The translations under genes and the position numbers were made by a program. Shown piece after piece: positions 1 through 64,000 of a DNA stretch of 64,000 nt (positions within the stretch are counted from its first letter, which is position 1; every line of letters starts with the position of its first letter). The notes beneath the pieces are model-generated. The model saw only the letters and a program-made list of their open reading frames with translations. It did not search any database and was not told the origin of the DNA. Source of the DNA: Hydrogenobacter sp. (GTDB lineage Bacteria; Aquificota; Aquificia; Aquificales; Aquificaceae). Where the stretch lies: the NCBI GenBank assembly GCA_041287335.1, contig JBEULM010000047.1, positions 23,445 through 87,444 on the forward strand, read 5' to 3'.

Positions 1-57
1 AAAAAACTCTTTGCAGCTATAAAAGAGATAGCTCAGGAGCTTATAGAGGTAAGCTAA
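1..57 (+). CDS. 3' end of an upstream gene (partial, unknown product)
   Basis: Open frame KKLFAAIKEIAQELIEVS* ending TAA 55-57, overlapping the purA ATG (TAATG). Confidence 0.6.
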   Translation, partial: KKLFAAIKEIAQELIEVS

Positions 58-1355
58 TGAAAAAGGATCTTCTCGTTTTAGGTGCTCAATGGGGAGATGA
101 AGGAAAGGGTAAGATAGTGGACCTTCTCTCCGCCAATTTTCAGCTCACGGTAAGGTATCAGGGAGGTAGTAACGCAGGACACACTGTCGTTGTGGGTGAA
201 GAAAAGTTTATACTCCACCTTCTGCCAACAGGTATCCTTCACAGTCACACAAAAGGTATAGTTGCCCAAGGTATGGTGGTGGATCTGGAGCTTCTTAAAG
301 TGGAAATAGAGCAATTGGAAAAAAGAGGCATAAGCGTAAGAGACAGACTTTTGATAAGTGACAGAGCCCATCTGGTTATGCCTTACCACAAACTCTTAGA
401 TGCACTTTTTGAAAGAAAGAGCAAGATAGGGACAACACTCAGAGGTATTGGACCGTCTTACATGTTTAAGTACGGGAGAAAAGGTATAAGAATTTGTGAC
501 CTTGAAGATAAAGATAGACTCTACAAACTCATGAAGGAGGATGGGGAATTTGTTAAAGACATATGCGAAAAGGTATACCGCGAAAAACACTCTGTGGACA
601 TAGATAAGGCTTACGAAGAGACACTTTCTTATTACGGGTATATAAAAGATTGCGTGGTGGATGTATCAAGGTTTCTTATGGAGAACAAAGATATGAGCAT
701 ACTTTTTGAGGGTGCACAAGGTACCATGTTGGATGTGGATATGGGTACTTACCCTTACGTGACGTCTTCCAACGCATCGGCTCTTGGTCTTCCAAACGGT
801 ACAGGACTTTCTCCTAAATTCTTTGAAAACACCTTCTTCTTAGGTGTATCTAAGGCATACACTACAAGAGTGGGAGAAGGACCATTTCCCACAGAGCTTT
901 TTGACCAAGATGGAGAAACGTTAAGAAACAGGGGGAAAGAGTACGGATCTACCACAGGAAGACCCAGAAGGTGTGGATGGCTTGATCTCGTCGCTCTTAA
1001 ATACGCAGCGGATATAAATGGTCTTGACGGAATAGTAATTACTAAGCTTGACGTTCTGGACACCTTTGAGGAGATAAAAGTGTGTGTAGCTTACGAATGC
1101 GAAGGCAGACATGTAACACACTTTCCTGCAAGCCTGAGTATGTTAGAGAAGGTTAAACCTGTATACAAAGTCTTTAAGGGTTGGTTGAAGGACACAAAAG
1201 GAGCAAAGAGCTTAAGCGATCTTCCAGAAAGAGCTAAAGACTACATAAACTTTATAGAAAGCTACACTCAAGTACCTGTAGTGATGCTCTCCACAGGACC
1301 CGAAAGAGAAGAGTATCTTTGGCTGAAACCTATAATGCAAGAAGTGAAAGTTTGA
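57..1355 (+). CDS. purA: Adenylosuccinate synthetase
   Basis: GAQWGDEGKGK, RYQGGSNAGHT, EGAQG, TTGRPRRCGWLD motifs. Confidence 0.98.
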   Translation: MKKDLLVLGAQWGDEGKGKIVDLLSANFQLTVRYQGGSNAGHTVVVGEEKFILHLLPTGILHSHTKGIVAQGMVVDLELLKVEIEQLEKRGISVRDRLLISDRAHLVMPYHKLLDALFERKSKIGTTLRGIGPSYMFKYGRKGIRICDLEDKDRLYKLMKEDGEFVKDICEKVYREKHSVDIDKAYEETLSYYGYIKDCVVDVSRFLMENKDMSILFEGAQGTMLDVDMGTYPYVTSSNASALGLPNGTGLSPKFFENTFFLGVSKAYTTRVGEGPFPTELFDQDGETLRNRGKEYGSTTGRPRRCGWLDLVALKYAADINGLDGIVITKLDVLDTFEEIKVCVAYECEGRHVTHFPASLSMLEKVKPVYKVFKGWLKDTKGAKSLSDLPERAKDYINFIESYTQVPVVMLSTGPEREEYLWLKPIMQEVKV

Positions 1356-1370
1356 AATATCCTCAGCATT

Positions 1371-2309
1371 TTATCGTTTACTGAATGTAAAACTCAGGTG
1401 AGCCTTTCCCACAAGTTGGGAAAAATGTTTGACCTGTTTTTCTTTCATATAGCCTTTTATTCCTTCCAAGATTTTTAGGGGAGCGTAAGGATCTGAGAAA
1501 TTTGCAGTTCCTACTTGTATCGCACTTGCTCCAGCAAGAACATGCTGCATGGCTGAATCCGTATCGTAGATTCCACCTACACCTATTATAGAGATGCTGT
1601 CTCCAAATTGTTCATAAACTTCCCAAACCATACGTACCGCTATTGGCAGAATCGCAGGACCAGAGAGTCCACCTGTAACAGTCGACAGATCGGGTTTTTG
1701 TGCTTTAATATCTATCTTCATACCAATAAGCGTATTTATCAAAACTAAACCATCCGCACCTGCTTCTATGCAAACTTTTGCAAATTCCCTTACATCGCCA
1801 GTGTTGGGTGAAAGCTTCACAAGGACTGGCTTTTTTACTTTCGCTTTAATCCTCTCTACCAGTTTTGAGAGAATTATGGGGTCGTGTCCAAAAAACATGC
1901 CACCTTTCTTAACATTTGGGCAGGAGACATTTAGTTCATAAGCCACTATCTTTTGAGCTTCCTCCAAAGCAAGACATACCTCTATGTATTCTTCCTCTGT
2001 CTCCCCAAACACATTGGCAATAAAGTGGGTATCTATCTTCTCAATTTCAGGATAGATTTTCTTTAAAAAGCCCTCTACACCAGGGTTTTGAAGACCAATA
2101 GAGTTTAGCATTCCGCAAGGGGTCTCGGCTATCCTTTCTGGAGCGTTGCCCTCCCTTGGTCTTAAAGATATGCCCTTTGTAACTACCGCACCGAGCTTAG
2201 AAATATCGTATATTTCCATAGCCTCTATCCCATACCCAAAGGTGCCAGAGGCTACCCAAACAGGGTTTTTAAAGGTTATACCAAAAAGTTCAACAGATAA
2301 TCCTATCAT
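1371..2309 (-). CDS. pyrD: Dihydroorotate dehydrogenase, family 1 catalytic subunit
   Basis: [36 protein letters not shown]. Confidence 0.96.
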
Positions 2310-3247
2310 GACACCAGCCTCTTTTCAAACTCCTGCAAACTCCACCTTAAAGATTCTTCGTAATCTATAGGCTCCCTACCACATAGCTTTTTCACCCCTT
2401 CAGGCTCTACATCCTCATCAAGCCCGCATATATTGTCCCTCCACATCATAAGCATCTGGTCAGAGCTGAATGGCGGTGGCTCTATTATTCTCTCCATCAA
2501 CAAACCGCCTACATACATGAAAGCTTTAGGCACAGGTAGTAAAAGGACCTTTCTTTGCCAGTAGCTAAAAATGTCCCTAAGTAACTCTTTAAAGCTCACT
2601 TTCTTGTTTCCGCAAACTTCGTAAATCCTTCCAGATACCTTCTGTTGTGTCAAAGCTTTTAAAAAGCAACAAGCCACGTCCCGAACATCTACTGGCTGAA
2701 ATAGGTAATTTCCCAAACCCGGAATGGCTATGACACGGATGTAGCGAGTTATTCTCCACATATCAAAAAAGAGTCTCTGCTCTGGACCCAGTATTAGGGA
2801 GGGTCTGAAGATAACATAATCAATACCGATCTTTATTAGTTCCTGCTCTGCTCTATACTTAGTTTTGTGATAAGAAGATGGGGCATCCTTATGAGTTCCC
2901 AGCGTACTCATGTGAAGTATTTTCTTTACGCCAAACTCCCTCGCCACTTCGTAGAGGTTTCTTGAATATAGGTAATGTACTTTATGAAAGGTAATACCCT
3001 TGCTTTGCTCCTCGTACAGTATACCTATTAGATGGATTATATATTGAGGGTCAAAGTCTTCAAAAGCTTTCCTTATGGATGCCTTACTCTCAAAATCCAC
3101 CTTATAACCTTTTACTTTATCACCGTAAAGCCTGCGAAGTTTATCAAGATCTCTTACTGGTGAGGCAATCTCAAAACCTTCACTCAATAAAGCGTTTACT
3201 ATATACCTTCCCACAAAACCCGTGCTACCGGTGATCAGTACCTTCAT
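2306..3247 (-). CDS. NAD(P)-binding extended SDR, complex I NDUFA9-like
   Basis: ITGSTGFVG Rossmann motif, [23 protein letters not shown]. Confidence 0.85.
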
Positions 3248-4002
3248 TCCCGAGCTACCTCTATGGCTGTAGTCTTGTTTTTCCTTCTTGCGAGCTTTCC
3301 GAGAATTATGGAGATCTCGTAAAGTATAAGGAGAGGTAAAGCCATAAGTACCTGGGTAGTCACATCCGGTGCTATTAAAGCACCCACTGTGAAGGCTATA
3401 ACTACAAAGTATTTTCTAAAACTTCTCAGCTGGTCCTCAGTAACTATCCCAGCCCTTTGCAAGAGGTAAAGTATTATAGGCATCTCAAAGGCTATACCAA
3501 ATCCGACTATCATTTTGAGCAAAAAGGATACATATAAATTGACCGAAAGGAAAGGTGTAGCTTGAAGCTGTGAGAAACCTATACCTATGAGGAACTTAAG
3601 GGCTATGGGAAGAACTGCAAAATAAGCAAAGCAAGCACCGAGAAGGAAAAGTATTATGGAGAATAGCGTTACAGGTATAACGAGTCTTTTTTCGTTGGGA
3701 TACATGGCGGGTTCCACAAACCTCCATATCTGGTAAAGTATCACAGGAGAAGCTATTATAAGACCAAACACCAGTGAGATCTTAAGCAAGATAAATAAAG
3801 GCTCTGTAGGGGAAAGGGTTATGAGCTGTACCTTAGGATAAGACCTTTTTACAGGTTCTTTAAGTAACTCAAAGATGTACTTGGCAAAGTAAAAGGCTGT
3901 AGCTGTACCTATAAGGAGAGCCAATATGGATTTAATTAACCTGCTTCTCAGTTCTCTCAGGTGTTCCGTCAGAGGCATCTTGGGCAGTTCTTGGGGTTGC
4001 AT
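3244..4002 (-). CDS. tatC: Twin-arginine translocase subunit TatC
   Basis: MPLTEHLRELR, LYQIWRFVEPAMY, FEMP, APD; six hydrophobic segments; alternative start at 3978. Confidence 0.96.
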   Translation of the reverse strand: MQPQELPKMPLTEHLRELRSRLIKSILALLIGTATAFYFAKYIFELLKEPVKRSYPKVQLITLSPTEPLFILLKISLVFGLIIASPVILYQIWRFVEPAMYPNEKRLVIPVTLFSIILFLLGACFAYFAVLPIALKFLIGIGFSQLQATPFLSVNLYVSFLLKMIVGFGIAFEMPIILYLLQRAGIVTEDQLRSFRKYFVVIAFTVGALIAPDVTTQVLMALPLLILYEISIILGKLARRKNKTTAIEVARE

Positions 4003-4228
4003 TTTCCTTCACCTCTTTATCGATCTCTTCCACACTTTGCGCCTCCTCCTGCTCCTCAAGCACTTTTTTGTTTATATTTTCCACATACATCTGGTATCTA
4101 AGCTCGTCCCATGTATCCCTTATTTTCCTCATAAACTCTCCCATTTTTGTGGCGAGTTCCATCATCTTTTCCGGTCCTAAAAATATAAAAGCCACAATAA
4201 GTATGAGTGCTATCTCTGGAAAATCCAT
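3932..4228 (-). CDS. tatB: Twin-arginine translocase subunit TatB
   Basis: FPEIALILIVAFIFLGPEKM then amphipathic helix; between tatA and tatC. Confidence 0.85.
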   Translation of the reverse strand: MDFPEIALILIVAFIFLGPEKMMELATKMGEFMRKIRDTWDELRYQMYVENINKKVLEEQEEAQSVEEIDKEVKENATPRTAQDASDGTPERTEKQVN

Positions 4229-4252
4229 AGGTAATAGTTTAACAGAAAAGGA

Positions 4253-4462
4253 TTAAGCCTTCTTCTCTTCTTTTTCTAACTCTTCAGCCTTTATTTCCTT
4301 AGCCTTCTTTTCTTCCTCTATTTCCCCAGATAGAGCCTTTTTGAAATTTCTTATGCCTTCACCAAGAGCTTTTCCAGCTTCCGGTAGTCGTGAAGCACCA
4401 AAAAGCACAAATATTATGGCTAAAAGTACCAGCAGTTCCGGTAATGTAGGCATGTGAAACAT
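4253..4462 (-). CDS. tatA: TatA/E family subunit (copy 2)
   Basis: [35 protein letters not shown]; ATG at 4462 with GGAGG 6 nt upstream. Confidence 0.93.
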   Translation of the reverse strand: MFHMPTLPELLVLLAIIFVLFGASRLPEAGKALGEGIRNFKKALSGEIEEEKKAKEIKAEELEKEEKKA

Positions 4463-4464
4463 GT

Positions 4465-4641
4465 TCAACCTCCTTCCTTTTCGGATACATTTTTCTGAGT
4501 TTCCTCTCCAGACAAAGCCTTTTTGAAGTTTCTTATACCTTCACCCAATCCTTTACCGAGTTCGGGTAACCTGCTCGCTCCGAATATCACGAACACTACC
4601 AAAAGTATGAGTATTAACTGCCACGGTAAGGGCAAATGCAT
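4465..4641 (-). CDS. tatA: TatA/E family subunit (copy 1), 58 aa, absent from ORF track
   Basis: Translated by hand: [58 protein letters not shown]; AGGAGGT SD upstream. Confidence 0.93.
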
Positions 4642-4677
4642 ATCTTCACCTCCTACTTCTTTATTATAGGCTCACCC

Positions 4678-4706
4678 TTGACAAAAACAAGTAGGTAAGT
4701 TATTAT
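4678..4706 (+). promoter_or_regulatory. Sigma70-type promoter of the cold-shock gene
   Basis: TTGACA (4678-4683), 17 nt, TATTAT (4701-4706). Confidence 0.75.
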
Positions 4707-4715
4707 TATAACTCA

Positions 4716-4768
4716 GGAGTTTAAGTACGCAGAAGGGAGGGCGCCTTACCTTCGGTGCTTGAAGCTCC
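4716..4768 (+). promoter_or_regulatory. Long hairpin in csp 5' UTR (candidate thermoregulator/stabiliser)
   Basis: GGAGUUU-AAGUAC...GUGCUU-GAAGCUCC outer stem with G-U pairs; inner GAAGG/CCUUC and AGG/CCU stems. Confidence 0.6.
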
Positions 4769-4799
4769 ATAACTTAGTTTTAAGGAGGTTTTTAGTTCC

Positions 4800-5009
4800 A
4801 TGGCACTTAAAGGTACTGTAAAATGGTTCAGTAAGGAGAAGGGTTATGGTTTCATAACCCGTGATGACAATCAGGGGGACGTTTTTGTCCATTTCTCAGC
4901 CATCCAACAGAGAGGTTTCAAAACCTTGGAACAAGGGCAGAGAGTAGAGTTCGAAATAGAGGAGGATAGTAAAGGACCAAGAGCGAAGAACGTAAGACTT
5001 CTCAGCTGA
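4800..5009 (+). CDS. csp: Cold-shock protein
   Basis: [16 protein letters not shown] (RNP1), VFVHFSAI (RNP2); AAGGAGG SD. Confidence 0.97.
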
Positions 5010-5014
5010 TCCCA

Positions 5015-5034
5015 ATGCCCCCTTTTGGGGGCAT
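5015..5034 (+). terminator. Hairpin after csp (possible terminator or stabiliser)
   Basis: ATGCCCCC-TTTT-GGGGGCAT perfect 8-bp stem; U-tract is weak. Confidence 0.55.
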
Positions 5035-5047
5035 ATAATTGTTCTTT

Positions 5048-6277
5048 ATGCACCTGTATAACTTGTATAAGGATAGGGATTACCGTATAGTACCGACTCT
5101 TGAAAGGATACAAAAAGCTGTTGAGTTTTTAAAAGCGAAATCTCCTCCTTATATATCATTTCAGGTGGGAGGTACAAACGGAAAAGGATCCACTTGCGCC
5201 TTTTTAGAAAGAATCTTTAGAGAACACGGATACAAGACGGGTTGGTTTGTTTCCCCTCATCTTGTTGATGAGGAAGAGAGATGGAGGATAAACGGCGAAA
5301 AGATAAGCCCAGACAGGCTTGAGTATTATGTGAAAGAACTAAAAAATATCTTTGATAGGTTTGAGCTGACATACTTCGAAGCCTGTACCTTGATAGCTCT
5401 TGAGTATTTTAAAGATGAAAAAGTGGATGTAGCTATTTTTGAGGTAGGGATGGGTGGAAGGTGGGACGCAACCAAGGTCTGTAATCCCTCTGTATGTGTT
5501 ATTACTAATGTGGAAAGGGATCACACAAAGTGGCTTGGCAGTGATGTGGAAAGTAGGGCGATCGAGAAGCTCGGCATCTACAAGAAAGGTTCACCTCTCA
5601 TACTTGGAAGTATGAAGTTTCCACTTTACACGAAAGCTTTGGAGCTTTGTGACGAGAAGGATCTGATTGTAGGCGGACTTGACTTTTTCTCTTATGGTAA
5701 GGTAAACAAGGACGAGACGGTTATTGATGTATATGAATGGGAAGATGTTTATGTTGCGGATGCTACTCTTGGACTCTGGGGGAAGTGGCAGATAGGAAAC
5801 GCAAGCTTAGCAATTACAGCCTCAGCCTGTCTTATAAAGCCTGATGTAAAAAAGTTAAAGGAAGCTCTACGGAAAACATACTGGGAAGGGAGAATGGAGA
5901 TAGTTCGCAAAAATCCTCTTCTGATATTAGATGGGGCGCACAATACGGACAGCGTAAAAAAAATAGTGAAAGAGGTAAAAAGATACATAGGGAAACTTAC
6001 ACCCGTCTTTACGGGACTTAAAGAGAAGGAGTGGCGGGATAGTATGAGCTTTTTGAAAGATCTTTCGGACCGCATATATCTTGTTCAGATAAGACACCAC
6101 AGAGGTGAAGAACTTCCCAATCTTGAAAGGCACGCAAAGGATATAGGTTTTAGGGAGGTTATAGCGCTTTCATCCTCAGAAGAAGTGCCTTATCTTGAGG
6201 AAGACATTATAGTGCTCGGTTCTCTTTATCTGGTAGGAGAGGTTAAAGAGGCTTTAGAAAGGGTGAAGAGGGAATGA
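5048..6277 (+). CDS. folC: Folylpolyglutamate synthase/dihydrofolate synthase
   Basis: VGGTNGKGS, SPHL, FEVGMGGRWDAT, LDGAHN; ATG 5048 preferred over TTG 5039. Confidence 0.95.
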   Translation: MHLYNLYKDRDYRIVPTLERIQKAVEFLKAKSPPYISFQVGGTNGKGSTCAFLERIFREHGYKTGWFVSPHLVDEEERWRINGEKISPDRLEYYVKELKNIFDRFELTYFEACTLIALEYFKDEKVDVAIFEVGMGGRWDATKVCNPSVCVITNVERDHTKWLGSDVESRAIEKLGIYKKGSPLILGSMKFPLYTKALELCDEKDLIVGGLDFFSYGKVNKDETVIDVYEWEDVYVADATLGLWGKWQIGNASLAITASACLIKPDVKKLKEALRKTYWEGRMEIVRKNPLLILDGAHNTDSVKKIVKEVKRYIGKLTPVFTGLKEKEWRDSMSFLKDLSDRIYLVQIRHHRGEELPNLERHAKDIGFREVIALSSSEEVPYLEEDIIVLGSLYLVGEVKEALERVKRE

Positions 6278-6846
6278 AAGTGGAGTTTTTAGGCTCTTAT
6301 ACGGATAAAATTCCAGAAGATAACTTAAAAGAAGTTGTCTTTGTAGGTAGGTCAAATGTAGGTAAGTCCTCTTTGATAAATATGCTTGTGGGGAAACCTG
6401 TAGCAAGAGTAAGTAAGGAACCGGGCAGAACCAGGTCCATAAATATGTTTTTGCTTGGGAATTGTATAAAACTCGTTGATGTACCTGGATATGGTTTTGC
6501 TAAAGTTTCAAAGATTGAAAGGGAAAACTGGAAAGAGTTAATGGAGAAATACTTTAGAGAGAGAAGGAAACAAATAAAGTGTGTATTTGTGCTTTTAGAC
6601 AGTAAAACGGGACCTACGGAGCTTGATGAGATAATGATAGAATGGATCAGACACTTAGAACTACCTTATAAAGTTGTACTTACAAAGGTTGATAAAGCTA
6701 CACAAAAGGAACTTTCTAAAGTCCTAAAGCGTATTGAAAGATTTGGTACACAGCTTATAATTACATCAGCTAAGGAGGGGAAAGGGAAAAAAGAACTCTT
6801 CAAGAGTATTATGGAGGCTGTAAAAGTTGAAGGTGGGTGTTTTTAA
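6274..6846 (+). CDS. engB: Ribosome biogenesis GTPase YihA/YsxC
   Basis: GRSNVGKSSLIN, DVPGYG, TKVDK, SAKEGKG. Confidence 0.95.
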   Translation: MKVEFLGSYTDKIPEDNLKEVVFVGRSNVGKSSLINMLVGKPVARVSKEPGRTRSINMFLLGNCIKLVDVPGYGFAKVSKIERENWKELMEKYFRERRKQIKCVFVLLDSKTGPTELDEIMIEWIRHLELPYKVVLTKVDKATQKELSKVLKRIERFGTQLIITSAKEGKGKKELFKSIMEAVKVEGGCF

Positions 6847-7507
6847 GTTTTCCTCATGCGATGGCTGTCAGATCGCCTTTTTTGAGTTTAGAGAAATGCT
6901 CCAAGTTTTTGAAAGATTTGATGTGGTTTACTTCCTTGAAGCTCAAAGTGAGAATATTTACGAGGAGTTTGATCTTTCCTTTGTTGAAGGTTCAGTATCA
7001 AATGAGGAGGACAAAGAGAGAATCTTGGATATAAGGAAAAGATCAAAAATACTCGTAGCCATGGGGGCATGTGCCATCTCTGGAGGAGTCCAGAGCGCAG
7101 GTAATTTTGAAGGCATTCTAAAAACTGAGCCTCTTGATGTCTTTGTTGAAGTTGATTACGAGCTTCCCGGATGTCCAGTAAGTAGCGATCTTTTGGTGGA
7201 CTTTCTTATGAGTATTTTGCATGGAAAGAGACCGCGTACAGCTGAATATCCTGTGTGTCTTGAGTGCAAGAGGAAAGGTAACATATGTGTTACTGTTTTA
7301 AAGGGAGAAGTTTGTCTCGGACCTGTTATCAGAGCAGGTTGTGGTGCCATATGCCCTTCTTTTGGAAGAGGATGTTACGGATGTTATGGACCAGTGCAAA
7401 AACCTAACCTGGAAAGCTTTTTGACACATTTCCCTCAAGCTCACGATGTACTAAAACTCAGTGCCAACGCTTACAATAAGGTTTATAAAGAAAAGCTATG
7501 GAGGTAA
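6827..7507 (+). CDS. [NiFe]-hydrogenase small (delta-like) subunit, group 3b-like
   Basis: TTG start with GGAGG; SSCDGCQ, GACAISGG, LPGCP, Cys-rich C-terminus (CLECK, CLGP, GCGAICP, GCYGC). Confidence 0.88.
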   Translation: MKVGVFKFSSCDGCQIAFFEFREMLQVFERFDVVYFLEAQSENIYEEFDLSFVEGSVSNEEDKERILDIRKRSKILVAMGACAISGGVQSAGNFEGILKTEPLDVFVEVDYELPGCPVSSDLLVDFLMSILHGKRPRTAEYPVCLECKRKGNICVTVLKGEVCLGPVIRAGCGAICPSFGRGCYGCYGPVQKPNLESFLTHFPQAHDVLKLSANAYNKVYKEKLWR

Positions 7508-8769
7508 GGATAGAAGCTCTGACCAGAGTTGAAGGGGAAGGTGCGCTGGATATAGTATTTGAAAAAGATCAAATCAAGACTCTTAAGCTAAGAATATACG
7601 AACCTCCAAGATACTTTGAGGAGATCTTGAAAGGGAAATCTTACAGTTTCATTCCTGATGTAACTGCACGTATATGCGGTATATGTCCGGTAGCTTATCA
7701 GATGAGTGGCGTTCAAGCAATAGAGGATGTTTTTAAGGTTTGCTTGCCAACACAAATAATTAATTTGAGGAAGCTGATGTATTATGGGGAATGGATACAG
7801 AGCCACTCTATACACGTGTTTTTTCTGCACCTGCCAGATTTTTATCGTGTCTCATCCATCGTGGAGCTTGCAAAAATAGATAAAGAACTGGTACAAGATG
7901 GGCTAAAAATCAAAGAGATAGGATCAAAGATAATTCAATCCATAGGCGGAAGGGTATCTCATCCTGTCTCGGTTAGTGTAGGAGGTTTTCACTCACTACC
8001 GGAACGCCTTAGTATAACAGATAAGGATGTAGAAGATGCGATAGATGTATGTTACAGATTGCTCGGAAGATTAAAAAATTTAGAATTCCCAAACTTTGAG
8101 TTAAAAGATGCACTCTTTGTATCACTAACAAGCGATGATTATCCAATACTCAATGGGGATATACTCACAAGCGAAGGCAAAATTATTGATAAAAGCGAGT
8201 TCAAAGAGTACTTTAAGGAATATATAGTACCATACTCAACGGCTAAGCATGCAAAAACCAAGAAAGGGCAAACTTATATAGTGGGACCATTGGCACGTTT
8301 CAATAACAATTACGCAAAGCTCGGTTCTGTAGCTAATCATTATGCTCAGAAGTTACCCTTGAAAGTTCCGGAACTAAACCCTTACAAGAGTATTTTGGTG
8401 AGGATGGTGGAAATTGTACACAGTCTTGAAAAATCCTTACATATACTGAAAAACTACACAAAACCTGAGAGTTCAAAGGTAAACTATGAGGTGAGGGCAG
8501 GCACGGGTTTTGGCGTAAGTGAAGCACCAAGGGGTATACTTTGGCACAGTTATGAACTTGACACCGAAGGAAGGATATTAAAAGCTGATATCGTACCGCC
8601 TACTTCTCAGAATCAGGACATTATGGAGCTTTCCTTAAGAGATAGATTAAATCAGCTTGAGAAAAAGGAGGAGAGCTTTATAAGGGAAGAAGCAGAGAGA
8701 CTAATAAGGAGTTTTGATCCCTGTATATCATGTGCTACGCACTTCCTGAAGATAAATATAATATACTAA
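7498..8769 (+). CDS. [NiFe]-hydrogenase large (alpha-like) subunit, group 3b-like
   Basis: RVEGEG, L1 RICGICP, EAPRG, L2 DPCISCATH with short C-terminal extension. Confidence 0.93.
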   Translation: MEVRIEALTRVEGEGALDIVFEKDQIKTLKLRIYEPPRYFEEILKGKSYSFIPDVTARICGICPVAYQMSGVQAIEDVFKVCLPTQIINLRKLMYYGEWIQSHSIHVFFLHLPDFYRVSSIVELAKIDKELVQDGLKIKEIGSKIIQSIGGRVSHPVSVSVGGFHSLPERLSITDKDVEDAIDVCYRLLGRLKNLEFPNFELKDALFVSLTSDDYPILNGDILTSEGKIIDKSEFKEYFKEYIVPYSTAKHAKTKKGQTYIVGPLARFNNNYAKLGSVANHYAQKLPLKVPELNPYKSILVRMVEIVHSLEKSLHILKNYTKPESSKVNYEVRAGTGFGVSEAPRGILWHSYELDTEGRILKADIVPPTSQNQDIMELSLRDRLNQLEKKEESFIREEAERLIRSFDPCISCATHFLKINIIY

Positions 8770-8771
8770 GA

Positions 8772-8862
8772 AGACCGCTCCAATACCGCCAGCTGGGGAA
8801 GGAACGGTCTAATTTGGCGGGATACAAATGCCCCAGCCCGAAGCCATCACTTTTGGCTTCGG
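8772..8862. ncRNA. Candidate structured RNA / cis-element, family not recognised
   Basis: GC-rich intergenic island with four complementary pairs: 8772-81/8801-10, 8786-91/8815-20, 8792-98/8831-37, 8838-45/8855-62. Confidence 0.5.
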
Positions 8863-8877
8863 AGGAGAGGGAAAGAG

Positions 8878-9513
8878 ATGATAGAGGTAAAACCTGTAGA
8901 GCAAGATATGGAAGCACTTGTGTCAAGGGTATTTTTGAAAGCCATTGATCTACTTGGAGGTTTTTCTAAACTCGTAGAGTACAGAACACTTACGTGGCTT
9001 CCATCTTTGGTAAGGGCTTGCTATACGGTTATCCTCAGGGAGGAGTATCTGAAAACAGAACAAGAGATAGCTGAGCGTGTAGGACTTACAGGACAAACTG
9101 TTAGAAATATACTCAGAGCTGACCCTACAGTTACTATGGAAAAGATAAAGAGGCTTGAAGACCTTGTTGAAGAAGAGAGGAAGGAGATGAAGGTGCATAC
9201 AGCGGGAGGACTTGCCAAGCTCGCATACAAACTGATAAAGGAAGGTCATGAAGAATCAAAGGTCTTTATTGAATACTGCGAGAGGATCGCTCACGCTCTT
9301 GACATCCCTTGGGCATACATAACATTGAGAAGATTAAAAGGTGTGGACTTTCCCATAGGATCAGCCGAAGATATAAAGGAAAAATTGATGGGAGTATACA
9401 TAAAGGGAAGACCCGCAGAGGAAGTGATCGCCGAGCTTGAGTATCCCGTTAAAAATCCGGCAGAACTCTTGCATAAAGTTAAGGAAAATCTCAAGATGCA
9501 TGGCATTGAGTAA
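8878..9513 (+). CDS. HTH protein resembling the KaiC-associated regulatory domain family
   Basis: RTLTWLPSLVRACY, KTEQEIAERVGLTGQTVRNIL (HTH), HTAGGLAKLAY. Confidence 0.65.
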   Translation: MIEVKPVEQDMEALVSRVFLKAIDLLGGFSKLVEYRTLTWLPSLVRACYTVILREEYLKTEQEIAERVGLTGQTVRNILRADPTVTMEKIKRLEDLVEEERKEMKVHTAGGLAKLAYKLIKEGHEESKVFIEYCERIAHALDIPWAYITLRRLKGVDFPIGSAEDIKEKLMGVYIKGRPAEEVIAELEYPVKNPAELLHKVKENLKMHGIE

Positions 9514-9515
9514 AG

Positions 9516-12500
9516 TTGAGATATGTAGGATACTTTCTCCTTTTGTTTCTGTTTCTTTATTTTTCCCTATTGAAACCGTATATGATTATAAGGGGAATAC
9601 GTGTAGATGTAAAGGGATTTTACATTGACACGAAAAATAGAAAAATAGGAGCTGATAACCTACTCCTCTTTATACCCGATCTAAAGGGGAATTCTCTATT
9701 TGTAGATGTTTTATCTGTAAGTTTAAGTCCAAAGGGGATATACGCCGGTAGTGTTAGCGTAGTTGAAGTTACCAAAAAAGTATCAAGGGAGCCTTTTGAT
9801 TACGATTTTACCCAGCTTATTAAGCTCGCTCAAAAACTAAACCTTCGTGTGGGAAGTGTATATGTTTCACTGAATACGCCACCCGAAGAGAGAAGCATTA
9901 CCATTTTTATCAAAGATGCGAAACTCGTAGGTGGTGTAGTCACATCTAATGCATGGTCACGTACAGTTTACATGAAGGGTAATTCAATGCACGAACTGTA
10001 CATATTTTTGAAAAAGGCTCATGCCAAAGCGGAGATCTTTTATGTAGATGAAGCTATTGTAACGAGCGATCTATACACTTTCTATGGTAGTGGAGAGTGG
10101 ATAGGTAAGGAGGGCAAGTTTCAAGCTCAGGGCATCATAAAGGGGTACGAAAATACGGATCTCAAACTACCCTATCTGCATATGATCGCAAAAGGGAAAT
10201 TAAACTACACATCATTAAACGTGATTTTTTCGGCAAAGGCGGACTACCTTGAAGTGAGAGGTAATAACATGGGCAAGCTAAGTGGGGAAGGGAAATTTTA
10301 TTACATCTTTGGAAATACGGAAAAACTTACCGCAAATCTTAGTGTGGGAAGTATGTTTGTGAATTTAGATTACAGAATGTATCCTGAAGATACCCTCTAT
10401 ACAAACTTCAGGGGCATTCTCATAAATAATAAGCTTTTCAAAAGCGAGACACCTTTTAGTCTTAAACTTTCAGGATCAGCTACTTTGCTCTTTAAAAAAG
10501 GGGAGCTTTCCTTGAAGGGTTTTTCAGATAATGCCTTCTTTCTTGATAGAAACTTTAAAAATGTGGATATTGAATTATCTTACAACTACCAAAATCAAAC
10601 TGGTAAGTTAGATTTTTCTGCTAACGACCCTGCAACAATAAATCTTTCTGGTACCCTTACAGAAGGAAACTTTGAGGGAGACGTGTATGTGTACATGCTT
10701 GAATACACTTACGATAATTTTTCCACTTATTTGAACTATATGGGAAGTATTCGCTACATGAAAGGTATCCTTTACACATCTGGTAGCGGAAAGCTTGTAA
10801 AACCTGTATATAGGAACGTATCCTTAGGAGATATCTCCTTTGATTTGGATCTTGGAGATGAAAACTACAGTATAGCTTTTTCCGGAACTGGTTTTGGTGG
10901 AGATGGAAAAGGTTCTATCAGGGATAGGAGTTTTTCCGGCAGGATACTTTTCAAAGGTTACTCTACTCAATATGCTGACGTGCTTGCAAACAATATAGTA
11001 GGTGAACTTTCTATAAAGGTTTCACCTTTAGAAATTCGTGTAAATGGTAATGTAGAGGGAAGGGTCTCAAAGGACGGTGCAACAGCTCGCATAATGGCTA
11101 ATGCGGATCTGATAAAGAGGGTGGAATGGCAGGGCAATTTTTTCGTGCGTTTGGAAGATCTCAAAAAGGATGACTTTTACTTATCATATGCGGATGTAAG
11201 AGCAAGTATAGAAAAGGGTCTGTTGATAGCAGATTATTCTTCCGAATATGCAAAAGGGAAGATTGAATACAGCTTCGTGGATAGTACTTTTTTCTCTACA
11301 GGTAACCTAAAACTTGAAAAGGAAGGTATCTCCCTAAAGGGATCTTATCAGTTGCAAGGAAAAGGAGAGAGCTTTTCCGCTCAACTAATAGGTCAGGGTG
11401 GTTATTTGAGCTATAACTTTCCTATAAAGGCATTTTTCCAAAATACACAGCAAGGGTTAAAAGGTGTCTTAAGAGGATTTTCTTTGAAAATGGGAATCTT
11501 TCAGGTATCTTTGCAAGACAGTTATTTAGAAGGTTCTAAGGATAAAGGGACTTTAAAGCTCGGAGAAATTTCCATAAGTATAAACTCGGAAAGAGTTCTC
11601 AGGGTGCAAAGCTCTCAAGGACAGTGGGATATAAAAAAGGGGATACTTATCATTCCTAACATCTTTGCATCAGGAAGTTTAAGAGGTAAGGCTGAAGTTT
11701 ATTACAGGAGCGGGGAATTTTCAATCACCTCACAGGGGATTTTGGATCTGGGTCAAGTCATGGGTCTGGTAAAGAGTAAGGTATTTACATATGCGGAAGG
11801 TGAGCTAAGTTATACCTTTGAAAAAAGTGGAAAGATCCTCAGACTCAGGATATTCTCTCCTAAGGATATAGAGCTTAGATCTCGCTTTCTGGCTTTACCA
11901 CTTAGAGGGAGGGTGTATGCTTTGTACGATGGTAAGGTATGGGAAGGTTCTGTCAACTTCAAAGGTGACGATGCAGATTTTAAAGCTGATATTACTGGAG
12001 ATGAAAAACTGATCGGTGTTAGGTTCAGTACGCAACATCTACCTGTACTTTTCAGATCCGAGAGTGTGAGATTCAACGGCTTTGCAAAGGCTAATGGCAG
12101 TATAACCACAGACTATAAAAGGATGAATATCAGGGCAAGCATTGATCTTGGTGGTAATATGAGTATCAAAAGTTTAGGTGGAAAAGTTTCTGAAAAGCCA
12201 AAAGCGTACAAATTTATCACCTTAGACGTAAAGCTTTCCACTTCTGAACCTCTCAGGATAAGCTTACCCGAAGGTCACATATACACCTATGCGGAAGGAG
12301 AGATAACGGGAAGTCTTTACGAACCTAAATACAATATAAAACTCGGTCTTATGGGTGGAAGCCTGGAATATTTTAATAAAGAGTTCCATATAAGGGAAGG
12401 TACGGTTCTTCTCACTTCCGAAAAGACGAATCTCGATGTTACCATGCTTACAGCTACACCCGACTACAGCATCATTGTAGATATAAAGGGTAATGCTAAC

Positions 12501-12920
12501 AACCCTAAAGCTTTTGTGAGATCGGAACCACCTACAGACACAAGACAAGTGCTCACATCCCTCGTACTTGGTGGAGGCACTGGTGAAGGCTTATTTTCAC
12601 TATCTTCGGCTCTTATAGCTCAATTTCCGGAACTCTCCAGGCTTATTGAAGGTGTGGAAAGGGCTGTAGGTACGGATGTAAAAGTAAACCTTTCACCAAC
12701 TGTAAGTTCCAGCGGAGGGGCTGCTGTAAACACAAAAGTATCCAAGGATTTTACCAATAAGCTTAATGTGGAATACCAACAAAGCACGAGCAAAGACCCG
12801 AAAGAAACTTATGGAGGAGCCAACGTAAAGATAACGCCTAACACATCAGTAGGAGTTAGGATATACTCCAACAACTCCCAAGAGTATAAAGTGAGATTCA
12901 GAAAGAAGTTTGACTTTTGA
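9516..12920 (+). CDS. TamB/AsmA-like translocation and assembly module protein
   Basis: 1134 aa, N-terminal membrane anchor, beta-strand-rich repeats, DUF490-like C-terminus ending in aromatic residues. Confidence 0.75.
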   Translation: MRYVGYFLLLFLFLYFSLLKPYMIIRGIRVDVKGFYIDTKNRKIGADNLLLFIPDLKGNSLFVDVLSVSLSPKGIYAGSVSVVEVTKKVSREPFDYDFTQLIKLAQKLNLRVGSVYVSLNTPPEERSITIFIKDAKLVGGVVTSNAWSRTVYMKGNSMHELYIFLKKAHAKAEIFYVDEAIVTSDLYTFYGSGEWIGKEGKFQAQGIIKGYENTDLKLPYLHMIAKGKLNYTSLNVIFSAKADYLEVRGNNMGKLSGEGKFYYIFGNTEKLTANLSVGSMFVNLDYRMYPEDTLYTNFRGILINNKLFKSETPFSLKLSGSATLLFKKGELSLKGFSDNAFFLDRNFKNVDIELSYNYQNQTGKLDFSANDPATINLSGTLTEGNFEGDVYVYMLEYTYDNFSTYLNYMGSIRYMKGILYTSGSGKLVKPVYRNVSLGDISFDLDLGDENYSIAFSGTGFGGDGKGSIRDRSFSGRILFKGYSTQYADVLANNIVGELSIKVSPLEIRVNGNVEGRVSKDGATARIMANADLIKRVEWQGNFFVRLEDLKKDDFYLSYADVRASIEKGLLIADYSSEYAKGKIEYSFVDSTFFSTGNLKLEKEGISLKGSYQLQGKGESFSAQLIGQGGYLSYNFPIKAFFQNTQQGLKGVLRGFSLKMGIFQVSLQDSYLEGSKDKGTLKLGEISISINSERVLRVQSSQGQWDIKKGILIIPNIFASGSLRGKAEVYYRSGEFSITSQGILDLGQVMGLVKSKVFTYAEGELSYTFEKSGKILRLRIFSPKDIELRSRFLALPLRGRVYALYDGKVWEGSVNFKGDDADFKADITGDEKLIGVRFSTQHLPVLFRSESVRFNGFAKANGSITTDYKRMNIRASIDLGGNMSIKSLGGKVSEKPKAYKFITLDVKLSTSEPLRISLPEGHIYTYAEGEITGSLYEPKYNIKLGLMGGSLEYFNKEFHIREGTVLLTSEKTNLDVTMLTATPDYSIIVDIKGNANNPKAFVRSEPPTDTRQVLTSLVLGGGTGEGLFSLSSALIAQFPELSRLIEGVERAVGTDVKVNLSPTVSSSGGAAVNTKVSKDFTNKLNVEYQQSTSKDPKETYGGANVKITPNTSVGVRIYSNNSQEYKVRFRKKFDF

Positions 12921-13428
12921 GAGCTTTTAAACCCTTGACGGTATAGTCTATCCACGAAATAAGGACAAAAAACTGGGAAAGTACGTAGAGAAATAGATTG
13001 AGCGGATAAGAACTGTATATCATGCAGATGAACAAACTCAGAGATATTACCAAAGTGGTAATTTTACCCCAAAGGCTGGGCTTTGGTATACTCCTTAGTT
13101 TAAGGAGAAGCAACAAGCTCCCAAACAGAATAAATGAGTCTCTTGCGAGCAGGCTGAAAAATAATATAGGATTCAATAAATTAAGCTTAAAGACACATAA
13201 GAATAAGGCTGTGATCAAAAAAACCTTGTCCGCAAGAGGATCAAGAACTCTTCCCAGCTGTGTCTCTTTTTTTAAGCTTCTGGCTAAAAAGCCATCTAAC
13301 GCATCCGTCAAAGCCAGAAATGAAAAAAGGTAAGGTAGAAAGCGCTGATCCATATACAGCATAAGCGGTGAAAGAAGAAGTCTGAGAAGTGATATGAAGT
13401 TAGGGAGATTATTGCAAAAGCTTAACAT
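12898..13428 (-). CDS. CDP-alcohol phosphatidyltransferase family
   Basis: PNFISLLR, TDALDGFLAR...GRVLDPLADK signature. Confidence 0.92.
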   Translation of the reverse strand: MLSFCNNLPNFISLLRLLLSPLMLYMDQRFLPYLFSFLALTDALDGFLARSLKKETQLGRVLDPLADKVFLITALFLCVFKLNLLNPILFFSLLARDSFILFGSLLLLLKLRSIPKPSLWGKITTLVISLSLFICMIYSSYPLNLFLYVLSQFFVLISWIDYTVKGLKALKSQTSF

Positions 13429-14743
13429 GATATATAAGGATATCTCTTTTCATGTAAGGTAGTTTCTCTACTACATTCCCGAAAGGATCTATGATCGCTG
13501 TATCTCCGGCGTTGTTTACCCACAACACAAATTTTTCGTTTTCTAATGCTCTGATCTTCGCCCAGACAAAATGCTGGTGACTACAATCGCTGTCATTGAA
13601 CCACCCATCGTTAGTTAAAACAGCAATAAGGTTAGCATTTTTGGACAGTCTCTTCACAAGATCCCAATATGCTACCTCAAAACATATGGGAGTGGCTATC
13701 TTTATACCTTTGTAAGTTATTGGAAGTTCCCTATTTCCGTGTATGTAGTCAAGTCCACTTATCGCTGAAAAGATATCCTTTAAAAAAGCGAAGGGAAAGG
13801 GCATGTACTCACCTATGGGAAGGAGTCTCACTTTGTCGTAGTATCCATAAACCTGAGCGTCCTTTATTAGATAGGCTGAGTTGTACGGCTTCATACCATC
13901 CCTTATGTCTATAAGACCCACCAAAATAGGTGCTTGATAACTGAGTTCAAAGAGTTTTTCCCTCCCTTTATCATACTCGTCAGAAAAAAGGAAGGGAAAG
14001 GCGGATTCTGGAAGCAAAACGAGATCTGGCTTTTCTTTGAGAGCTTCGGAAACAAGCGAAAGTATTTCATCCGTGTGATTTCTGAAATTTTCTTCATTTA
14101 ACTTTTCATGCTGAGGTACGGCTGTCTGCACAAGAGCTACCTTTATTGTATGCGCAAATTGAAGTTTTTTGATAATTTCGTTCTTCGCATAAAGCCCTAC
14201 AAGTGAAGCAAAGGCTAAAAGGATAAGCAAGATAAAAAATCTTCTTTTAAAGGCGAGATAAATCAAATACCAAAGCAACATGCTGCCACCATAAACGGTA
14301 AAAAATCGTAGTGAATACTTTACAAGAGGAATGTACACTAATATCTCACCCACAATAAGCCATGGAAATCCACCGTAGGGTAGGTAAGACCTTAAAATCT
14401 CAAAAAGTGTGTAGAATATAGGTAATAACCAAAGCTTTCTGCTTCCCAACTTAGTCCACATGTAAAGGGGTAAGTTCATCTGATAAAGTGTTAGGAATAG
14501 AGAGAATACAGAGAACATAGCGTATGATAAAAAGGGATTTATGTTTCCGTATTCTATGCTCGCAATGTTTACACATCTCAGAGACAGAAAGAAGAAAATA
14601 AAACCAGTAAAAAAGTAGTGCCTTTGGCTGGGGTATTTGAGAAGCATGAAAAGACCCGGAAATAAAAGAAACCACAGGTCGTAGATTGAGAAGGGAAGAT
14701 AGAGAAGTACGCCATTGAGTATGACAAGTAAGATCCACATCAT
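13409..14743 (-). CDS. lnt: Apolipoprotein N-acyltransferase
   Basis: GGFPW, LPESAFP, YDKVRLLPIGEYMP, ICFEVAY, TNDGWF. Confidence 0.94.
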   Translation of the reverse strand: MMWILLVILNGVLLYLPFSIYDLWFLLFPGLFMLLKYPSQRHYFFTGFIFFFLSLRCVNIASIEYGNINPFLSYAMFSVFSLFLTLYQMNLPLYMWTKLGSRKLWLLPIFYTLFEILRSYLPYGGFPWLIVGEILVYIPLVKYSLRFFTVYGGSMLLWYLIYLAFKRRFFILLILLAFASLVGLYAKNEIIKKLQFAHTIKVALVQTAVPQHEKLNEENFRNHTDEILSLVSEALKEKPDLVLLPESAFPFLFSDEYDKGREKLFELSYQAPILVGLIDIRDGMKPYNSAYLIKDAQVYGYYDKVRLLPIGEYMPFPFAFLKDIFSAISGLDYIHGNRELPITYKGIKIATPICFEVAYWDLVKRLSKNANLIAVLTNDGWFNDSDCSHQHFVWAKIRALENEKFVLWVNNAGDTAIIDPFGNVVEKLPYMKRDILIYHVKLLQ

Positions 14744-15165
14744 CTTCTGAAAGACACAGAAAGGAGAGATATCCCGGCTATTATGAGGAGTATACCTGCA
14801 AACTTCGTAAAGCTGAGCTTTTCACCGAGAACTATATAAGCAAAGAGGGCGCTCCAAAGAGGTGATGTGGAAGCTATAGGTGATATTATAGAAACATCAC
14901 CATGTCGCAAAGCGAGAAAGAAAAGGTAAAGTCCCAGAAAACCCGATAAGAAACCTCCGAGAAAGGCAAGCGAAAGTTGTTTGGGATTTAGGGTTAATCT
15001 CTCACCGAGAATTATGGTTATGAGTAATGCAATGATACAAGCTGAGAGGTTATGAAATATTAAAGCTACAGAAGGTGGAACACCCTCCTTGAGTACGAGT
15101 TTGAAAAGGGATGGAGCAAGACCCCAAACTAAGCTTGCGCTAAAAGCGAGGATCAAGGCTTTCAT
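14740..15165 (-). CDS. EamA/DMT family transporter, single repeat
   Basis: 141 aa, about five hydrophobic helices, ALRHGDVSIISPI...LGEKL. Confidence 0.85.
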   Translation of the reverse strand: MKALILAFSASLVWGLAPSLFKLVLKEGVPPSVALIFHNLSACIIALLITIILGERLTLNPKQLSLAFLGGFLSGFLGLYLFFLALRHGDVSIISPIASTSPLWSALFAYIVLGEKLSFTKFAGILLIIAGISLLSVSFRR

Positions 15166-15971
15166 ATCTCAAACACTCCTACCAAGGGTGCATGATCCGA
15201 AGGCTTAGGATTCCTTCTCTTTCTCGCCCACATATCTACGTAAACGTCCCTTAGGTAAGGAAGCATGGGTTTTGTGACAAGTACGTAATCTATTCTCATG
15301 CCCTGATCTTTCCATACCATACCACCTATATAATCCCACCAGGTAAACTGCCTCTTTTGAGGATAAAGATATCTAAAGGCGTCCACAAATCCCCACGAGA
15401 GAAGTCTCAAAAGTGCTTCTCTCTCTTCCTTCATGGTGCCTATCGTGTCCTTGAGAAGTATTGGATCGTAAACGTCAATGTCTTCCAAAGCTACATTCAT
15501 ATCACCTACAAGCACAATTTTTTCATCCGGACTGAAGCGTTCAGTCAAAAAAAGCAAAAATCTATCGTAAAACCTAAGTTTCCAGTAGAACTTTTTTTCT
15601 CCACGGCGATCACCGTGAGGAAAGTATACATTTATGATCCACACCTCTCCAAGCCTGCCACCTATGACTCTCTTTTCTTCATCGTATACGGGATCCCCAA
15701 TGCCTTTGAATACGCTTTCTAAAGGCTGTCTGGAGCATATGGCTACACCGTTGTATGTCCTCTGCCCGTAAGTGTAACATTCGTAACCCTTTTTTAAAAA
15801 GTCATCTCTCGGGAAGTTTTCATCAGTAGTCTTAAGTTCTTGCATGCATAGAACATCAACCGGATCTCTCCCTAACCAAGATAGGACAAGCTCCTTTCTG
15901 GTATTTATTGAATTTACATTATAGGATGCAACCTTAAAACTTTTGTTGCTCTTATTTTCCTCTTGCATCAT
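15162..15971 (-). CDS. xth: Exodeoxyribonuclease III
   Basis: SYNVNS, QELK, YNGVAI, GDMNVA, RIDY, SDHAP; start moved to ATG 15971 because the longer ORF runs antisense through hup. Confidence 0.95.
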   Translation of the reverse strand: MMQEENKSNKSFKVASYNVNSINTRKELVLSWLGRDPVDVLCMQELKTTDENFPRDDFLKKGYECYTYGQRTYNGVAICSRQPLESVFKGIGDPVYDEEKRVIGGRLGEVWIINVYFPHGDRRGEKKFYWKLRFYDRFLLFLTERFSPDEKIVLVGDMNVALEDIDVYDPILLKDTIGTMKEEREALLRLLSWGFVDAFRYLYPQKRQFTWWDYIGGMVWKDQGMRIDYVLVTKPMLPYLRDVYVDMWARKRRNPKPSDHAPLVGVFEI

Positions 15972-16029
15972 TTTAAAACCTGATGTATTATTATATTCCG
16001 AGTAAAACTTCTGTAAGGAGGGATTGACC

Positions 16030-16302
16030 ATGACAAAAGCTGAGCTTGTTTCCGCTGTTGCGAAGGGAGCGGGTATAACCAAGAAGCAGGCTGATGCTGC
16101 CCTAAAATCAGCTATATCCGCTATAGCCGGATCCCTTAAGAAAGGGGAAAGGGTTGCCATACCCGGCTTTGGTATATTTACCGTAAGAAAAAGGGCGGCA
16201 AGGAAGGGGAGAAATCCCAGAACAGGTGCTGTCATCAACATTCCTGCCAGGAAAGTAGTAACCTTCAGACCAGCCAAGGATCTCAGAGAATCTATAAAGT
16301 AA
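16030..16302 (+). CDS. hup: Histone-like DNA-binding protein HU
   Basis: MTKAELV, GFGIF, RKGRNPRTG, VTFRP; AAGGAGG SD. Confidence 0.96.
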   Translation: MTKAELVSAVAKGAGITKKQADAALKSAISAIAGSLKKGERVAIPGFGIFTVRKRAARKGRNPRTGAVINIPARKVVTFRPAKDLRESIK

Positions 16303-16388
16303 CATCCCGCTTTTTTCTTTTGGGGGATCCCCTTCCCCCTTCGACTTATTGTTGTAGTTTTTACATCTTGGAGTATAATTAAACAGCA

Positions 16389-16465
16389 GGAGGGTGTAGC
16401 TCAGTTGGTAGAGCAGTGGACTGTGGATCCACGGGTCGCGGGTTCGAGTCCCGTCACCCTCCCCA
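16389..16465 (+). tRNA. tRNA-His(GTG) with encoded G-1 and CCA
   Basis: GGAGGGTG/CACCCTCC acceptor including G-1:C73; GTGGA-CTGTGGA-TCCAC anticodon arm; GGTTCGAGTCC T-arm. Confidence 0.97.
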
Positions 16466-16480
16466 CTAAGAGGAAGGCTA

Positions 16481-17920
16481 ATGGAACTCATTTTTGAGCT
16501 TTCAAAAAGCGGAAGGAAAGGTTACTCCCTCCCTACTTTAGATGTTCCTGAGGCTAATCTAAAAGAATATCTCGGTGAATACTTCAGAAAGGAGATTAAC
16601 TTTCCAGAAGTTTCGGAGCTTGATGTGGTAAGACACTATACCAGACTTTCACAGCTGAACTACTCGGTTGATACAAATTTCTATCCTCTGGGTTCTTGCA
16701 GTATGAAGTACAATCCGAGAATAGGTGAAGAACTTTCTAAGTGGGAAGAGTTTACAAATGTACATCCTATGACACCTGAGGATTACGTGCAGGGTAGCCT
16801 TGAGGTAATGTATTTACTTAAGGAACTTCTCAGAGAGTTGGGAGGGTTTTCTGAAGTCAGCCTTCAGCCAGCGGCAGGTGCTCACGGCGAGCTTCTGGGG
16901 CTTATCCTCATGCGTTCCTATCACAAAGATAGGGGGAATGAAGGCAAGAGAAAGATACTCATACCGGATTCCGCACATGGCACAAATCCGGCATCAGCTT
17001 CTATATGCGGTTTTGAAGTGGTTACTGTAAAGAGCGATGCTAACGGTGAACTTGACTGGAAAGACTTTTCCAATAAGCTGGGAGACGATGTGGCAGGGCT
17101 TATGATAACCAACCCAAATACGCTCGGTATTTTTGAAAGGCAAATAAAACAGATAGCCGACGCTTTACACGAAAGGGATGCTTTGCTGTACATGGATGGT
17201 GCCAACTTTAATGCCATTGTAGGACGAGCAAAACCAGGTCTTTGGGGTGTGGACGTTATGCATTTTAATCTTCACAAGACTTTTGGAACCCCTCATGGTG
17301 GAGGAGGTCCAGGAGGAGGTGCCGTGGGCGTTTCTGAAAAACTAAAACCTTACTTGCCCGTACCTCAGGTGGATTTTGATGGAGAAAGGTATTTTTTAAA
17401 CTGGGAAAATCCCAAAAGCGTTGGAAAGATTCTTACTTTTTACGGACATTTCGGTGTATTTTTAAAAGCTCTCGCTTACATACTTAGCTACGGACAGAGT
17501 ATAAATAAGGTTTCTGGGTATGCTGTTTTAAATGCAAGATATCTCAGATACCTTTTGAAAGATCATCTTTTTGATCCATATAAGCACGTACCTTGCATGC
17601 ACGAATTCGTTTTGTCCGCCGTAAATCTTGCCGAGTACGATGTAAAGGCAATAGATATTGCAAAAGCCCTTTTGGATAGAGGTTTTTACGCGCCGACCGT
17701 TTATTTCCCTCTCGTGGTAAAAGAGGCACTCATGATAGAACCTACAGAAACCGAGAGTATAGACACGCTCATATCTTTTGCGGAGGCTTTAAAAGATATA
17801 ATCAGGGAAGCTAAGGAGAATCCTAAGATCGTAAAGGCATCTCCACAAAAAACACCGGTAAAGAGAATAAAGGAGGCTGAAGCTAACAGAAAACCAATAC
17901 TGCGCTTTAGATCCTCATAG
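16481..17920 (+). CDS. gcvPB: Glycine dehydrogenase (decarboxylating) subunit 2
   Basis: YPLGSCSMKYNP, QPAAGAHGE, SAHGTNPAS, HFNLHKTFGTPHGGGGPG. Confidence 0.95.
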   Translation: MELIFELSKSGRKGYSLPTLDVPEANLKEYLGEYFRKEINFPEVSELDVVRHYTRLSQLNYSVDTNFYPLGSCSMKYNPRIGEELSKWEEFTNVHPMTPEDYVQGSLEVMYLLKELLRELGGFSEVSLQPAAGAHGELLGLILMRSYHKDRGNEGKRKILIPDSAHGTNPASASICGFEVVTVKSDANGELDWKDFSNKLGDDVAGLMITNPNTLGIFERQIKQIADALHERDALLYMDGANFNAIVGRAKPGLWGVDVMHFNLHKTFGTPHGGGGPGGGAVGVSEKLKPYLPVPQVDFDGERYFLNWENPKSVGKILTFYGHFGVFLKALAYILSYGQSINKVSGYAVLNARYLRYLLKDHLFDPYKHVPCMHEFVLSAVNLAEYDVKAIDIAKALLDRGFYAPTVYFPLVVKEALMIEPTETESIDTLISFAEALKDIIREAKENPKIVKASPQKTPVKRIKEAEANRKPILRFRSS

Positions 17921-18992
17921 GCATAATAAGACAGAGGTAAGGATCTTCTTTTGGGTCTTCGCTTTCTATTACTACAGCTGTATCTGCATCCACGATTTTC
18001 AATAGCACCTTATCCGTATCAAAACTTTCTAAAGCTTCTATCAGATACTTACCATTGAAACCGAGCTCTATAGGTTCTTGAGTGTAATCTACTTCCATCT
18101 CGTCCTTACCTTCACCGTACTCAGGTTCTGATATCTCAAAGATGGCAAGGTTATCCTGAAGACTGATCTTTACGGGAAAGGCAGAACCTTCCGCTATAGC
18201 AGATAAACGCTTCAGCGAGTTTAAAAATTCGGCTCTATCTATTAGAACTTCGGAATTAAAGCTTTCCGGAATAACGGAGAGATAATCAGGATATTCACCC
18301 TCAAGGAGCCTCACCGAAAGACTAAAGTAATCACCCTTTATGTGGGCAAAAGATTCGTCTCTGCCAGCGGTAAGCTCACCCACGTAATCGCGAAGAAGCT
18401 TTTCTATTATCTTAAGACTCTTTCTCGGGATCAGAAGCTCAAGGGGGAAGGATGACTGAGTGTAGTATAAAGCGAGTCTGTGACCATCAGAACCTACAAA
18501 GTGAGTTCTATCCTTGTACTGATGAACGTACATACCCTGAAGGGCATATCTTGTGTCTTCCTTTGATATGGCATATTCTACCTTATCTATGGCTTTGAGT
18601 AGATCGCTTGCAGGTATCTCAGCGCTAAGCTTGATTTCTGGAAACTCGGGAAAATCTTCTGGATCAATAGCCGTGAGATTAAACTTGCTCCTACCACCTG
18701 TTAAAGATAACTTACCTTCCTTTAATTCCGCATACAAAGTGGTGGAGGGTATAGACTTTACAACATTCGTGAGTTTGTCGGCATTCACTGCCAGAGATCC
18801 CTCTGCGGAGATCTCAGCTTTTATTGTAAAAGTGAGAAAATTCTCAAGGTCTGTAGCTCTAACAGTAAGCAAACCTCTTTCGGCATAAAGCAAGAAGTTG
18901 TTAAGTACGGGAAGAGCCGATCTTTTTTCCGTTGCGCTCTTTGCTTTTTGAAGTACCTCGAGAAATTCCTCCCTATCTATTGAAAACCTCAT
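17907..18992 (-). CDS. dnaN: DNA polymerase III beta clamp
   Basis: ATDLE, GSDGHRL, RLLEGEYPDY, GFNGKYL, IMPMRI. Confidence 0.96.
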   Translation of the reverse strand: MRFSIDREEFLEVLQKAKSATEKRSALPVLNNFLLYAERGLLTVRATDLENFLTFTIKAEISAEGSLAVNADKLTNVVKSIPSTTLYAELKEGKLSLTGGRSKFNLTAIDPEDFPEFPEIKLSAEIPASDLLKAIDKVEYAISKEDTRYALQGMYVHQYKDRTHFVGSDGHRLALYYTQSSFPLELLIPRKSLKIIEKLLRDYVGELTAGRDESFAHIKGDYFSLSVRLLEGEYPDYLSVIPESFNSEVLIDRAEFLNSLKRLSAIAEGSAFPVKISLQDNLAIFEISEPEYGEGKDEMEVDYTQEPIELGFNGKYLIEALESFDTDKVLLKIVDADTAVVIESEDPKEDPYLCLIMPMRI

Positions 18993-19008
18993 AACTTAAG
19001 ATTATAGC

Positions 19009-21462
19009 ATGGAAAAAGTGATAGTTTTGGAAGAAGGAGCCGATCTTGATGCGCTGTCTTCGGCTTACGGATTACTCCTTATTTATCCAGAAAGTAAACT
19101 TCTCAAACCGAGGTGGCTTTCAAGAAAGGCGAGCGAGGTTTTCAAGGACTTTATGCACCTTTTTAGGTTAACGCAAGATCCTCCTCAGGAGTTTGAGCTT
19201 ATACTTACGGATACGCAAAATTACCAAATATACCTGGAAGAGTTCAAAGACAGGGTAAAAGATGTGATTATTTATGACCACCACCCGACCCGCATAGATG
19301 GTGTAAAAGGGAAGTTAGAGCAAGTAGGGAGCGCAACGACCCTTGTGGTTGAAGAGCTAATGGCTAAAGATATGGATATTTCTCCGGAGTCTGCGACGCT
19401 TCTCAGCTTTGGAATATACGAAGACACTGGCTTTTTAAGTTACGAGGGTACAACTGCGAGGGATGCCAGGGCTCTCGCTTGGTTACTTGAAAAGGGTGTA
19501 AACCTCAGGCTTGTTCGTAAATATCTTTCCGATACGCTCAGTAAGGAGCAGATAGATATTCTCTCCAAGCACTTACAATCTATAGAATCCCTTTTTCTCA
19601 ACGGTAAAAAGGTTATTATAGCCTCGGTCAAATCGGAAGAATATCAACCTGACGTACTGCGTATCCTGTATGAACTCAAGGAAGTTAAAGAAGCTTCTGC
19701 ACTCTTCGTTATAGTATCGGCTGGTCATAAAACTTATGTTTTCGGAAGGAGCATAAAGGAAGAGTTTGATGTAAGTAAGGTACTTGAATATATAGGTGGT
19801 GGTGGACATGCCTTTGCGAGCGCTACCAAATTGGAAGGTGTGGATGCGGAAAGGATCAAATCCATATTAACATCCCTGCTTGAAGGTAAAAAGGTGATGC
19901 TGAAGGTAAAAGATGTGATGACGTCTCCAGCTTTCGTATTGCATCAGGGTACGCTCATATCAGATGCCATACTTGAACTTTCTCAGAGAAACTTTGCTGG
20001 CGCTCCGGTCGTGGATGATACTGGCAAGCTCGTGGGCATAGTTTATAAGAAAAATCTGTTGAGAGCGGTAAAACATTATCCTGACAAGCCTGTAAAAGAC
20101 TTTATGGTAGAAGAGTTTCACACACTGACACCCGAAGATTTTATATGGAAGGCTGAAGAGATACTTTCCCGATACGGAGAGAAGCTCATACCTGTGGTTG
20201 ACAAAGATAGGCTTGTTGGGGTAGTAACGAGGCTTGATCTCCTTTACAGTATGAGACAGCAAACGGAAAGGTTAAAAGCATACGAGCGAAAGGTGGAACT
20301 TCCCTTTAAGGTGGCGCAGATAAGTAGAGAAGTAGGTCTTATAGCGGGAACCTTCGGATTTAAAGCGTATCTGGTGGGTGGTGCGGTAAGGGATATACTC
20401 TTAAAAAAAGATGTTTGGGATGTTGATTTTGTAATTGAAGGAGACGCTATCAAAGTGGCTCAAGTGTTAGCACAAAAGTACGGACTTACCTTTCATCCTT
20501 TCCCTGAGTTCGGTACAGCTCACATAAAATTGAAAGATTTAAAGCTTGAGTTTGCGACTACAAGAAGGGAAACCTATCCCCACCCTGGTGCGTACCCTTT
20601 AGTAGAGTATGCATCCCTTAGAGAAGATCTTTTGCGCAGAGATTTTACCATAAACGCCATGGCTATATCCGTAAACTCAGAGGATTTTGGCACTCTTATA
20701 GATTACTTTGGGGGTTTGAAGGACCTCAAGGACAGGCTCATAAGGGTTCTTCACCCCCTGAGTTTTGTAGAAGATCCCGTAAGAATTCTCAGAGCTTTAC
20801 GATTTGCAGGAAGACTCGGATTTAAGCTTTCAAAGAGCACAGAAAGATTGCTTAAAAACGCTGTTCTTTTGGGACTCATATCTTCAGCTCCAAAAGGTAG
20901 GATAATGAACGAGGTCAGGTTAGCCTTGAGGGAAGAGAGAATACTTGAGATACTTGAGCTTTACAGAAAGTACGGAGTACTGGAGCAAGTATTTAAGGGG
21001 ATAAAGTGGTCTTCAAAGCTTGAAGAAAGGCTTATGAATCTGCGAAATGTGATCGCATGGCATAAAATACAATTCCCTAAAGAAGTTATAGATTACGGAT
21101 GGGTTTATCTTCTTGTCTTACTTAAGGATACGGATGTGCAAGAAGGTAGAGCCTTTTTGACGGAAATAAGTGCGCCAGCGTGGGTCAGGGAAACTTACGA
21201 ACAAATAAAAATGCACTATAAAGATGTGACGAAAAAACTTTTTACTGCAAGGAAGAATTCGGAAATATACCTTTCCCTAAAGGATAAACCATTGCCTTTC
21301 ATACTGCTTCTCATGACTGAAGATAGCTTAAAAGAGAAGGTCAAACTGTACCTTGAGAAGCTGAGATCTGTAAAGGTTGATGTAGAAAAATTCAAAGGAT
21401 TAACAGGAAGGAATCTCGGAGAAGCTATAGAAAAGGAGAAAATGAGAGTAATGGATGAATAA
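19009..21462 (+). CDS. DHH-CBS-nucleotidyltransferase fusion, probable A-adding tRNA nucleotidyltransferase
   Basis: DHH motif, GGGHAFA (DHHA1), CBS pair, VGGAVRD-DVD, DLLRRDFTINAMA, EDPVRILRA. Confidence 0.88.
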   Translation: MEKVIVLEEGADLDALSSAYGLLLIYPESKLLKPRWLSRKASEVFKDFMHLFRLTQDPPQEFELILTDTQNYQIYLEEFKDRVKDVIIYDHHPTRIDGVKGKLEQVGSATTLVVEELMAKDMDISPESATLLSFGIYEDTGFLSYEGTTARDARALAWLLEKGVNLRLVRKYLSDTLSKEQIDILSKHLQSIESLFLNGKKVIIASVKSEEYQPDVLRILYELKEVKEASALFVIVSAGHKTYVFGRSIKEEFDVSKVLEYIGGGGHAFASATKLEGVDAERIKSILTSLLEGKKVMLKVKDVMTSPAFVLHQGTLISDAILELSQRNFAGAPVVDDTGKLVGIVYKKNLLRAVKHYPDKPVKDFMVEEFHTLTPEDFIWKAEEILSRYGEKLIPVVDKDRLVGVVTRLDLLYSMRQQTERLKAYERKVELPFKVAQISREVGLIAGTFGFKAYLVGGAVRDILLKKDVWDVDFVIEGDAIKVAQVLAQKYGLTFHPFPEFGTAHIKLKDLKLEFATTRRETYPHPGAYPLVEYASLREDLLRRDFTINAMAISVNSEDFGTLIDYFGGLKDLKDRLIRVLHPLSFVEDPVRILRALRFAGRLGFKLSKSTERLLKNAVLLGLISSAPKGRIMNEVRLALREERILEILELYRKYGVLEQVFKGIKWSSKLEERLMNLRNVIAWHKIQFPKEVIDYGWVYLLVLLKDTDVQEGRAFLTEISAPAWVRETYEQIKMHYKDVTKKLFTARKNSEIYLSLKDKPLPFILLLMTEDSLKEKVKLYLEKLRSVKVDVEKFKGLTGRNLGEAIEKEKMRVMDE

Positions 21463-21501
21463 GATAGGTAAGGCTTACCAGTGTTATATTTTAATACTAC
21501 T

Positions 21502-22362
21502 ATGGAATATTTAGGTTTACTCTTAAGTACCTTTTATGATTACAGCGTTGATATATTACCTTACTACCTACTTGCCACACTTATTACCTCCCTGATCCAA
21601 ACATACGCAAAACTCAGTTGGCTGAAGAATTTTATAACGAAAAGGAAAATTGCCCCATTTTTAACCGCATCTTTTGGTGGTTTTCTGCCTTTGTGCTCGT
21701 GTTCTATGATACCTATCGCACATCTCATAAATAGCCTATCTAAGAGCTACTCTAGTGTGATAGCCTTCTTGATAGTTGCACCGGTAGTTTCACCTATTAC
21801 GGTTATCCTGACTTATGGCTTTTTTGGTCTTAAAGCGGCTGTGCTGAGAACCTTTGGTACACTTGCCTTTGCTATTGCGGTAGCCTACACTGTAGACGCA
21901 CTATTCAAAAAGGGAGGGAGCATACCTCTATTGGCAGATTTCAAGCGAGAAAACACGGAAAGAAAAACGGTTATACTTTTCAAATCCCTTAAATACCATA
22001 TCCTTTTTACAGGAAGATACATACTGATTGGTATAGTTATAGCTTCACTCATTAAAACATTCGTGCCAACTAAAGCGGTAAGCTACATTGCTGGCAGTCC
22101 CCTTTCCTATCCTCTCATATCTCTCGTATCCATACCCATATACGTGTGTTCAGGTGAAGATGTTCTTATAGCTAAGGCTCTAACACAGGTGGGTTTTACT
22201 TACGGTAATGCCTTTACCTTCATGCTTGCAAGTAGCGGTATATGCCTACCTACCATATTTGCGGTCAAGAGCTTCCTACCCTTAAGGGTGGTTTTGGTGT
22301 ACACAGTTTCATGGTTTTTTCTCTCAACTTTACTGGGTTTTATGCTTGATGTATTATTTTAG
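21502..22362 (+). CDS. DUF318/ArsP-like permease
   Basis: GFLPLCSCSMIP, IPIYVCSGED; multiple hydrophobic helices; ATG 21502 preferred. Confidence 0.75.
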   Translation: MEYLGLLLSTFYDYSVDILPYYLLATLITSLIQTYAKLSWLKNFITKRKIAPFLTASFGGFLPLCSCSMIPIAHLINSLSKSYSSVIAFLIVAPVVSPITVILTYGFFGLKAAVLRTFGTLAFAIAVAYTVDALFKKGGSIPLLADFKRENTERKTVILFKSLKYHILFTGRYILIGIVIASLIKTFVPTKAVSYIAGSPLSYPLISLVSIPIYVCSGEDVLIAKALTQVGFTYGNAFTFMLASSGICLPTIFAVKSFLPLRVVLVYTVSWFFLSTLLGFMLDVLF

Positions 22363-22389
22363 TGATATACTTATAAACAGGAGGGAAAA

Positions 22390-22743
22390 ATGGATAAGTA
22401 CATGCAGGTGCTTCAAGAACTTATAAAGAATACGGGATTAGAAGGAGCATCCCTTGTGTCTGCGGATGGGCTTCCCATATCTTCGGTATTAAAACCCGGT
22501 CTTGAGGAGGATAGAATAGCTGCTATGAGCGCTGCTATACTTTCCTTAGGTGAAAGAGTATCCGAAGAACTTGCAAAGGGAGGGCTTGAGCAAATAACCA
22601 TAAAGGGGGATAACGGGTATGTCATACTGACAGGTGTGGGTCAGGATGCAGTAATGGTGGTACTTGCAGACAACAACGCCAAGCTGGGTCTCCTGCTCAT
22701 GGAGATAAAAAAGGCTCAGGAAAAGTTGAAGGCACTTATTTAA
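22390..22743 (+). CDS. Roadblock/LC7 (MglB-like) protein
   Basis: GASLVSADGLPI, DRIAAMSAAILSLGER, GELEQ-like ITIKGDNG, LGLLL. Confidence 0.88.
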   Translation: MDKYMQVLQELIKNTGLEGASLVSADGLPISSVLKPGLEEDRIAAMSAAILSLGERVSEELAKGGLEQITIKGDNGYVILTGVGQDAVMVVLADNNAKLGLLLMEIKKAQEKLKALI

Positions 22744-22753
22744 AAGGAGAGTT

Positions 22754-23446
22754 ATGGCACTAACGGGGGACTTAAGCACCTTTAGCTTTGTAGATATATT
22801 TCAAATACTCGCAAAAGATAAAAGAAGCGGTATACTGCTTGTTGAGTGGCAAGACATGACAGTGGCATATTATGTGAAGGATGGGGAGATAGTTTTTGCA
22901 AGACCAGTTGACAGGGTTTTCAGGGTTTATGCGGATAGAGATTTTGATAATCTGATAGACAAGCTTAGGATATCAAGGGAGAATCTTCCAAAAACTGTGG
23001 AGAGGTTCCTGATTACAAAGCTCGGTAGTAAGGAAGGCATTTTTTCCTTTACGCCTGGCTTTATAAGGTACAATTCGGATATGCCTGTTCATTATCCCAT
23101 AGAGAAGCTTATAATGATAGCATCAAGAATGCTGACACCTGAAGAGGTGGAGAGAAAAATATCGGATGAATTCCTAACTTTTGAGAGATCCCAGGATTAT
23201 GTGGAGAAGGTAAGGAAAGCTGAGCTTACGAGGGACGAGGAGAGGATCCTCATGCTTGTTGACGGTGAAAGAAGCGTCATGGATATAAGACGCGAATCTG
23301 GGCTTGATAATCTGAGCGTAGATAGAACGCTGTATGGACTTTTGGCACTCAGCGCAATAAAGAGGAAGAAGAGGGAGAAAAGACATAAGCCTTCCATAAC
23401 TTTAGAACTCCTTGCAAGGATCATAGAGAGGATAAAGGAGTTGTGA
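22754..23446 (+). CDS. DUF4388 (PatA-N) domain protein with C-terminal winged-helix-like region
   Basis: MALTGDLSTFSFVDIFQILAKDKRSGIL...YYVKDGEIVFA; LVDGERSVMDI. Confidence 0.75.
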   Translation: MALTGDLSTFSFVDIFQILAKDKRSGILLVEWQDMTVAYYVKDGEIVFARPVDRVFRVYADRDFDNLIDKLRISRENLPKTVERFLITKLGSKEGIFSFTPGFIRYNSDMPVHYPIEKLIMIASRMLTPEEVERKISDEFLTFERSQDYVEKVRKAELTRDEERILMLVDGERSVMDIRRESGLDNLSVDRTLYGLLALSAIKRKKREKRHKPSITLELLARIIERIKEL

Positions 23447-23994
23447 TGAAGCCCATAAAGAAGATAAAAATAGTGGTTGCTGGTCCTTTCGCAGCTGGAA
23501 AAACACAGTTTATAAACACAGTCAGCGAGATAAAGACAGTAAAAACGGAAAGAAAAACCAGGGCTTTGGGAGAGAGGAACGTAAAGGATTACACCACTGT
23601 CGCTATGGATTTTGGGAAGATAAGGATAGATGACGAACACGAACTTTACCTTTTTGGTACACCTGGACAGTCAAGATTTGATTTTATGTGGGACATACTC
23701 GGCGAGGGTGCCTTAGGGATAATTCTTCTCGTTGACAGTACAGATCCTTCCACTTTTCATGAGGCTAGGCGGATCATAAACTTCTTTCAGTCAAGGTTTC
23801 CAGTACCTATGGTGGTAGGTGCTAACAAACAGGATCTTCCCAATGCGTGGAGACCTGAAGATGTAAGAACTGCACTTGATATAGATGAAGATGAAGGTAT
23901 CCCTGTTCTTCCCGTTTCGGCGATTGATAAAGAGAGTGTAAAAAACACTTTACTTACACTCTTGAACATAATAAAGGAAGAACTTCTCAGTTAA
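23443..23994 (+). CDS. MglA-like small GTPase
   Basis: G1 GPFAAGKT, TTVAMDFG, G3 GTPGQ, G4 NKQD, G5 SA. Confidence 0.88.
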   Translation: MMKPIKKIKIVVAGPFAAGKTQFINTVSEIKTVKTERKTRALGERNVKDYTTVAMDFGKIRIDDEHELYLFGTPGQSRFDFMWDILGEGALGIILLVDSTDPSTFHEARRIINFFQSRFPVPMVVGANKQDLPNAWRPEDVRTALDIDEDEGIPVLPVSAIDKESVKNTLLTLLNIIKEELLS

Positions 23995-25013
23995 GGAAAG
24001 AGTGCGAGAGTTTCTATACCGGTACTTTCCTCAAACCCCAGCATTAGGTTCATATTTTGGACAGCCTGAGAGGATGCCCCTTTCCCGAGATTATCAATGA
24101 CGCTTACTATAACAGCTATCTGTGTTCTCTCATCGTAATAAGGATAAAGCAAGCACATGTTAGTCCCTATAACATATTTTGTAGTAGGAGGATCTTTTAC
24201 AACCTTTACAAATCTCTCCTCTTTGTAAGTTTCCCAAAATAGTTCCTCTACATGCTTTTCCTCAGTATGCAGATAAATGGTGGCGAGCATACCTCGTGAT
24301 GTTGGAACTACCTTTGGAGTAAACCTCACTTTTACGTGCTTGCCAGATATTCTCTTTATGATATCCTCCATTTCGGGAGTATGCCTGTGTTTGTGTACAG
24401 AGTAAGCTATTATGCTCTGTTCCATTTCAGGGTAGTGAAAGTGTTGTGTGGTTTTTCTGCCTGCTCCTGATACACCAGAAATAGCATCAACTATGACTTT
24501 ATCAAAGCTTACGCCTTCTTTGAGGAAAGGATATAGCCCAAGGAGTACTGCTGTTGGATAGCAACCCGGATTTGCAACGAACCTCCCCCTTTTTATGATC
24601 TCTCTGAATATCTCGGGAAGACCATATACCGCATGCTGTAAAAGTTCCCTATGCGTGTGTTCAAAGCCGTAAAACTCAGGGTAAAGATTGGGATCGCTTA
24701 TCCTGTAAGCTCCCGAAAGGTCTACGACGAGCTTACCCTTTTCAAGAAGTGAAGGTGCGGTGCTTAATGATACGTCGTGAGGAAGACACAGAAAAGCTAA
24801 GTCAAAGTCTTCCTGCGGTTCCTCTGTCAGCATCAGCTTAGATAGGTAAAAATGGGAAAAGTACGGCAGGAGATCAGATATGTATCTTCCTGCGTAAGTT
24901 TTTGATACAGCGCTTACCACCCTTACGTGAGGATGATTGGTAAGATAGCGCAGAAGCTCAATACCTGTATAGCCTGTAGCACCATATACGCATACCTTTA
25001 ACGTTTGCTCCAT
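23991..25013 (-). CDS. argC: N-acetyl-gamma-glutamyl-phosphate reductase
   Basis: GATGYTG, ANPGCYPTA, SGVSGAGR, DNLGKGASSQA. Confidence 0.96.
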   Translation of the reverse strand: MEQTLKVCVYGATGYTGIELLRYLTNHPHVRVVSAVSKTYAGRYISDLLPYFSHFYLSKLMLTEEPQEDFDLAFLCLPHDVSLSTAPSLLEKGKLVVDLSGAYRISDPNLYPEFYGFEHTHRELLQHAVYGLPEIFREIIKRGRFVANPGCYPTAVLLGLYPFLKEGVSFDKVIVDAISGVSGAGRKTTQHFHYPEMEQSIIAYSVHKHRHTPEMEDIIKRISGKHVKVRFTPKVVPTSRGMLATIYLHTEEKHVEELFWETYKEERFVKVVKDPPTTKYVIGTNMCLLYPYYDERTQIAVIVSVIDNLGKGASSQAVQNMNLMLGFEESTGIETLALFP

Positions 25014-25438
25014 CTGTAGCCTTTTCTTGCTTTCATAAGTCCGTACTTCTTTCTTTCCTTTTCCCTTGAATCCCTTTTGAGCAGTCCGGCCTTTTTGAGG
25101 GTCTGTCTTAGATCCGGGTTATATTTGAGTAGAGCTTTCGCAACACCGTACATGATGGCTTCAGCCTGTCCGGATATGCCTCCTCCCTCCACCGTAGCGT
25201 AAATGCCGAACTTACCATCAAGTCCCGCCAGCTTTATAGGATAAAGTACCTTACTGAAAAGACTGTCGCGCTGTAGATAATCCTTCATAGGAAATTCCTT
25301 ACAACTGTCCTTTGCCTTGATCACCATTTTATCGGTGTTTCTCAAAAGCCACACTCTCGCTATGCTTTCCTTTCTCCTGCCTGTGCCATAATACGCATTG
25401 TCAAAGCCTATACGAAAGTCTTTCAGTTTGGTTATCAT
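24998..25438 (-). CDS. rpsI: 30S ribosomal protein S9
   Basis: [27 protein letters not shown]...SKR. Confidence 0.96.
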
Positions 25439-25869
25439 GCTTTTACCTCCAGAAGTTGAGTCTTTTGCGCTTGATGAGGATGCTCTGAGCCTGCATAAAC
25501 TTTTAATCTCTTTAGCATCCTGTGTCCAAGTTTGTTTTTGGGAAGCATCCTCTTGACGGCAAGCGTTATAACTTCTTCAGGTTTATTCTCTAACATCCAC
25601 CCGAGTGACCGCTCCTTTATACCACCCGGATAGTTAGTGTGAAAGGCGTAAATCTTCTGCTTAGGTTTTTTACCTGTGACTTTTATCTTTCCTGCGTTTA
25701 ATACAACCACGAAATCTCCGCAATCTACATCAGGTTGGTAATAAGGTTTGTGCTTTCCCATTAGTATCTTAGCTATGTGTGAGGCAAGTCTTCCCAAGGT
25801 TTTCCCTTGAGCATCTACCACCCACCAAGTTCTCTCTACATTCTCAGGTTTTACCCTGTATGTCTTCAT
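25435..25869 (-). CDS. rplM: 50S ribosomal protein L13
   Basis: [33 protein letters not shown]. Confidence 0.97.
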
Positions 25870-25944
25870 CTCTCGGCTCCTTTTAACTTATTTGGGAATG
25901 TTATATTATAACCTTATCTTGGTAAAAAGGCAACAAAAAAATCC

Positions 25945-25973
25945 ATTTGACATAGCGGTTTACCTGCTCTAAG
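25945..25973 (+). promoter_or_regulatory. Putative sigma70 promoter of the rhodanese-like gene
   Basis: TTGACA, 17 nt, TAAGTT; followed by AAGGAGGT SD (boundaries approximate). Confidence 0.45.
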
Positions 25974-25998
25974 TTTCTCCTTATAAGGAGGTGTTAAA

Positions 25999-26319
25999 AT
26001 GATGGAGCCAGAAAGAATAAGTCCAGATCTTGCGCGCAAGAAGGTACTTTCTGGAGAAGCGTTACTCGTGTGTGCATACAGTGACGAGAGATGCAGGAGT
26101 CTAAAGCTTGAAGGGGCTATATTCCTGAGCCAGCTTGAAGCCCAACCATCGTTAGCACAAGGTAAAGAGATCATCTTTTACTGTGCGTGACCTCATGAAG
26201 CGACTTCTGCCCGTGTGGCAGCAACATATTTAGAGAGGGGTTACGAAAAGGTTAAGGTATTAAGTGGCGGTGTAGAAGGCTGGAAAAGAGCAGGCTATCC
26301 CTTAGAAACTTCCACTTGA
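25999..26319 (+). CDS. Rhodanese-like protein with in-frame TGA at codon 64 (probable selenoprotein), 106 aa
   Basis: Frame stays open for 42 codons past TGA 26188-26190: EIIFYCA-U-PHEATSARVAATYLERGYEKVKVLSGGVEGWKRAGYP, completing the rhodanese C-terminal signature. Confidence 0.8.
26202..26225 (+). promoter_or_regulatory. SECIS-like hairpin
   Basis: CTGCC-CGTGT-GGCAG (26207-26221) with G-containing loop starting 21 nt after the UGA. Confidence 0.5.
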
Positions 26320-26372
26320 ACCTTTTGTGTGTTAAACTTATACAGATTTAGCTTTTAAGAAGGAGGCAATGA

Positions 26373-27662
26373 ATGAAAGTTTCTGTAAAAGAGAGAGAAG
26401 GGCTTTTTAAAGAGCTGAGCGTTGAAGTGGAAGGTGATATAGTCAAGTCTGCCCTTGAGGAAGTTTATAAACATTTAAAAGAGAGTGTAAGTATAGAGGG
26501 CTTTAGGAAAGGCGCTGTACCACTATGGATAATAAAAGCAAGGTACAGGGATCACATTCAAGAAGAGGTGGGAAAGATAATAGCCAACGAAACGCTCCGA
26601 TCAGCTATAGAAGAGAGCAAACTAAAACCAGTAGCGGATATATTCTTGGAGGAGGTAAAACTTGAGGAGTCAATACCTAAACTAACATACAGGGTTGCCT
26701 TTGAAACACCCCCAGAGTTTGAACTCAAAGATCTGGAAGGTATAGAGGTGGAAGTTAGAAAAGTGGAGTTTGATGAAGAACTAGTTAAAAAAAGGATAGA
26801 ACAGCTAAGAGAAGAGCATGCAATCTGGCAACCTACAGACAGAGAGATAAAAGATGGGGATCTCGTATCGGTTGAATACAACATAGAGCAAATAGGTAGT
26901 GGAGAAAGTACACATGGGGAAACCTCAGGAATAGTTGGGCAGAGAATGTTCAGAGAGGAGATAGATACCGCTCTCGTGAGCAAGAGAGAGGGGGATGAGC
27001 TTATCTTTGAAGAGCTTACCCTTTACGATACTGAAGGAAAGGAAGCGGGCAAGGCGAGGGTAAAGCTATTTATAAAGAGCGTAAAAGAAAAAGTGCTTCC
27101 TGAGGTAAGCGACGACTTTGCAAAAGAGTTAGGTCTGGGTCAAACTTGGCAGGAAGCTGAAGAAAAAATAAGACAAGAGGTCAAAGAGGGTATAGAGCGT
27201 ATGAAGAGGGCTATGATCGAGGAAGCTGTAGCTAAGAAGCTCGTTGAGATGTTTGATTTCAATATTCCCCAAACTCTCTTATCGCGTGAGATCTCCCATC
27301 TTGTAGAAAGGAGAGTACAGGAACTTTCTCAGTACGGTATAGATACAAGATACCTCAACTATAAAGCTATGGCTGAAGAGTTTACACCGCAGGCTGTGTT
27401 TAACGTAAAACTGAGGTATATCCTCGAAAAATATGCTAAAGAAAAAGGTTTGCAGGTTAGTGAAGGAGATCTGGAAAAGAAGTACGAAGATCTTGCACGT
27501 CAGTATGGAAGGAGCGTTGAAGAGATGAAGAATTACTTTAGGCAAGAAAATATTGAAAGCGTACTTCTTGAAGACATACTAAGGGAAAAAGCGTTCAGTG
27601 ATATAATAAGTAAAGCTGTTATAAAGGAAAGAGAGGAGAAGAGCGATGAAGGAAATAATTGA
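26373..27662 (+). CDS. tig: Trigger factor
   Basis: IEGFRKG ribosome-binding loop, FKBP-like domain; upstream of clpP. Confidence 0.94.
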
Positions 27663-28245
27663 TCAACTCGTCCCCATAGTTATAGAGCAAACGCCAAGGG
27701 GTGAAAGAGCTTACGACATATACTCAAGACTCCTTCAAGATAGAATAGTTCTTTTAGGTTATCCCATAGATGATCACATAGCCAATCTCATAGTGGCTCA
27801 ACTACTCTTTTTGGAAGCCCAAGATCCTGAGAAAGACATATACATGTACATAAACTCTCCCGGTGGTTCGGTTACCGCAGGCATGGCAATATACGATACT
27901 ATGCAGTACATAAAACCTGATATAGTAACTATATGCATAGGACAGGCGGCATCTATGGGAGCGGTGCTTCTCGCTGCTGGTTCTCCGGGCAAAAGGTACG
28001 CTTTACCGCACTCGCGCATAATGATACATCAACCTATAGGAGGCATAACAGGGCAGGCAACGGACATCATAATACATGCAGAGGAAATAAAGAGAATAAA
28101 GCACATGCTTAACGAGATACTTTCAAAACATACGGGACAACCACTTGAACGCATAGAAAGGGATGTAGAAAGGGATTACTTCATGTCAGCTCAAGAGGCG
28201 AGAGAGTATGGACTTGTAGACAGGGTAATTGAAAAAAGGCAGTGA
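27646..28245 (+). CDS. clpP: ATP-dependent Clp protease proteolytic subunit
   Basis: DIYSRLL, YINSPGG, QAASMG, MIHQP. Confidence 0.98.
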
Positions 28246-28278
28246 TGGAAATATATTTTTTAGGAGAAATCAGGTAGC

Positions 28279-29514
28279 ATGAAGACATATGCAAAAAACC
28301 GCTGTTCCTTTTGTGGAAGATCACAGGACGAGGTCTTAGTTCTCATAGCTGGACCTAACGACACCTTTATATGTGACAGATGCGTAGAGGCATGCAGTTC
28401 TGTTATAAAAGAGCAGAAAAAACAACAGACATATCGTGGACTCACAAGTATACCAACACCTGAGCAGATAAAGAAATTTCTTGATGATTACGTGATAGGT
28501 CAGGAAAAAGCAAAAAAGATACTTTCTGTAGCTGTTTACAATCACTACAAAAGGGTAAAGGCAAAAGAGTTGGGTACGGGATTTGGAGACGTTGAAGTGG
28601 AAAAGAGTAACATACTTCTCATAGGTCCAACAGGTTCTGGTAAAACGCTCCTTGCCAAGACTTTAGCCAAACTCTTGAATGTACCCTTCGCCATAGCTGA
28701 TGCTACGAGTCTTACAGAAGCGGGTTATGTAGGTGAAGATGTGGAGAATGTTCTCACCAGGCTATTGCAAAATTGTGGATACGATGTTAAGCTTGCTCAA
28801 ATAGGTATAGTATACATAGACGAGATAGACAAGATAGCCAAAAAATCGGGCATAAACCCATCCATAACCAGAGATGTATCTGGTGAAGGAGTACAACAGG
28901 CACTTTTGAAAATTATGGAGGGAACAGTCGCCAACGTTCCACCGCAAGGTGGAAGAAAACATCCCCATCAAGAATTTATACAGGTTGATACCACCGACAT
29001 TCTCTTTATATGCGGAGGTGCTTTTGTAGGTCTTGAAGATATAATAAAGCGGAGGCTTGGGAAATCAAGTATAGGCTTTGAATCCCAGGTGAAGGGAGTT
29101 TTTAAAGAAAAGAACGTACTTGATTTTGTGGAGCCTGACGACCTTATACATTTCGGTCTCATCCCCGAGTTTATAGGAAGATTGCCTGTTATTGCTGTAC
29201 TTGAAGAACTTGATGAGGATGATCTCGTGAGAATACTAACAGAACCCAAAAACTCACTCATAAAGCAGTACAAGAAACTTTTTGAAATGGATGGTGTGGA
29301 TCTTGAGTTCACAGATGAAGCTATCAGAGAAATAGCCAAAGAAAGCATTAAGAGAAAAACAGGTGCCAGAGGTTTGAGAGCTATAATGGAAGAGATCATG
29401 ACGGAGGTGATGTTTGAAATTCCGTCTATGAAAGGAGTGAAGAAAGTAGTTGTAGACGAAAAGGTGGTAAAAAACAAAGTAAAACCCAGATATGTTTACA
29501 AGGAAGCTGTATAA
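28279..29514 (+). CDS. clpX: Clp protease ATP-binding subunit
   Basis: CSFC...CDRC zinc finger, [30 protein letters not shown]. Confidence 0.98.
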
Positions 29515-29532
29515 TAAAAAAAGGAGGATAAT

Positions 29533-30018
29533 ATGAAAAAGCTCATCCTTTCAAGCCTACTTCTTAGCAGTTTTTCCTTAGCGGAGCAAAAATTTGCGTG
29601 CGTGGACCCAAACAGAATTCTCTCCGAGTCCAAGTCAGTCTCTCAAGCACAGGAACAGCTCAAAAAAAAGGTTCAGGACTATCAAAAACAGTTGGACGAA
29701 AAACAGAAAAAACTTGACGAACTGAAGAAACAGATAGAAAGCAAGGGCATCAGTCAAAAAGCAAAAGAAGAGAAGATAAAAGAGTATCAGAAAGTTGAAG
29801 CGGAAGGCATGGAACTCCAACAAAAAGCTCAGAAAGACATTATGGAGTTAAAAAGCAAATTAGAGGAAGACATACTCAACAAAGTCAGAGGTATAGCCGA
29901 GGGTATAGCTAAGAAAAACGGCTATACGGGAATATTGGATTGTAGTGCCTTTGTATATAAACAACCGGATATAGACATAACGGATGCTATAATAAAAAGC
30001 TTAGATCAAGGTAAATGA
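29533..30018 (+). CDS. skp: OmpH/Skp periplasmic chaperone
   Basis: Signal peptide, KFACVD, coiled coil, DITDAII; upstream of lpxD. Confidence 0.85.
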   Translation: MKKLILSSLLLSSFSLAEQKFACVDPNRILSESKSVSQAQEQLKKKVQDYQKQLDEKQKKLDELKKQIESKGISQKAKEEKIKEYQKVEAEGMELQQKAQKDIMELKSKLEEDILNKVRGIAEGIAKKNGYTGILDCSAFVYKQPDIDITDAIIKSLDQGK

Positions 30019-30989
30019 GGCTTATACATGTTGCACATTTAGTGGGTGGCAAGCTTTACGGTAGTGAAGACTTTGAAGTGATTGGCATATCTTCCCCGGA
30101 AGATCCAAAACCTCACACTATCGTATTTTGTCAAGAAAAAAGTGAAGTTGAAAAAGTAAAAAATTTTGAACTTGCCATAGTGGTAAAAGAACCTATAGAG
30201 CATTCCAATTATATTCTCGTTGAAGATGTGAAGCACGCTATGGCTCTATTTTTAAAAAGCTTCTATCCGGAGAGACACCCATCTGGCATTTCAGAAAGAG
30301 CATACATAGGCAAAGATGTTTTCGTTGGAGAGGAAGTATACATTGCTCCCTTTGCTTATGTGGGTGACGGTGTAGAGATCGGAAATAGGGTAAAGATATA
30401 TCCTTTTTCCTACATAGGCGATAATTGTGTGATAGGTGATGATACCATTATATTCAGCGGTGTGCATATATATCCGGGATGTATCATAGGCAAAAGGGTC
30501 AGAATCCACAGCGGAACGGTTATAGGTGCTGATGGTTTTGGCTATCATGTAGGCAGGGAGGGTATAACTAAACTCCATCACGTAGGTAAGGTAGTTGTGG
30601 AGGACGATGTGGAGATAGGTGCAAATACCACCATAGACAGAGCTTTAATAGACAGAACACTTATAGGCAAGGGTACAAAAATTGATAACCTTGTGATGAT
30701 AGGACACAACTGCAGGATCGGAGAGAACAATTTGATAGTTTCACAGGTAGGTTTATCTGGAAGTGTAAAGACAGGCAAGAATGTCATACTCGCAGGTCAG
30801 GTGGGTGTAGCTGATCATGTATGCATAGGTGATAATGTCAAGATAGCCGCAAAATCGGGTGTAGCGAACGATCTTGAACCTAACCGCACCTACGGTGCAA
30901 ACCTTCCAGCTATAGAATGGACAAGGTGGAAGAGAATATACTTATACCTTCTCAAGCTCCCGGAACTTTTTAAAAAAGGTCAGATCTAA
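30015..30989 (+). CDS. lpxD: UDP-3-O-acyl-glucosamine N-acyltransferase
   Basis: Hexapeptide repeats, GADGFG, IDRAL, KIDNLVMIGHNC. Confidence 0.95.
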   Translation: MRLIHVAHLVGGKLYGSEDFEVIGISSPEDPKPHTIVFCQEKSEVEKVKNFELAIVVKEPIEHSNYILVEDVKHAMALFLKSFYPERHPSGISERAYIGKDVFVGEEVYIAPFAYVGDGVEIGNRVKIYPFSYIGDNCVIGDDTIIFSGVHIYPGCIIGKRVRIHSGTVIGADGFGYHVGREGITKLHHVGKVVVEDDVEIGANTTIDRALIDRTLIGKGTKIDNLVMIGHNCRIGENNLIVSQVGLSGSVKTGKNVILAGQVGVADHVCIGDNVKIAAKSGVANDLEPNRTYGANLPAIEWTRWKRIYLYLLKLPELFKKGQI

Positions 30990-32080
30990 AGATATATTGA
31001 TAACTTGCTTCCGTAGTAGCGTCCGTTCAGAGTTGTATAGTTGAGTATCTTTTTGATATTTCTTATGCCTTTTAAGTCTTGAGGAGAGCTTAACCTTTTT
31101 CCCCTACGCCTTTTGATTATCTCCTTTGCAGTCTCTATGCCTATACCCGGTACTCTGATGAGAAGATTATAGTCCGCTGTATTTAGTTCAACGGGAAAAA
31201 GATCCGGATGCGCTTGAGCCCAAGCTTCCTTCGGGTCTTTATTGAGAGGTAAATTTCCTTTTACGAGTATACTCTTTATGTCCTCAAGATCAAAGCCGTA
31301 ATCCCTTATGAGAAAATCCAATTGATACAGCCTGTATTCTCGTAAAGGATTTTCTGGGGGTCTATTTTCCAAGGGAGTATCTTTTACCGGAAAGAAGGCG
31401 CTAAAATACACCCTACTGATTTTGTAACGTCTGTTTAGAAAGTGTATAGCACTTATTATCTCTTCGTCCGTTTCTCCATCTACACCTACCATCATTTGAG
31501 TTATCTGGCTTTTACCTTTATATTTTGGCAGTAGTTTGTCTACTGTTTCTATTTTGGGAAGTATATCTCTTAAAATACTTTTACCTTTGGCTATCTTTTT
31601 AAGTCTTTCCTCTTTACAAGTTTCCATATTTATGGAGACTCTGTTTGCAACCTTCAGAGCTTCTTCAACCGTCTGGATAGATACACCGGGCATAAGTTTT
31701 AGATGCACGTAACCATTAAAGGCATACTTGCCGCGTAGGATCTTCACTGTATCTATCATCTTTTCCATGATAAATTCAGGATGTCCAAAAATACCGGAAG
31801 AAAGGAAAAGACCTCTTACCATTCCGCTCCTGTACATATCCATAAAAGATTTTGCGAGTTTCTCAGACGGTATGTAAAGCCTCGGTGTGCTATCCCTATC
31901 CCTTCTAAAAACGCAGTAAGTACAGTTTCTGTCGCACATGGTTGTTTGCATAACTTTGAGTATAGGGACTTTCCCCTTAGGTGTAGAGGTCAAGTAAATA
32001 CAGCTCTCTAAATTTATTTCTCCATCCCTTTCAAAAGTGGTCAGTTTGGAAAGTATCCTGAACTTTTGCTTATCATCCAT
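30986..32080 (-). CDS. Radical SAM protein with C-terminal helix-hairpin-helix (putative DNA modification/repair family)
   Basis: CDRNCTYC, GLFLSSG, GYVHLK, EYRLYQLDFLIRDYGF, LIRVPGIG. Confidence 0.85.
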   Translation of the reverse strand: MDDKQKFRILSKLTTFERDGEINLESCIYLTSTPKGKVPILKVMQTTMCDRNCTYCVFRRDRDSTPRLYIPSEKLAKSFMDMYRSGMVRGLFLSSGIFGHPEFIMEKMIDTVKILRGKYAFNGYVHLKLMPGVSIQTVEEALKVANRVSINMETCKEERLKKIAKGKSILRDILPKIETVDKLLPKYKGKSQITQMMVGVDGETDEEIISAIHFLNRRYKISRVYFSAFFPVKDTPLENRPPENPLREYRLYQLDFLIRDYGFDLEDIKSILVKGNLPLNKDPKEAWAQAHPDLFPVELNTADYNLLIRVPGIGIETAKEIIKRRRGKRLSSPQDLKGIRNIKKILNYTTLNGRYYGSKLSIYL

Positions 32081-32113
32081 AAGTTTAATAAATATACAAC
32101 AATCACATGATTA

Positions 32114-32127
32114 TGAGGAATTCCTCA
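32114..32127. promoter_or_regulatory. Perfect 14-bp palindrome in divergent promoter region
   Basis: TGAGGAATTCCTCA between radical SAM gene and aconitase. Confidence 0.4.
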
Positions 32128-32183
32128 CTTGGCGTATAAAAAGTCTATAATATATATCATTACTTTTTGCACAGGAGGTTTTC

Positions 32184-34163
32184 ATGGCAAAAGGTACGGT
32201 AGCTTACAAGATATTGCAAAGTCATTTGGTAAGCGGAAAGCTAAATACAGGTGAGGAAATAGCTATAAAGATAGATCAAACGCTGACACAAGATGCGACA
32301 GGAACTATGGCTTACCTTCAATTTGAAGCCATGGGAGTGGATAGAGTAAAAACTGAGCTTTCTGTCAGTTACATAGATCACAATATGCTCCAGACTGATT
32401 TCAAAAATCCTGACGATCACAAGTATCTTATGAGCGTTGCTAAAAGATACGGTATATACCTCTCAAAACCGGGAAACGGTATATGTCATCAAGTGCATGT
32501 AGAAAGGTTTGCAAAGCCCGGGAAAACTTTGCTCGGATCTGATTCGCATACCCCAACTTCGGGTGGTGTAGGTATGCTCGCTATAGGTGCCGGTGGTCTT
32601 GATGTTGCTGCTGCTATGGCGGGTGAACCTTTCTATTTGAAAATGCCAAAAATTATAGGGATCAAACTGACCGGGAAGTTACCCCCTTGGGTTACAGCAA
32701 AAGACATAATCCTTGAGCTTTTAAGAAGACTCACAGTAAAAGGAGGCGTCGGTAAAATTTTTGAGTACTTTGGAGATGGAATAAGGGAGCTTTCCGTTCC
32801 TGAAAGATCAACCATAACCAACATGGGCGCAGAGCTTGGAGCTACAACATCCATTTTCCCTTCCGACGAGATAACAAGAGCTTATCTGAAAGCTCAAGGC
32901 AGAGAGGAAGACTGGATAGAGCTTTTGCCAGATCATGATGCCGAGTATGACGAAGTTATAGAGATAAACCTTTCAGAACTTGAACCTCTTATAGCTTGCC
33001 CACACTCCCCTGACAACGTAGTACCTGTAAGTGAGGTGGAAGGTATAAAGGTTGATCAGGTAGTTATAGGTTCATGTACAAATTCTTCTTTTGTGGATCT
33101 TACCCGTGCTGGGAAGATGTTGGAAGGTAGAAAAATACACCCGGATGTGATATTCGCAGTTGCACCAGGTTCAAAACAAGCTCTTGAACTTATCACTCAA
33201 AATGGTATGCTCCTTAACTTTCTAAAAGCGGGAGCCAGGATACTGGAGAGTGCTTGTGGTCCATGTATAGGTATGGGATACGCTCCACCGAGCGGAGGAG
33301 TATCTTTGAGAAGCTTCAATAGAAATTTTGAAGGAAGAGCAGGTACAAAGGATGCAAAGGTTTATCTGGCATCTCCCGAAGTTTGCGTGGCTTCTGCCAT
33401 TGTCGGTGAGATCGTAGACCCCAGGAGGCTTGCACAAAAGGAAGGTATAAAATGGATAAAGGTAGAGATGCCCGAAAAGTTTCCGTATGGCGATGAAGCC
33501 ATTATAGAGCCTCTTCCTGAGGAAGAAGCTAAAAAGGTAGAAATATACAGAGGACCCAACATAACACCTCTGCCTGAGTTTGACGAACTCCCGCAATATA
33601 TAGAGGGAGAAGTTTCCCTTATAGTAGGTGACAACATTACTACAGACCACATAATGCCCGCAGGTGCGAAAATTTTACCTCTGAGGTCAAACATATACGC
33701 CATAAGCGAGTATGTTTATCACTACGTAGATCCGGAGTTTGTAAGTAGGGCTAAAGGGATCAGGGACGAAAAGAAAAAGTGGAGCATCATAATAGGTGGG
33801 GAAAATTACGGGCAGGGTTCTTCAAGAGAACACGCTGCGCTCGCTCCGAGATTCTTGGGTGTAAGAGTCGTCATAGCCAAATCCTTTGCACGCATACACC
33901 ACGCAAACCTTGTCAACTTTGGCATACTACCTCTTGAGTTTACGGATAAAGAAGATTACGCTAAGTTTTCGGTGGGTGATGAGGTTTACCTGCCAGAACT
34001 TATAGAGAGACTTCAAACAGGCAAGGAGATAGTTGTAATAAATAAAACTACACAGGAAGAGATAGTATGCAGGTACAATCTAACGCCCAAGCAGATATCC
34101 GTCCTGTTAGCGGGAGGGCTTCTAAGATGGATAAAAAACAAACAAGAAGTCGGTGTAAATTGA
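32184..34163 (+). CDS. acn: Aconitate hydratase (Aquifex-type)
   Basis: TQDATGT, DSHT, IGSCTN, CGPCIG, NRNFEGR, TTDHIMP, GSSREHAA. Confidence 0.93.
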   Translation: MAKGTVAYKILQSHLVSGKLNTGEEIAIKIDQTLTQDATGTMAYLQFEAMGVDRVKTELSVSYIDHNMLQTDFKNPDDHKYLMSVAKRYGIYLSKPGNGICHQVHVERFAKPGKTLLGSDSHTPTSGGVGMLAIGAGGLDVAAAMAGEPFYLKMPKIIGIKLTGKLPPWVTAKDIILELLRRLTVKGGVGKIFEYFGDGIRELSVPERSTITNMGAELGATTSIFPSDEITRAYLKAQGREEDWIELLPDHDAEYDEVIEINLSELEPLIACPHSPDNVVPVSEVEGIKVDQVVIGSCTNSSFVDLTRAGKMLEGRKIHPDVIFAVAPGSKQALELITQNGMLLNFLKAGARILESACGPCIGMGYAPPSGGVSLRSFNRNFEGRAGTKDAKVYLASPEVCVASAIVGEIVDPRRLAQKEGIKWIKVEMPEKFPYGDEAIIEPLPEEEAKKVEIYRGPNITPLPEFDELPQYIEGEVSLIVGDNITTDHIMPAGAKILPLRSNIYAISEYVYHYVDPEFVSRAKGIRDEKKKWSIIIGGENYGQGSSREHAALAPRFLGVRVVIAKSFARIHHANLVNFGILPLEFTDKEDYAKFSVGDEVYLPELIERLQTGKEIVVINKTTQEEIVCRYNLTPKQISVLLAGGLLRWIKNKQEVGVN

Positions 34164-34184
34164 CGTGATAGGAGGGTAGCAATT

Positions 34185-35192
34185 ATGAAGATGAGGAAAG
34201 TTGTATCGGTGATAGGTGCCGGTAATGTAGGTGAACATGTGGCGAGTCTTTTGGCTTTGAGGGGTCTTGTAGATGTGAGGATGTTTGACATTCCCAGAAA
34301 GGACGGAGAGAAGGTTATAGAACCAGTTAAAGGGAAAGCTCTTGACATAAAGCAGATGCTCGCAGCCATAGATATTGACGCGAAGGTGGATGGCTATACG
34401 ATAAGCCCGGAAGGTAACGGCTATGAGGCATTAGAAGGAAGCGATATAATAGTAATAACTGCAGGTTTTCCAAGAAGACCCGGCATGTCAAGAGAGGATC
34501 TCCTTGAAAAAAACCTCTCCATACTCTCTGTTATATCAGAAAGGATAAAACAGTATGCCAAAGATTCCATAGTTATAGTGGTGACTAATCCCGTTGACCT
34601 GATGACTTATGCAGTATATAAGATGCTTGGATTTGGCAAAAGGAAAGTTATGGGAATGGCAGGTGTCCTTGATTCTGCGAGGTTTAAAACCTTCATATCA
34701 CAGGAAGTAAAAGTTTCCCCAAAGGATATACACGCTTACGTCATAGGTGGTCACGGAGACGAGATGGTACCGCTCATATCCATATCCAACGTGGGAGGTA
34801 TACCTTTAAAAGATATGCTACCCAGAGAGAGGCTTAGCGAACTTATAAAGAGAACACAATTTGGAGGAGGTGAGATAGTTGACCTCATGGGAACTTCAGC
34901 CTATTACGCACCTGCTGCATCCATAGTAGAAATGGTGGAAGCGATCGTGACGGATAACAAGAGAATACTTCCATGCTCCGTTTACCTTGAGGGTGAGGAA
35001 GGAAAGTACTACGAAGCTGAGGATATATGCGTAGGAGTACCTGTAAAACTTGGAAACTGTGGTGTGGAAGAAGTTATAAATATACCCATGATACCAGAAG
35101 AGAGGGAAATGTGGAGGAGATCCGTAGCATCCGTGAAGAAAAATCTCAAAGTAGTGGAGGAAATGCTTCATGCGCGAAGTGTATTACGGTGA
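34185..35192 (+). CDS. mdh: Malate dehydrogenase (LDH-like)
   Basis: GAGNVG, TAGFPRRPGMSREDL, NPVD, LDSARF, GGHGD. Confidence 0.94.
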   Translation: MKMRKVVSVIGAGNVGEHVASLLALRGLVDVRMFDIPRKDGEKVIEPVKGKALDIKQMLAAIDIDAKVDGYTISPEGNGYEALEGSDIIVITAGFPRRPGMSREDLLEKNLSILSVISERIKQYAKDSIVIVVTNPVDLMTYAVYKMLGFGKRKVMGMAGVLDSARFKTFISQEVKVSPKDIHAYVIGGHGDEMVPLISISNVGGIPLKDMLPRERLSELIKRTQFGGGEIVDLMGTSAYYAPAASIVEMVEAIVTDNKRILPCSVYLEGEEGKYYEAEDICVGVPVKLGNCGVEEVINIPMIPEEREMWRRSVASVKKNLKVVEEMLHARSVLR

Positions 35193-36015
35193 TATAGTCA
35201 GAGCTGTAAAGGAAGCAGCCATAAAAGCCAACTACGAGCTTCCAGAGGACGTAGTTCACGCCTTTGAATCGGCACTTGAGAAGGAAAGATCTCAAATAGG
35301 GAAAGAAGTTATCAGGCAGATACTTACAAATGCTCAAGCTTCAAAAGAGGAACAGATGGCATACTGTCAGGATACTGGCGTGGCTGTAGTTTTTGTGGAG
35401 ATAGGGCAGGATGTCCATATAACAGGTGGATCCCTTGTTGATGCTATAAATGAAGGTGTCAGGCAAGCTTATACAGATGGATATCTGAGAGCATCTATGG
35501 TATATGACCCTGTGTTTGAAAGAAAGAACACGAAAGACAACACGCCTGCGGTGATACACACATTCTTAGTTTCTGGAGATAGAGTTAAGATCACCTTTGC
35601 ACCCAAGGGAGCAGGCTCAGAAAACACATCACGCCTTGCCATGCTCAAACCTGCGGATGGCTGGGAAGGTGTGAAGAAGTTTATACTTGAGACGGTAAAG
35701 CTCGCAGGACCAAACGCATGCCCACCACTTACCGTAGGGGTAGGTATAGGTGGAAATTTTGAGTACTGCGCACTGCTTTCAAAGAAAGCCCTTTTAAGAA
35801 AAACAGGAGAGAGAAGCCAAAATCCCATTGCGAGGAGAATGGAGGAGGAACTCATAGAGGATATAAACAAGCTGGGACTTGGACCTATGGGTTTTGGCGG
35901 TACGGTAACAGCTGTGGATGTGAGGGTAGAACTTTATCCCTGTCACATAGCCTCACTACCTGTAGCTGTCAATATTCAGTGTCATGCAGCAAGGCATGCA
36001 GAAATAGAGTTATGA
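35170..36015 (+). CDS. fumA: Fumarate hydratase class I, alpha subunit
   Basis: CQDTG, PKGAGSEN, ACPP, HIASLPV, CHAARH. Confidence 0.9.
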   Translation: MREVYYGDIVRAVKEAAIKANYELPEDVVHAFESALEKERSQIGKEVIRQILTNAQASKEEQMAYCQDTGVAVVFVEIGQDVHITGGSLVDAINEGVRQAYTDGYLRASMVYDPVFERKNTKDNTPAVIHTFLVSGDRVKITFAPKGAGSENTSRLAMLKPADGWEGVKKFILETVKLAGPNACPPLTVGVGIGGNFEYCALLSKKALLRKTGERSQNPIARRMEEELIEDINKLGLGPMGFGGTVTAVDVRVELYPCHIASLPVAVNIQCHAARHAEIEL

Positions 36016-36107
36016 AGTACATACTTTTTTTAGCCATAGTAGGTTTTATAACCATGCTATTTCTTTCTGGCTTTGCCTTGAGAATTTTCAGAAAGATAAA
36101 ACTCTGA
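36012..36107 (+). CDS. 31-aa single-pass membrane peptide, absent from ORF track
   Basis: MKYILFLAIVGFITMLFLSGFALRIFRKIKL*; ATGA overlap with fumA stop; fills the gap. Confidence 0.65.
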   Translation: MKYILFLAIVGFITMLFLSGFALRIFRKIKL

Positions 36108-36112
36108 ACTTT

Positions 36113-36508
36113 ATGAATAAGGTATTTCTTGCCCTTTACGCAGGTTCCCTCTTCATGTTAGTTTTCGTGGTTGCTCCCGTGCTTTTAAGGGAGAAGGATA
36201 GCAAAAACATCGCCGGAAGATTTTACGGAAGAATACTTTGGCGTTTTTATCCCCTTGCTTTTTTATTACTCCTGTCTTATCTTATTTTTGATGCTAAAAG
36301 GGTTCAAGCTTTATTTCTCATGAGCGGGTTGGGGGTGAACGTTACCGTATCATACTATCTAAAGAAAGTAAAAAAGTCCTTAGGTAATATAGATGCGTTG
36401 CCTTTTGACCACCAGCGCAGGAGCTTTTTCAGGAAGCTCTCCATTTTTTCAACCCTAATACTCTTTATTAACTTTCTTTTAGCCATTTATATGTTTGTGA
36501 GGTCATGA
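36113..36508 (+). CDS. Membrane protein, DUF4149-like
   Basis: Four hydrophobic helices, FVVAPVL...AGRFYG, FRKLS. Confidence 0.7.
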   Translation: MNKVFLALYAGSLFMLVFVVAPVLLREKDSKNIAGRFYGRILWRFYPLAFLLLLSYLIFDAKRVQALFLMSGLGVNVTVSYYLKKVKKSLGNIDALPFDHQRRSFFRKLSIFSTLILFINFLLAIYMFVRS

Positions 36509-36533
36509 TTTACTTAAAAAAACGGAGGTGATG

Positions 36534-37049
36534 ATGCAGGACCACAGAATAAACAGGCAGATAAGAGCAAGGGAAGTTAGGCTCATTGACGAAACCGGCA
36601 AACAAATAGGAATAGTGCCTCTTGAAGAGGCTCTTAAGATGGCTGAAGAGAAGGGGCTTGATCTGGTTGAGATAGCTCCACAAGCAAAACCTCCCGTATG
36701 TAAAATACTTGATTACGGGAAGTTCATATACGAGCAGAAAAAGAAGGAAAAAGTTGCCAAAAAAAAGCAGAAGGAACACGCTATTGAAGTAAAAGACATA
36801 CAGCTTTCCACACGGATAGATGAACACGATCTCAAAGTGAAACTAAAGCATATGAGGGAGTTTCTGGAAGAAGGTGACAAGGTGAGAGTTAGGATAAGGT
36901 TCAGGGGAAGGGAACACATACACCCTGAACTCGGAGACAAATTGGTGAGAAGGATACTGGAAGATCTCTCAGACATAGGTCAGATAGAGACAGAACCTAA
37001 GAAAGAAGGGGCATTTTTGATGTTTTCACTGCTTCCAAAAAAGAGATAA
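36534..37049 (+). CDS. infC: Translation initiation factor IF-3
   Basis: INRQIRAREVRLID, PPVCKILDYGK, KVRVRIRFRGRE; GGAGG SD then ATG 36531 or 36534. Confidence 0.96.
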   Translation: MQDHRINRQIRAREVRLIDETGKQIGIVPLEEALKMAEEKGLDLVEIAPQAKPPVCKILDYGKFIYEQKKKEKVAKKKQKEHAIEVKDIQLSTRIDEHDLKVKLKHMREFLEEGDKVRVRIRFRGREHIHPELGDKLVRRILEDLSDIGQIETEPKKEGAFLMFSLLPKKR

Positions 37050-37052
37050 AAC

Positions 37053-37922
37053 TCAAAATATGTAGCCAAAGCCTGCATAAACCCCATCCTTAAAATCCGA
37101 AGGTAAGGTTGAAGACCTTCCCCTGTTTAAGTTGTTATATCCATAAGTGTACACATGAAAGTCTAAATTTTTTGTAAAGTAATACTTCATACCTATGGAT
37201 ATGTCAAATTCTCTTTTAGTCCCCGCTAAACCATCGTGTGATGTAAAGAATTTATTACCATACTTTCTCTGAAAATAAAAATCCATATTAACACATAAGG
37301 AAAATTTAGGATTAGAAATATCTCCTATCAAAAATACCTCATCTTTCGTGCCTATACTCAAAAGCGGAGCATAAGGTATCAAATTTGGTGCAATTCTATT
37401 ACCATAGAAATAAACTTTTGAGTAGAGGGAGGCAGAGATCTTCTTGTAAGAATAAGCGGTTTTTAGTAAAATTCCGAAATTATAATTGTCGTTTGAGGGG
37501 ATTTCACTTTCTTCATCTGCGTATTGAACTACCTGACTTGATGTAATTTGTGGTTTAAAGGGTTTAAGGCTCTGATAGTCTTCCGCAAAAGCTCCTATAT
37601 TGATCCTTGAATTACTGTCTTTGTATATAGCATAAGAAATATCGGTATACATATCAAGCTCAAGGGGTCTATTTTTTAAAGTACCTGCTCCGGTAATAGC
37701 AGATCCATAATACGCTACCGCTTGAAAACTCCCAAACCACTTATCGTAAGATAGGTTAAGTTTATAGTCTAAGCTTAAGTTTGGTTTAAGTGTGACACTC
37801 CTTATACCGGCTAATCTTCCAGAAAAAGAATTTACATCTATCTGATTTTTAATCTCCAAAGCGTAAATAGTTGGTGCAATAAAGAGCATACATGGGATCA
37901 CAATGGTCAACCTTTTTAGCAT
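37053..37922 (-). CDS. Hypothetical outer-membrane beta-barrel protein, 289 aa
   Basis: Signal peptide MLKRLTIVIPCMLFIAPTIYA, alternating aromatic strands, C-terminal GVYAGFGYIF; TATAAT 7 nt before ATG 37922. Confidence 0.7.
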   Translation of the reverse strand: MLKRLTIVIPCMLFIAPTIYALEIKNQIDVNSFSGRLAGIRSVTLKPNLSLDYKLNLSYDKWFGSFQAVAYYGSAITGAGTLKNRPLELDMYTDISYAIYKDSNSRINIGAFAEDYQSLKPFKPQITSSQVVQYADEESEIPSNDNYNFGILLKTAYSYKKISASLYSKVYFYGNRIAPNLIPYAPLLSIGTKDEVFLIGDISNPKFSLCVNMDFYFQRKYGNKFFTSHDGLAGTKREFDISIGMKYYFTKNLDFHVYTYGYNNLNRGRSSTLPSDFKDGVYAGFGYIF

Positions 37923-38008
37923 CGCAATGATTATATCACGTAAAGAAATCTTTGCGCAAAGTTTTGAGCTTGGAGCATCGGGAATAACTCTTTTTTTATG
38001 ACGGAGAC

Positions 38009-38035
38009 ATAAATACATGTTATAATTTGTCAAAT
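38009..38035 (+). repeat. Left copy of long target-site duplication
   Basis: ATAAATACATGTTATAATTTGTCAAAT; 26/27 identical to 38995-39021. Confidence 0.9.
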
Positions 38036-38994
38036 ACGTTGAGTGAGAAATAGGTTCATTGGAATACCTCCTTTCTGAAGAAGCTATACCAGATGGCATA
38101 AGCATATAGGTAAGTAAGCAAACATATCCAGTGCCTCCACCTGCTTGAATAGTTAAAGAGCTTGAGCATGGAAAATACACCCTCCACCTTCTGCCTTTGC
38201 GATTTATCCTCCTTACTGCTACAAACCTTCACAAGCTCACATCCCCTGTAGCCTCTATCACCTATAAGCTCAAACCTCTCAAGCAAACTCCTAAGCCATA
38301 AACTCTTTGAAAACCTCAACCTCAAAGACCTCACCTCATGATAGCTTGCAGGATTAAACCAAAGGTCATAAGGAGCTCCATCTGTATCACACACCACCAT
38401 CACAAGCACTCCATAGTAAAGTTCCTTAAACTTGACCCTTTGTTTGTAATGCTGACTATAAAGGTTTCTATTCCTTACACCCCAAAATTGCTTGCCTGAC
38501 ATACGCCTTATCTTCTGTGTCCTTGCTCTATTTACATTGGCTACAGGTAAAAGTGTTCCATCTACCACAAGCCTTATCTTTTTACCGCTTGCCAGCTTCA
38601 AAAGTATGAGCAAGCTTACTCTATAGAGCATATACTCTCTCAAAAGCCTATAGACCCTTTTGACCCTTGATTTTCTGAAGATGTGATAGGACATTAGCTT
38701 GTCATCAATAATAAATCTTGCGAGTTTAAGGACAGGCATTCCCGTGAGTAAGGAGAGTATCAAAAGGGAAGCTATTTGCTCATCGGATAACTTAGGCTTT
38801 CTGCCTGCTTTTTGTGTATAGCCCATAGTTTTTGAGAAGGTTTGCATGGTGTTTAGGATTTTGTGATATACTTGGAGTAGAAGCATTTTTATACCTCCTT
38901 GTGAGGTATTGGGTAGGGTAGTATAAAGCCACTGCCCTACCCGCTTCTTATTTTAGCACCAGACTTTGACAAAATAGAATTTCTCACTCAACGT
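38036..38994 (-). mobile_element. IS982-like insertion sequence, about 959 bp
   Basis: Perfect terminal inverted repeats ACGTTGAGTGAGAAAT (38036-38051 and 38979-38994, extendable to 18 bp), single DDE transposase, flanking direct repeats. Confidence 0.88.
38056..38886 (-). CDS. DDE transposase, IS982/IS4-superfamily-like
   Basis: VDGTLLP, YYG...GDRGY, RQKVEGVFSMLK; AAGGAGGT SD. Confidence 0.9.
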   Translation of the reverse strand: MLLLQVYHKILNTMQTFSKTMGYTQKAGRKPKLSDEQIASLLILSLLTGMPVLKLARFIIDDKLMSYHIFRKSRVKRVYRLLREYMLYRVSLLILLKLASGKKIRLVVDGTLLPVANVNRARTQKIRRMSGKQFWGVRNRNLYSQHYKQRVKFKELYYGVLVMVVCDTDGAPYDLWFNPASYHEVRSLRLRFSKSLWLRSLLERFELIGDRGYRGCELVKVCSSKEDKSQRQKVEGVFSMLKLFNYSSRWRHWICLLTYLYAYAIWYSFFRKEVFQ

Positions 38995-39021
38995 ATAAAT
39001 ACATGTTATAATTTGTCAGAT
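38995..39021 (+). repeat. Right copy of long target-site duplication, containing extended -10 TGTTATAAT
   Basis: ATAAATACATGTTATAATTTGTCAGAT directly upstream of tRNA-Val. Confidence 0.9.
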
Positions 39022-39022
39022 A

Positions 39023-39097
39023 AGGCGCGTAGCTCAGAGGGAGAGCGCTGGCCCGACACGCCAGAGGTCGGCGGTTCGAGTCCGCCCGCGCCTACCA
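39023..39097 (+). tRNA. tRNA-Val(GAC) with encoded CCA
   Basis: AGGCGCG/CGCGCCT acceptor; CTGGC-CCGACAC-GCCAG anticodon arm (C33); GGCGG-TTCGAGT-CCGCC T-arm. Confidence 0.95.
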
Positions 39098-39113
39098 TGT
39101 TATAATCTTATAT

Positions 39114-40064
39114 ATGCCTCTTGATTTTGAAAGGGAGTATGTGGAGCTTTACCAAAAAGTTGATCAATTCAAGCGTTTGTATCAACTCGGTGACAGAGAA
39201 AAAGAGGGGGAACTTAGAAGGCTACAGAGGGAATTGAGGAAAAAAGCGAGGGAAATTTACAAAAAACTTGATCCCTGGAGTAAGGTACTTGTTGCTCGCC
39301 ACCCTCAAAGACCTCATACTATGGACTATATAAGCCTCACTTTTAAAGACTTCATAGAACTGCACGGAGATAGATGTTTTGGTGATGACAAATCTATAGT
39401 TGCTGGTTTTGCTTACTTTGATGGTGTGCCTGTAGCTGTCATAGGTCACGAAAAGGGTAGAAGCACTAAAGAGAAAATGGAAAGAAACTTTGGCATGCCT
39501 CATCCGGAAGGATACAGAAAGGCTATAAGGGTTGCCAAGCTTGCTGAGAAGTATAATATGCCTGTGATAACCTTCGTTGATACACCTGGAGCTTACCCAG
39601 GTATAGGAGCAGAGGAAAGAGGGCAGTCTGAAGCTATCGCTCAAAGTCTTTACACCTTCGGCTATCTAAAGGTACCATCTATAGCTGTAGTTATAGGTGA
39701 GGGTGGATCTGGAGGGGCTCTCGCCTTGGCAGTTGCCAATAGGATACTTATGCTTGAAAACGCTATCTACTCAGTGATATCCCCAGAAGGTTGTGCTGCG
39801 ATACTTTGGAAGGATCAGTCTAAAGTAAAGGAAGCTTCCCACGCTCTAAAGCTTACAGCTCAGGATCTGTTAAAGCTGGGTGTTATTGATTATATCGTCC
39901 CTGAACCTTTGGGAGCTTCTCACATAGATCCAAAAAGGAGCGCAAAGGTGTTGAAGTATTTTCTGAGGAAGTGTTTAAGGGAACTTATCTCTAAGAGTGG
40001 GCAAGATATACTCAAAGATAGAATAAAAAAGTTTGAAAGTATGGGAGCATTTTTGGAACAATGA
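39114..40064 (+). CDS. accA: Acetyl-CoA carboxylase carboxyltransferase alpha subunit
   Basis: ARHPQRP, ELHGDR, NFGMPHPEGYRKA, DTPGAYPG, GEGGSGGA, VISPEGCA. Confidence 0.97.
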   Translation: MPLDFEREYVELYQKVDQFKRLYQLGDREKEGELRRLQRELRKKAREIYKKLDPWSKVLVARHPQRPHTMDYISLTFKDFIELHGDRCFGDDKSIVAGFAYFDGVPVAVIGHEKGRSTKEKMERNFGMPHPEGYRKAIRVAKLAEKYNMPVITFVDTPGAYPGIGAEERGQSEAIAQSLYTFGYLKVPSIAVVIGEGGSGGALALAVANRILMLENAIYSVISPEGCAAILWKDQSKVKEASHALKLTAQDLLKLGVIDYIVPEPLGASHIDPKRSAKVLKYFLRKCLRELISKSGQDILKDRIKKFESMGAFLEQ

Positions 40065-42094
40065 TCGCTGTGATTCACGGACATTTCTACCAACCTTACA
40101 GGGTAAATCCTTACGTTGGTGATGTTATGCTTGAAGATACCGCATACCCTTATGACAACTGGAACGAACGCATATACAGGGAGTGCTATCTTCCCAACGC
40201 ATACGCTCACTATAGGATAGATACGAAGGTAAAAAACATAATAAACAACTATACAAGGATAAGCTTCAACTTCGGATGGACACTTTTAGATTGGCTTGAG
40301 AAAAAACATCCCGAGCTTTTGGATAAAATCAGAGAAGGTTCACAAAACGCTATAGCCACATCCTTCAACCACACCATACTGCCTCTTGATCCAGAGGAGG
40401 ACAAAGAGATCCAAATATTCTGGGGGTTAAGAGCTTTTGAAAAATTCTTTGGTAGGAAACCTAACGGTTTCTGGCTTCCGGAACTTGCTATTGATAGAGA
40501 AACTGTTGATGTACTTGTGAAGTACGGAATAAAATACACTTTGCTCGCTCCACATCAGGTAAAAACGAAAGGAAGTTTTCTGAGGCATTATACTCAGAAG
40601 GGTCACCTTGACCTTTTTGTGTATGACGGGGAACTGTCTCACGGTGTAGCCTTCGGTGAACTTTTGAGTGATGCGGGAAGTCTTCTTGAGATACTCAAAA
40701 GTAAAAGAGAACTGATACTTATAGCGACAGATGGTGAGACCTTTGGACATCACAAAAAGTTCGGTGAGATGGGACTTGCTTATATGTTTGCAAACTCTTC
40801 ACAATTTGAAAGCTTAGAAGCCTATTACGTGAAGAACACACCCAAACTCTCTGTTGAACTAAACTGGAACACTTCCTGGAGTTGTCCCCACGGTGTGGAA
40901 AGGTGGAGAAGCGATTGTGGATGCAGTACAGGAAGTCTACCGGGCTGGCACCAAAAATGGAGGAAACCTCTCAGGGATGGTTTGGAAGCTGTAAGATCAA
41001 GAGTGAAAGAATTAGTTTACAACCAGCTGGAAGAATACTTTTTTGACGTGCATAAGGCGATTTTGGGTTTTGTAGATGTAATCTTAGGATCTTCTAAGGA
41101 GGAATACTTTAACAGATACGCAAAGCGTGAACTGAGCAAGGAAGAAAAGGTGAAGGCATTGAAGCTCTTAAATGCCATAAAATACGTTCAGCTATCCTTT
41201 TCTTCTGATGGATGGTTTTTTGCCGAGATATCCGGTGTAGAAACCGTAAAAAATCTTCTTTTTGCAAAAAGATCCATTGATCTTGTAGAGGACAACACGC
41301 TTGAAAAGATACTTCTGAGATACCTTGAGGAAGCTCCCAGTAACATACAAACTTACGGTAATGGTTTAGGTGTCTGGAAAAATCTTGTGATACCTCAGGT
41401 CTATTCACCTTACTCCATCTGGCAGTGCGCTCTTGTTATGTACCTTTCCGAGCTAAAAGATCAAAAAGATAGTATAGGCAAATGGAGTTTTGAGATTTTT
41501 GAAGATCGCAGTGTCAGACTAAAGGACACAGAAACTGAGGAAGAATTTTTATTTGAGGAGGATCTTGGGAAGTTTGATGTAACCCAGCTTCCGTCTTTGT
41601 ACGCAAAAGAGATCTTTGAGAAGTGGGCTATGGACTATATAGAGGAAGAAACTGAATTTTTCAAAGACTACAGATTTTTATTGGAAGACATGGTTTTTCA
41701 CTCAAGAACTCTTAAATTTAGTACAGCTAATCATATGAGGGAAAAGTTAAAACTCTTTTTGAAGTCAGAACTTTTGAATCTCCTTAAGAAAAAAGCCTCC
41801 CTCGAACAGGTAAGGGAAGTATTTGAAAGATCTGAAAAGCTTTCTGTAGATATAAAGGATGAACATATCGCAAGGGAGCTTGCAAACTATGTAAAAGGTG
41901 TGGCGTTTTACGCTCAAGAGGAAGAACTTATAAAACTCCTTGAGTTCGTCAGAGAATATAACCTTTCTGTCACCAAGCACGAACTTACAATTGATCTGTG
42001 GGAAGTACAAAACATGGTTTGGGATAGGCGTGGGAAGATAAAAGAAGGTAAGATCTTTGAGCTTTTGAATATGGAACTACCTTCTTCTCCTTGA
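40061..42094 (+). CDS. Glycoside hydrolase family 57 / DUF3536 protein
   Basis: HGHFYQP, WLPE, ATDGETFGHH, SWSCPHGVERW, SSDGWFF. Confidence 0.88.
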   Translation: MIAVIHGHFYQPYRVNPYVGDVMLEDTAYPYDNWNERIYRECYLPNAYAHYRIDTKVKNIINNYTRISFNFGWTLLDWLEKKHPELLDKIREGSQNAIATSFNHTILPLDPEEDKEIQIFWGLRAFEKFFGRKPNGFWLPELAIDRETVDVLVKYGIKYTLLAPHQVKTKGSFLRHYTQKGHLDLFVYDGELSHGVAFGELLSDAGSLLEILKSKRELILIATDGETFGHHKKFGEMGLAYMFANSSQFESLEAYYVKNTPKLSVELNWNTSWSCPHGVERWRSDCGCSTGSLPGWHQKWRKPLRDGLEAVRSRVKELVYNQLEEYFFDVHKAILGFVDVILGSSKEEYFNRYAKRELSKEEKVKALKLLNAIKYVQLSFSSDGWFFAEISGVETVKNLLFAKRSIDLVEDNTLEKILLRYLEEAPSNIQTYGNGLGVWKNLVIPQVYSPYSIWQCALVMYLSELKDQKDSIGKWSFEIFEDRSVRLKDTETEEEFLFEEDLGKFDVTQLPSLYAKEIFEKWAMDYIEEETEFFKDYRFLLEDMVFHSRTLKFSTANHMREKLKLFLKSELLNLLKKKASLEQVREVFERSEKLSVDIKDEHIARELANYVKGVAFYAQEEELIKLLEFVREYNLSVTKHELTIDLWEVQNMVWDRRGKIKEGKIFELLNMELPSSP

Positions 42095-44872
42095 TTGAAG
42101 TCTCTCTTTGAGGGTTTTTTTCTTGGGACCTTTTTGGTCAGCTTTTCCTTCAACACCACTGAAGATCGCCTGTTTGAGCAATCTATCCATTTGTTCTTCT
42201 TCTCTCTGCACTTCCTTCTCCACATCTTCTTGGGACTTTACCTCCACCTTTAAAAGATCCGATATGGCGTTTTCTTTAAAGTTCAGCATCATGTTTTCAA
42301 AAAGGTAAAAGGCTTCTTTCTTGTACTCCACGAGTGGGTCTTTGGAGGCATATCCCCTCAGATATATACCCTCTCTCAACCTATCAAGTATATGCAGGTG
42401 TTCCCTCCAAAGGTGATCAAGATTGTTGAGTAAAACTATTTTTGTGATTTCCGAAAAAAGGTCTTCCCCTAAGCTTGCCTCTTTTTGAATATATATATCC
42501 TTAACAGCTTGGGTGAGCTTCTCTACAAGCTCTTCCTTGTCCCTGGCTTGTGGTATATCCAGATCTCTGCCAGTAAGTTCCTTAATATAGTCCGCAAGGG
42601 CTTTTGTGTCCCAAAGTTCTGGCTCTTCTTCCGGAAGAAAGTTGTGTACCTTTTCCTCAATCAGATCCCTTATAAATTCCTCTACGTATTCTTTGATCCA
42701 CTTACCTTCCAATATGTCCCTTCTTATACTGTATACTGTAAGCCTTTGCGTGTTCATAACATTGTCATACTCAAATAATCTCTTCCTTATCTGGAAGTTT
42801 TGGGCTTCAACCCTCTTTTGCGCGTTCTGTATAGCTTTTGTGACCATCCTGCTCTCTATAGGTTCTCCTTCGGGGATCTTCAAAAACTCCATCATCTTCT
42901 TTACTCTGTCCCCCCCAAAGATACGCATGAGATCATCCTCAAGGGAGAGTATAAACCTCGTTTCACCTGGGTCCCCTTGCCTTCCTGCCCTTCCTCTGAG
43001 CTGATTATCTATTCTGCGCGATTCGTGTCTTTCAGTACCTATAACCAAAAGTCCACCAAGCTCTATAACTTTCTTTTTCTCTTCCTCCGTTACTCTGTAT
43101 GCCTCCTCCAGAGCTTCTTTCCACTCTTCCTGTGTAGCTGTCTCTAAGGTTTTACCATTCTTGGTAAGTATCTCCTTAGCCAGGTATTCTGGATTACCGC
43201 CGAGAAGTATATCCGTTCCCCTTCCAGCCATATTTGTAGATATGGTTACAGCCCCGAGCCTGCCAGCCTGCGCTATAATCTCAGCTTCCTTTTCGTGGTG
43301 TTTGGCGTTTAAGACGTTGTGAGGTATCCCAGCCTCTTTGAGTAGTTGTGAGAGATGTTCAGAATCCTCTATAGAAACTGTACCTACCAAAACGGGTCTT
43401 CCTCTTTTATGTTCTTCTTTTATATAATTTACTACGGATTGCCATTTTTCCCTTTTCGTTTTGTAAACGAGATCCGGATGGTCATACCTTTTAACAGGTT
43501 TGTGAGTCGGTACTACAACGACATCAAGCCCATATATCTCCTTAAACTCAAGAGCCTCGGTTTCTGCTGTACCTGTCATCCCCGAGAGCTTCCTGTAAAG
43601 TTTGAAGTAATTTTGAAAAGTTATGCTCGCCAGCGTTTGATTTTCCTGCTGAATAGGAACCCCTTCCTTTACCTCAATAGCTTGATGGAGACCGTCACTC
43701 CACCTCCTGCCTGGGAGAACCCTTCCTGTAAATTCATCCACTATAAGCACTTCCGAATCCCTAACTATGTAGTGAACATCCCTCTTGAAGAGCTGGTGCG
43801 CTCTTAAAGCCTGACTTATAGCGTGGAGCAGATCTATGTGCCTAACGTCGTATAAGTTATCAATGCCTAAAAGCTCTTCAGCTTTTTTTATACCTACTTC
43901 CGTGAGCAGTACAGTCCTGTTTTTTTCATCCACCGTAAAATCTTCATCCTTTTTGAGCTTCCTGACTACCTGATCGGCTTTGTAGTATGCGGATGTATCT
44001 ATCTGAGAAGGTCCAGATATAATGAGAGGAGTTCGCGCTTCGTCTATGAGTATAGAGTCCACCTCGTCCACTATAGCAAAGTTATGTCCCTTTACCTGTA
44101 CTATGTCTTCTAAGGATATCGCCATGTTATCTCTCAGATAATCAAACCCGAATTCATTATTTGTGCCGTAAGTCACGTGAGCTTCATAAGCTTCTCTTCT
44201 GTTACACGGTTCAAGTTTAGTAAAGAAGTTTTTCTTCGCTTTTGTGTTTATAAGTTCAGAAGGAAGTATCTCGTCAAAGTATCCTTTAGGCCATACACGG
44301 AGATCTTCTTCTATAGCTTCCTTTACGGATTCTTCGCTCACCCACTCTACCTTGTACGATGAGTAGTCAGAATTTATAACGCCTATATCAAGCCCCAAAA
44401 ACTTGTATATGGGACCCATCCACTGCGCATCTCTCCTTGCAAGGTAGTCGTTTACAGTAACCACATGCACCCCTTCATCCGTCAGTGCATTCACATACAC
44501 TGCGGAGGTTGCCACAAGGGTTTTTCCCTCTCCCGTCTTCATTTCAGCTATTTTCCCTTGATGAAGTACCAACCCTCCGATCAACTGAACATCAAAGAAT
44601 CTGAGTCCTATGGTTCTTTTCCCAGCCTCCCTAACTATGGCAAAAGCCAGGATCACATCTTCGGTTATGTCCCCTTTGAGTATGCTCTCCTTGAGGGATT
44701 CGTCGCTTGTGACCTTCAGATGAAGCTCTTTGGATAGTTCAACGAGTTCTTTATTGGTAAGCTCATCAAGCTCCCTCTCCTTTTCACTTATCCTTTTTAC
44801 AAAGGTCCTTAGCCTTTTTACTTCCCTATCACTTTTCGTACCTATGAGCCTTTTTATGATCCAACTTATCAT
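42077..44872 (-). CDS. secA: Preprotein translocase ATPase SecA
   Basis: MKTGEGKT, DEVDSILIDEARTPLIISG, TNMAGRGTDI, QLRGRAGRQGDPG. Confidence 0.98.
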   Translation of the reverse strand: MISWIIKRLIGTKSDREVKRLRTFVKRISEKERELDELTNKELVELSKELHLKVTSDESLKESILKGDITEDVILAFAIVREAGKRTIGLRFFDVQLIGGLVLHQGKIAEMKTGEGKTLVATSAVYVNALTDEGVHVVTVNDYLARRDAQWMGPIYKFLGLDIGVINSDYSSYKVEWVSEESVKEAIEEDLRVWPKGYFDEILPSELINTKAKKNFFTKLEPCNRREAYEAHVTYGTNNEFGFDYLRDNMAISLEDIVQVKGHNFAIVDEVDSILIDEARTPLIISGPSQIDTSAYYKADQVVRKLKKDEDFTVDEKNRTVLLTEVGIKKAEELLGIDNLYDVRHIDLLHAISQALRAHQLFKRDVHYIVRDSEVLIVDEFTGRVLPGRRWSDGLHQAIEVKEGVPIQQENQTLASITFQNYFKLYRKLSGMTGTAETEALEFKEIYGLDVVVVPTHKPVKRYDHPDLVYKTKREKWQSVVNYIKEEHKRGRPVLVGTVSIEDSEHLSQLLKEAGIPHNVLNAKHHEKEAEIIAQAGRLGAVTISTNMAGRGTDILLGGNPEYLAKEILTKNGKTLETATQEEWKEALEEAYRVTEEEKKKVIELGGLLVIGTERHESRRIDNQLRGRAGRQGDPGETRFILSLEDDLMRIFGGDRVKKMMEFLKIPEGEPIESRMVTKAIQNAQKRVEAQNFQIRKRLFEYDNVMNTQRLTVYSIRRDILEGKWIKEYVEEFIRDLIEEKVHNFLPEEEPELWDTKALADYIKELTGRDLDIPQARDKEELVEKLTQAVKDIYIQKEASLGEDLFSEITKIVLLNNLDHLWREHLHILDRLREGIYLRGYASKDPLVEYKKEAFYLFENMMLNFKENAISDLLKVEVKSQEDVEKEVQREEEQMDRLLKQAIFSGVEGKADQKGPKKKTLKERLQSRRRR

Positions 44873-44898
44873 AATTTATAATTATAGGATAGTTTTAG

Positions 44899-44922
44899 TA
44901 TATGCTGAGTGAGAAATTCCTC
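44899..44922 (-). repeat. Degenerate solo copy of the IS terminal repeat
   Basis: 44900-44919 ATATGCTGAGTGAGAAATTC is 18/20 identical to IS end ATACGTTGAGTGAGAAATTC. Confidence 0.6.
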
Positions 44923-44975
44923 TTATAGCTACACTATGTTCTTACCCAGTGTATCAAGTTCAGACCTGCAAAGAT

Positions 44976-46070
44976 TTATGAAGCTTGTCGATCTTTTATA
45001 AGCCTTATACCTCTGTATAGCCACTCTACTCCAAGAAAGCCCCTCTTTGTGTAATACTCCACCTTATCCCCAGGCTCAGCCCTTTCGTAAAAGTCCTCAG
45101 ATATATTAAAGCTATCACACCACTTCTTTTCGCTGTGAAGCCCATCAAGGAGTAGCTTTGGACCATACTTCACGTGCCAATAGACTGACCTTATCCTATC
45201 CTCTTTTCTTTGAGGTTCTGATGTGTCAAACTTGCCGTTTATGTAGGTTAGAAAGAAAAGGCTTATAAAAAAGCTACATACAAAGCACACAAAGGCGGTT
45301 TTTAAAATAACCCTCTGAACGAGGCTCTTGCCACCCACTAAAAGGGTACTTATACCCACATATAGCAATGCTATAGGAAACAGGAGCTTGGAGCCTAATA
45401 TAAAAATCTCGATATGGCAGAGCGTGTCGTATTTGTAAAAACCACCAACTATACCTATTAGAGAAAGTAAGACTGTGATGGCTATGGGAAGCTTGAGGGT
45501 AAGAAGGCTTCTCAAGTTGTCTTTATAGTGGTTAGGTTCTGGCAGTTTGTTTATCAAATTTATAAGCTCCTTTATAACTTGTGTGGCTCCTAAAACCCTT
45601 TCTTTTTCGACCTCAAAGGGGCTTTTCTTAAAGCTAAAACTGATTGAAACCTTACCCTCTCTTATCTCAAGACTATAAGCTCCAAGGTTGTAAAAGATCT
45701 CCTCTACTACTCCGTCAAAGTCCCTGTGAGAGAAAAGCCTATTTGCCCAGGCTTCATCTTCATATTCCACTGAGAGTCCTTTGTAGGTTTCTTGCATAAG
45801 TATCCTATCAAACAAATCCCTCCTTTTTATCCTCAAAAAGGCTCTTTGCTTTATATCTTTTTCAAGTTTTATATACCTGCCAGCCCTTGACTCCTTTATT
45901 GAAAGACTTACATCCTTCTCCTTTAGATCTCCGCGAGTATAAAAGGGGATAAAGCCCCTCAAGGTTATATTTCCCAGACCTTCAAAATAATTTATATGCT
46001 CCCTTCTCTTTTTTATGACAAAGTAGCCTACGAAGGCAAATATAAAAAGCCCTACAAATAAAACGGTCAT
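44976..46070 (-). CDS. Hypothetical membrane protein
   Basis: 364-aa ORF; N-terminal TM, soluble domain, three further TMs; no family recognised. Confidence 0.75.
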   Translation of the reverse strand: MTVLFVGLFIFAFVGYFVIKKRREHINYFEGLGNITLRGFIPFYTRGDLKEKDVSLSIKESRAGRYIKLEKDIKQRAFLRIKRRDLFDRILMQETYKGLSVEYEDEAWANRLFSHRDFDGVVEEIFYNLGAYSLEIREGKVSISFSFKKSPFEVEKERVLGATQVIKELINLINKLPEPNHYKDNLRSLLTLKLPIAITVLLSLIGIVGGFYKYDTLCHIEIFILGSKLLFPIALLYVGISTLLVGGKSLVQRVILKTAFVCFVCSFFISLFFLTYINGKFDTSEPQRKEDRIRSVYWHVKYGPKLLLDGLHSEKKWCDSFNISEDFYERAEPGDKVEYYTKRGFLGVEWLYRGIRLIKDRQAS

Positions 46071-46175
46071 ATTACAACCCTACCTACTCAACAATTTAAC
46101 ACAATAAAGACAAGATTTATGTTATGTTATACACTTGGCGATAACCAAAAATTATGAGTAGTTCACTAAAGTATA

Positions 46176-46640
46176 TTAGTATTTCTCACCTTGTGTGTTT
46201 TCTTTGATCACAATGTAAGTGAGGACAAATAGGAGTGAAAGTTCTACCGCAATACCTGTAAGAAAAAGATGAGTTTCAAAAGGATAGTAATACTTGAGTC
46301 TAAAAAGAAAGTACCTCAAGAGGTGTTCACAGAAAGCTATGAAGGCATAAGATACTATCAGGGAAAGACGCGTCGCAAATATCCACCTACTTTTTAAAAG
46401 CTCAAGAAGAAATGCACTGAAAAGTTTTCCCGACATATTCCATCCGAAAGTGTCATACATAATATCAAGGTAAAGTCCGGAAATTAAGGGTTTTTTAAGA
46501 TCTGTCCTATCATTCCTGCTGATATATATAAACAGATATACAAGCACGATATCCGGTACGTAAAGGTTTGATGCAAATAAGCCAGTTATTAGTGAGGCTT
46601 GCAAGAAGGCTAAAAGTATAGAAATTGTGTAAAACCTCAT
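46176..46640 (-). CDS. mreD: Rod shape-determining protein MreD
   Basis: Hydrophobic, PDIVL, GLYLDI...G; follows mreC. Confidence 0.78.
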   Translation of the reverse strand: MRFYTISILLAFLQASLITGLFASNLYVPDIVLVYLFIYISRNDRTDLKKPLISGLYLDIMYDTFGWNMSGKLFSAFLLELLKSRWIFATRLSLIVSYAFIAFCEHLLRYFLFRLKYYYPFETHLFLTGIAVELSLLFVLTYIVIKENTQGEKY

Positions 46641-47437
46641 AACTTTACCTTCACTATCACCACATATTCAAGCCGTCTTATATCAACGGAGGGTGTAACC
46701 AACACCTTTTTAAAAAACTGGTCACTCGTTTGCTCCACGCTGAACACGGTTCCTATCACAAAAGCCGGAAGAACCCTCCTTGTATCCCTCAAAAGTACAA
46801 CATCCCCTTTTTTAATCGGATCCTCAAGGTTTACGTAAAGAAGCTGACCGTACTTCCATCCGCCTCTGTATATGTAGTTTTTCCAAATACCCTCAGTGGT
46901 TGAAGAGACGGTGAGATCCTTTGAGTAAACAGTTCTAACCCTTGAGGAGCTACCAAACACCCTATCCACAAAACCTACCAGCCTATCCTTTGAGAACACC
47001 ACAAATCCCTCCTCCACGCCCTGATCTTTACCTTTATCTATAAGTAAAAAAGTATCCATCCCAGAAGGATCGTATCCCAACACACCCGCAAATATCAGGT
47101 TCTTTCCATACTCTTCTCTCTTTATGTTTAGAAGGTCAGAGATGCTTCTTAGAGATGTTTCACACGATCTTAACTCAGCTCTGTAAAGGTAAAGTTCCTG
47201 TATTTCCTTTGAAAGCGTCTCGTTCTTTTTCTCCACATTTACGAGGTATACGTATCTGTTAAAAGCTTCTTTTACAGCATTAGCTGTGTAGGTTTTCAGC
47301 CGAGTAATGGGCAAAAGTATGTTATAAAAAGTATCAAAGATAAAAGAAAAATACTTACTTGAGGAAACATTTAGAAAGTAGATGGAAGAGCTTAACAAAA
47401 AGAGAAGCATGTAAAGGAAGAACCTTTTTCTATTCAT
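46637..47437 (-). CDS. mreC: Rod shape-determining protein MreC
   Basis: TM, coiled coil, LIDKGKDQGV, P-VDIRRLEYV; follows mreB. Confidence 0.9.
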   Translation of the reverse strand: MNRKRFFLYMLLFLLSSSIYFLNVSSSKYFSFIFDTFYNILLPITRLKTYTANAVKEAFNRYVYLVNVEKKNETLSKEIQELYLYRAELRSCETSLRSISDLLNIKREEYGKNLIFAGVLGYDPSGMDTFLLIDKGKDQGVEEGFVVFSKDRLVGFVDRVFGSSSRVRTVYSKDLTVSSTTEGIWKNYIYRGGWKYGQLLYVNLEDPIKKGDVVLLRDTRRVLPAFVIGTVFSVEQTSDQFFKKVLVTPSVDIRRLEYVVIVKVKL

Positions 47438-48465
47438 TCCATGGATATTCTCTTTATAAGGTCTATCTTATCCAAAACTTTTCCAACTCCTCTTGCCACT
47501 GCGGTTATAGGATCTTCACAGTAGTATGTTTTTATCCCTACTTCTCTTTCTATTCTTACATTAAGATTCTTAAGCAGTGAGCCACCACCTGCCAGTACTA
47601 TTCCCCTTTCAGCTATATCAGAAGCGAGTTCTGGGGGCGTCCTTTCGAGGGTTATCCTTATGGCATTTATTATGGAGCTTATAACATCCTCAAGGGCTTC
47701 AGTTATGTCCCTGCTGGCAATTCTTATAGTTTTTGGAAGACCTGTTATATCTCTCCCCTTTATCTCCACCTCCCTCTCTTGATCTTCATAAACCGCACTT
47801 CCGAGTTCTATCTTTATCCTCTCACCAGTCTGCTCCCCTATAAACATGTGAAATTTTTTCTTTATATACTGTATTATTGCTTCGTTCATCTCGTCTCCAG
47901 CCACCCTAATGGAGTTGGAAACCACTACGCCAGCAAGGGATATAACCGCTATCTCTGTAGTTCCTCCACCTATGTCAACGATCATGCTCCCCACAGGTTC
48001 TTCTATGGGTAGTCCGGCTCCTATCGCCGCAGCCATGGGTTCTGGGATCAGATACACTTCCCGCGCTCCAGCTCCTTTTGCTGCATCTACCACAGCCCTC
48101 TTTTCCACCTGAGTAACACCAGAAGGTACACCTATGACTATACGGGGCTTAGGTCTGAATATACCTCCACCAATAGCCTGATCTATAAAGTAGGATAGCA
48201 TCACTTGGGTAGCCTCAAAATCCGTTATTACGCCGTCCCTGAGCGGTCTTATAGCTTGTATGTTTTCTGGAGTTTTTCCAAGCATCTCTTTTGCCTCTCT
48301 ACCTACCGCTATTACCCTTTTAGTTCTCGTGTCTATAGCTACTATTGAAGGTTCGTAAAGGACTATACCCTTGCTGTCCGAATATATCACCGTGTTGGCC
48401 GTACCGAGATCAATGCCTATGTTGTTTGAGAAAAAGCCTAAAAAAGACATAACTTTCTCAAGCAT
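47434..48465 (-). CDS. mreB: Actin-like rod shape protein MreB
   Basis: IGIDLGTANT, PLRDGVI, EPMAAAIG, VDIGGGTT, LAGGGSL. Confidence 0.97.
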   Translation of the reverse strand: MLEKVMSFLGFFSNNIGIDLGTANTVIYSDSKGIVLYEPSIVAIDTRTKRVIAVGREAKEMLGKTPENIQAIRPLRDGVITDFEATQVMLSYFIDQAIGGGIFRPKPRIVIGVPSGVTQVEKRAVVDAAKGAGAREVYLIPEPMAAAIGAGLPIEEPVGSMIVDIGGGTTEIAVISLAGVVVSNSIRVAGDEMNEAIIQYIKKKFHMFIGEQTGERIKIELGSAVYEDQEREVEIKGRDITGLPKTIRIASRDITEALEDVISSIINAIRITLERTPPELASDIAERGIVLAGGGSLLKNLNVRIEREVGIKTYYCEDPITAVARGVGKVLDKIDLIKRISME

Positions 48466-48512
48466 ATCTCCTCCTATTTAACATTTTATCAAAAAGGCAT
48501 TAACTTATAAGT

Positions 48513-50612
48513 ATGCACACAACTATTGGGAAGGTCAAAGTTGAAAGGCTTTTGGGGTTTTTTGAGGGAGAGGATAAAGAAAGTGTAAAGAAAGCCATAG
48601 AGTTTATAGAAGAAAGGCACGAAAATCAGGTAAGGGCTTCAGGAGAACCTTATATTACGCACCCTATAGAAGTAGCGCTAACGCTTGCACAAATGGGTCT
48701 TGACAGGGATACGGTTATTGCAGGTCTCCTTCACGATGTATTAGAGGATACTCAGACTGCTTATGAGGAGCTAAAAGGGAAGTTTGGTGAAGAAGTAGCG
48801 ACTATAGTTCAAGGTGTTACCAAACTTGGGAAATTCGTTTTTAAGGATATAGAGTGGCAGAAGGCTGAAAATTACAGAAAACTCCTTTTAGCAACAGCAA
48901 AAGATTTGAGAGTCATATTGGTCAAACTTGCTGATAGGTTGCATAATATGAAAACACTTGGGTATCTCAAAAAAGACAAACAGATAAGGATAGCGAAGGA
49001 AACACTTGAGATATACGTACCTATAGCGAACAGATTGGGTGTTTGGAAAATAAAGACTGAGCTTGAGGATCTGTGTTTTATGTACCTTTATCCTTCCGAG
49101 TATGAGAAAGTGAGGAACTTTGTAGGTGAGAGCAAAAGGGAACTGGAGGATTACTTAAGGAGGAGTTTTATACCAAAGCTGAGAGAAGCACTCAAGCGCT
49201 CAAACATCAACGCATATATAACGTACAGACCTAAGCACCTTTACGGTATATGGCAGAAGACGGTGAGAAAGGGCATAAAGTTGGAGGACGTTCACGATAT
49301 ACTGGGTGTAAGGGTTATATTAGATACGCCTCAGGAGTGTTATCTTGTGCTTGGCATAATACACAGCACTTTCAAACCGGTACCGGGCAAGTTTGATGAC
49401 TATATATCCCTTCCCAAACCCAACCTTTACCAATCTCTGCATACTGCGGTGATAGGTCCTAAAGGTAGGATGGTGGAGGTGCAGATTCGCACCTGGGAGA
49501 TGCACGAAAGAGCTGAGAAAGGTATAGCGGCTCACTGGGCATATAAGGAAGGCAAGATCCTGAAAGAAAACAGCGTCTATGCTTGGCTCAAAAGCTTAGT
49601 GGAAAGCATACAAGGTAGCAAAAATCCGCAGGAACTTATAGAAAATATGAAGATGGAGCTTTTCTCCGAAGAAGTCTTTGTGTTCACACCTAAGGGGGAT
49701 CTAATGGTGCTTCCAAAAGGCGCAACACCTGTGGATTTTGCATACCAGATACATACGGATATAGGAAATCACTGCGCTGGTGCGAAAATAAACGGCAGAA
49801 TAGTGTCTCTAAACTACAAACTCCAAAACGGTGATATGGTGGAGATAATCACAAATCCCGGCAAAACTCCAAATCCCGAATGGCTCAAATTCGTCGTAAC
49901 ATCAAAGGCTAAAAACAGGATAAAGGCTTATCTGAAAGAGTTAGAGAAGGAGAGGTATCTCCAAGAAGGAAGACAAGTCGTTGAAAAGCTTGCTACGAAG
50001 TTGGACCTCTCAAAGGAAGCTATCCTTGAAAGATTACTTCATGAGCTGAATCTAAAAAGTGAGGAGGAAGCCTTTGTAGCTGTAGGTAGTGGTAAGATAA
50101 GCAAGGAGAAAATATACTCCCTCTTTCAACAGAAAGTTAAAGAGAAACAAAAAGAAGAAAAAGGAGAAGACCTCCTTATTATAGACGGTTTGGGAAGCGT
50201 GCTACACTCTTTTGGAGAATGCTGTCTTCCCTTGCCAGGAGAGGAAGTTTACGGTGTGGTAACCAAGGGAAGGGGTGTAGTGGTACATTCCAAACTATGT
50301 CCTAACCTTCGCTATATACAGAGAAACCTCCCGGACAAAGTAATCTCCGTACTTTGGAAGGTGTCTGGAGGAAAGCATCCCGTAAGGCTCAGGATTGTAG
50401 TAAAGGATAGGCTTGGTGTACTTGCAGAGATCACATCAAGTATGTCCAAAATGGGGGCTAACATACTTGAGGCGAAAACCAAAAGCGTAGCCACGGGTAT
50501 GGCTTTCATGGAGTTTTTGGTGCAGGTGAGCAATTATGCGGAATTTTTGAGGCTTTCTGAAGCTATTAGATCCGTGGAGGGAGTAGAAGTCTGTGAGAGG
50601 CTCTTTACCTGA
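48513..50612 (+). CDS. relA: Bifunctional (p)ppGpp synthetase/hydrolase
   Basis: RASGEPYITHP, LHDVLED, KLADRLHNM, YQSLHT, EVQIRT, TGS and ACT domains. Confidence 0.95.
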   Translation: MHTTIGKVKVERLLGFFEGEDKESVKKAIEFIEERHENQVRASGEPYITHPIEVALTLAQMGLDRDTVIAGLLHDVLEDTQTAYEELKGKFGEEVATIVQGVTKLGKFVFKDIEWQKAENYRKLLLATAKDLRVILVKLADRLHNMKTLGYLKKDKQIRIAKETLEIYVPIANRLGVWKIKTELEDLCFMYLYPSEYEKVRNFVGESKRELEDYLRRSFIPKLREALKRSNINAYITYRPKHLYGIWQKTVRKGIKLEDVHDILGVRVILDTPQECYLVLGIIHSTFKPVPGKFDDYISLPKPNLYQSLHTAVIGPKGRMVEVQIRTWEMHERAEKGIAAHWAYKEGKILKENSVYAWLKSLVESIQGSKNPQELIENMKMELFSEEVFVFTPKGDLMVLPKGATPVDFAYQIHTDIGNHCAGAKINGRIVSLNYKLQNGDMVEIITNPGKTPNPEWLKFVVTSKAKNRIKAYLKELEKERYLQEGRQVVEKLATKLDLSKEAILERLLHELNLKSEEEAFVAVGSGKISKEKIYSLFQQKVKEKQKEEKGEDLLIIDGLGSVLHSFGECCLPLPGEEVYGVVTKGRGVVVHSKLCPNLRYIQRNLPDKVISVLWKVSGGKHPVRLRIVVKDRLGVLAEITSSMSKMGANILEAKTKSVATGMAFMEFLVQVSNYAEFLRLSEAIRSVEGVEVCERLFT

Positions 50613-50627
50613 GTTAATATATTCTTC

Positions 50628-51926
50628 ATGCTGGATATTCTTATAAAAGGGGCTTTACTGCCTGAAAAGGGAATTCTTGATATAGCTATAAAAGATGGTG
50701 CAATTATCTGCATAGGCGAGAACATACAAGAGACTGCCAAACACGTAATAAATGCTAAGGGTAAAATAGCCATTCCGTCTTTTGCTAACATGCACACACA
50801 CATATCCATGAGTCTCCTGCGCGGTATAGGAGCAGATCTCGCGCTTATGGATTGGCTTCAGAAAGTTATATGGGTACTTGAAGGTGAGTTTGTATCGCCG
50901 GAGTTCGTCAGGGATGGTGCGTTGCTGGGTATAGCCGAAAGCATTATGTCCGGTAGTACGCTCCTGATGGACATGTACTTTTTTGAAGAAGCTGTCGCAC
51001 AGGTGGCTACAAAAGCGGGTATAAGGGTAGGTTTGGGATTCGGTATTCTTGATTTTCCTACGAAAGTGGCATCTACTATCGATGAGTACATAAAAAGGGC
51101 TGAGGGGTTTATCAAAACATTCAAAGGAGAAAAGCTCGTGTTTCCGGTTTTGTGTCCTCATGCAACTTACACATGCTCGCCATCAACCCTTATAAAAGTA
51201 AAAGAACTTGCAGAGAAGGAGAATGTGCTTATTCATACGCATGTAGCAGAAACAAAATCCGAGGTGGAGAGCATAAAGGAAAAGTATGGGAAAACACCGG
51301 TGAAACATCTTGAATCCTTAGGGTTTTTGTCAGAGAGGGTACTGATGGCACATATGGTTTGGCTTGATGAGGAGGAAAAAGCTATCGTCAGGGACAGAAA
51401 GGCGAAAGTATTACACTGTCCTGAGAGTAATCTCAAGCTCGCCTCGGGTATAGCTCCAGCCTGGGAATACATACGCATGGGGGTGCATGTGTGTTTGGGA
51501 ACGGATGGTCCCGCTTCCAACGATAATCTGGATATGCTTGAAGAAATGTCACTTATGGTCAAGCTACAGAAAGGTTACAGCCTATCAGCAAAAGCCATGG
51601 ATGCAAAAACAGCTCTAAAGGTAGCAACCTACAACGGTTTTTTAGCTTGTGGAATAAGAGCGGGAAAGCTGGAAGAAGGTTATGAAGCTGATATACTGCT
51701 TGTAGATACTGACAAACCACATATGCAACCCCTATATGACCCTGTAGCTCAGATAGTTTACTCGGCAAAGTCATCAGATATAGACACAGTTATATGCAAG
51801 GGCAGGGTTCTTATGGAAGGTAGGGAACTAAAGACTATAGACATGGATGAAGTGAGATACGTTGCAAAAAAGTGGAGGGAAAAGATCACGAGCTTTATGA
51901 TGGGAAAAAATATGTTATATTTTTAG
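50628..51926 (+). CDS. mtaD: 5'-methylthioadenosine/SAH deaminase-like amidohydrolase
   Basis: NMHTH, HTHVAET, HCPESNLKLASG, GTDGPASN. Confidence 0.8.
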   Translation: MLDILIKGALLPEKGILDIAIKDGAIICIGENIQETAKHVINAKGKIAIPSFANMHTHISMSLLRGIGADLALMDWLQKVIWVLEGEFVSPEFVRDGALLGIAESIMSGSTLLMDMYFFEEAVAQVATKAGIRVGLGFGILDFPTKVASTIDEYIKRAEGFIKTFKGEKLVFPVLCPHATYTCSPSTLIKVKELAEKENVLIHTHVAETKSEVESIKEKYGKTPVKHLESLGFLSERVLMAHMVWLDEEEKAIVRDRKAKVLHCPESNLKLASGIAPAWEYIRMGVHVCLGTDGPASNDNLDMLEEMSLMVKLQKGYSLSAKAMDAKTALKVATYNGFLACGIRAGKLEEGYEADILLVDTDKPHMQPLYDPVAQIVYSAKSSDIDTVICKGRVLMEGRELKTIDMDEVRYVAKKWREKITSFMMGKNMLYF

Positions 51927-51950
51927 TGAAATCTTGACAAGGAGAGTATC

Positions 51951-52202
51951 ATGGAAGAACAAATGTACGCTGTTCCCTTCAGTCTTGTAGGTTTTTTCTT
52001 CACAAGCAAGCCTATCGAGCAGAGTATCAGAAGCGATCTCACGCCTGAAGAGATGGAAAAACTTCAGGATATACTCGCCCGCTTCCTCTTTACAGAAGAC
52101 ATAAAGGTAGCGTTGTATCCCTCAGTAGTACCACCCGATCAGGCTGAGGAAGCCCTTGAAGAGCTTGAAGATATGATGTTTGGAGAAGGTGAGGAGGAAT
52201 GA
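51951..52202 (+). CDS. Small acidic hypothetical protein, 83 aa
   Basis: GGAG SD, ATGA overlap with dapB, fills the gap. Confidence 0.7.
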   Translation: MEEQMYAVPFSLVGFFFTSKPIEQSIRSDLTPEEMEKLQDILARFLFTEDIKVALYPSVVPPDQAEEALEELEDMMFGEGEEE

Positions 52203-52999
52203 CAAAGGCTGTACTCTGTGGTGCGCTTGGAAGGATGGGAAGAACCATCCTCAGGCTTTCCCTTGAGTATTCGGATTTTGAAGTAATTGCAGGTGTTGAA
52301 CACCCAGATTGCATAAAAAGTACCGATTTAGGAGAGGCATCAGGGATAACCGAGTTAAAAGGGAAGCCTTTGACTCCAAGGCTTGAGGATGTCATCTCTT
52401 ACTGTGACGTAGTTGTAGAGTTTTCTGGAAATGTGTCTGCGGCAGTTGCTCACACCAGGATCGCATCACTGAGTGGTAAAGGGACAGTTGTGGGAACTAC
52501 GGGTTTTTCCGATCAGGAGCTTGAGGAAATAAGATCATGTTCTGAGAACGCTCCCGTGTTGTTATCACCGAACATGAGCCTGGGTGTAAATCTTCTTTTT
52601 AAACTTGTCGAGATCTCAGCCAAAGCCTTAAAAGACAGAAACTTTGATGTGGAAATCTTGGAATTACATCACAGGTTTAAAAAAGATGCACCAAGCGGTA
52701 CAGCCCTGAAGCTTGCAAGTATACTTTCACAGGCTTTGGGTATTCCATCTTGGGCTATGGTCTTTGGTAGGGAAGGTATAAAGCAAAGAGAAGAGACAGA
52801 AATTGGTGTTATGGCTTTGAGAGGTGGTGACGTGGTAGGAGATCACACCGTTTACTTTCTGGGTTTTGGCGAAAGGATAGAACTTACACACAGGGCAACT
52901 TCAAGGGATACCTTCGCAAAGGGTGCCATAGAGGCATCAAGATGGATAAAAGGCAAACCGCCGGGTTTTTACTCTATGTTTGATGTGCTTGGAATATGA
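52199..52999 (+). CDS. dapB: 4-hydroxy-tetrahydrodipicolinate reductase
   Basis: GALGRMG, GTTG, ELHHRFKKDAPSGTA, RGGDVVGDH. Confidence 0.97.
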   Translation: MTKAVLCGALGRMGRTILRLSLEYSDFEVIAGVEHPDCIKSTDLGEASGITELKGKPLTPRLEDVISYCDVVVEFSGNVSAAVAHTRIASLSGKGTVVGTTGFSDQELEEIRSCSENAPVLLSPNMSLGVNLLFKLVEISAKALKDRNFDVEILELHHRFKKDAPSGTALKLASILSQALGIPSWAMVFGREGIKQREETEIGVMALRGGDVVGDHTVYFLGFGERIELTHRATSRDTFAKGAIEASRWIKGKPPGFYSMFDVLGI

Positions 53000-53412
53000 G
53001 TTTCTATGAAGTAATAGAGGACGTAACTGCCGATGCAGGCATACGTGTGAAGGCAAAAACCCTTCAAGAACTGCTGTGTAAAGTTATACTCGCTACCTTT
53101 AACGAGATCACGAACATAGATAAAGTACAAAGGAGAGAAAGCTACACGATTGAAGTTAGCTCAAAGATGCCTTACTTACTTGCAGACATTATAAACGAAG
53201 CTCTTGTCCTTCATGAAGCTAAGAATTTTGTAGCTTCAGACTGCCAAGTGTTAGAACTTTCCGATGGTCATGCAAAGCTGAAACTCTCAGGCGATAAATT
53301 TGATGCGGAAAAAAATGAGCCTAAGCTTGTTATAAAGGCTGCTACCTATCATAGATTGAAGGTGGAAAAAAACCCTGACGGGTACGTGGCTGAGGTGATC
53401 TTTGACATTTAA
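52996..53412 (+). CDS. Archease
   Basis: YEVIEDVTADAGIRV, VIKAATYH, AEVIFDI. Confidence 0.9.
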   Translation: MSFYEVIEDVTADAGIRVKAKTLQELLCKVILATFNEITNIDKVQRRESYTIEVSSKMPYLLADIINEALVLHEAKNFVASDCQVLELSDGHAKLKLSGDKFDAEKNEPKLVIKAATYHRLKVEKNPDGYVAEVIFDI

Positions 53413-53467
53413 GGACTTTTCTTTTGGTCGTTGATTTCTGACAGACTTTGAAATATTTTTAAATCCC

Positions 53468-55312
53468 ATGTTGGTGGATGAGTTTGATGTAGCTGTCGTA
53501 GGTGGTGGGCATGCAGGTATAGAATCAGCGCTCGCCTGTGCTCGCATGGGAGCAAAAACTGTAATGTTCGTTCTGAATGCAGACAGTATAGGTCAAATGT
53601 CGTGCAATCCTGCCATAGGCGGTATAGCAAAGGGTATAGTAGTTAGGGAGATAGACGCTTTAGGAGGTGAGATGGGGAAAGCTATAGATAGTGTAGGAAT
53701 ACAGTTCAAGATGCTAAACACACGTAAAGGTAAGGCTGTATGGTCTCCCAGAGCGCAAGCGGATAAGAAGTTATATAGAGAATACATGAAGAGAGTTTGT
53801 GAAAATCAGGAGAACCTCTATATAAAACAGGACGAAGTTGTGGATATCATAGTAGAAAAGGACAGGGTTGTTGCTGTTAAAACTAAGCTGGGTCTTGAGT
53901 ATAGAGTTAGGGCTGTGGTAGTGACTACTGGTACTTTCCTGAACGGCACCATATACATAGGCGACAAAACTTTTCCAGCAGGAAGAGCTTGGGAGCCAAG
54001 ATCCGAAGGTCTTTCGGACTTTTACAAAAGGCACGGATTTCCACTATTGAGGTTCAAGACAGGAACACCCGCCAGGCTTGACAGGAGAACCATAGACTTT
54101 TCGGTGCTTGAGATAGCACCCGGTGATGATCCGCCTCCCAAGTTTTCTTTTTGGACAGAGCCTGTAGGTACTTACTGGTTTCCGAAGGGTAAAAAGCAAA
54201 TAAACTGTTGGATCACATACACAACACCAAAAACACACGAGATAATACGCAAAAACCTTCACAGGACAGCCCTTTACGGTGGTCTCATAAAGGGCATAGG
54301 ACCTCGCTACTGCCCGTCCATAGAAGACAAAGTGGTAAAGTTCGGTGATAAAGATAGACATCAGGTTTTTCTTGAACCGGAAGGTTGGGATACCATAGAG
54401 ATCTACCCTAACGGTCTTTCCACATCCCTCCCTGAGGAGATCCAGTGGGAACTCTACAGGAGTATTCCGGGACTTGAAAAGGTGGAGCTTATAAGACCCG
54501 CTTACGCTATTGAGTACGATGTAGTTTCACCTACTGAGCTTTACCCTACGTTAGAAACCAAAAGGATAAGAGGACTTTTTCATGCGGGTAACTTCAACGG
54601 TACAACAGGTTATGAGGAGGCTGCAGGTCAAGGTATACTTGCGGGTATAAATGCAGCACTGAGAGCTTTCGGCAAAGAACCTATATACCTGCGCAGGGAT
54701 GAAAGCTACATAGGTTTAATGGTTGATGATCTCACCACAAAAGGTGTTTTAGAACCATACCGACTTTTCACATCAAGGTCTGAGTGCAGGTTATACCTCA
54801 GACAGGATAATGCCATTTTTAGATTGTCTAAACTTGGCTACGAGCTTGGGCTTTTGAACGTAGATCAATACAAACTCATCAAAGAGCTAAAAAAAGAGGT
54901 AGAAAACTGGATTGAGTTCTACAAAAGCCAGAAGGTGGCCATAGCGGTAGGATCCGACGTAAGAAGTTACAGTCCTACACAGCTACTTACATCAGAACGT
55001 AGCATTGATGATCTCAAAACCTACGGATTTGAAGTACCTCATCATCCATTCGTTAAGGAGGAAGTAGAAATAGAGCTAAGATACGAACCTTATATGGAAA
55101 GGGAAAGAAAGCTTAACGAAAAATTGAAGAAACTTGAAGACGTGAAAATTCCCGAAGAAATAGATTATGACAAAGTACCCGGCATAACTAAGGAAGCTAA
55201 GGAAAAACTAAAACGCTTTAGACCACTAACAGTGGGGCAGGCATCTCGCATAGATGGTATAACACCTGCCACGATAACATCGCTTCTTGCCTTTCTGGGA
55301 AAGTTGGATTGA
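53468..55312 (+). CDS. mnmG: tRNA U34 5-carboxymethylaminomethyl modification enzyme
   Basis: GGGHAG, MSCNPAIGG, RFKTGTPAR, GPRYCPSIEDK, GTTGYEEAA. Confidence 0.98.
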   Translation: MLVDEFDVAVVGGGHAGIESALACARMGAKTVMFVLNADSIGQMSCNPAIGGIAKGIVVREIDALGGEMGKAIDSVGIQFKMLNTRKGKAVWSPRAQADKKLYREYMKRVCENQENLYIKQDEVVDIIVEKDRVVAVKTKLGLEYRVRAVVVTTGTFLNGTIYIGDKTFPAGRAWEPRSEGLSDFYKRHGFPLLRFKTGTPARLDRRTIDFSVLEIAPGDDPPPKFSFWTEPVGTYWFPKGKKQINCWITYTTPKTHEIIRKNLHRTALYGGLIKGIGPRYCPSIEDKVVKFGDKDRHQVFLEPEGWDTIEIYPNGLSTSLPEEIQWELYRSIPGLEKVELIRPAYAIEYDVVSPTELYPTLETKRIRGLFHAGNFNGTTGYEEAAGQGILAGINAALRAFGKEPIYLRRDESYIGLMVDDLTTKGVLEPYRLFTSRSECRLYLRQDNAIFRLSKLGYELGLLNVDQYKLIKELKKEVENWIEFYKSQKVAIAVGSDVRSYSPTQLLTSERSIDDLKTYGFEVPHHPFVKEEVEIELRYEPYMERERKLNEKLKKLEDVKIPEEIDYDKVPGITKEAKEKLKRFRPLTVGQASRIDGITPATITSLLAFLGKLD

Positions 55313-55334
55313 GATGAGCGACGTCAGTGTGTAG

Positions 55335-55350
55335 TTTCTCACTTAGCATA
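55335..55350 (+). repeat. Degenerate solo copy of the IS terminal repeat
   Basis: TTTCTCACTTAGCATA is 15/16 identical to the reverse complement of 44901-44916. Confidence 0.5.
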
Positions 55351-55362
55351 GAATAAAAACTT

Positions 55363-55653
55363 ATGGCTAAGGTAAAGATAAACAAAAAGATCATTGAGAT
55401 CCCTGTAGGTGTCAGGTTCGGTGAACTTCACCACGAGATAGAGAAAGCTGGCGTTGAGTTTGGTTGTACGGATGGTCAGTGCGGTGTGTGCGTTTGCAGT
55501 GTAAAAAAAGGCTTGGAGTATCTGGCTGAACCTTCCGAAGCAGAAGAGGAAACCCTCTGGAGAATAGGCGAGTATGAGGAAAACAGAAGGCTCACTTGCC
55601 AGCTCGTTATAGAGAAAGAACCATCTGATATTATAGAGTTAGAGACAGATTGA
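55363..55653 (+). CDS. fdx: [2Fe-2S] ferredoxin
   Basis: FGCTDGQCGVC...RLTCQ. Confidence 0.92.
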   Translation: MAKVKINKKIIEIPVGVRFGELHHEIEKAGVEFGCTDGQCGVCVCSVKKGLEYLAEPSEAEEETLWRIGEYEENRRLTCQLVIEKEPSDIIELETD

Positions 55654-55655
55654 TA

Positions 55656-55745
55656 CGGAGAGGGCGGGATTCGAACCCGCGGTACGGCGTTTAACCGTAC
55701 ACAGCATTTCCAGTGCTGCGCCTTAGACCACTCGGCCACCTCTCC
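55656..55745 (-). tRNA. tRNA-Ser(GGA), CCA not encoded
   Basis: GGAGAGG/CCTCTCC acceptor, G73 followed by TAT; CAGCA-CTGGAAA-TGCTG; long variable arm. Confidence 0.96.
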
Positions 55746-55770
55746 TCAAGGGAATATTATAATACGGTGG

Positions 55771-57150
<1,380 letters not shown>

Positions 57151-57247
57151 TTACAAAATGGTTTTATAAATATCTTTCTACTTTTCTGGGTTGCAATATG
57201 ATCTTTTTCCGATCTACAATGTTTAAAACCCATCAGGAGGTAATAGT

Positions 57248-58081
57248 ATGAGGGAGTATGTTACTATAATTATAGCTCATCACGAAGGAAAGCCTCCCAA
57301 AACGTTAAGGATTCGCAAAAGCTATCTGAAAGCTTTTGTTGTCTCTGCTGTGAGCTTTTGCCTTTTGTCAGCTTTGTCTTATGCTCTTAACTGGAATTTT
57401 ATCTACGAGAGGGAACAGCTCAAAGCAGAGACCAAAAGACTTCTTGAGGAAAAAGAAAATGTCCTTGCACAGAAGGAAAGACTTACTCAGGAAAGAAGGT
57501 TTATAGCTAAAAAGCTCAGGGACATTGAGACGAAAATGTCTATGGTAGAGGACTATCTTTCAAAAAGAGGAGTATTAGGTAAGCCACTATCCGTAGGTGG
57601 AGTGAGCTACAATTCTCAGGCTTATCAGGATGTCTCTTACATAGAATTCCTTGAGGAAAGAGGAGAATATTTGCTTTCAAAGGTTAGAGGTACACCTTTA
57701 GGATATCCCCTCTTTGGTAGGATCACCTCCCTTATGGGCTGGAGGAAGAATCCCTTCGGAAGGGGTTATGAGTTTCACTCAGGCATTGACATAGAAGCAT
57801 CTACGGGTAGCAGAGTTAGGGCTACTGCAGATGGTGTGGTTGAGTTTGCAGGCAGATACGCAGATTACGGAAAAGCCATTATAATAAAGCATCCTTCGGG
57901 GTATCTAACTCTTTACGGACATCTATCCCAGATCGATGTTAAAGGAGGTCAGAGGGTCAAAGCTGGCGATGTGATAGGAAGGGTGGGATCCACTGGAAGG
58001 AGTACGGGACCACACCTTCATTACGAGGTGATAAAGGATAACAAACCCGTGAATCCTCTTGGCTTTCTTGTCTGGAAATGA
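57248..58081 (+). CDS. M23 family peptidase with TM and coiled coil
   Basis: FHSGID, YGHL, STGPHLHYE. Confidence 0.9.
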   Translation: MREYVTIIIAHHEGKPPKTLRIRKSYLKAFVVSAVSFCLLSALSYALNWNFIYEREQLKAETKRLLEEKENVLAQKERLTQERRFIAKKLRDIETKMSMVEDYLSKRGVLGKPLSVGGVSYNSQAYQDVSYIEFLEERGEYLLSKVRGTPLGYPLFGRITSLMGWRKNPFGRGYEFHSGIDIEASTGSRVRATADGVVEFAGRYADYGKAIIIKHPSGYLTLYGHLSQIDVKGGQRVKAGDVIGRVGSTGRSTGPHLHYEVIKDNKPVNPLGFLVWK

Positions 58082-58106
58082 GTTATAATATTTAAAAGGA
58101 GGTAGT

Positions 58107-59141
58107 ATGGAAAGGAGCTGGAAGGTAGGGACTGTTTATCTCAATGATAAGACGAGAATTGTAGTTATGGGAATAACGGGAAGGGAAGCTTCTCAAGTAG
58201 TTGCAGAATCCGAAGCCTTATATCCCGGCTTTGTAGTGGCAGGTGTAACTCCCGGTAAGGGAGGTTCGGAAGTTGCAGGTGTTCCTGTCTACAATACGGT
58301 AAGCGAGGCTCAAAGGAGACATCCGGAGATAAATACGGGAATAGTTTATGTACCACCGGCTTCTGTAAAGGATGCGGTCATAGAACTTGTGGATGCAGGT
58401 ATAAGGATCATATTCATAATAACGGAGCATGTACCCATAAGAGACACTGTGTATTTTTATCATTACGCAAAAGAGAGGGGAGTGATCATAGTAGGTCCCA
58501 CTTCCCTGGGCTGTATTGTACCGAGGATACCTGCAAGAATAGGAGCTATAGGTGGGAAAGATCCCTCCATAGCTTATGCGGACGGAGGGCTTGTGATCCT
58601 TTCCAAATCTGGTGGTCTTACCACAACAACTGCGGAGATGTTCAAAAGGAGGGGATGGGGTGTTTACATGGCTTTAGCTTTAGGTGGAGACGTAATATCT
58701 TGTACCACATTTGCTGATGCTATACAGAACATTGCGGACGATCCTAATGTAAAAGGTGTCATAATACAGGGAGAGGTGGGAGGATCTTACGAAGAGCAAG
58801 CAGCTGAAACCATACTGAGACTTTGGAAAGAAGGAAGATGGAACAAACCTGTTGCGGCTTTTGTAGCGGGCAGATTTCAGGAAAAAATGGAAGGTGTGTC
58901 TTTTGGACACGCTGGAGCTATAGTGGAAAGGGGTAAGGGCAAAGCTACAGATAAGATAAGGGCTTTCAGCGAAGTGGGAAAGATCACCGGTTTGGTAAAA
59001 GTTGCCGAATTTTACCACGATCTTGTGCATTGCATAGAGGAACTTGGTGTTCCGAGGGATTTTGAAGACACAACTCCAGAGGGAAAAGTCAAACCCCTTT
59101 ACTCTACTATAGATGAAGAGACCTGCAGATTCAAGGCATAG
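58107..59141 (+). CDS. ccsB: SucD-like CoA-ligase alpha subunit, probable citryl-CoA synthetase small subunit
   Basis: GITG, GVTPGKGG, SKSGGLT, phospho-His FGHAGA; no adjacent sucC; divergent from typical SucD. SucD-family call is firm, CcsB call is inference. Confidence 0.65.
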   Translation: MERSWKVGTVYLNDKTRIVVMGITGREASQVVAESEALYPGFVVAGVTPGKGGSEVAGVPVYNTVSEAQRRHPEINTGIVYVPPASVKDAVIELVDAGIRIIFIITEHVPIRDTVYFYHYAKERGVIIVGPTSLGCIVPRIPARIGAIGGKDPSIAYADGGLVILSKSGGLTTTTAEMFKRRGWGVYMALALGGDVISCTTFADAIQNIADDPNVKGVIIQGEVGGSYEEQAAETILRLWKEGRWNKPVAAFVAGRFQEKMEGVSFGHAGAIVERGKGKATDKIRAFSEVGKITGLVKVAEFYHDLVHCIEELGVPRDFEDTTPEGKVKPLYSTIDEETCRFKA

Positions 59142-59157
59142 GCTATAATGCTTTTTG

Positions 59158-61653
59158 ATGGAGCTTGATTTAGAAAAGGGTACGGTTATACCCAAACTTA
59201 GGGAGTGGGAAAAAACTGCGTTTATATATGGCGGTGTAAATATAACCTACAAAGAACTTACGGAAAAGATAAAGTCTCTCGCTCACCTTTTGGATATAAC
59301 GCCTGATGAGAGGATAATAATAATCTGTGAAAATCGCCCCGAATGGGTGTATACACTCTTTGCGGTATGGCAGAGAGGTGGTGTGGTAGTTCCTGTGGAC
59401 TTTATGTCATCCCTTCAAGAGCTTGAGTACATATTGAGAGAGATAGAACCTTCTGCAATATTTTTCTCGGATACAACGCAAAATGTTGTCACTAAAGCTG
59501 TTGAGAACTTAGGTATATCACCACAACTTTTTAACTTTGATAGCATAGCCCCAGGTGAAAAAAAACTTGAGCGCTTTACTGTAAGATCTTTGCACGACAC
59601 AGCTCTCATACTTTACACATCCGGAACTACTGGAGAACCAAAAGGTGTAATGCTAAGCTTTAAAAACATACTTTCCAATATAAAGGCTATAGAGAAGCTC
59701 AAAATAGCTACTGAGAGGGATATTACCCTCGCTCTGCTCCCTTTCCATCACTCTTATCCGCTTATGACTACTCTGCTCGTACCTCTGTACATAGGTGCAA
59801 CAGTGGTATTTTTAGAAAAACCGAGTTCGGAGGAAATTATAAAGGCTTTGAGAGAACACAAAGTTACCATTCTGGTGGGGGTTCCCAGACTTTACCAGCT
59901 TCTGGAAAAGAGAATAAATGAGCGAATAAGTTCAAGTAGGCTGGCATCACTCTTTTTTAAGCTTTCAGGAAGCTTACCGAGATCCCTTAGAAAGATATTA
60001 TTTTGGAAGGTTCACAAAAACCTGGGAGGACACTTAAGATTTTTAGTAAGCGGAGGTGCAAAACTGCCATTGGACACAGCTCGCTTTCTTGATAGACTTG
60101 GATTTACTGTTGTGGAAGGTTATGGGCTCACGGAAACATCTCCCATAGTATCCTTCAACCCTCCGTGGAGGATAAAGCTCGGCTCCGTAGGAGTCCCTAT
60201 AGAGGAGGTTCACGTGAAGATCGAACATGATGGTGAGGTGCTCGTTCGTGGGGTCAACGTTATGCAAGGATATTTTAAAAAACCTGAAGAAACTAAGCAA
60301 GCTTTTAAGGACGGCTGGTTTCTCACTGGAGATTTAGGATACATGGATGAGGAAGGCTACCTATACATAACTGGCAGAAAAAAAGAGATTATAGTGCTTT
60401 CTGGAGGGAAAAACGTAAATCCTGAGGAGGTAGAAAACCTCCTCATGGGGAAGAGCGATGTGGTAAAAGATGTAGGAGTTTTAGAGGTAAACGGCTCTTT
60501 GCATGCGCTTGTGGTCCCAGATTTTGAAAAGGTAAAAGAGAGAGGCATTTTAAACATAAAAGAGTATATAAAGTGGAACGTTATAGATAAGGCAAACAGG
60601 GAACTTCCCGAATGGAAAAGAATAACAGGCTTTAAGTTGACAGATAAGGAACTTCCCAAAACAAGACTTGGGAAACTTAGAAGATTCCTACTGCCAAAGC
60701 TTTACATGTCTGTAGAATTCAAAGAAGAGAAAGAGAAAGTAGAAATACCATATACACAAGAGTGGGAAGTGCTATCCCAGTATCTTTTTAGGCTATCGGG
60801 TAAAAAACCGACTCCATCTGACCATATTGAGATAGATCTCGGTCTTGATTCCCTCGCAAAAGTTGAGCTTCTGAGTTTTATAGAGAACGCTTTTGGTGTA
60901 AGAGTGGAGGAAGAGGAACTTTCTTCTCACAGTATACTGTACCAGCTTGTAAACTTTATCTCTGAAAAGAAGGAAAAGATACAGATAGCGCATGTAAATT
61001 GGGAAAGTATCTTAAAATCTTCACTTCCTTACAAACTTGAGCATCATCCTGCAGTGTTTAAAATGGGACGCTTGCTTTTGCTTTTGTTTTTTAAGCTTTA
61101 TAACCGGTTGGAAGTCAAAAATCCCCATTACCTACCCAACCCACCCTATATTTTAGCTCCCAACCACGCCAGCTACCTTGACGGCTTTGTTATGGCAAGC
61201 GCTTTGCCTGAGACTGTTGCTGAAGAAACATACTTTCTCGGAGAGGAGGGATACTTTAAAAGTCCTATAACATCTCTTTTTGGAAAACTGGCTCACGTCA
61301 TAACGGTGAACTTGGACAAAAAGTTGAAGGAATCCCTTCAGAAAACCGCATGGGCGCTGAGACTTGGAAAAATTGTAGTGATATTCCCAGAAGGTGCGAG
61401 AACCCGTGACGGAAACCTATTACCCTTTAAGAAGGGTTTTGCCATACTCAGCAAAGAACTCGGTGTGCCTGTTGTACCTGTTGCCATCGTAGGAACCTAC
61501 GAATCTATGTCGCTCAGAGACAGATTTCCCAAGCCTAAGAAAATAAAAGTGATCTTTGGTAAACCCATAAATCCAGAAGATAGAACTTATGAAGAGATAG
61601 TGGAGGAAACAAAAAGACAGGTAGAAGATCTTATCAAGGAAGAAAAGAGATGA
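59158..61653 (+). CDS. Acyl-CoA/ACP synthetase - ACP - acyltransferase fusion
   Basis: YTSGTTGEPKG, GYGLTETSP, DLGLDSL (phosphopantetheine Ser), NHASYLD, FPEGAR. Confidence 0.9.
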   Translation: MELDLEKGTVIPKLREWEKTAFIYGGVNITYKELTEKIKSLAHLLDITPDERIIIICENRPEWVYTLFAVWQRGGVVVPVDFMSSLQELEYILREIEPSAIFFSDTTQNVVTKAVENLGISPQLFNFDSIAPGEKKLERFTVRSLHDTALILYTSGTTGEPKGVMLSFKNILSNIKAIEKLKIATERDITLALLPFHHSYPLMTTLLVPLYIGATVVFLEKPSSEEIIKALREHKVTILVGVPRLYQLLEKRINERISSSRLASLFFKLSGSLPRSLRKILFWKVHKNLGGHLRFLVSGGAKLPLDTARFLDRLGFTVVEGYGLTETSPIVSFNPPWRIKLGSVGVPIEEVHVKIEHDGEVLVRGVNVMQGYFKKPEETKQAFKDGWFLTGDLGYMDEEGYLYITGRKKEIIVLSGGKNVNPEEVENLLMGKSDVVKDVGVLEVNGSLHALVVPDFEKVKERGILNIKEYIKWNVIDKANRELPEWKRITGFKLTDKELPKTRLGKLRRFLLPKLYMSVEFKEEKEKVEIPYTQEWEVLSQYLFRLSGKKPTPSDHIEIDLGLDSLAKVELLSFIENAFGVRVEEEELSSHSILYQLVNFISEKKEKIQIAHVNWESILKSSLPYKLEHHPAVFKMGRLLLLLFFKLYNRLEVKNPHYLPNPPYILAPNHASYLDGFVMASALPETVAEETYFLGEEGYFKSPITSLFGKLAHVITVNLDKKLKESLQKTAWALRLGKIVVIFPEGARTRDGNLLPFKKGFAILSKELGVPVVPVAIVGTYESMSLRDRFPKPKKIKVIFGKPINPEDRTYEEIVEETKRQVEDLIKEEKR

Positions 61654-62042
61654 GGCACACATATGTAAGGAGAGTTCATTTTTACGAGACGGACGCTCAA
61701 GGGATCGTCCACCACTCCAATTACTTCAGGTACTTTGAGGAAGCGAGAGGCGAATTACTTCGTAGTTTGGGGCTTCCTTACTCCGCACTTAGGAAAGAAG
61801 GCTACGAGGTGGTACTTCTTGAAGCATCATGCGAATTTAAAAAACCCTTATTGTACGATGAAGAGGTGCATATAGAGGTATCCCTTTCCCATATGGATAA
61901 ATTTACCTTTTCCTTTGATTACAAAGTGAGTGCAGAGGGAAAATTGAGAGCTTTAGGTCATACGAGACATTGTATTCTCAAAAACTCAAAGATAATCTCA
62001 CTGCCTGTTAAAATAAAGGAACGCTTAATAAGAAGGGAATAG
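61650..62042 (+). CDS. Acyl-CoA thioesterase, YbgC/4HBT family
   Basis: VHFYETDAQGIVHHSNYFRYFEEAR. Confidence 0.9.
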   Translation: MRHTYVRRVHFYETDAQGIVHHSNYFRYFEEARGELLRSLGLPYSALRKEGYEVVLLEASCEFKKPLLYDEEVHIEVSLSHMDKFTFSFDYKVSAEGKLRALGHTRHCILKNSKIISLPVKIKERLIRRE

Positions 62043-62046
62043 GATT

Positions 62047-63225
62047 ATGGAGGAGAATTTTCTAAAAAGACGGGCTTACAAGATAGTTTTTCTTTTCGGT
62101 TTGGTCAGTCTTTTCGCTGATGTGACCTACGAGGGTGCGAGAGGTGTAATAGGTCCTTACTTGTCCCTTTTAGGTGCTTCAGCCTTTGCGGTGAGTTTTA
62201 TTGCCGGTTTAGGCGAATTTATCGGGTACGCTCTGAGATTAGTCTTTGGTTACCTTGCGGATAGAACAGGTTTTTATTGGGGGATCACCATAACGGGTTA
62301 TGCTATAAATCTCCTTGCGGTACCTCTTCTGGCTGTAGTTCCAGACTGGTATTGGGCGAGTTTTTTGCTTCTCCTTGAGAGGGCGGGAAAGTCAATAAGG
62401 GCACCATCAAGGGACGCTCTTCTGTCTTTTGTTACAAAGAGGATGGGACACGGTCTGGGTTTTGGTATACATGAATTTTTTGATCAAATCGGTGCACTTT
62501 CGGGTCCAATTTTGGTAAGCCTCATTATGTTTGCTGTCGGGAGTTACCGCACAGCCTTTTTATCCTTAGGTGTGCCGGCTTTGATGGCTCTTTTTACTCT
62601 CATATACACCAAATTAATTTATGCGGACCATATATCAAAAGAGAAAGAATCGCATACAGATCATCTGAAGGCTTCTTTCTTTATTTATGTTTTTGCTTTT
62701 TCACTCGTTGCGATGGGTTATGCGGACTTTGCTCTCATAGCTTATCACATTAAGGAAAAAGCTCTGGTTGCTGACGGATGGATCCCCCTGTTTTACGCGA
62801 CAGCCATGGGTATAGATGCTATCTTTGCTCTCATTTTCGGTATGCTTTTTGACAGGATAGGTTTTTATGCACTCATGATCGGTATACTTCTTGCGTCACC
62901 TTTCTCGCTTTTTGCCTTCTCCCAAAGTATTTCTCTGGTGTGGCTTGGCACGGTGCTTTGGGGTCTGGGTATGGGTATTCAGGAATCCATCATGAGGTCA
63001 GCCATAGCCAAACTTACACCGCCTGAGGCAAGAGGCAGAGCTTTTGGTATCTTCCACTTCTTTTACGGATTTTTTTGGTTTTTAGGAAGCGCCCTTCTTG
63101 GTTATCTGTATCAGGTATCTACTAACTACCTGATGGTCTTCTCAGTTTTCTGTCAGATCTTCTCTTTGGTACCCCTTTTCATACTCTCCAGAAGTATCTC
63201 CGCAAAGGGAAGATCCTCCGGATAA
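62047..63225 (+). CDS. MFS transporter
   Basis: About 12 TMs, LADRTG, ERAGKSIRAPSRDALL, RGRAFG. Confidence 0.9.
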   Translation: MEENFLKRRAYKIVFLFGLVSLFADVTYEGARGVIGPYLSLLGASAFAVSFIAGLGEFIGYALRLVFGYLADRTGFYWGITITGYAINLLAVPLLAVVPDWYWASFLLLLERAGKSIRAPSRDALLSFVTKRMGHGLGFGIHEFFDQIGALSGPILVSLIMFAVGSYRTAFLSLGVPALMALFTLIYTKLIYADHISKEKESHTDHLKASFFIYVFAFSLVAMGYADFALIAYHIKEKALVADGWIPLFYATAMGIDAIFALIFGMLFDRIGFYALMIGILLASPFSLFAFSQSISLVWLGTVLWGLGMGIQESIMRSAIAKLTPPEARGRAFGIFHFFYGFFWFLGSALLGYLYQVSTNYLMVFSVFCQIFSLVPLFILSRSISAKGRSSG

Positions 63226-63812
63226 GTGACCTTTATATTCCAGAAAGATCCTTCTACCACACCTACTCTGTAGCCATACCTTTCCAACAGGGAAGCATCA
63301 TCCGTTGCATAAAAACCTTCGTTTCTGGCTTTAAAATGGCACTCAAGAAGTACTCTTCTGATAAAAGCCTGAGGTGTCTGTGAAAGCCACACATTCGTCC
63401 TATCCAAAGTTCTCACAACCATATCGCCAGCAACCTCTTTAAGCGTGTCCCTTGAAGGTACAGCTGTTATCTTTCCGTGATAACCATCAAGCTGGGATAC
63501 CTTCTTAAAGAGTTCAGCGTCTGCAAGAGGTCTTGCGCAGTCATGAACTATAACGATCTCGCCTTTGGCTTGTAGCAAACCTTCAAGCACGGAATCTTGC
63601 CTCTCCTTACCACCCTTTACCTTCTGAACACCAGCCTGCACCTTTATCCTTTCTATATCTTCTTCTGGAAGTACCAAAATAACCTCTTCAAACCTTCCTA
63701 CAACCTTTTCTAAGGAGTGAAGGTAAAGGGGTTTCCCCGCAAGCTCAACAAACTGTTTCTTTCCACCAAAGCGCCTTCCTTCTCCGGCTGAAAGTAGGAT
63801 GACGCTTATCAT
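63153..63812 (-). CDS. ispD: 2-C-methyl-D-erythritol 4-phosphate cytidylyltransferase
   Basis: SAGEGRRFG..KQF, GGKERQDSV, VHDCARP, QTPQAF, TDDASL, KVTYPEDL. Confidence 0.96.
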   Translation of the reverse strand: MISVILLSAGEGRRFGGKKQFVELAGKPLYLHSLEKVVGRFEEVILVLPEEDIERIKVQAGVQKVKGGKERQDSVLEGLLQAKGEIVIVHDCARPLADAELFKKVSQLDGYHGKITAVPSRDTLKEVAGDMVVRTLDRTNVWLSQTPQAFIRRVLLECHFKARNEGFYATDDASLLERYGYRVGVVEGSFWNIKVTYPEDLPFAEILLESMKRGTKEKI

Positions 63813-64000
63813 TCCTCTTTTAACTGCTCTATCCTCTCCTTTATACCCTTTTTGAAGCTCTCCTCCAGAGGGATCTCCGAAGAGAAAAAGTACTGACCGC
63901 TCTTTTCAAGAACCATAGCGATGAGCTTAAGTCCCTTCACTTCACTCTCTAAGGCTTCTCTCGTTGTTCTATCCAAGAACTTCTTTACACTCTCAGCGTT
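63809..64000 (-). CDS. 3' part of a gene running off the window (unknown product)
   Basis: Open frame NAESVKKFLDRTTREALESEVKGLKLIAMVLEKSGQYFFSSEIPLEESFKKGIKERIEQLKEE* with ATGA overlap on ispD. Confidence 0.65.
   Translation of the reverse strand, partial: NAESVKKFLDRTTREALESEVKGLKLIAMVLEKSGQYFFSSEIPLEESFKKGIKERIEQLKEE

What the first reader, a model, noticed from the sequence alone, without database searches (positions are those of the whole stretch)
8772..8862. GC-rich intergenic element with three mutually crossing helices plus a hairpin
Seen: within 91 nt, AGACCGCTCC(8772-81) pairs with GGAACGGTCT(8801-10), CCGCCA(8786-91) with TGGCGG(8815-20), GCTGGGG(8792-98) with CCCCAGC(8831-37), and CCGAAGCC(8838-45) with GGCTTCGG(8855-62). 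The first stem's C.A mismatch becomes G-U on the minus strand, hinting at a minus-strand RNA antisense to the hydrogenase 3' end. On the plus strand the last hairpin abuts the AGGAG SD of the HTH gene. The crossing topology implies a pseudoknot or alternative conformers. I could not match it to any riboswitch or ribozyme I know. Inference: an unannotated riboswitch-like leader or small ncRNA.
Basis: partly seen in the sequence, partly recalled or inferred. Interest (0 to 1): 0.65.

Follow-up and report, generated by a model that had tools for sequence, protein, structure and literature searches.

The report
Orphan transposon guide-RNA core as gene leader
The 91-base GC-rich element is a real, knotted RNA fold: a stand-alone copy of the core of the guide RNA of a TnpB-type transposon common in hot-spring bacteria, sitting here as the leader of a regulator gene; related stand-alone copies are kept by selection even in genomes with no such transposon.

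Summary
**Observation.** It is confirmed. All four helices are at the stated coordinates. In an alignment of 74 homologues, 28 of 32 base pairs show compensatory changes, including both crossing helices.

**Strand.** The RNA strand is +.

**Identity.**
- The element matches no Rfam family.
- It is a dispersed family: 10 copies in this genome and about 390 in 116 of 178 Aquificota genomes. It also occurs in thermophilic Firmicutes.
- Many copies overlap the 3' end of a ~550-aa "TnpB-related" gene and run to the right end of that insertion sequence (IS). That is where a TnpB guide RNA (omega RNA) lies.
- The window copy is solo. It has no tnpB, and it lacks both the upstream hairpin and the ACCAGG tail that would form the guide-adjacent pseudoknot.
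- It lies between a TATAAT box and the AGGAG ribosome-binding site of an HTH regulator gene. Close relatives lack it there.

**Not a metabolite riboswitch.** Downstream genes are unrelated housekeeping and stress genes, and no expression platform is visible.

**Evidence for a function.**
- Nearly all copies end about 15 nt before a start codon.
- One solo copy is conserved in 19 species. Its core is as constrained as second codon positions.
- Several of those genomes have no TnpB-family gene at all.

**Best reading.** It is an omega-RNA core reused as a cis-acting 5' leader fold. The mechanism is not shown.

The parts
7498..8769 (+). Upstream gene: NiFe hydrogenase large subunit. Its stop codon ends 2 nt before the element.
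   Evidence: ORF; Pfam NiFeSe_Hases 9.8e-27.
8757..8762 (+). TATAAT, a -10-like box 9 nt before P1. No -35 box is recognisable.
   Evidence: Sequence. The promoter scan finds no full sigma-70 site. In 70 solo copies, -10-like hexamers peak 4-10 nt before P1.
8772..8781 (+). P1, 5' arm (AGACCGCUCC).
   Evidence: Pairs with 8801-8810. All 9 P1 pairs covary in 74 homologues.
8782..8785 (+). Conserved A-rich joiner (AAUA) between P1 and the first pseudoknot strand.
   Evidence: AAAUA, AAAA or AAUA in nearly all copies.
8786..8790 (+). PKa, 5' strand (CCGCC), inside the P1 loop.
   Evidence: Pairs with GGCGG 8816-8820. One pair swaps C-G to G-C in two genera; the rest are invariant.
8792..8798 (+). 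PKb, 5' strand (GCUGGGG), inside the P1 loop.
   Evidence: Pairs with 8831-8837. 7/7 pairs covary and 99.6% of cells pair.
8801..8810 (+). P1, 3' arm (GGAACGGUCU).
8816..8820 (+). PKa, 3' strand (GGCGG).
8821..8830 (+). Conserved single-stranded joiner GAUACAAAUG (family consensus RAUAYAAAUA).
   Evidence: Near-invariant in alignments A1 and A4. It lies within the core segment that is 95.4% identical across 19 orthologous HtpX leaders.
8831..8837 (+). PKb, 3' strand (CCCCAGC).
8838..8862 (+). P4 hairpin (CCGAAGCC(A) ... (U)GGCUUCGG).
   Evidence: 10/10 pairs covary.
8863..8867 (+). Shine-Dalgarno AGGAG, directly after P4 and left unpaired.
   Evidence: Relatives without the element have AGGAGGGAAA(A)ACATG at the same place.
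8878..9513 (+). Downstream gene: HTH_3 plus 'near_KaiC' regulatory-domain protein. Its ATG lies 15 nt after P4.
   Evidence: ORF; Pfam HTH_3 3.3e-5; TIGR03879 2.6e-35; conserved in 74/90 genomes of the family.

Best explanation
**What it is.** Window 8772-8862 is a stand-alone (solo) copy of the core domain of a roughly 100-150-nt structured RNA. That RNA belongs to an IS200/IS605-type insertion sequence (IS) carrying a 'TnpB-related' gene.

**The intact element.**
- The RNA overlaps the 3' end of tnpB and runs to the right end of the element. This is the position and general build of a TnpB guide RNA (omega RNA or reRNA).
- Its parts, in order, are: an upstream hairpin P0; stem P1, whose loop makes two crossing pseudoknot helices (PKa, PKb) with downstream strands; hairpin P4; an ACCAGG tail; then the flanking DNA, which would serve as the guide.

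**The window copy.**
- It keeps only P1, PKa, PKb and P4.
- It has no tnpB, no P0 and no tail, so it is most likely not a working guide RNA.
- It lies on the + strand between a TATAAT box and the AGGAG ribosome-binding site of the HTH regulator gene. It therefore forms the 5' leader of that mRNA, or an intercistronic spacer if the gene is co-transcribed with the hydrogenase.

**Most likely mechanism (inferred, not shown).** The compact, heat-stable knotted fold at or near the mRNA 5' end, ending about 15 nt before the start codon, acts in cis. It would protect the 5' end from nucleases, insulate the ribosome-binding site, or both, independently of TnpB. It is not a metabolite-sensing riboswitch.
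For: **Structure.** See the covariation.

**Family size.**
- The covariance model finds 10 copies in this genome.
- It finds matches in 116/178 genomes and 27/34 genera of the phylum.
- It also finds copies in Caldanaerobacter, Thermoanaerobacter, Caldicoprobacter and others.

**Link to TnpB.**
- In S. azorense, H. thermophilus and others, the motif overlaps the stop codon of a 546-560-aa ORF.
- That ORF matches TIGR01765 (3.5e-21), TIGR01766 (8.7e-14), guided_TnpB and Cas12f2.
- NCBI names it 'IS200/IS605 family accessory protein TnpB-related protein'.
- Candidate RuvC residues can be read in GIDIN, AIENL and DKDIAGA.
- Copies within one genome stay alike up to ...ACCAGGT and then diverge.

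**The window copy is solo.**
- The hydrogenase stop lies 2 nt upstream.
- This genome holds only N- and C-terminal fragments of the cognate TnpB.
- Copies still linked to tnpB carry P0 and the tail, which this one lacks.

**Function independent of TnpB.**
- In 19 species, the solo copy before the M48 (HtpX-like) protease gene has core identity of 95-97%. Third codon positions are 59% identical, flanks about 50%, and stems 51-65% with compensation.
- Several of these genomes have no TnpB-family hit at all.
- G019, also TnpB-free, carries 18 solo copies.

**Geometry.**
- In most of the 74 copies a same-strand ORF starts 8-21 nt after P4.
- -10-like boxes peak 4-10 nt before P1.

**Stability.** Each helix is still favourable at 70-80 C in the nearest-neighbour model.
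Against: - There are no expression data.
- This particular copy is lineage-specific. Of the 30 best orthologous HTH loci, only this genome has it. It also carries a C.A mismatch in P1. It may therefore be a recent, neutral remnant.
- No -35 box accompanies the TATAAT.
- A simple hairpin would be enough to protect a 5' end. The near-invariant core suggests a more specific, unknown activity or partner.
- Covariation shows that each helix forms. It does not show that all three crossing helices form at once.
- That the tnpB-linked RNA really is a guide RNA rests on position, architecture and family annotation. No binding or cleavage data exist.
Confidence: 0.6

Rival explanations
1. Neutral relic. 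This copy is a leftover right-end fragment of a decayed insertion sequence. It has no function of its own and is tolerated because it leaves the promoter and ribosome-binding site usable.
For: - The copy is absent from the same locus in close relatives.
- The genome holds decayed tnpB fragments beside other copies, at C53 and C28.
- P1 has a C.A mismatch.
Against: - The fold is otherwise intact.
- The solo class as a whole is under strong purifying selection in TnpB-free genomes.
- The copy is a clean P1-to-P4 module placed exactly between the -10 box and the SD.
Confidence: 0.3
2. Active trans-acting guide RNA. The solo copy supplies an omega RNA to a TnpB or a nuclease-dead TnpB-like repressor encoded elsewhere. 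The ribosome-binding-site region would act as the guide.
For: - It is homologous to tnpB-linked RNAs.
- This genome has other TnpB families, with TIGR01766 hits on 11 contigs.
- TnpB-derived RNA-guided repressors are known (PMC10705468).
Against: - No intact cognate TnpB is present in this genome.
- The copy lacks P0 and the ACCAGG tail, the candidate guide-adjacent pseudoknot. That pseudoknot is conserved in TnpB and Cas12 guide RNAs (PMC10097598).
- Related solo copies persist in genomes with no TnpB-family gene.
Confidence: 0.05
3. Self-processing or nuclease-blocking RNA. The invariant double-pseudoknot core is a small ribozyme or an exonuclease-resistant knot. It would define and protect the 5' end of the downstream mRNA, and of the guide RNA in the intact element.
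For: - About 35 near-invariant core nucleotides lie between covarying stems.
- The core is kept without TnpB.
- It sits at the start of transcripts.
- It is associated with a mobile element, as several small ribozymes are (general knowledge).
Against: - It matches no known ribozyme family in Rfam.
- By my own comparison from memory, the strand order (A B C A' B' C' then a hairpin) differs from the HDV-like, twister, pistol and hatchet ribozymes.
- No cleavage data exist.
Confidence: 0.1
4. Metabolite or ion riboswitch controlling the HTH gene.
For: - The fold is conserved and pseudoknotted, with invariant joiners.
- It lies in a leader position next to the SD.
Against: - The downstream genes have no common pathway.
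- The SD lies outside all four conserved helices, and in this copy no U-run follows P4.
- The same RNA is the 3' end of a transposon gene.
Confidence: 0.03
5. Minus-strand antisense RNA, or a DNA-level transposon-end structure recognised as single-stranded DNA by a TnpA transposase.
For: - The minus strand folds slightly better in isolation.
- The C.A in P1 would be G.U on the minus strand.
- IS200/IS605 ends are known to act as DNA hairpins (general knowledge).
Against: - Homologues carry many G.U and U.G pairs on the + strand. These would be A.C on the minus strand.
- Orientation relative to genes is constant.
- Pseudoknot helices covary.
- Solo copies are conserved for long periods at fixed loci in genomes with no TnpB-family gene.
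Confidence: 0.03

Closest known systems
TnpB omega RNA / reRNA of IS200/IS605 elements (reference: ISDra2, cryo-EM in PMC10097598)
   Same: - In related copies the RNA is encoded on the tnpB strand, overlaps the 3' end of the ORF and ends at the transposon right end, so the flanking DNA follows as a guide.
- The fold is multi-stem. A hairpin loop pairs with downstream sequence, and a hairpin (P4, like stem 4) comes shortly before the guide.
- A candidate guide-adjacent pseudoknot exists (P0 loop CYUGG with tail CCAGG). It resembles the ISDra2 pseudoknot between the stem-1 loop and nt -5 to -3.
   Different: - There is no sequence or Rfam similarity.
- The middle of the scaffold is a P1 loop making two mutually crossing pseudoknot helices, not the nested stems 2 and 3.
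- The protein is about 550 aa. It has an extra N-terminal domain (TIGR01765), no CxxC zinc finger after the YTS motif, and a roughly 200-aa C-terminal extension.
- The window copy is only the core. It has no tnpB, no P0 and no tail.
Sense-overlapping transcripts (sotRNAs) at the 3' end of IS1341-type tnpB genes (PMC4615843, abstract)
   Same: A non-coding RNA lying at the 3' end of a tnpB gene on the sense strand.
   Different: Those were described in haloarchaea and some bacteria from transcript data. Here there is no transcript evidence, the fold differs, and many copies are solo.
PATEs (gene-less, non-autonomous IS200/IS605 derivatives) and other orphan omega-RNA scaffolds
   Same: A short structured remnant of an IS200/IS605-type element without its genes, dispersed in intergenic DNA.
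   Different: - PATEs keep both transposon ends. The window copy has neither the left end nor the right-end tail.
- Related solo copies stay at one locus across a genus under purifying selection. They do not behave as mobile repeats.
TldR: TnpB-like nuclease-dead repressors with their guide RNAs (PMC10705468)
   Same: Domestication of parts of the TnpB-omega RNA system for host gene control.
   Different: In TldR systems the protein is kept and the RNA still guides it. Here the RNA core is kept where no TnpB-family protein is detectable.
5'-terminal stem-loop mRNA stabilisers (for example the E. coli ompA leader; general knowledge)
   Same: A stable structure at or within a few nucleotides of the mRNA 5' end, followed by an exposed ribosome-binding site.
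   Different: Those are simple hairpins with no sequence conservation. This is a roughly 90-nt triple-crossing fold with about 35 near-invariant nucleotides. A stabilising effect is untested.

Membership tests
TnpB omega RNA / reRNA | Encoded at the 3' end of a tnpB gene, same strand, reaching the transposon right end | tested here: not met
   For the window copy, a hydrogenase gene ends 2 nt upstream and there is no tnpB. The feature is met for homologous copies in S. azorense, H. thermophilus, Caldanaerobacter and others.
TnpB omega RNA / reRNA | Homology to RNAs that are tnpB-linked | tested here: met
   Covariance model R1 scores the window copy at 82.9 bits, E 3.3e-20, in the same list as the tnpB-linked copies.
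TnpB omega RNA / reRNA | Pseudoknot directly before the guide (conserved in TnpB and Cas12 guide RNAs, PMC10097598) | tested here: not met
   Copies linked to tnpB have hairpin P0 with loop CYUGG and tail ACCAGG. The window copy has neither. Even in the linked copies this pairing shows only one-sided changes, so it is plausible but not proven.
TnpB omega RNA / reRNA | Cognate TnpB protein present in the genome | tested here: not met
   Only fragments are found: C53 28080-28256, C54 435-271 and C28 4961-5116. Other, distant TnpB families are present.
TnpB omega RNA / reRNA | RNA is expressed, binds TnpB and guides DNA cleavage | not testable with these tools
Metabolite riboswitch | Conserved aptamer fold with covariation | tested here: met
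Metabolite riboswitch | Association with a coherent set of genes (one pathway or transport function) | tested here: not met
   The downstream genes are Hsp20, L17, UvrD, aldo-keto reductase, ACP, ribonucleotide reductase, cyclopropane fatty-acid (CFA) synthase, PEBP, HTH, HtpX, Hfq, FtsZ, S20, L32, TatA and others.
Metabolite riboswitch | Expression platform (terminator, or SD-sequestering alternative helix) | tested here: not met
   The SD AGGAG lies outside all four conserved helices, and no U-run follows P4. No + strand terminator was found.
Any Rfam 15 family | Match to a curated covariance model | tested here: not met
   No relevant hit at E <= 10 for the window copy or for a tnpB-linked copy.
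PATE / MITE-like non-autonomous IS200/IS605 element | Both transposon ends (left end and right end) retained | tested here: not met
   The left end of full copies begins AGGAGGT-TAAAAACAGTT and the right-end tail is ACCAGGT. Both are absent from the window copy.

The most novel reading that the evidence does not exclude
**Autonomous RNA domain.** The P1/PKa/PKb/P4 core would be an RNA domain with an activity of its own, for example blocking 5' exonucleases or processing itself. It was first part of a transposon guide RNA. It has since been reused many times in Aquificota as a generic 'plug-in' leader for housekeeping and stress genes, and is kept by selection after the nuclease gene is lost.

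**Linked idea.** The parent insertion sequence uses the Shine-Dalgarno sequence as its target motif, inserts between the ribosome-binding site and the start codon, and supplies a replacement site (ACCAGGT).
Probability: 0.3. Interest if true: 0.8.

Novelty: new variant of a known kind. Interest (0 to 1): 0.6.

Why it matters
- **A new structural family.** It adds a well-supported guide-RNA scaffold with three mutually crossing helices. The scaffold is absent from Rfam and belongs to an unstudied, zinc-finger-less clade of TnpB-related proteins from thermophiles.
- **Exaptation of the RNA alone.** Part of a transposon guide RNA can outlive its nuclease and be kept by selection as a fixed 5' leader of host genes. 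That differs from the known reuse of the protein (Cas12, TldR).
- **Annotation.** About 390 GC-rich intergenic islands in Aquificota can now be labelled, rather than being taken for riboswitches or small RNAs.
- **A testable side result.** If the insertion geometry holds (between the ribosome-binding site and the start codon), it would be an unusual target choice for this transposon family, and one that is easy to test.

Tried and rejected
- **Rfam scans.** At E <= 10, neither the window copy nor a tnpB-linked copy gave a relevant match.
- **tRNA or tmRNA.** None lies at the site.
- **Repeats within the window.** The search found no second copy. The family only appeared in whole-genome searches.
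- **Literature.**
  - The Aquificales ncRNA survey (PMC4227106) does not describe this motif. G001, which I take to be A. aeolicus only from its size and two contigs, has no copy.
  - A search for TnpB elements inserted next to Shine-Dalgarno sites found nothing relevant.
- **Earlier notes of this scan.** None covers this stretch or sequence. Similar 'orphan omega RNA' readings exist for other genomes.
- **Conservation at the HTH locus.** Of the 30 best orthologous loci, only this genome has the element. G019 has its own copy before the orthologue, and G034 has a tnpB-linked copy about 140 nt upstream. I could not tell recurrent insertion from ancient presence with losses.
- **Exact-pattern scan of all prokaryote genomes.** It returned many chance hits in high-GC genomes such as Streptomyces. 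The covariance model rejected them.
- **Known small ribozyme topologies.** I compared the strand order with HDV-like, twister, pistol and hatchet ribozymes from memory only. It does not fit any of them.
- **Solved structures.** The PDB sequence search with the TnpB-related protein gave only a weak Cas12f1 match over the RuvC region.

Full report
**1. The observation**

- P1: AGACCGCTCC (8772-8781) pairs with GGAACGGTCT (8801-8810), with one C.A at 8778/8804.
- PKa: CCGCC (8786-8790) pairs with GGCGG (8816-8820). In this copy an extra A-U pair is possible.
- PKb: GCTGGGG (8792-8798) pairs with CCCCAGC (8831-8837).
- P4: CCGAAGCC (8838-8845) pairs with GGCTTCGG (8855-8862).

The 5' strands of PKa and PKb both lie inside the P1 loop. 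Their partners follow P1 in the same order, so the three helices cross one another.

The element lies between the NiFe hydrogenase large-subunit gene (7498-8769) and an HTH_3/'near_KaiC' regulator gene (8878-9513). AGGAG (8863-8867) follows P4 directly.

Folding the single sequence beats shuffles only modestly (z about -3 on either strand).

**2. It is a family, and the fold is real**

Rfam 15 gives no relevant match, and there is no tRNA at the site.

A DNA search of the window's own genome found two more copies. An exact-pattern search found the motif in 56 of 178 genomes of the phylum, with none in reversed controls.

I built a covariance model from 33 copies, using P1 and P4 only. It finds:
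- 10 copies in this genome;
- matches in 116 of 178 genomes and 27 of 34 genera, up to 21 per genome and about 390 in all.

On a 74-copy alignment I wrote in the two pseudoknots by hand and counted pairs.
- 94.2% of cells pair, against 69.4% in shuffles (0/500 reach it) and 32-49% with slid partners.
- 28 of 32 pairs change on both sides.
- All 7 PKb pairs covary, with 99.6% of cells paired, although PKb was not in the model. Variants include GCGGGGG/CCCCCGC, GUUGGGG/CCCCAAC, GUCAGGG/CCCUGAC, GCCGUGU/GCACGGC and GCAGACC/GGUCUGC.
- PKa is nearly invariant. One pair swaps C-G to G-C in two unrelated genera.

Frequent G.U pairs on the + strand, together with the constant orientation, show that the RNA strand is +.

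**3. What the family belongs to**

In genomes with many near-identical copies, the motif overlaps the stop codon of a 546-560-aa ORF.
- The ORF matches TIGR01765, TIGR01766, guided_TnpB and Cas12f2 models.
- NCBI names it 'IS200/IS605 family accessory protein TnpB-related protein' in Sulfurihydrogenibium azorense Az-Fu1 and Hydrogenobacter thermophilus TK-6.
- Candidate RuvC residues can be read in GIDIN, AIENL and DKDIAGA. The usual CxxC zinc finger is missing, and a roughly 200-aa C-terminal extension is present.
- Different reading frames cross the motif in different species. The conserved object is therefore the RNA, not the peptide.

Copies within one genome stay alike up to ...ACCAGGT and then diverge.

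An RNA on the tnpB strand that overlaps the ORF end and reaches the right end is where a TnpB guide RNA (omega RNA) lies. The published ISDra2 structure also has a stem whose loop forms a pseudoknot, and a hairpin shortly before the guide (PMC10097598).

Copies linked to tnpB also carry an upstream hairpin, P0, which covaries. Its loop, CYUGG, can pair with the tail CCAGG next to the presumed guide. That pairing shows only one-sided changes, so I treat it as plausible rather than proven.

The same RNA and protein pair occurs in Caldanaerobacter, Thermoanaerobacter, Caldicoprobacter and several Clostridia assemblies.

**4. The window copy**

It is solo.
- No tnpB, no P0 and no ACCAGG tail are present.
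- This genome holds only N- and C-terminal fragments of the cognate TnpB.
- Three of its ten copies (on C41, C53 and C28) still carry the sequence upstream of P1 that is typical of tnpB-linked copies. Two of them, C53 and C28, adjoin TnpB fragments.

A TATAAT lies at 8757-8762, 9 nt before P1, without a recognisable -35 box.

Close relatives have, before the same HTH gene, a TATAAT, about 9 nt, and then AGGAGGGAAA(A)ACATG. Here the P1-to-P4 module sits exactly between the -10 box and the native ribosome-binding site.

Of the 30 best orthologous loci, only this genome has the element. The upstream neighbour also differs from that in relatives, so a rearrangement at this junction is possible. 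Two other genera have their own copies near the orthologous gene.

**5. Why it is not a riboswitch, and why it may still matter**

The genes downstream of solo copies share no pathway. In this genome they are Hsp20, L17, a UvrD-like helicase, an aldo-keto reductase, ACP, ribonucleotide reductase, a lipoprotein, cyclopropane fatty-acid synthase, PEBP and the HTH gene. Elsewhere, judged from their N-terminal sequences (only HtpX was checked against Pfam), they include HtpX, Hfq, FtsZ, S20, L32, L25, RpoA, IF3, Rho, GlnA, TatA and FtsH. The ribosome-binding site lies outside all four conserved helices, and in this copy no U-run follows P4.

Three results argue that solo copies are more than debris.
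- **Fixed spacing.** In most of the 74 copies a same-strand ORF starts 8-21 nt after P4, most often 15 nt.
- **Promoter position.** In 70 solo copies, -10-like hexamers peak 4-10 nt before P1, so the fold would sit at the 5' end of the mRNA.
- **Selection.** The copy before the M48 (HtpX-like) protease gene is orthologous in 19 species of one genus.
  - Its core is 95-97% identical, with 35 of 40 columns invariant. That is about the same as second codon positions (96.6%).
  - Third codon positions are 59% identical, flanking leader about 50%, and the stems 51-65% with compensation.
  - Ten genomes of that genus have no hit to this TnpB.
  - Eight genomes have no TIGR01766 hit at all: six of that genus, plus G083 and G019. 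G019 carries 18 solo copies.
  - Gene conversion from other copies cannot explain the conservation in genomes that hold a single copy.

**6. Mechanism**

- **Shown:** the fold, its family, its link to a TnpB-related insertion sequence, the solo state of this copy, and selection on related solo copies.
- **Inferred:** the window copy is transcribed as the leader of the HTH mRNA, and it acts in cis as a heat-stable 5' structure. Each helix is still favourable at 70-80 C in the nearest-neighbour model. It would protect the mRNA 5' end, insulate the ribosome-binding site, or both.
- **Caveat:** the invariant core suggests something more specific than a hairpin stabiliser. A self-processing or exonuclease-blocking fold, or an unknown protein partner, remains open.
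- **For this copy alone,** a recent neutral remnant cannot be excluded.

**7. Side result on the parent element**

In five of six full copies in two genera, the shared left end begins right after AGGAGG(T). Promoter-like or unrelated sequence lies before it. The right end...ACCAGG(T/G), is followed after 3-8 nt by the start codon of a same-strand gene, in Aquificota and Firmicutes alike. Joining the two flanks gives a canonical ribosome-binding site. This suggests the element inserts between the Shine-Dalgarno sequence and the start codon and supplies a replacement AGG(T). I did not confirm this against empty sites.

**8. Verdict**

The riboswitch and small-RNA interpretation is only partly right. 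The element is an orphan core of a TnpB-type guide RNA in a leader position. It is a new structural variant of a known kind of RNA, with credible evidence that such orphan cores have been reused by the host.

No transcript data could be obtained.

Noticed in passing
L041 1300-1440 and 3100-3150; L038, L040, L042, L044 (S. azorense, H. thermophilus): Full copies of the TnpB-related insertion sequence start right after an AGGAGG(T) and end in ACCAGG(T/G), 3-8 nt before a host start codon. The element appears to insert between the Shine-Dalgarno sequence and the start codon and to bring a replacement site.
   Followed up: partly
G019:C10:95917-96025 (L176); G034:C1:1306149-1306240: Two other genera carry their own copy of the element at or near the orthologue of the window's HTH/near-KaiC gene. 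The G034 copy is tnpB-linked and lies about 140 nt upstream. This could be recurrent insertion at one gene, or ancient presence followed by losses.
   Followed up: partly
L041 1439-3121 (P0001); L038 1429-3111 (P0002): The TnpB-related protein has recognisable candidate RuvC D, E and D motifs but no CxxC zinc finger after the YTS motif. It also has a roughly 200-aa C-terminal extension with a weak DUF2192 match. This is an unusual build for a TnpB.
   Followed up: partly
Own genome contigs C19, C14 and C49 (contig ends), and C62, C35, C8, C46: This genome holds several other TnpB genes of about 390-500 aa from different families, some at contig ends. None is next to the RNA motif studied here.
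   Followed up: no
window 8700-8880 compared with L103 and L105: In close relatives the HTH gene is not preceded by the hydrogenase operon. In G028 the upstream sequence reads like the start of a divergently transcribed gene. The element therefore sits at a rearrangement junction in this genome.
   Followed up: partly
window 4323-4416 and 4505-4598: Two 94-nt direct repeats, 70% identical and 182 nt apart, were reported by the repeat finder. They are probably adjacent paralogous coding segments.
   Followed up: no
L003 1460-1500 (own genome C11, minus strand): In the acpP leader copy, the P4 hairpin is followed by UUUUU, which looks like a terminator, just before the acpP ribosome-binding site. 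The other solo copies lack this.
   Followed up: no

Follow-up and report, generated by a model that had tools for sequence, protein, structure and literature searches.

We describe a predicted selenoprotein gene encoding a rhodanese in Hydrogenobacter sp. (assembly GCA_041287335.1, contig JBEULM010000047.1). The window, i.e. the whole stretch of DNA that was analysed, comprises 64,000 nucleotides, and all positions given below refer to it unless another contig is named. The gene lies on the plus strand between rplM-rpsI and tig-clpP, and the following features were assigned to it and to its upstream region.

25947..25975, plus strand: possible sigma-70-type promoter; TTGACA (25947-52), 17 nt spacer, TAAGTT as a weak -10 box
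25986..25994, plus strand: Shine-Dalgarno sequence AAGGAGGTG, 4 nt upstream of the ATG, read from the sequence
25999..26319, plus strand: predicted selenoprotein gene for a single-domain rhodanese; 106 codons including one predicted selenocysteine (Sec) codon, then the terminal TGA
26071..26073, plus strand: codon of Cys25 in the 'ALLVCAY' motif, near-invariant in the family (alignments A1, A3 and A4)
26182..26184, plus strand: codon of Cys62, aligned with the canonical catalytic Cys of YgaP, 6mxv and BH2092
26188..26190, plus strand: predicted Sec64 codon UGA; Cys or TGA in homologues, SECIS hairpin downstream, Sec machinery in the genome
26207..26221, plus strand: predicted SECIS hairpin CTGCC-CGTGT-GGCAG; stem 26207-26211/26217-26221, loop CGUGU 26212-26216 with the family-invariant G 26213

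The short open reading frame (25999-26190) starts with the ATG at 25999 and is closed by TGA 26188-26190 directly after ...EIIFYCA. Downstream of this TGA the same frame stays open for 42 more codons (PHEATSARVAATYLERGYEKVKVLSGGVEGWKRAGYPLETST) up to the final TGA 26317-26319, as stated in an earlier reading made from the letters of the window (the sequence-only reading) and borne out by direct inspection. The 106-aa read-through product matched the Pfam family Rhodanese (PF00581) over residues 37-97 with 34.5 bits, which is above the gathering threshold of 22.2 bits used as the cut-off. We interpret 25999-26319 as a single, intact gene whose product is a cytoplasmic rhodanese of 106 residues and one domain. 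In this reading, to which we assign a probability of roughly 0.9, UGA 26188-90 is recoded as Sec. Gene callers would truncate the protein because the in-frame UGA is taken for a stop but is almost certainly read as Sec; the gene had indeed been expected to be annotated as truncated, and public collections store it as a 63-aa call.

The strong Shine-Dalgarno sequence claimed for the gene was found at 25986-25994. Of the plausible promoter, the TTGACA box is perfect; TAAGTT agrees with the -10 consensus at only three of six positions and the TTGACA-17 nt-TAAGTT candidate failed a consensus scan, so that the promoter has to be regarded as weak. A search of RNA runs did not find the gene in any RNA-seq run.

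Homologues, fold and active-site loop

A homologue search of 5.8 billion proteins yielded three types of relatives, namely full-length Cys forms, calls of 63-67 aa, and full-length Trp forms. The full-length Cys forms carry FYCACP[NAH][ED], with a Cys aligned to the UGA of the window's gene; many of the 63-67-aa calls terminate precisely at ...IIFYCA; and the Trp at this site in P0007 and P0009 stems from gene calls made with TGA read as W. A check of the residue that homologues have at the TGA codon, proposed along with the earlier reading, thus returned Cys (TGT or TGC) or TGA, with P0005 (L198:995-1321) as the sole Trp exception. P0005 has a true TGG at the Sec position (S-G-W-P), and its first Cys, the equivalent of Cys62, is replaced by Ser. 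Since the first Cys is also lost, P0005 was taken as a diverged or inactive copy and not as a refutation; it is probably catalytically dead or repurposed.

A DNA pattern scan across metagenome contigs recovered the arrangement E-I-I-F-Y-C-A-TGA-P on at least 120 contigs. Among the 80 loci listed from the C-A-TGA-P scan, 76 distinct sequences run past the TGA into a conserved C-terminal half (consensus U-P-x-[ED]-x-[ST]-[SA]-A...G[FY]xN.K.L.GGV.AW..AGY), i.e. the in-frame UGA is followed by a conserved open frame, and judged by these sequences the C-A-TGA-P pattern is far beyond chance. Five loci (L027:181-498, L194:698-, L195:14-, L196:802- and L197:81-) have TGA at both motif positions (FY-U-[A/N]-U), 6 nt apart, and a single downstream hairpin at the usual place; this U-x-U form is absent from the catalogue table of PMC13188914. 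The C-x-C, C-x-U and U-x-U variants occupy the same two columns. A profile search of 1.84 billion representatives matched 19 proteins at E<=1e-30 and 1358 at E<=1e-10. In L077, a Sec-form relative, an internal deletion takes most of the C-terminal half past U-P-S, which probably makes this copy a genuine pseudogene of the family.

An AlphaFold model built with a 78-sequence alignment has a confident rhodanese fold (pLDDT 87.6, pTM 0.82), with a strand at residues 57-61 (EIIFY), a loop at 62-67 and a helix at 68-79. It shows the alpha/beta fold, the loop after the central strand beginning with a Cys, and Foldseek matched it to BH2092, YgaP, GlpE and many other rhodanese domains with TM scores of 0.65-0.76. 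Together with the Pfam match above threshold, the model agrees with the earlier claim that the continued frame completes a rhodanese fold. Cys25 lies at the end of strand beta-1 in the AlphaFold secondary structure.

The best structural match was BH2092 of Bacillus halodurans (PDB 3nhv and 3o3w), a rhodanese from structural genomics (Foldseek E 7e-6; TM 0.68-0.75 for the top-listed chains). It aligns with the window protein ungapped through the active-site loop (Y-C-W-G-P-A-C-N-G against Y-C-A-U-P-H-E-A-T) and therefore has the same two-residue-longer loop. BH2092 differs in lacking Sec, in having its second Cys five residues past the first instead of two, and in an overall identity of only about 25%. 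The rhodanese domains of E. coli GlpE and YgaP (PDB 1gmx, 2mrm and 5hbl) resemble the window protein in fold, in size and in the catalytic Cys straight after the central strand, but have a six-residue loop with a single Cys and no Sec, and YgaP is anchored in the membrane.

The TGA had been placed in the catalytic loop, two residues after a Cys, and profile alignments to solved rhodaneses agree. The phmmer and profile alignments pair Cys62 with the catalytic Cys in YgaP and in 6mxv, and U64-P65 appears as a two-residue insertion, i.e. Sec64 follows two residues past Cys62 in a loop two residues longer than that of classic rhodaneses. Cys62 is invariant in alignments A1 and A3 and conserved to at least 90% in A4. 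Among 50 representatives of the wider family it is almost always kept, and the residue found at position 64 is Cys, Ser, Gly, Asp or Sec (the last called as W). Because position 62 is near-constant and position 64 variable in these representatives, Cys62 is, on the aligned sequences, the canonical catalytic residue and the predicted Sec64 its partner.

The roles of the two residues could also be reversed in a true selenoprotein, with Sec64 as the nucleophile, U-P-H-E-A-T as a classic six-residue loop, and Cys62 as an accessory residue at the strand end. We consider this unlikely, because the alignments to YgaP, 6mxv and BH2092 all place Cys62 on the catalytic Cys, the strand of the AlphaFold model ends at Tyr61, and where a family member has lost either position, it is Cys62 that remains (C-D-S, C-A-S, C-D-G) and not position 64. 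The spacing is nevertheless suggestive: 17 residues separate Sec64 from the conserved Gly81, as they do the catalytic Cys from the equivalent Gly in the family consensus of GlpE-type rhodaneses, and the loop would end in Thr, like that of bovine rhodanese. In Cys/Sec redox motifs, moreover, the attack is usually made by Sec.

With Cys62 as the catalytic residue and Sec64 as its partner, the two would act as a redox pair, for which the series of C-x-C, C-x-U and U-x-U forms also argues. One of them might accept sulfane sulfur, or selenium, from a donor, and the other would resolve the intermediate via a selenenylsulfide bond. The protein would then be a sulfur/selenium carrier or a reductase rather than a plain thiosulfate:cyanide transferase.

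SECIS hairpin, Sec machinery and the in-frame TGA

The hairpin CTGCC-CGTGT-GGCAG proposed by the sequence-only reading is real, but its distance had been given as 21 nt; the stem starts 16 nt past the A of the UGA (19 nt past the U). For a comparative analysis, the region downstream of the TGA was aligned without gaps in the 76 distinct TGA-form sequences (alignment A2). A helix of seven pairs (columns 24-30/36-42) enclosing a 5-nt loop is 87.6% paired in A2, whereas sliding the 3' partners by 1-3 columns reduces pairing to 26-52%. In 68 cells of the helix both sides have changed. On four of five measures no shuffle out of 500 reached the observed value, and on the fifth (pairs changed on both sides) one did. 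RNAalifold independently recovered the helix at the same columns.

Pair 27-39 joins two synonymous third-codon positions (UA:49, CG:19, UG:5), and in A2 a G always occupies the second position of the loop while its codon varies between Gly, Arg and Ser; covariation and invariant G point to constraints at the RNA level. Across the 76 distinct TGA copies the hairpin has 5-7 bp at a fixed distance from the UGA. A scan of genome contigs with Cys codons in the pattern, which returned only Cys forms, served as the negative control: in 15 Cys-form homologues from genomes (Planctomycetota, Methylomirabilota, Burkholderiales and others), the positions of the A2 helix are 46% paired and there is no common hairpin. 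The bacterial-SECIS geometry claimed for the element is thus supported by covariation in the TGA forms and by the missing hairpin in the Cys forms, and the element is a stem-loop a short way downstream whose apical loop has a conserved G. A single-sequence fold (z = -1.8) also joined the UGA region to 26237-26245 in a long lower helix; this helix was discarded, since it is not conserved in the 76-sequence alignment.

The 5-bp hairpin of the window with its CGUGU loop has a predicted stability of -1.6 to -2.9 kcal/mol at 70 C, similar to that predicted for the SECIS of the host selD (6 bp, GGC loop, starting 12 nt past its UGA; -2.25 kcal/mol at 70 C). At 70-80 C only marginal stability is predicted for the stem, and the selD hairpin fares no better.

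The window's own genome (1.67 Mb in 64 contigs) was searched for the Sec machinery, whose presence had been named as a check. It encodes selB (445 bits; cut-off 242), selA directly downstream of selB (574 bits), selD with one in-frame TGA (308 bits), and one tRNA-Sec with the anticodon TCA, so that all four components occur within one genome. The selD gene (genome G000, contig C8:30404, outside the window) has its in-frame TGA within SG-U-AAKVGP and the hairpin downstream of it; the in-frame TGA indicates that the host selenophosphate synthetase is itself a selenoprotein. Further selB genes were found in four of the five other genomes of the genus that were sampled (five of six when the window's own is counted) and in 21 of the 41 genomes of the family, a distribution which implies that the host lineage decodes Sec. 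SelB carrying Sec-tRNA(Sec) would bind the mRNA hairpin at 26207-26221 as the ribosome arrives at the UGA 16 nt upstream, a recoding step that is standard in bacterial Sec biology.

Both the geometry of the hairpin with its conserved loop G and its resemblance to the element of the host selD speak against the view that a near-cognate tRNA inserts a standard amino acid such as Trp or Cys at the UGA and that the hairpin merely slows termination. Termination at a UGA with a C after it is leaky, and P0005 has a real Trp codon at the site, but the missing Cys62 of that copy deprives the example of weight. Homologues align Cys, the usual counterpart of Sec, and in the U-x-U forms such leaky decoding of two UGAs that lie 6 nt from each other would be very inefficient. 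We regard such read-through as very improbable.

Over 25950-26350, contigs assembled from four public runs of hot-spring metagenomes match the window without any difference, at depths of 5-42x, and the 63-aa call is present on 18 contigs from several samples, all in the rpsI-rplM / tig-clpP context. The concern that the TGA might be a read error is thereby settled: TGA 26188-90 occurs in contigs of four independent runs and on the 18 contigs, and is real. A second haplotype was found in three of the seven contigs examined (L187, L189 and L192). Upstream of the TGA it differs by seven substitutions, all of them synonymous; downstream of the TGA it differs by six, four synonymous and two conservative (T75I and R79K), which is the pattern of a translated region and not of a dead 3' remnant. 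The 5-bp stem and the loop are unchanged, and the synonymous substitution 26205 T>G costs no more than the optional outer pair 26205-26223. Between rplM and the rhodanese gene, the second haplotype has an indel and several substitutions within 25869-25935, and it keeps the TTGACA box and the Shine-Dalgarno sequence.

That the gene is a pseudogene, i.e. a C-x-C rhodanese cut to 63 residues by a TGT/TGC-to-TGA nonsense mutation and with a decaying 3' frame, is the least credible explanation, because the single step from a Cys codon to TGA, the public gene calls ending at 63 aa and the internal deletion in L077 are outweighed by the same TGA in at least 120 contigs, a 3' frame open and conserved in 76 distinct sequences, a covarying hairpin specific to the TGA forms, an intact frame in which the changes past the TGA within the species are 4 synonymous : 2 conservative, and a full Sec machinery in the genome.

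Relation to catalogued families and origin of the gene

The first prediction of rhodanese selenoproteins with a C-x-U motif came from bSECISearch (Zhang & Gladyshev 2005, cited in PMC13188914 and PMC9312934), and they are listed in reviews as the predicted selenoprotein family 'Rhodanese-like form 3 / COG0607 form 2, CxU' (PMC9312934; PMC13188914). The window protein has the features that define the CxU form there, a single-domain rhodanese (COG0607/PF00581) and C-x-U. The kind is therefore already catalogued as a predicted family and the gene is an added member, which makes the observation correct, yet no new discovery.

Among curated models, NF041203 ('rhodanese_LYCAU, rhodanese-related (seleno)protein') was the top NCBIfam match of the window protein and of all 78 clade members. 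Like NF041203, the window protein is a single-domain rhodanese of the PspE/GlpE type with [L/F]-Y-C-A-U, the Sec lying two residues past the loop Cys, and it carries the motif as FYCAU. Membership in NF041203 was nevertheless rejected, since the window protein scores 65.6 bits, as high as ordinary Cys rhodaneses of the phylum do, against the curated cut-off of 115. The cut-off was reached by none of the 78 clade members and by none of 48 representatives of the wider family; the best E-values were 2.3e-24 for a clade member (n=78) and 1.7e-16 for a wider-family representative (n=48). Only positions 53-125 of the 126 in the model align to the window protein, and the N-terminal half with the conserved Cys of ALLVCAY is specific to the clade, unlike NF041203. 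By domain and motif the clade is a sister group to NF041203, with an N-terminal half of its own.

TsoB (NF045694, UxxxxU), a selenoprotein resembling a rhodanese/DsbD fusion, also has a rhodanese domain with Sec in the active-site loop. It is a fusion protein of 572 residues with two Sec residues spaced x4, and the match of the window protein to NF045694 is weak (21 bits; cut-off 805 bits).

The value of the finding lies chiefly in annotation, and it opens no new kind of system. Public collections keep the gene and well over 100 relatives as 63-residue fragments or as Trp mistranslations under code 4. Since the clade falls below the cut-off of NF041203, annotation pipelines miss it, and they will keep overlooking such genes because NF041203 is the sole curated model of a CxU rhodanese. 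One selenoprotein is added to the small known selenoproteome of a thermophile lineage, which is of modest biological value. The natural series of C-x-C, C-x-U and U-x-U forms offers a ready system for studying the contribution of selenium in the rhodanese loop.

A search with the window protein in 60 relatives (genus, family and order) yielded no true homologue. A scan of 178 genomes of the phylum with NF041203 returned only ordinary rhodaneses, an in-frame TGA occurring solely in the window's gene among the matches listed, and the gene was not detected in the 177 other genomes. One rhodanese match flagged with a TGA, in a genome of the same order (L019), proved to be an ordinary CRSGNRS rhodanese with the TGA as its stop. 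In relatives from the genus (L046-L054), DNA matches to the window end at 25936 on the rplM side and restart at 26325 on the tig side. The missing match over 25937-26324 means that a 388-bp stretch, comprising the gene and its 5' region, is unique to the species and sits at a synteny breakpoint: rplM-rpsI and tig-clpP are on different contigs or about 166 kb apart in the genus relatives and adjacent only in the window's species. The gene thus lies exactly at the rplM-rpsI / tig-clpP rearrangement junction. Its G + C content is 47%, compared to 41.3% for the genome.

The lack of homologues in relatives, the absence of the 388-bp stretch from the genus relatives and the G + C content above that of the genome suggest that the gene was probably gained horizontally by a host that already decoded Sec. 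Such a transfer would be a clean case of a selenoprotein gene and its SECIS element moving jointly into a Sec-competent host. In a broader and tentative interpretation, 'ALLVCAY...EIIFYC-x-[C/U]-P' would mark a distinct selenoprotein family outside the curated models, in which a Cys25-Cys62-Sec64 relay in the enlarged loop reduces a sulfur or selenium compound via a selenenylsulfide in place of classic sulfur transfer, and which was horizontally gained by a hot-spring thermophile for its sulfur/selenium metabolism; taken as a whole, this is conceivable but doubtful.

An all-against-all BLAST of the gene neighbours at 81 metagenome loci found no neighbour family in more than five loci. The earlier description of the gene as stand-alone is consistent with these 81 neighbourhoods without common neighbours, and the context accordingly gives no functional hint. 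Hydrophobic or signal-like N-terminal extensions, which the window protein does not have, are present in L068/L135, L089, L099 and L144, and part of the family may, to judge from these extensions, be exported. The metagenome contigs L102, L105, L106 and L140 encode fusion proteins of about 464 aa in total, in which the Sec-rhodanese continues in frame into a C-terminal domain of roughly 350 residues that bears the patatin-like motifs GGGxxG and GTSAG.

Follow-up and report, generated by a model that had tools for sequence, protein, structure and literature searches.

A Hydrogenobacter insertion sequence beside a tRNA-Val gene with a 27-bp target-site duplication that carries an extended -10 box

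Introduction

The length of the target-site duplication is treated as a fixed signature of transposase architecture, and for enzymes of the IS982 and IS5 types it lies below about 10 bp. The locus studied here therefore raises the question of how a small insertion sequence (IS), lying directly upstream of a tRNA-Val gene, came to be flanked by direct repeats of 27 bp, each with a copy of the -10 box of the tRNA promoter. The DNA belongs to Hydrogenobacter sp. (assembly GCA_041287335.1, contig JBEULM010000047.1, positions 23,445-87,444 of the forward strand). The window is this whole stretch of 64,000 nt, and window coordinates are used throughout.

Results

The element and its flanking repeats

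The IS occupies positions 38036-38994 and is bounded by perfect 16-nt inverted repeats, ACGTTGAGTGAGAAAT...ATTTCTCACTCAACGT. The features of the locus are the following.

37998..38003, + strand: native -35-like hexamer ATGACG of the tRNA-Val promoter, now with the left repeat copy only
38009..38035, + strand: left copy of the 27-bp target-site duplication, ATAAATACATGTTATAATTTGTCAAAT, TATAAT at 38021-38026
38036..38994, - strand: insertion sequence, 959 bp, the single full copy in its own genome
38036..38051, + strand: terminal inverted repeat on the 3' side of the transposase gene (IRR), ACGTTGAGTGAGAAAT, conserved in all relatives
38056..38886, - strand: transposase gene, intact ORF, 276 aa, AAGGAGG ahead of the start
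38979..38994, + strand: terminal inverted repeat at the opposite end, ATTTCTCACTCAACGT
38995..39021, + strand: right copy of the duplication, ATAAATACATGTTATAATTTGTCAGAT, TATAAT at 39007-39012
39023..39097, + strand: tRNA-Val(GAC), core promoter duplicated, the gene starting 2 nt past the right repeat

As computed, the direct repeat covers 38009-38036 and 38995-39022 (28 nt, 96% identical). Its 28th base, an A, cannot be told apart from the first base of the IS, and the duplication proper is 27 nt. Both copies read ATAAATACATGTTATAATTTGTCA(A/G)AT, and their sole mismatch is A38033 versus G39019. The 27-bp repeats with one mismatch at 38009-38035 and 38995-39021, and the extended -10 TGTTATAAT inside each of them, are thus as a preliminary description of the locus had given them. 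We found no further 28-nt repeat in the region, and a search of the 1.67-Mb genome returned the flanking repeat at these two places only, which excludes a chance origin.

The inverted repeat as computed is slightly longer, 38034-38051 and 38979-38996 (18 nt, 100% complementary). Because four relatives whose duplications do not start or end with AT (L002, L004, L021 and L030) keep ACG...CGT, the true ends are the 16-nt ACG...CGT, and the outermost AT of the 18 nt is part of the duplication. Of the 16-18 bp first proposed for these repeats, the perfect match therefore stands, with 16 nt for the element itself.

The whole genome contains one full copy of the element and two solo end-like sequences. 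The solo ends, which had been cited in favour of a promoter-targeting system, do exist; they add little to the case.

An empty allele with a single repeat

Evidence on the empty site came from Logan contigs of public metagenomes, which we aligned to the window. One of these, a 4,358-bp contig of run X3 with about 95% identity to the flanks, passes from the left flank through one copy of the repeat into tRNA-Val, without the element. The same single-repeat arrangement without the element was observed in a 2,913-bp contig of run X15, which belongs to another study. Since the empty allele has one copy in two independent metagenomes, and not two, as it would if the repeats had preceded the insertion, the repeat is a true target-site duplication. 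At position 39019 an A is found in runs X3, X5 and X6 and a G in the empty allele of X15; the A/G difference between the two copies is an ordinary population polymorphism.

The same metagenomes inform on mobility. In runs X5, X6 and X8 the element occupies the tRNA-Val site and, at equal per-copy depth, other sites as well, which indicates that it is mobile within the species. In X5, the depth is about 1000 over the IS and about 294 over the flanks, and additional junctions were observed; in the X3 sample the element is present at other sites while the tRNA-Val site is empty. Related hot-spring populations carry three to four copies. A search of the Logan contigs with short end pieces of the identical IS gave two further sites only, one of them with a repeat pair that has two mismatches and may not be cognate. 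We also looked for the empty site in six other species of the genus, where the flanks are about 78% identical and the left flank is non-syntenic; the one informative case was genome G005, whose orthologous tRNA is preceded, at the same distance, by a single TGATATAAT.

The tRNA-Val promoter after insertion

The best promoter-like site between 37900 and 39150 is ATGACG, a 17-nt spacer and TATAAT, with TG before the -10 box (10 of 12 matches), and ATGACG is also found in both empty-site contigs. The native -35 hexamer lies just outside the duplication, and the duplicated segment carries the extended -10 without a -35. In the right copy, TGTTATAAT sits 9 nt before the end of the duplication, beside tRNA-Val. 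Because the duplicated segment corresponds to the core promoter, tRNA-Val keeps an adjacent extended -10, and it is plausible from these motifs that the gene retains a promoter by this means.

Long duplications across the clade

Since its own genome has one full copy only, the tabulation of copies had to be drawn from relatives. Relatives with 65-73% nucleotide identity were found in 15 of 61 related genomes and, by protein profile, in 37 of the 178 genomes of the phylum. We collected 26 distinct duplications of 23-38 bp (mean 27.2 bp, AT content 70-92%) from six genomes, namely the own genome, G002, G032, G052, G060 and G093, and from one metagenome contig; 15 of the 26 come from G032.

The complete genome G032 has 22 near-full copies, 21 of them with both ends, and 14 of these 21 have cognate repeats of 23-38 bp. 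One extra 27-bp duplication in this genome is split between two copies (L028 and L029). Repeats measure 24, 26 and 33 bp in G060, 25, 27 and 32 bp in G052, 24 bp in G002 and 30 bp on the metagenome contig. Two copies in G093 have exchanged repeats reciprocally (lengths entered as 25 and 28 bp); IS-IS recombination likely lies behind both this swap and the split duplication in G032. The sequence of the repeat differs at every family copy. The other copies, which the preliminary description had left to be tabulated, thus have long duplications of distinct sequence in all of these genomes and on the contig, and the long duplication is a family trait, not peculiar to the tRNA-Val copy. On both points that would have told against it, the duplications of other copies and the empty allele, the preliminary reading is supported.

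Against this reading stand about 25 full-length copies, on contigs of metagenomes or MAGs, that have no cognate repeat. The probable cause is flanks mis-joined by assembly at a multicopy repeat, or else IS-IS recombination; each of these flanks, taken singly, shows the target signature described below. Among short, MITE-like derivatives (176-465 bp; genomes G001, G005, G031 and G032) no clear duplications were seen.

Target signature

To describe the cut site, we aligned 52 duplication ends, read from inside to outside. Position -2 is an A in 47 of the 52 and position -1 a T in 42, and the base just outside is a G in 33 and a T in 14, which gives the site consensus C/AT...AT/G, where the slash marks the join. 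Eight duplication ends fall exactly on the ATG of a long ORF reading outwards, among them ORFs that we take, from reading their translations, to be argD and selB. A rule by which the ends would be set by start codons of leaderless genes was rejected, given the ATG of a long ORF at about 8 of 42 ends versus AT/G at 33 of 52; AT/G is treated as a sequence preference because so few ends lie at an ORF start.

The duplications are also marked in their middle. A perfect TATAAT, on either strand, is present in 14 of the 26, against 4.4 ± 1.8 in composition-preserving shuffles, and none of 2000 shuffles reached 14. In 11 of the 26 the box is central, 8-15 nt from both ends. As a control, we took windows of 23-34 bp from the own genome, with AT at both ends and at least 74% AT. 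TATAAT is contained in 13-15% of these (25% of the intergenic ones) and is central in 2-6% (6% of the intergenic ones); these control frequencies are those of the window's own genome and not of G032, the source of most duplications. The proposal that -10 boxes are hit thus gains statistical support, and the signal was repeated in an independent set of 72 distinct orphan flanks without a cognate partner. Here, 37 of the 72 have a perfect box within 34 nt, 32 of 44 boxes begin 7-13 nt from the IS end, and the AT content drops from 80% over the first 27 nt to 64% further out.

With respect to the transposase gene, the box showed no preferred orientation (5 versus 8). We also considered palindromic or inverted-repeat targets and rejected them, the self-complementarity being 0.373 observed versus 0.394 shuffled (P = 0.85). 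A good central box is missing from four cases, L009, L180, L185 and the split L028/L029 duplication. The argD promoter was struck in both G032 and G086, by independent insertions whose junctions differ by 9 bp, and is empty, in single copy, in two other species of that genus. Many of the target sites are, by these sequence features, real promoters.

The transposase and its relatives

In an alignment of 20 full-length homologues, D109, D210 (within GDRGY) and E235 are invariant and are predicted to be the catalytic residues. K242, seven residues after E235, is near-invariant (at least 90% conserved in the same 20 sequences). The AlphaFold model (pLDDT 84.6) has an order of strands and helices that fits an RNase H-like fold, and the best structural matches were Tn5, Mos1 and Metnase, all weak (E > 0.05). 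The predicted triad and fold, together with the inverted repeats and the duplication, are the general features of a DDE (RNase H-fold) transposase.

A Pfam scan of the window protein gave no significant match, and a few relatives match DDE_Tnp_1 or DDE_Tnp_4. In NCBIfam, the IS982 model (NF033520) is hit by the window protein at 42 bits (E = 7e-11, profile positions 1-168 of 243), below its cut-off of 130 bits, and weakly by all 20 members tested (E = 1e-11 to 1e-12). The IS5 models come second, IS5_4 at 18.5 bits against a cut-off of 140 and IS5_3 at 14 against 110; the best member reaches E = 1e-9 with IS5_4. By hhalign, the type IS982 transposase (Lactococcus plasmid NC_008506) was matched with a probability of 55% over 52 columns, in the second-D region only, and tblastn against 72,556 plasmids, rich in IS982 copies, found no match.

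Among 1.84 billion representative proteins, 501 hits were obtained, with two full-length clusters at 50% identity and fragments for the rest; those with a named source are nearly all hypothetical proteins of Aquificota hot-spring MAGs. Judged by these searches, the clade is small, isolated and nearly confined to Aquificota, and remotely related to IS982 and IS5.

Comparison with known insertion sequences

The preliminary description had called the element IS982-like. A review of that family covers 70 ISfinder members with duplications of 0-10 bp in all and no member from Aquificota, which bears out the earlier statement that IS982 duplications are short (PMC7335449). According to the same review, members measure about 0.85-1.3 kb and have one transposase ORF, of about 240-330 aa, their end consensus is 5'-AC(N)6T(N)5TT, and their atypical DDE lacks the K/R 6-7 residues past the E (PMC7335449). 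The 959-bp element and its single 276-aa ORF fall within these ranges, and NCBIfam IS982 is the best-matching transposase family. The ends agree with the consensus in part: they begin with 5'-AC and have T at position 9, positions 15-16 are AT and not TT, and the transposase-proximal TT is shifted by one base. However, the duplications are 23-38 bp and not 0-10 bp; K242 follows the catalytic E, whereas IS982 is defined by its absence; and the 42 bits of the transposase are far under the 130-bit family cut-off. What survives of the name IS982-like is thus a remote similarity. As several defining features fail in the sequence, the element should not be filed as a member of IS982.

Other insertion sequences are known for long duplications. 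In the IS1202 family the length is fixed per subgroup, at 5-6, 16-17 or 27-28 bp, and a glutamine replaces the K/R after the E (bioRxiv 10.1101/2022.12.17.520857). A second source gives IS1202 elements of about 1.5 kb with ends of 24-26 bp (PMC10132070). The subgroup with 27-28 bp resembles our element as a DDE IS with very long duplications, and copies without repeats are likewise ascribed to IS-IS recombination there. Ours differs by its 959 bp, by the K after the E and by duplications of 23-38 bp that vary inside one genome, and the Pfam and NCBIfam scans revealed no similarity of the IS1202 type.

IS1634 and IS1549 (IS1634 family, formerly IS4) make duplications that vary from 8 to 514 bp by copy (PMC2266710). 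They share with our element a long duplication of variable length; they differ by a size of 1.5-2 kb and another transposase, and most members of the IS1634 family duplicate 5-6 bp. Compared with IS1634 and IS1549, our duplications keep to a narrow span of 23-38 bp that has a sharp lower limit, and the bases at their cut sites are defined.

IS1630 of Mycoplasma fermentans (IS30 family) reportedly makes unusually long duplications, about 19-26 bp, and is said to target and duplicate inverted repeats. In contrast, the duplications studied here have no self-complementarity, and the transposase is of another family. Likeness to IS5 and PIF/Harbinger lies in the second-D motif GD(K/R)GY, in the E-x6-K pattern and in the second-best profile matches. 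IS5 elements make duplications of 2-9 bp at short specific targets, and the scores of our transposase are far under the IS5 family cut-offs. None of IS1202, IS1634/IS1549 and IS1630 is related in sequence to our element, and the relation to IS982 and IS5 is remote only. A search of publications on insertion sequences of Aquificales, as distinct from ISfinder entries, found neither the clade nor its target described. A duplication of 23-38 bp is unusually long for such a transposase and appears to be undescribed.

Discussion

With a probability that we put at roughly 70%, the element is an intact and recently mobile DDE insertion sequence of a small Aquificota clade, with duplications of 23-38 bp around -10-like boxes. 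At the level of sequence, the aligned junctions establish that the two joins fall at AT steps, are separated by 23-38 bp and flank a central TATA-like box of either orientation.

We propose the following mechanism. The two IS ends would join the target 23-38 bp apart (27 bp at tRNA-Val), and repair of the two single-stranded gaps would copy the intervening stretch. A short AT-rich segment would serve as the target, a TATAAT-like (-10) box lying close to its centre, and both joins would be made at 5'-AT steps with an outside base that is usually G, as in C/AT...AT/G. A symmetric transposase complex may sit on the flexible, bendable TATA-like centre with a footprint of at least about 23 bp, and each end may then attack the nearest suitable AT/G step past this footprint. 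Such a footprint would lead to a sharp minimum of 23 bp (8 + 6 + 9), a tail to 38 bp, and two-fold symmetry with no orientation preference. At each insertion the duplicated core promoter would leave an extended -10 beside the neighbouring gene, here tRNA-Val, and the event would be harmless to the host.

Could survival alone account for these targets? A transposase might need only AT-rich DNA with AT steps, and the insertions that survive would be those that duplicate a whole intergenic core promoter. The genomes are indeed compact, with about 94% under ORFs, and 78-80% of the AT-rich, AT-ended windows of the own genome lie in ORFs, whereas the insertions whose surroundings were examined are intergenic; because of this disparity, either a filter or a further target requirement must exist. 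Surviving insertions are filtered by selection, so promoter enrichment could partly reflect tolerance, and several duplications are without a good central box. Yet promoter retention needs no central box, and the box is central in 11 of the 26 duplications, against only 6% of intergenic candidate windows; in the orphan flanks, 32 of 44 boxes keep to 7-13 nt from the IS end. A geometric constraint accounts better for the sharp 23-bp minimum and for the absence of an orientation bias, and selection leaves the bases of the cut site unexplained. We therefore consider selection on its own unlikely and favour a direct, symmetric recognition of the -10 box, which these positional data suggest, over mere survival.

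The position of the box could instead be imposed by RNA polymerase holoenzyme, in a closed or open complex, the IS ends being joined at the edges of the DNA held by sigma and core so that the duplication runs from about -22 to +5. As such guidance would have it, the downstream limit of the duplication falls 9-13 nt beyond the -10 box, shortly after the point where transcription is expected to start, and eight ends lie on start codons of apparently leaderless genes. In the open complex, however, DNA from about +3 to +20 is inside the polymerase cleft, and the downstream DNA is thus buried and poorly accessible. Furthermore, the target is two-fold symmetric (AT/G at both ends, a central box, either orientation) whereas a bound promoter is asymmetric, and the duplication is without the -35 element; polymerase guidance is thus very improbable. 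Repeats that pre-existed, or that form the core of an att-like site for site-specific recombination, have practically no probability left, even if 27 bp is a size that att cores can have and a tRNA gene is adjacent: the empty alleles carry one copy, the repeat has a different sequence at every family copy, and the element, which encodes a DDE-type transposase and no integrase, ends in inverted repeats. The empty sites and the diversity of the repeats exclude this reading.

Beyond direct recognition of the box, a wider reading is possible, which we hold as tentative. The clade may be an undescribed IS family of thermophilic Aquificota whose target centre is a sigma-70-type -10 box, with cuts about 8-15 bp on either side at AT/G and a core promoter copied at each move; taken with the IS1202 and IS1634 types, it may point to a general link. 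If the -10 box is truly recognised, this would be a transposon that lives in a near-full genome by landing only on promoters and rebuilding them by duplication. Were the same true of IS1202- and IS1634-type elements, long duplication and promoter targeting would be linked in a general way, having evolved independently, and the neighbouring genes would be left unsilenced.

The mechanism of long duplications is stated as unexplained for IS1634 and IS1549 (PMC2266710). With its 276 aa and its joins 23-38 bp apart at a defined motif, the transposase would offer a compact, presumably thermostable system for the question of the long stagger, with a possible use as a promoter-seeking insertion tool in thermophiles. 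For annotation, repeats of such a length are easily missed or taken for att sites.

TATA-like boxes are found in one more place, the leader of the transposase mRNA.

38891..38947, - strand: structured leader of the transposase mRNA, -36.3 kcal/mol, z -4.2

Two hairpins are predicted in the leader, a long one whose loop contains a TATACT box and another in which the Shine-Dalgarno sequence is paired. Viewed on the plus strand, the first hairpin is terminator-like (38910-38943), and it lies in the path of the left repeat copy, which keeps the native -35 and points into the IS, antisense to the transposase gene. At the equivalent leader position, relatives have GGG..TATAAT..CCC hairpins, again with a TATAAT-like box in the loop.

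Surroundings and leader of the inserted element

To the left of the insertion, a mechanically called open reading frame runs into the end of the insertion sequence (IS), and upstream of the transposase lies a leader with two hairpins.

37053-38180, minus strand: open reading frame of 375 aa, running into the IS end
38891-38947, minus strand: transposase leader with a conserved hairpin and a second hairpin, compared with relatives

The protein encoded by the open reading frame has a signal peptide and is outer-membrane-like. Its true start is likely the ATG at 37929, and therefore this gene and tRNA-Val would be divergent neighbours, separated by about 65 bp in the empty allele. In the leader, a hairpin carrying a TATAAT-like box in its loop is conserved between the element of the window and its relatives, and the second hairpin pairs the ribosome-binding site. 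The leader may serve in regulation, or offer an additional binding site to a protein recognising TATA-like DNA.

Further insertions

Other insertions of this group of elements were observed, some of them on promoters of particular genes.

G086:C2, contig end: L197, insertion at the argD promoter
G032:C1, about 1286538-1287503: L030, IS copy in the promoter of a recombinase-like gene; flank shared with L188
G032:C1, about 1600515-1601710: L026, 208-bp MITE-like derivative and full IS in tandem
38034 and 38995 of the window: loose ends in metagenome runs X3, X5 and X8, junctions to another insertion site

The argD promoter looks like an insertion hot spot, having received independent insertions in two species (L197 and, in G032, L020) with junctions 9 bp apart. 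By eye, the product of the gene whose promoter holds L030 looks like an IS607-type serine recombinase, with a MerR-like N-terminus and a YARVSS motif; the flank of this copy was found again at a second IS copy, L188, and therefore one mobile element would have landed on the promoter of another. In the L026 tandem, which precedes a selB-like gene, the 23-bp duplication stands between the two elements in precisely one copy, and the same cut site was therefore used twice. The MITE-like derivative has the same ends as the full IS. In the metagenome runs, the flanks of the identical IS at another site, AAAGTGACCCTTTATAATTTTAGTAT versus AAAGTTACCCTTTATAATTTTATTAT, differ at two positions; this could reflect two paralogous promoters hit once each, or a diverged duplication.

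Fragments and solo ends

Incomplete copies were also observed.

G060:C1:1003415-1003985 and 1005833-1005988: IS fragments
44900-44917 of the window, C27:8575-8592 and C13:46914-46931 of the same genome: solo sequences resembling one IS end

The fragments share 97-99% identity with the element as found in G032. G060 belongs to a different taxonomic family of the same order, which points to recent horizontal transfer between the two families. The solo sequences (ATATGCTGAGTGAGAAAT, ACACGCTGAATGAGAAAT and ATACGTCAGGTGAGAAAT, respectively) probably derive from related elements of greater age that have since been lost in part; none of the three has a partner end within reach. TATAAT-rich DNA precedes the first two.
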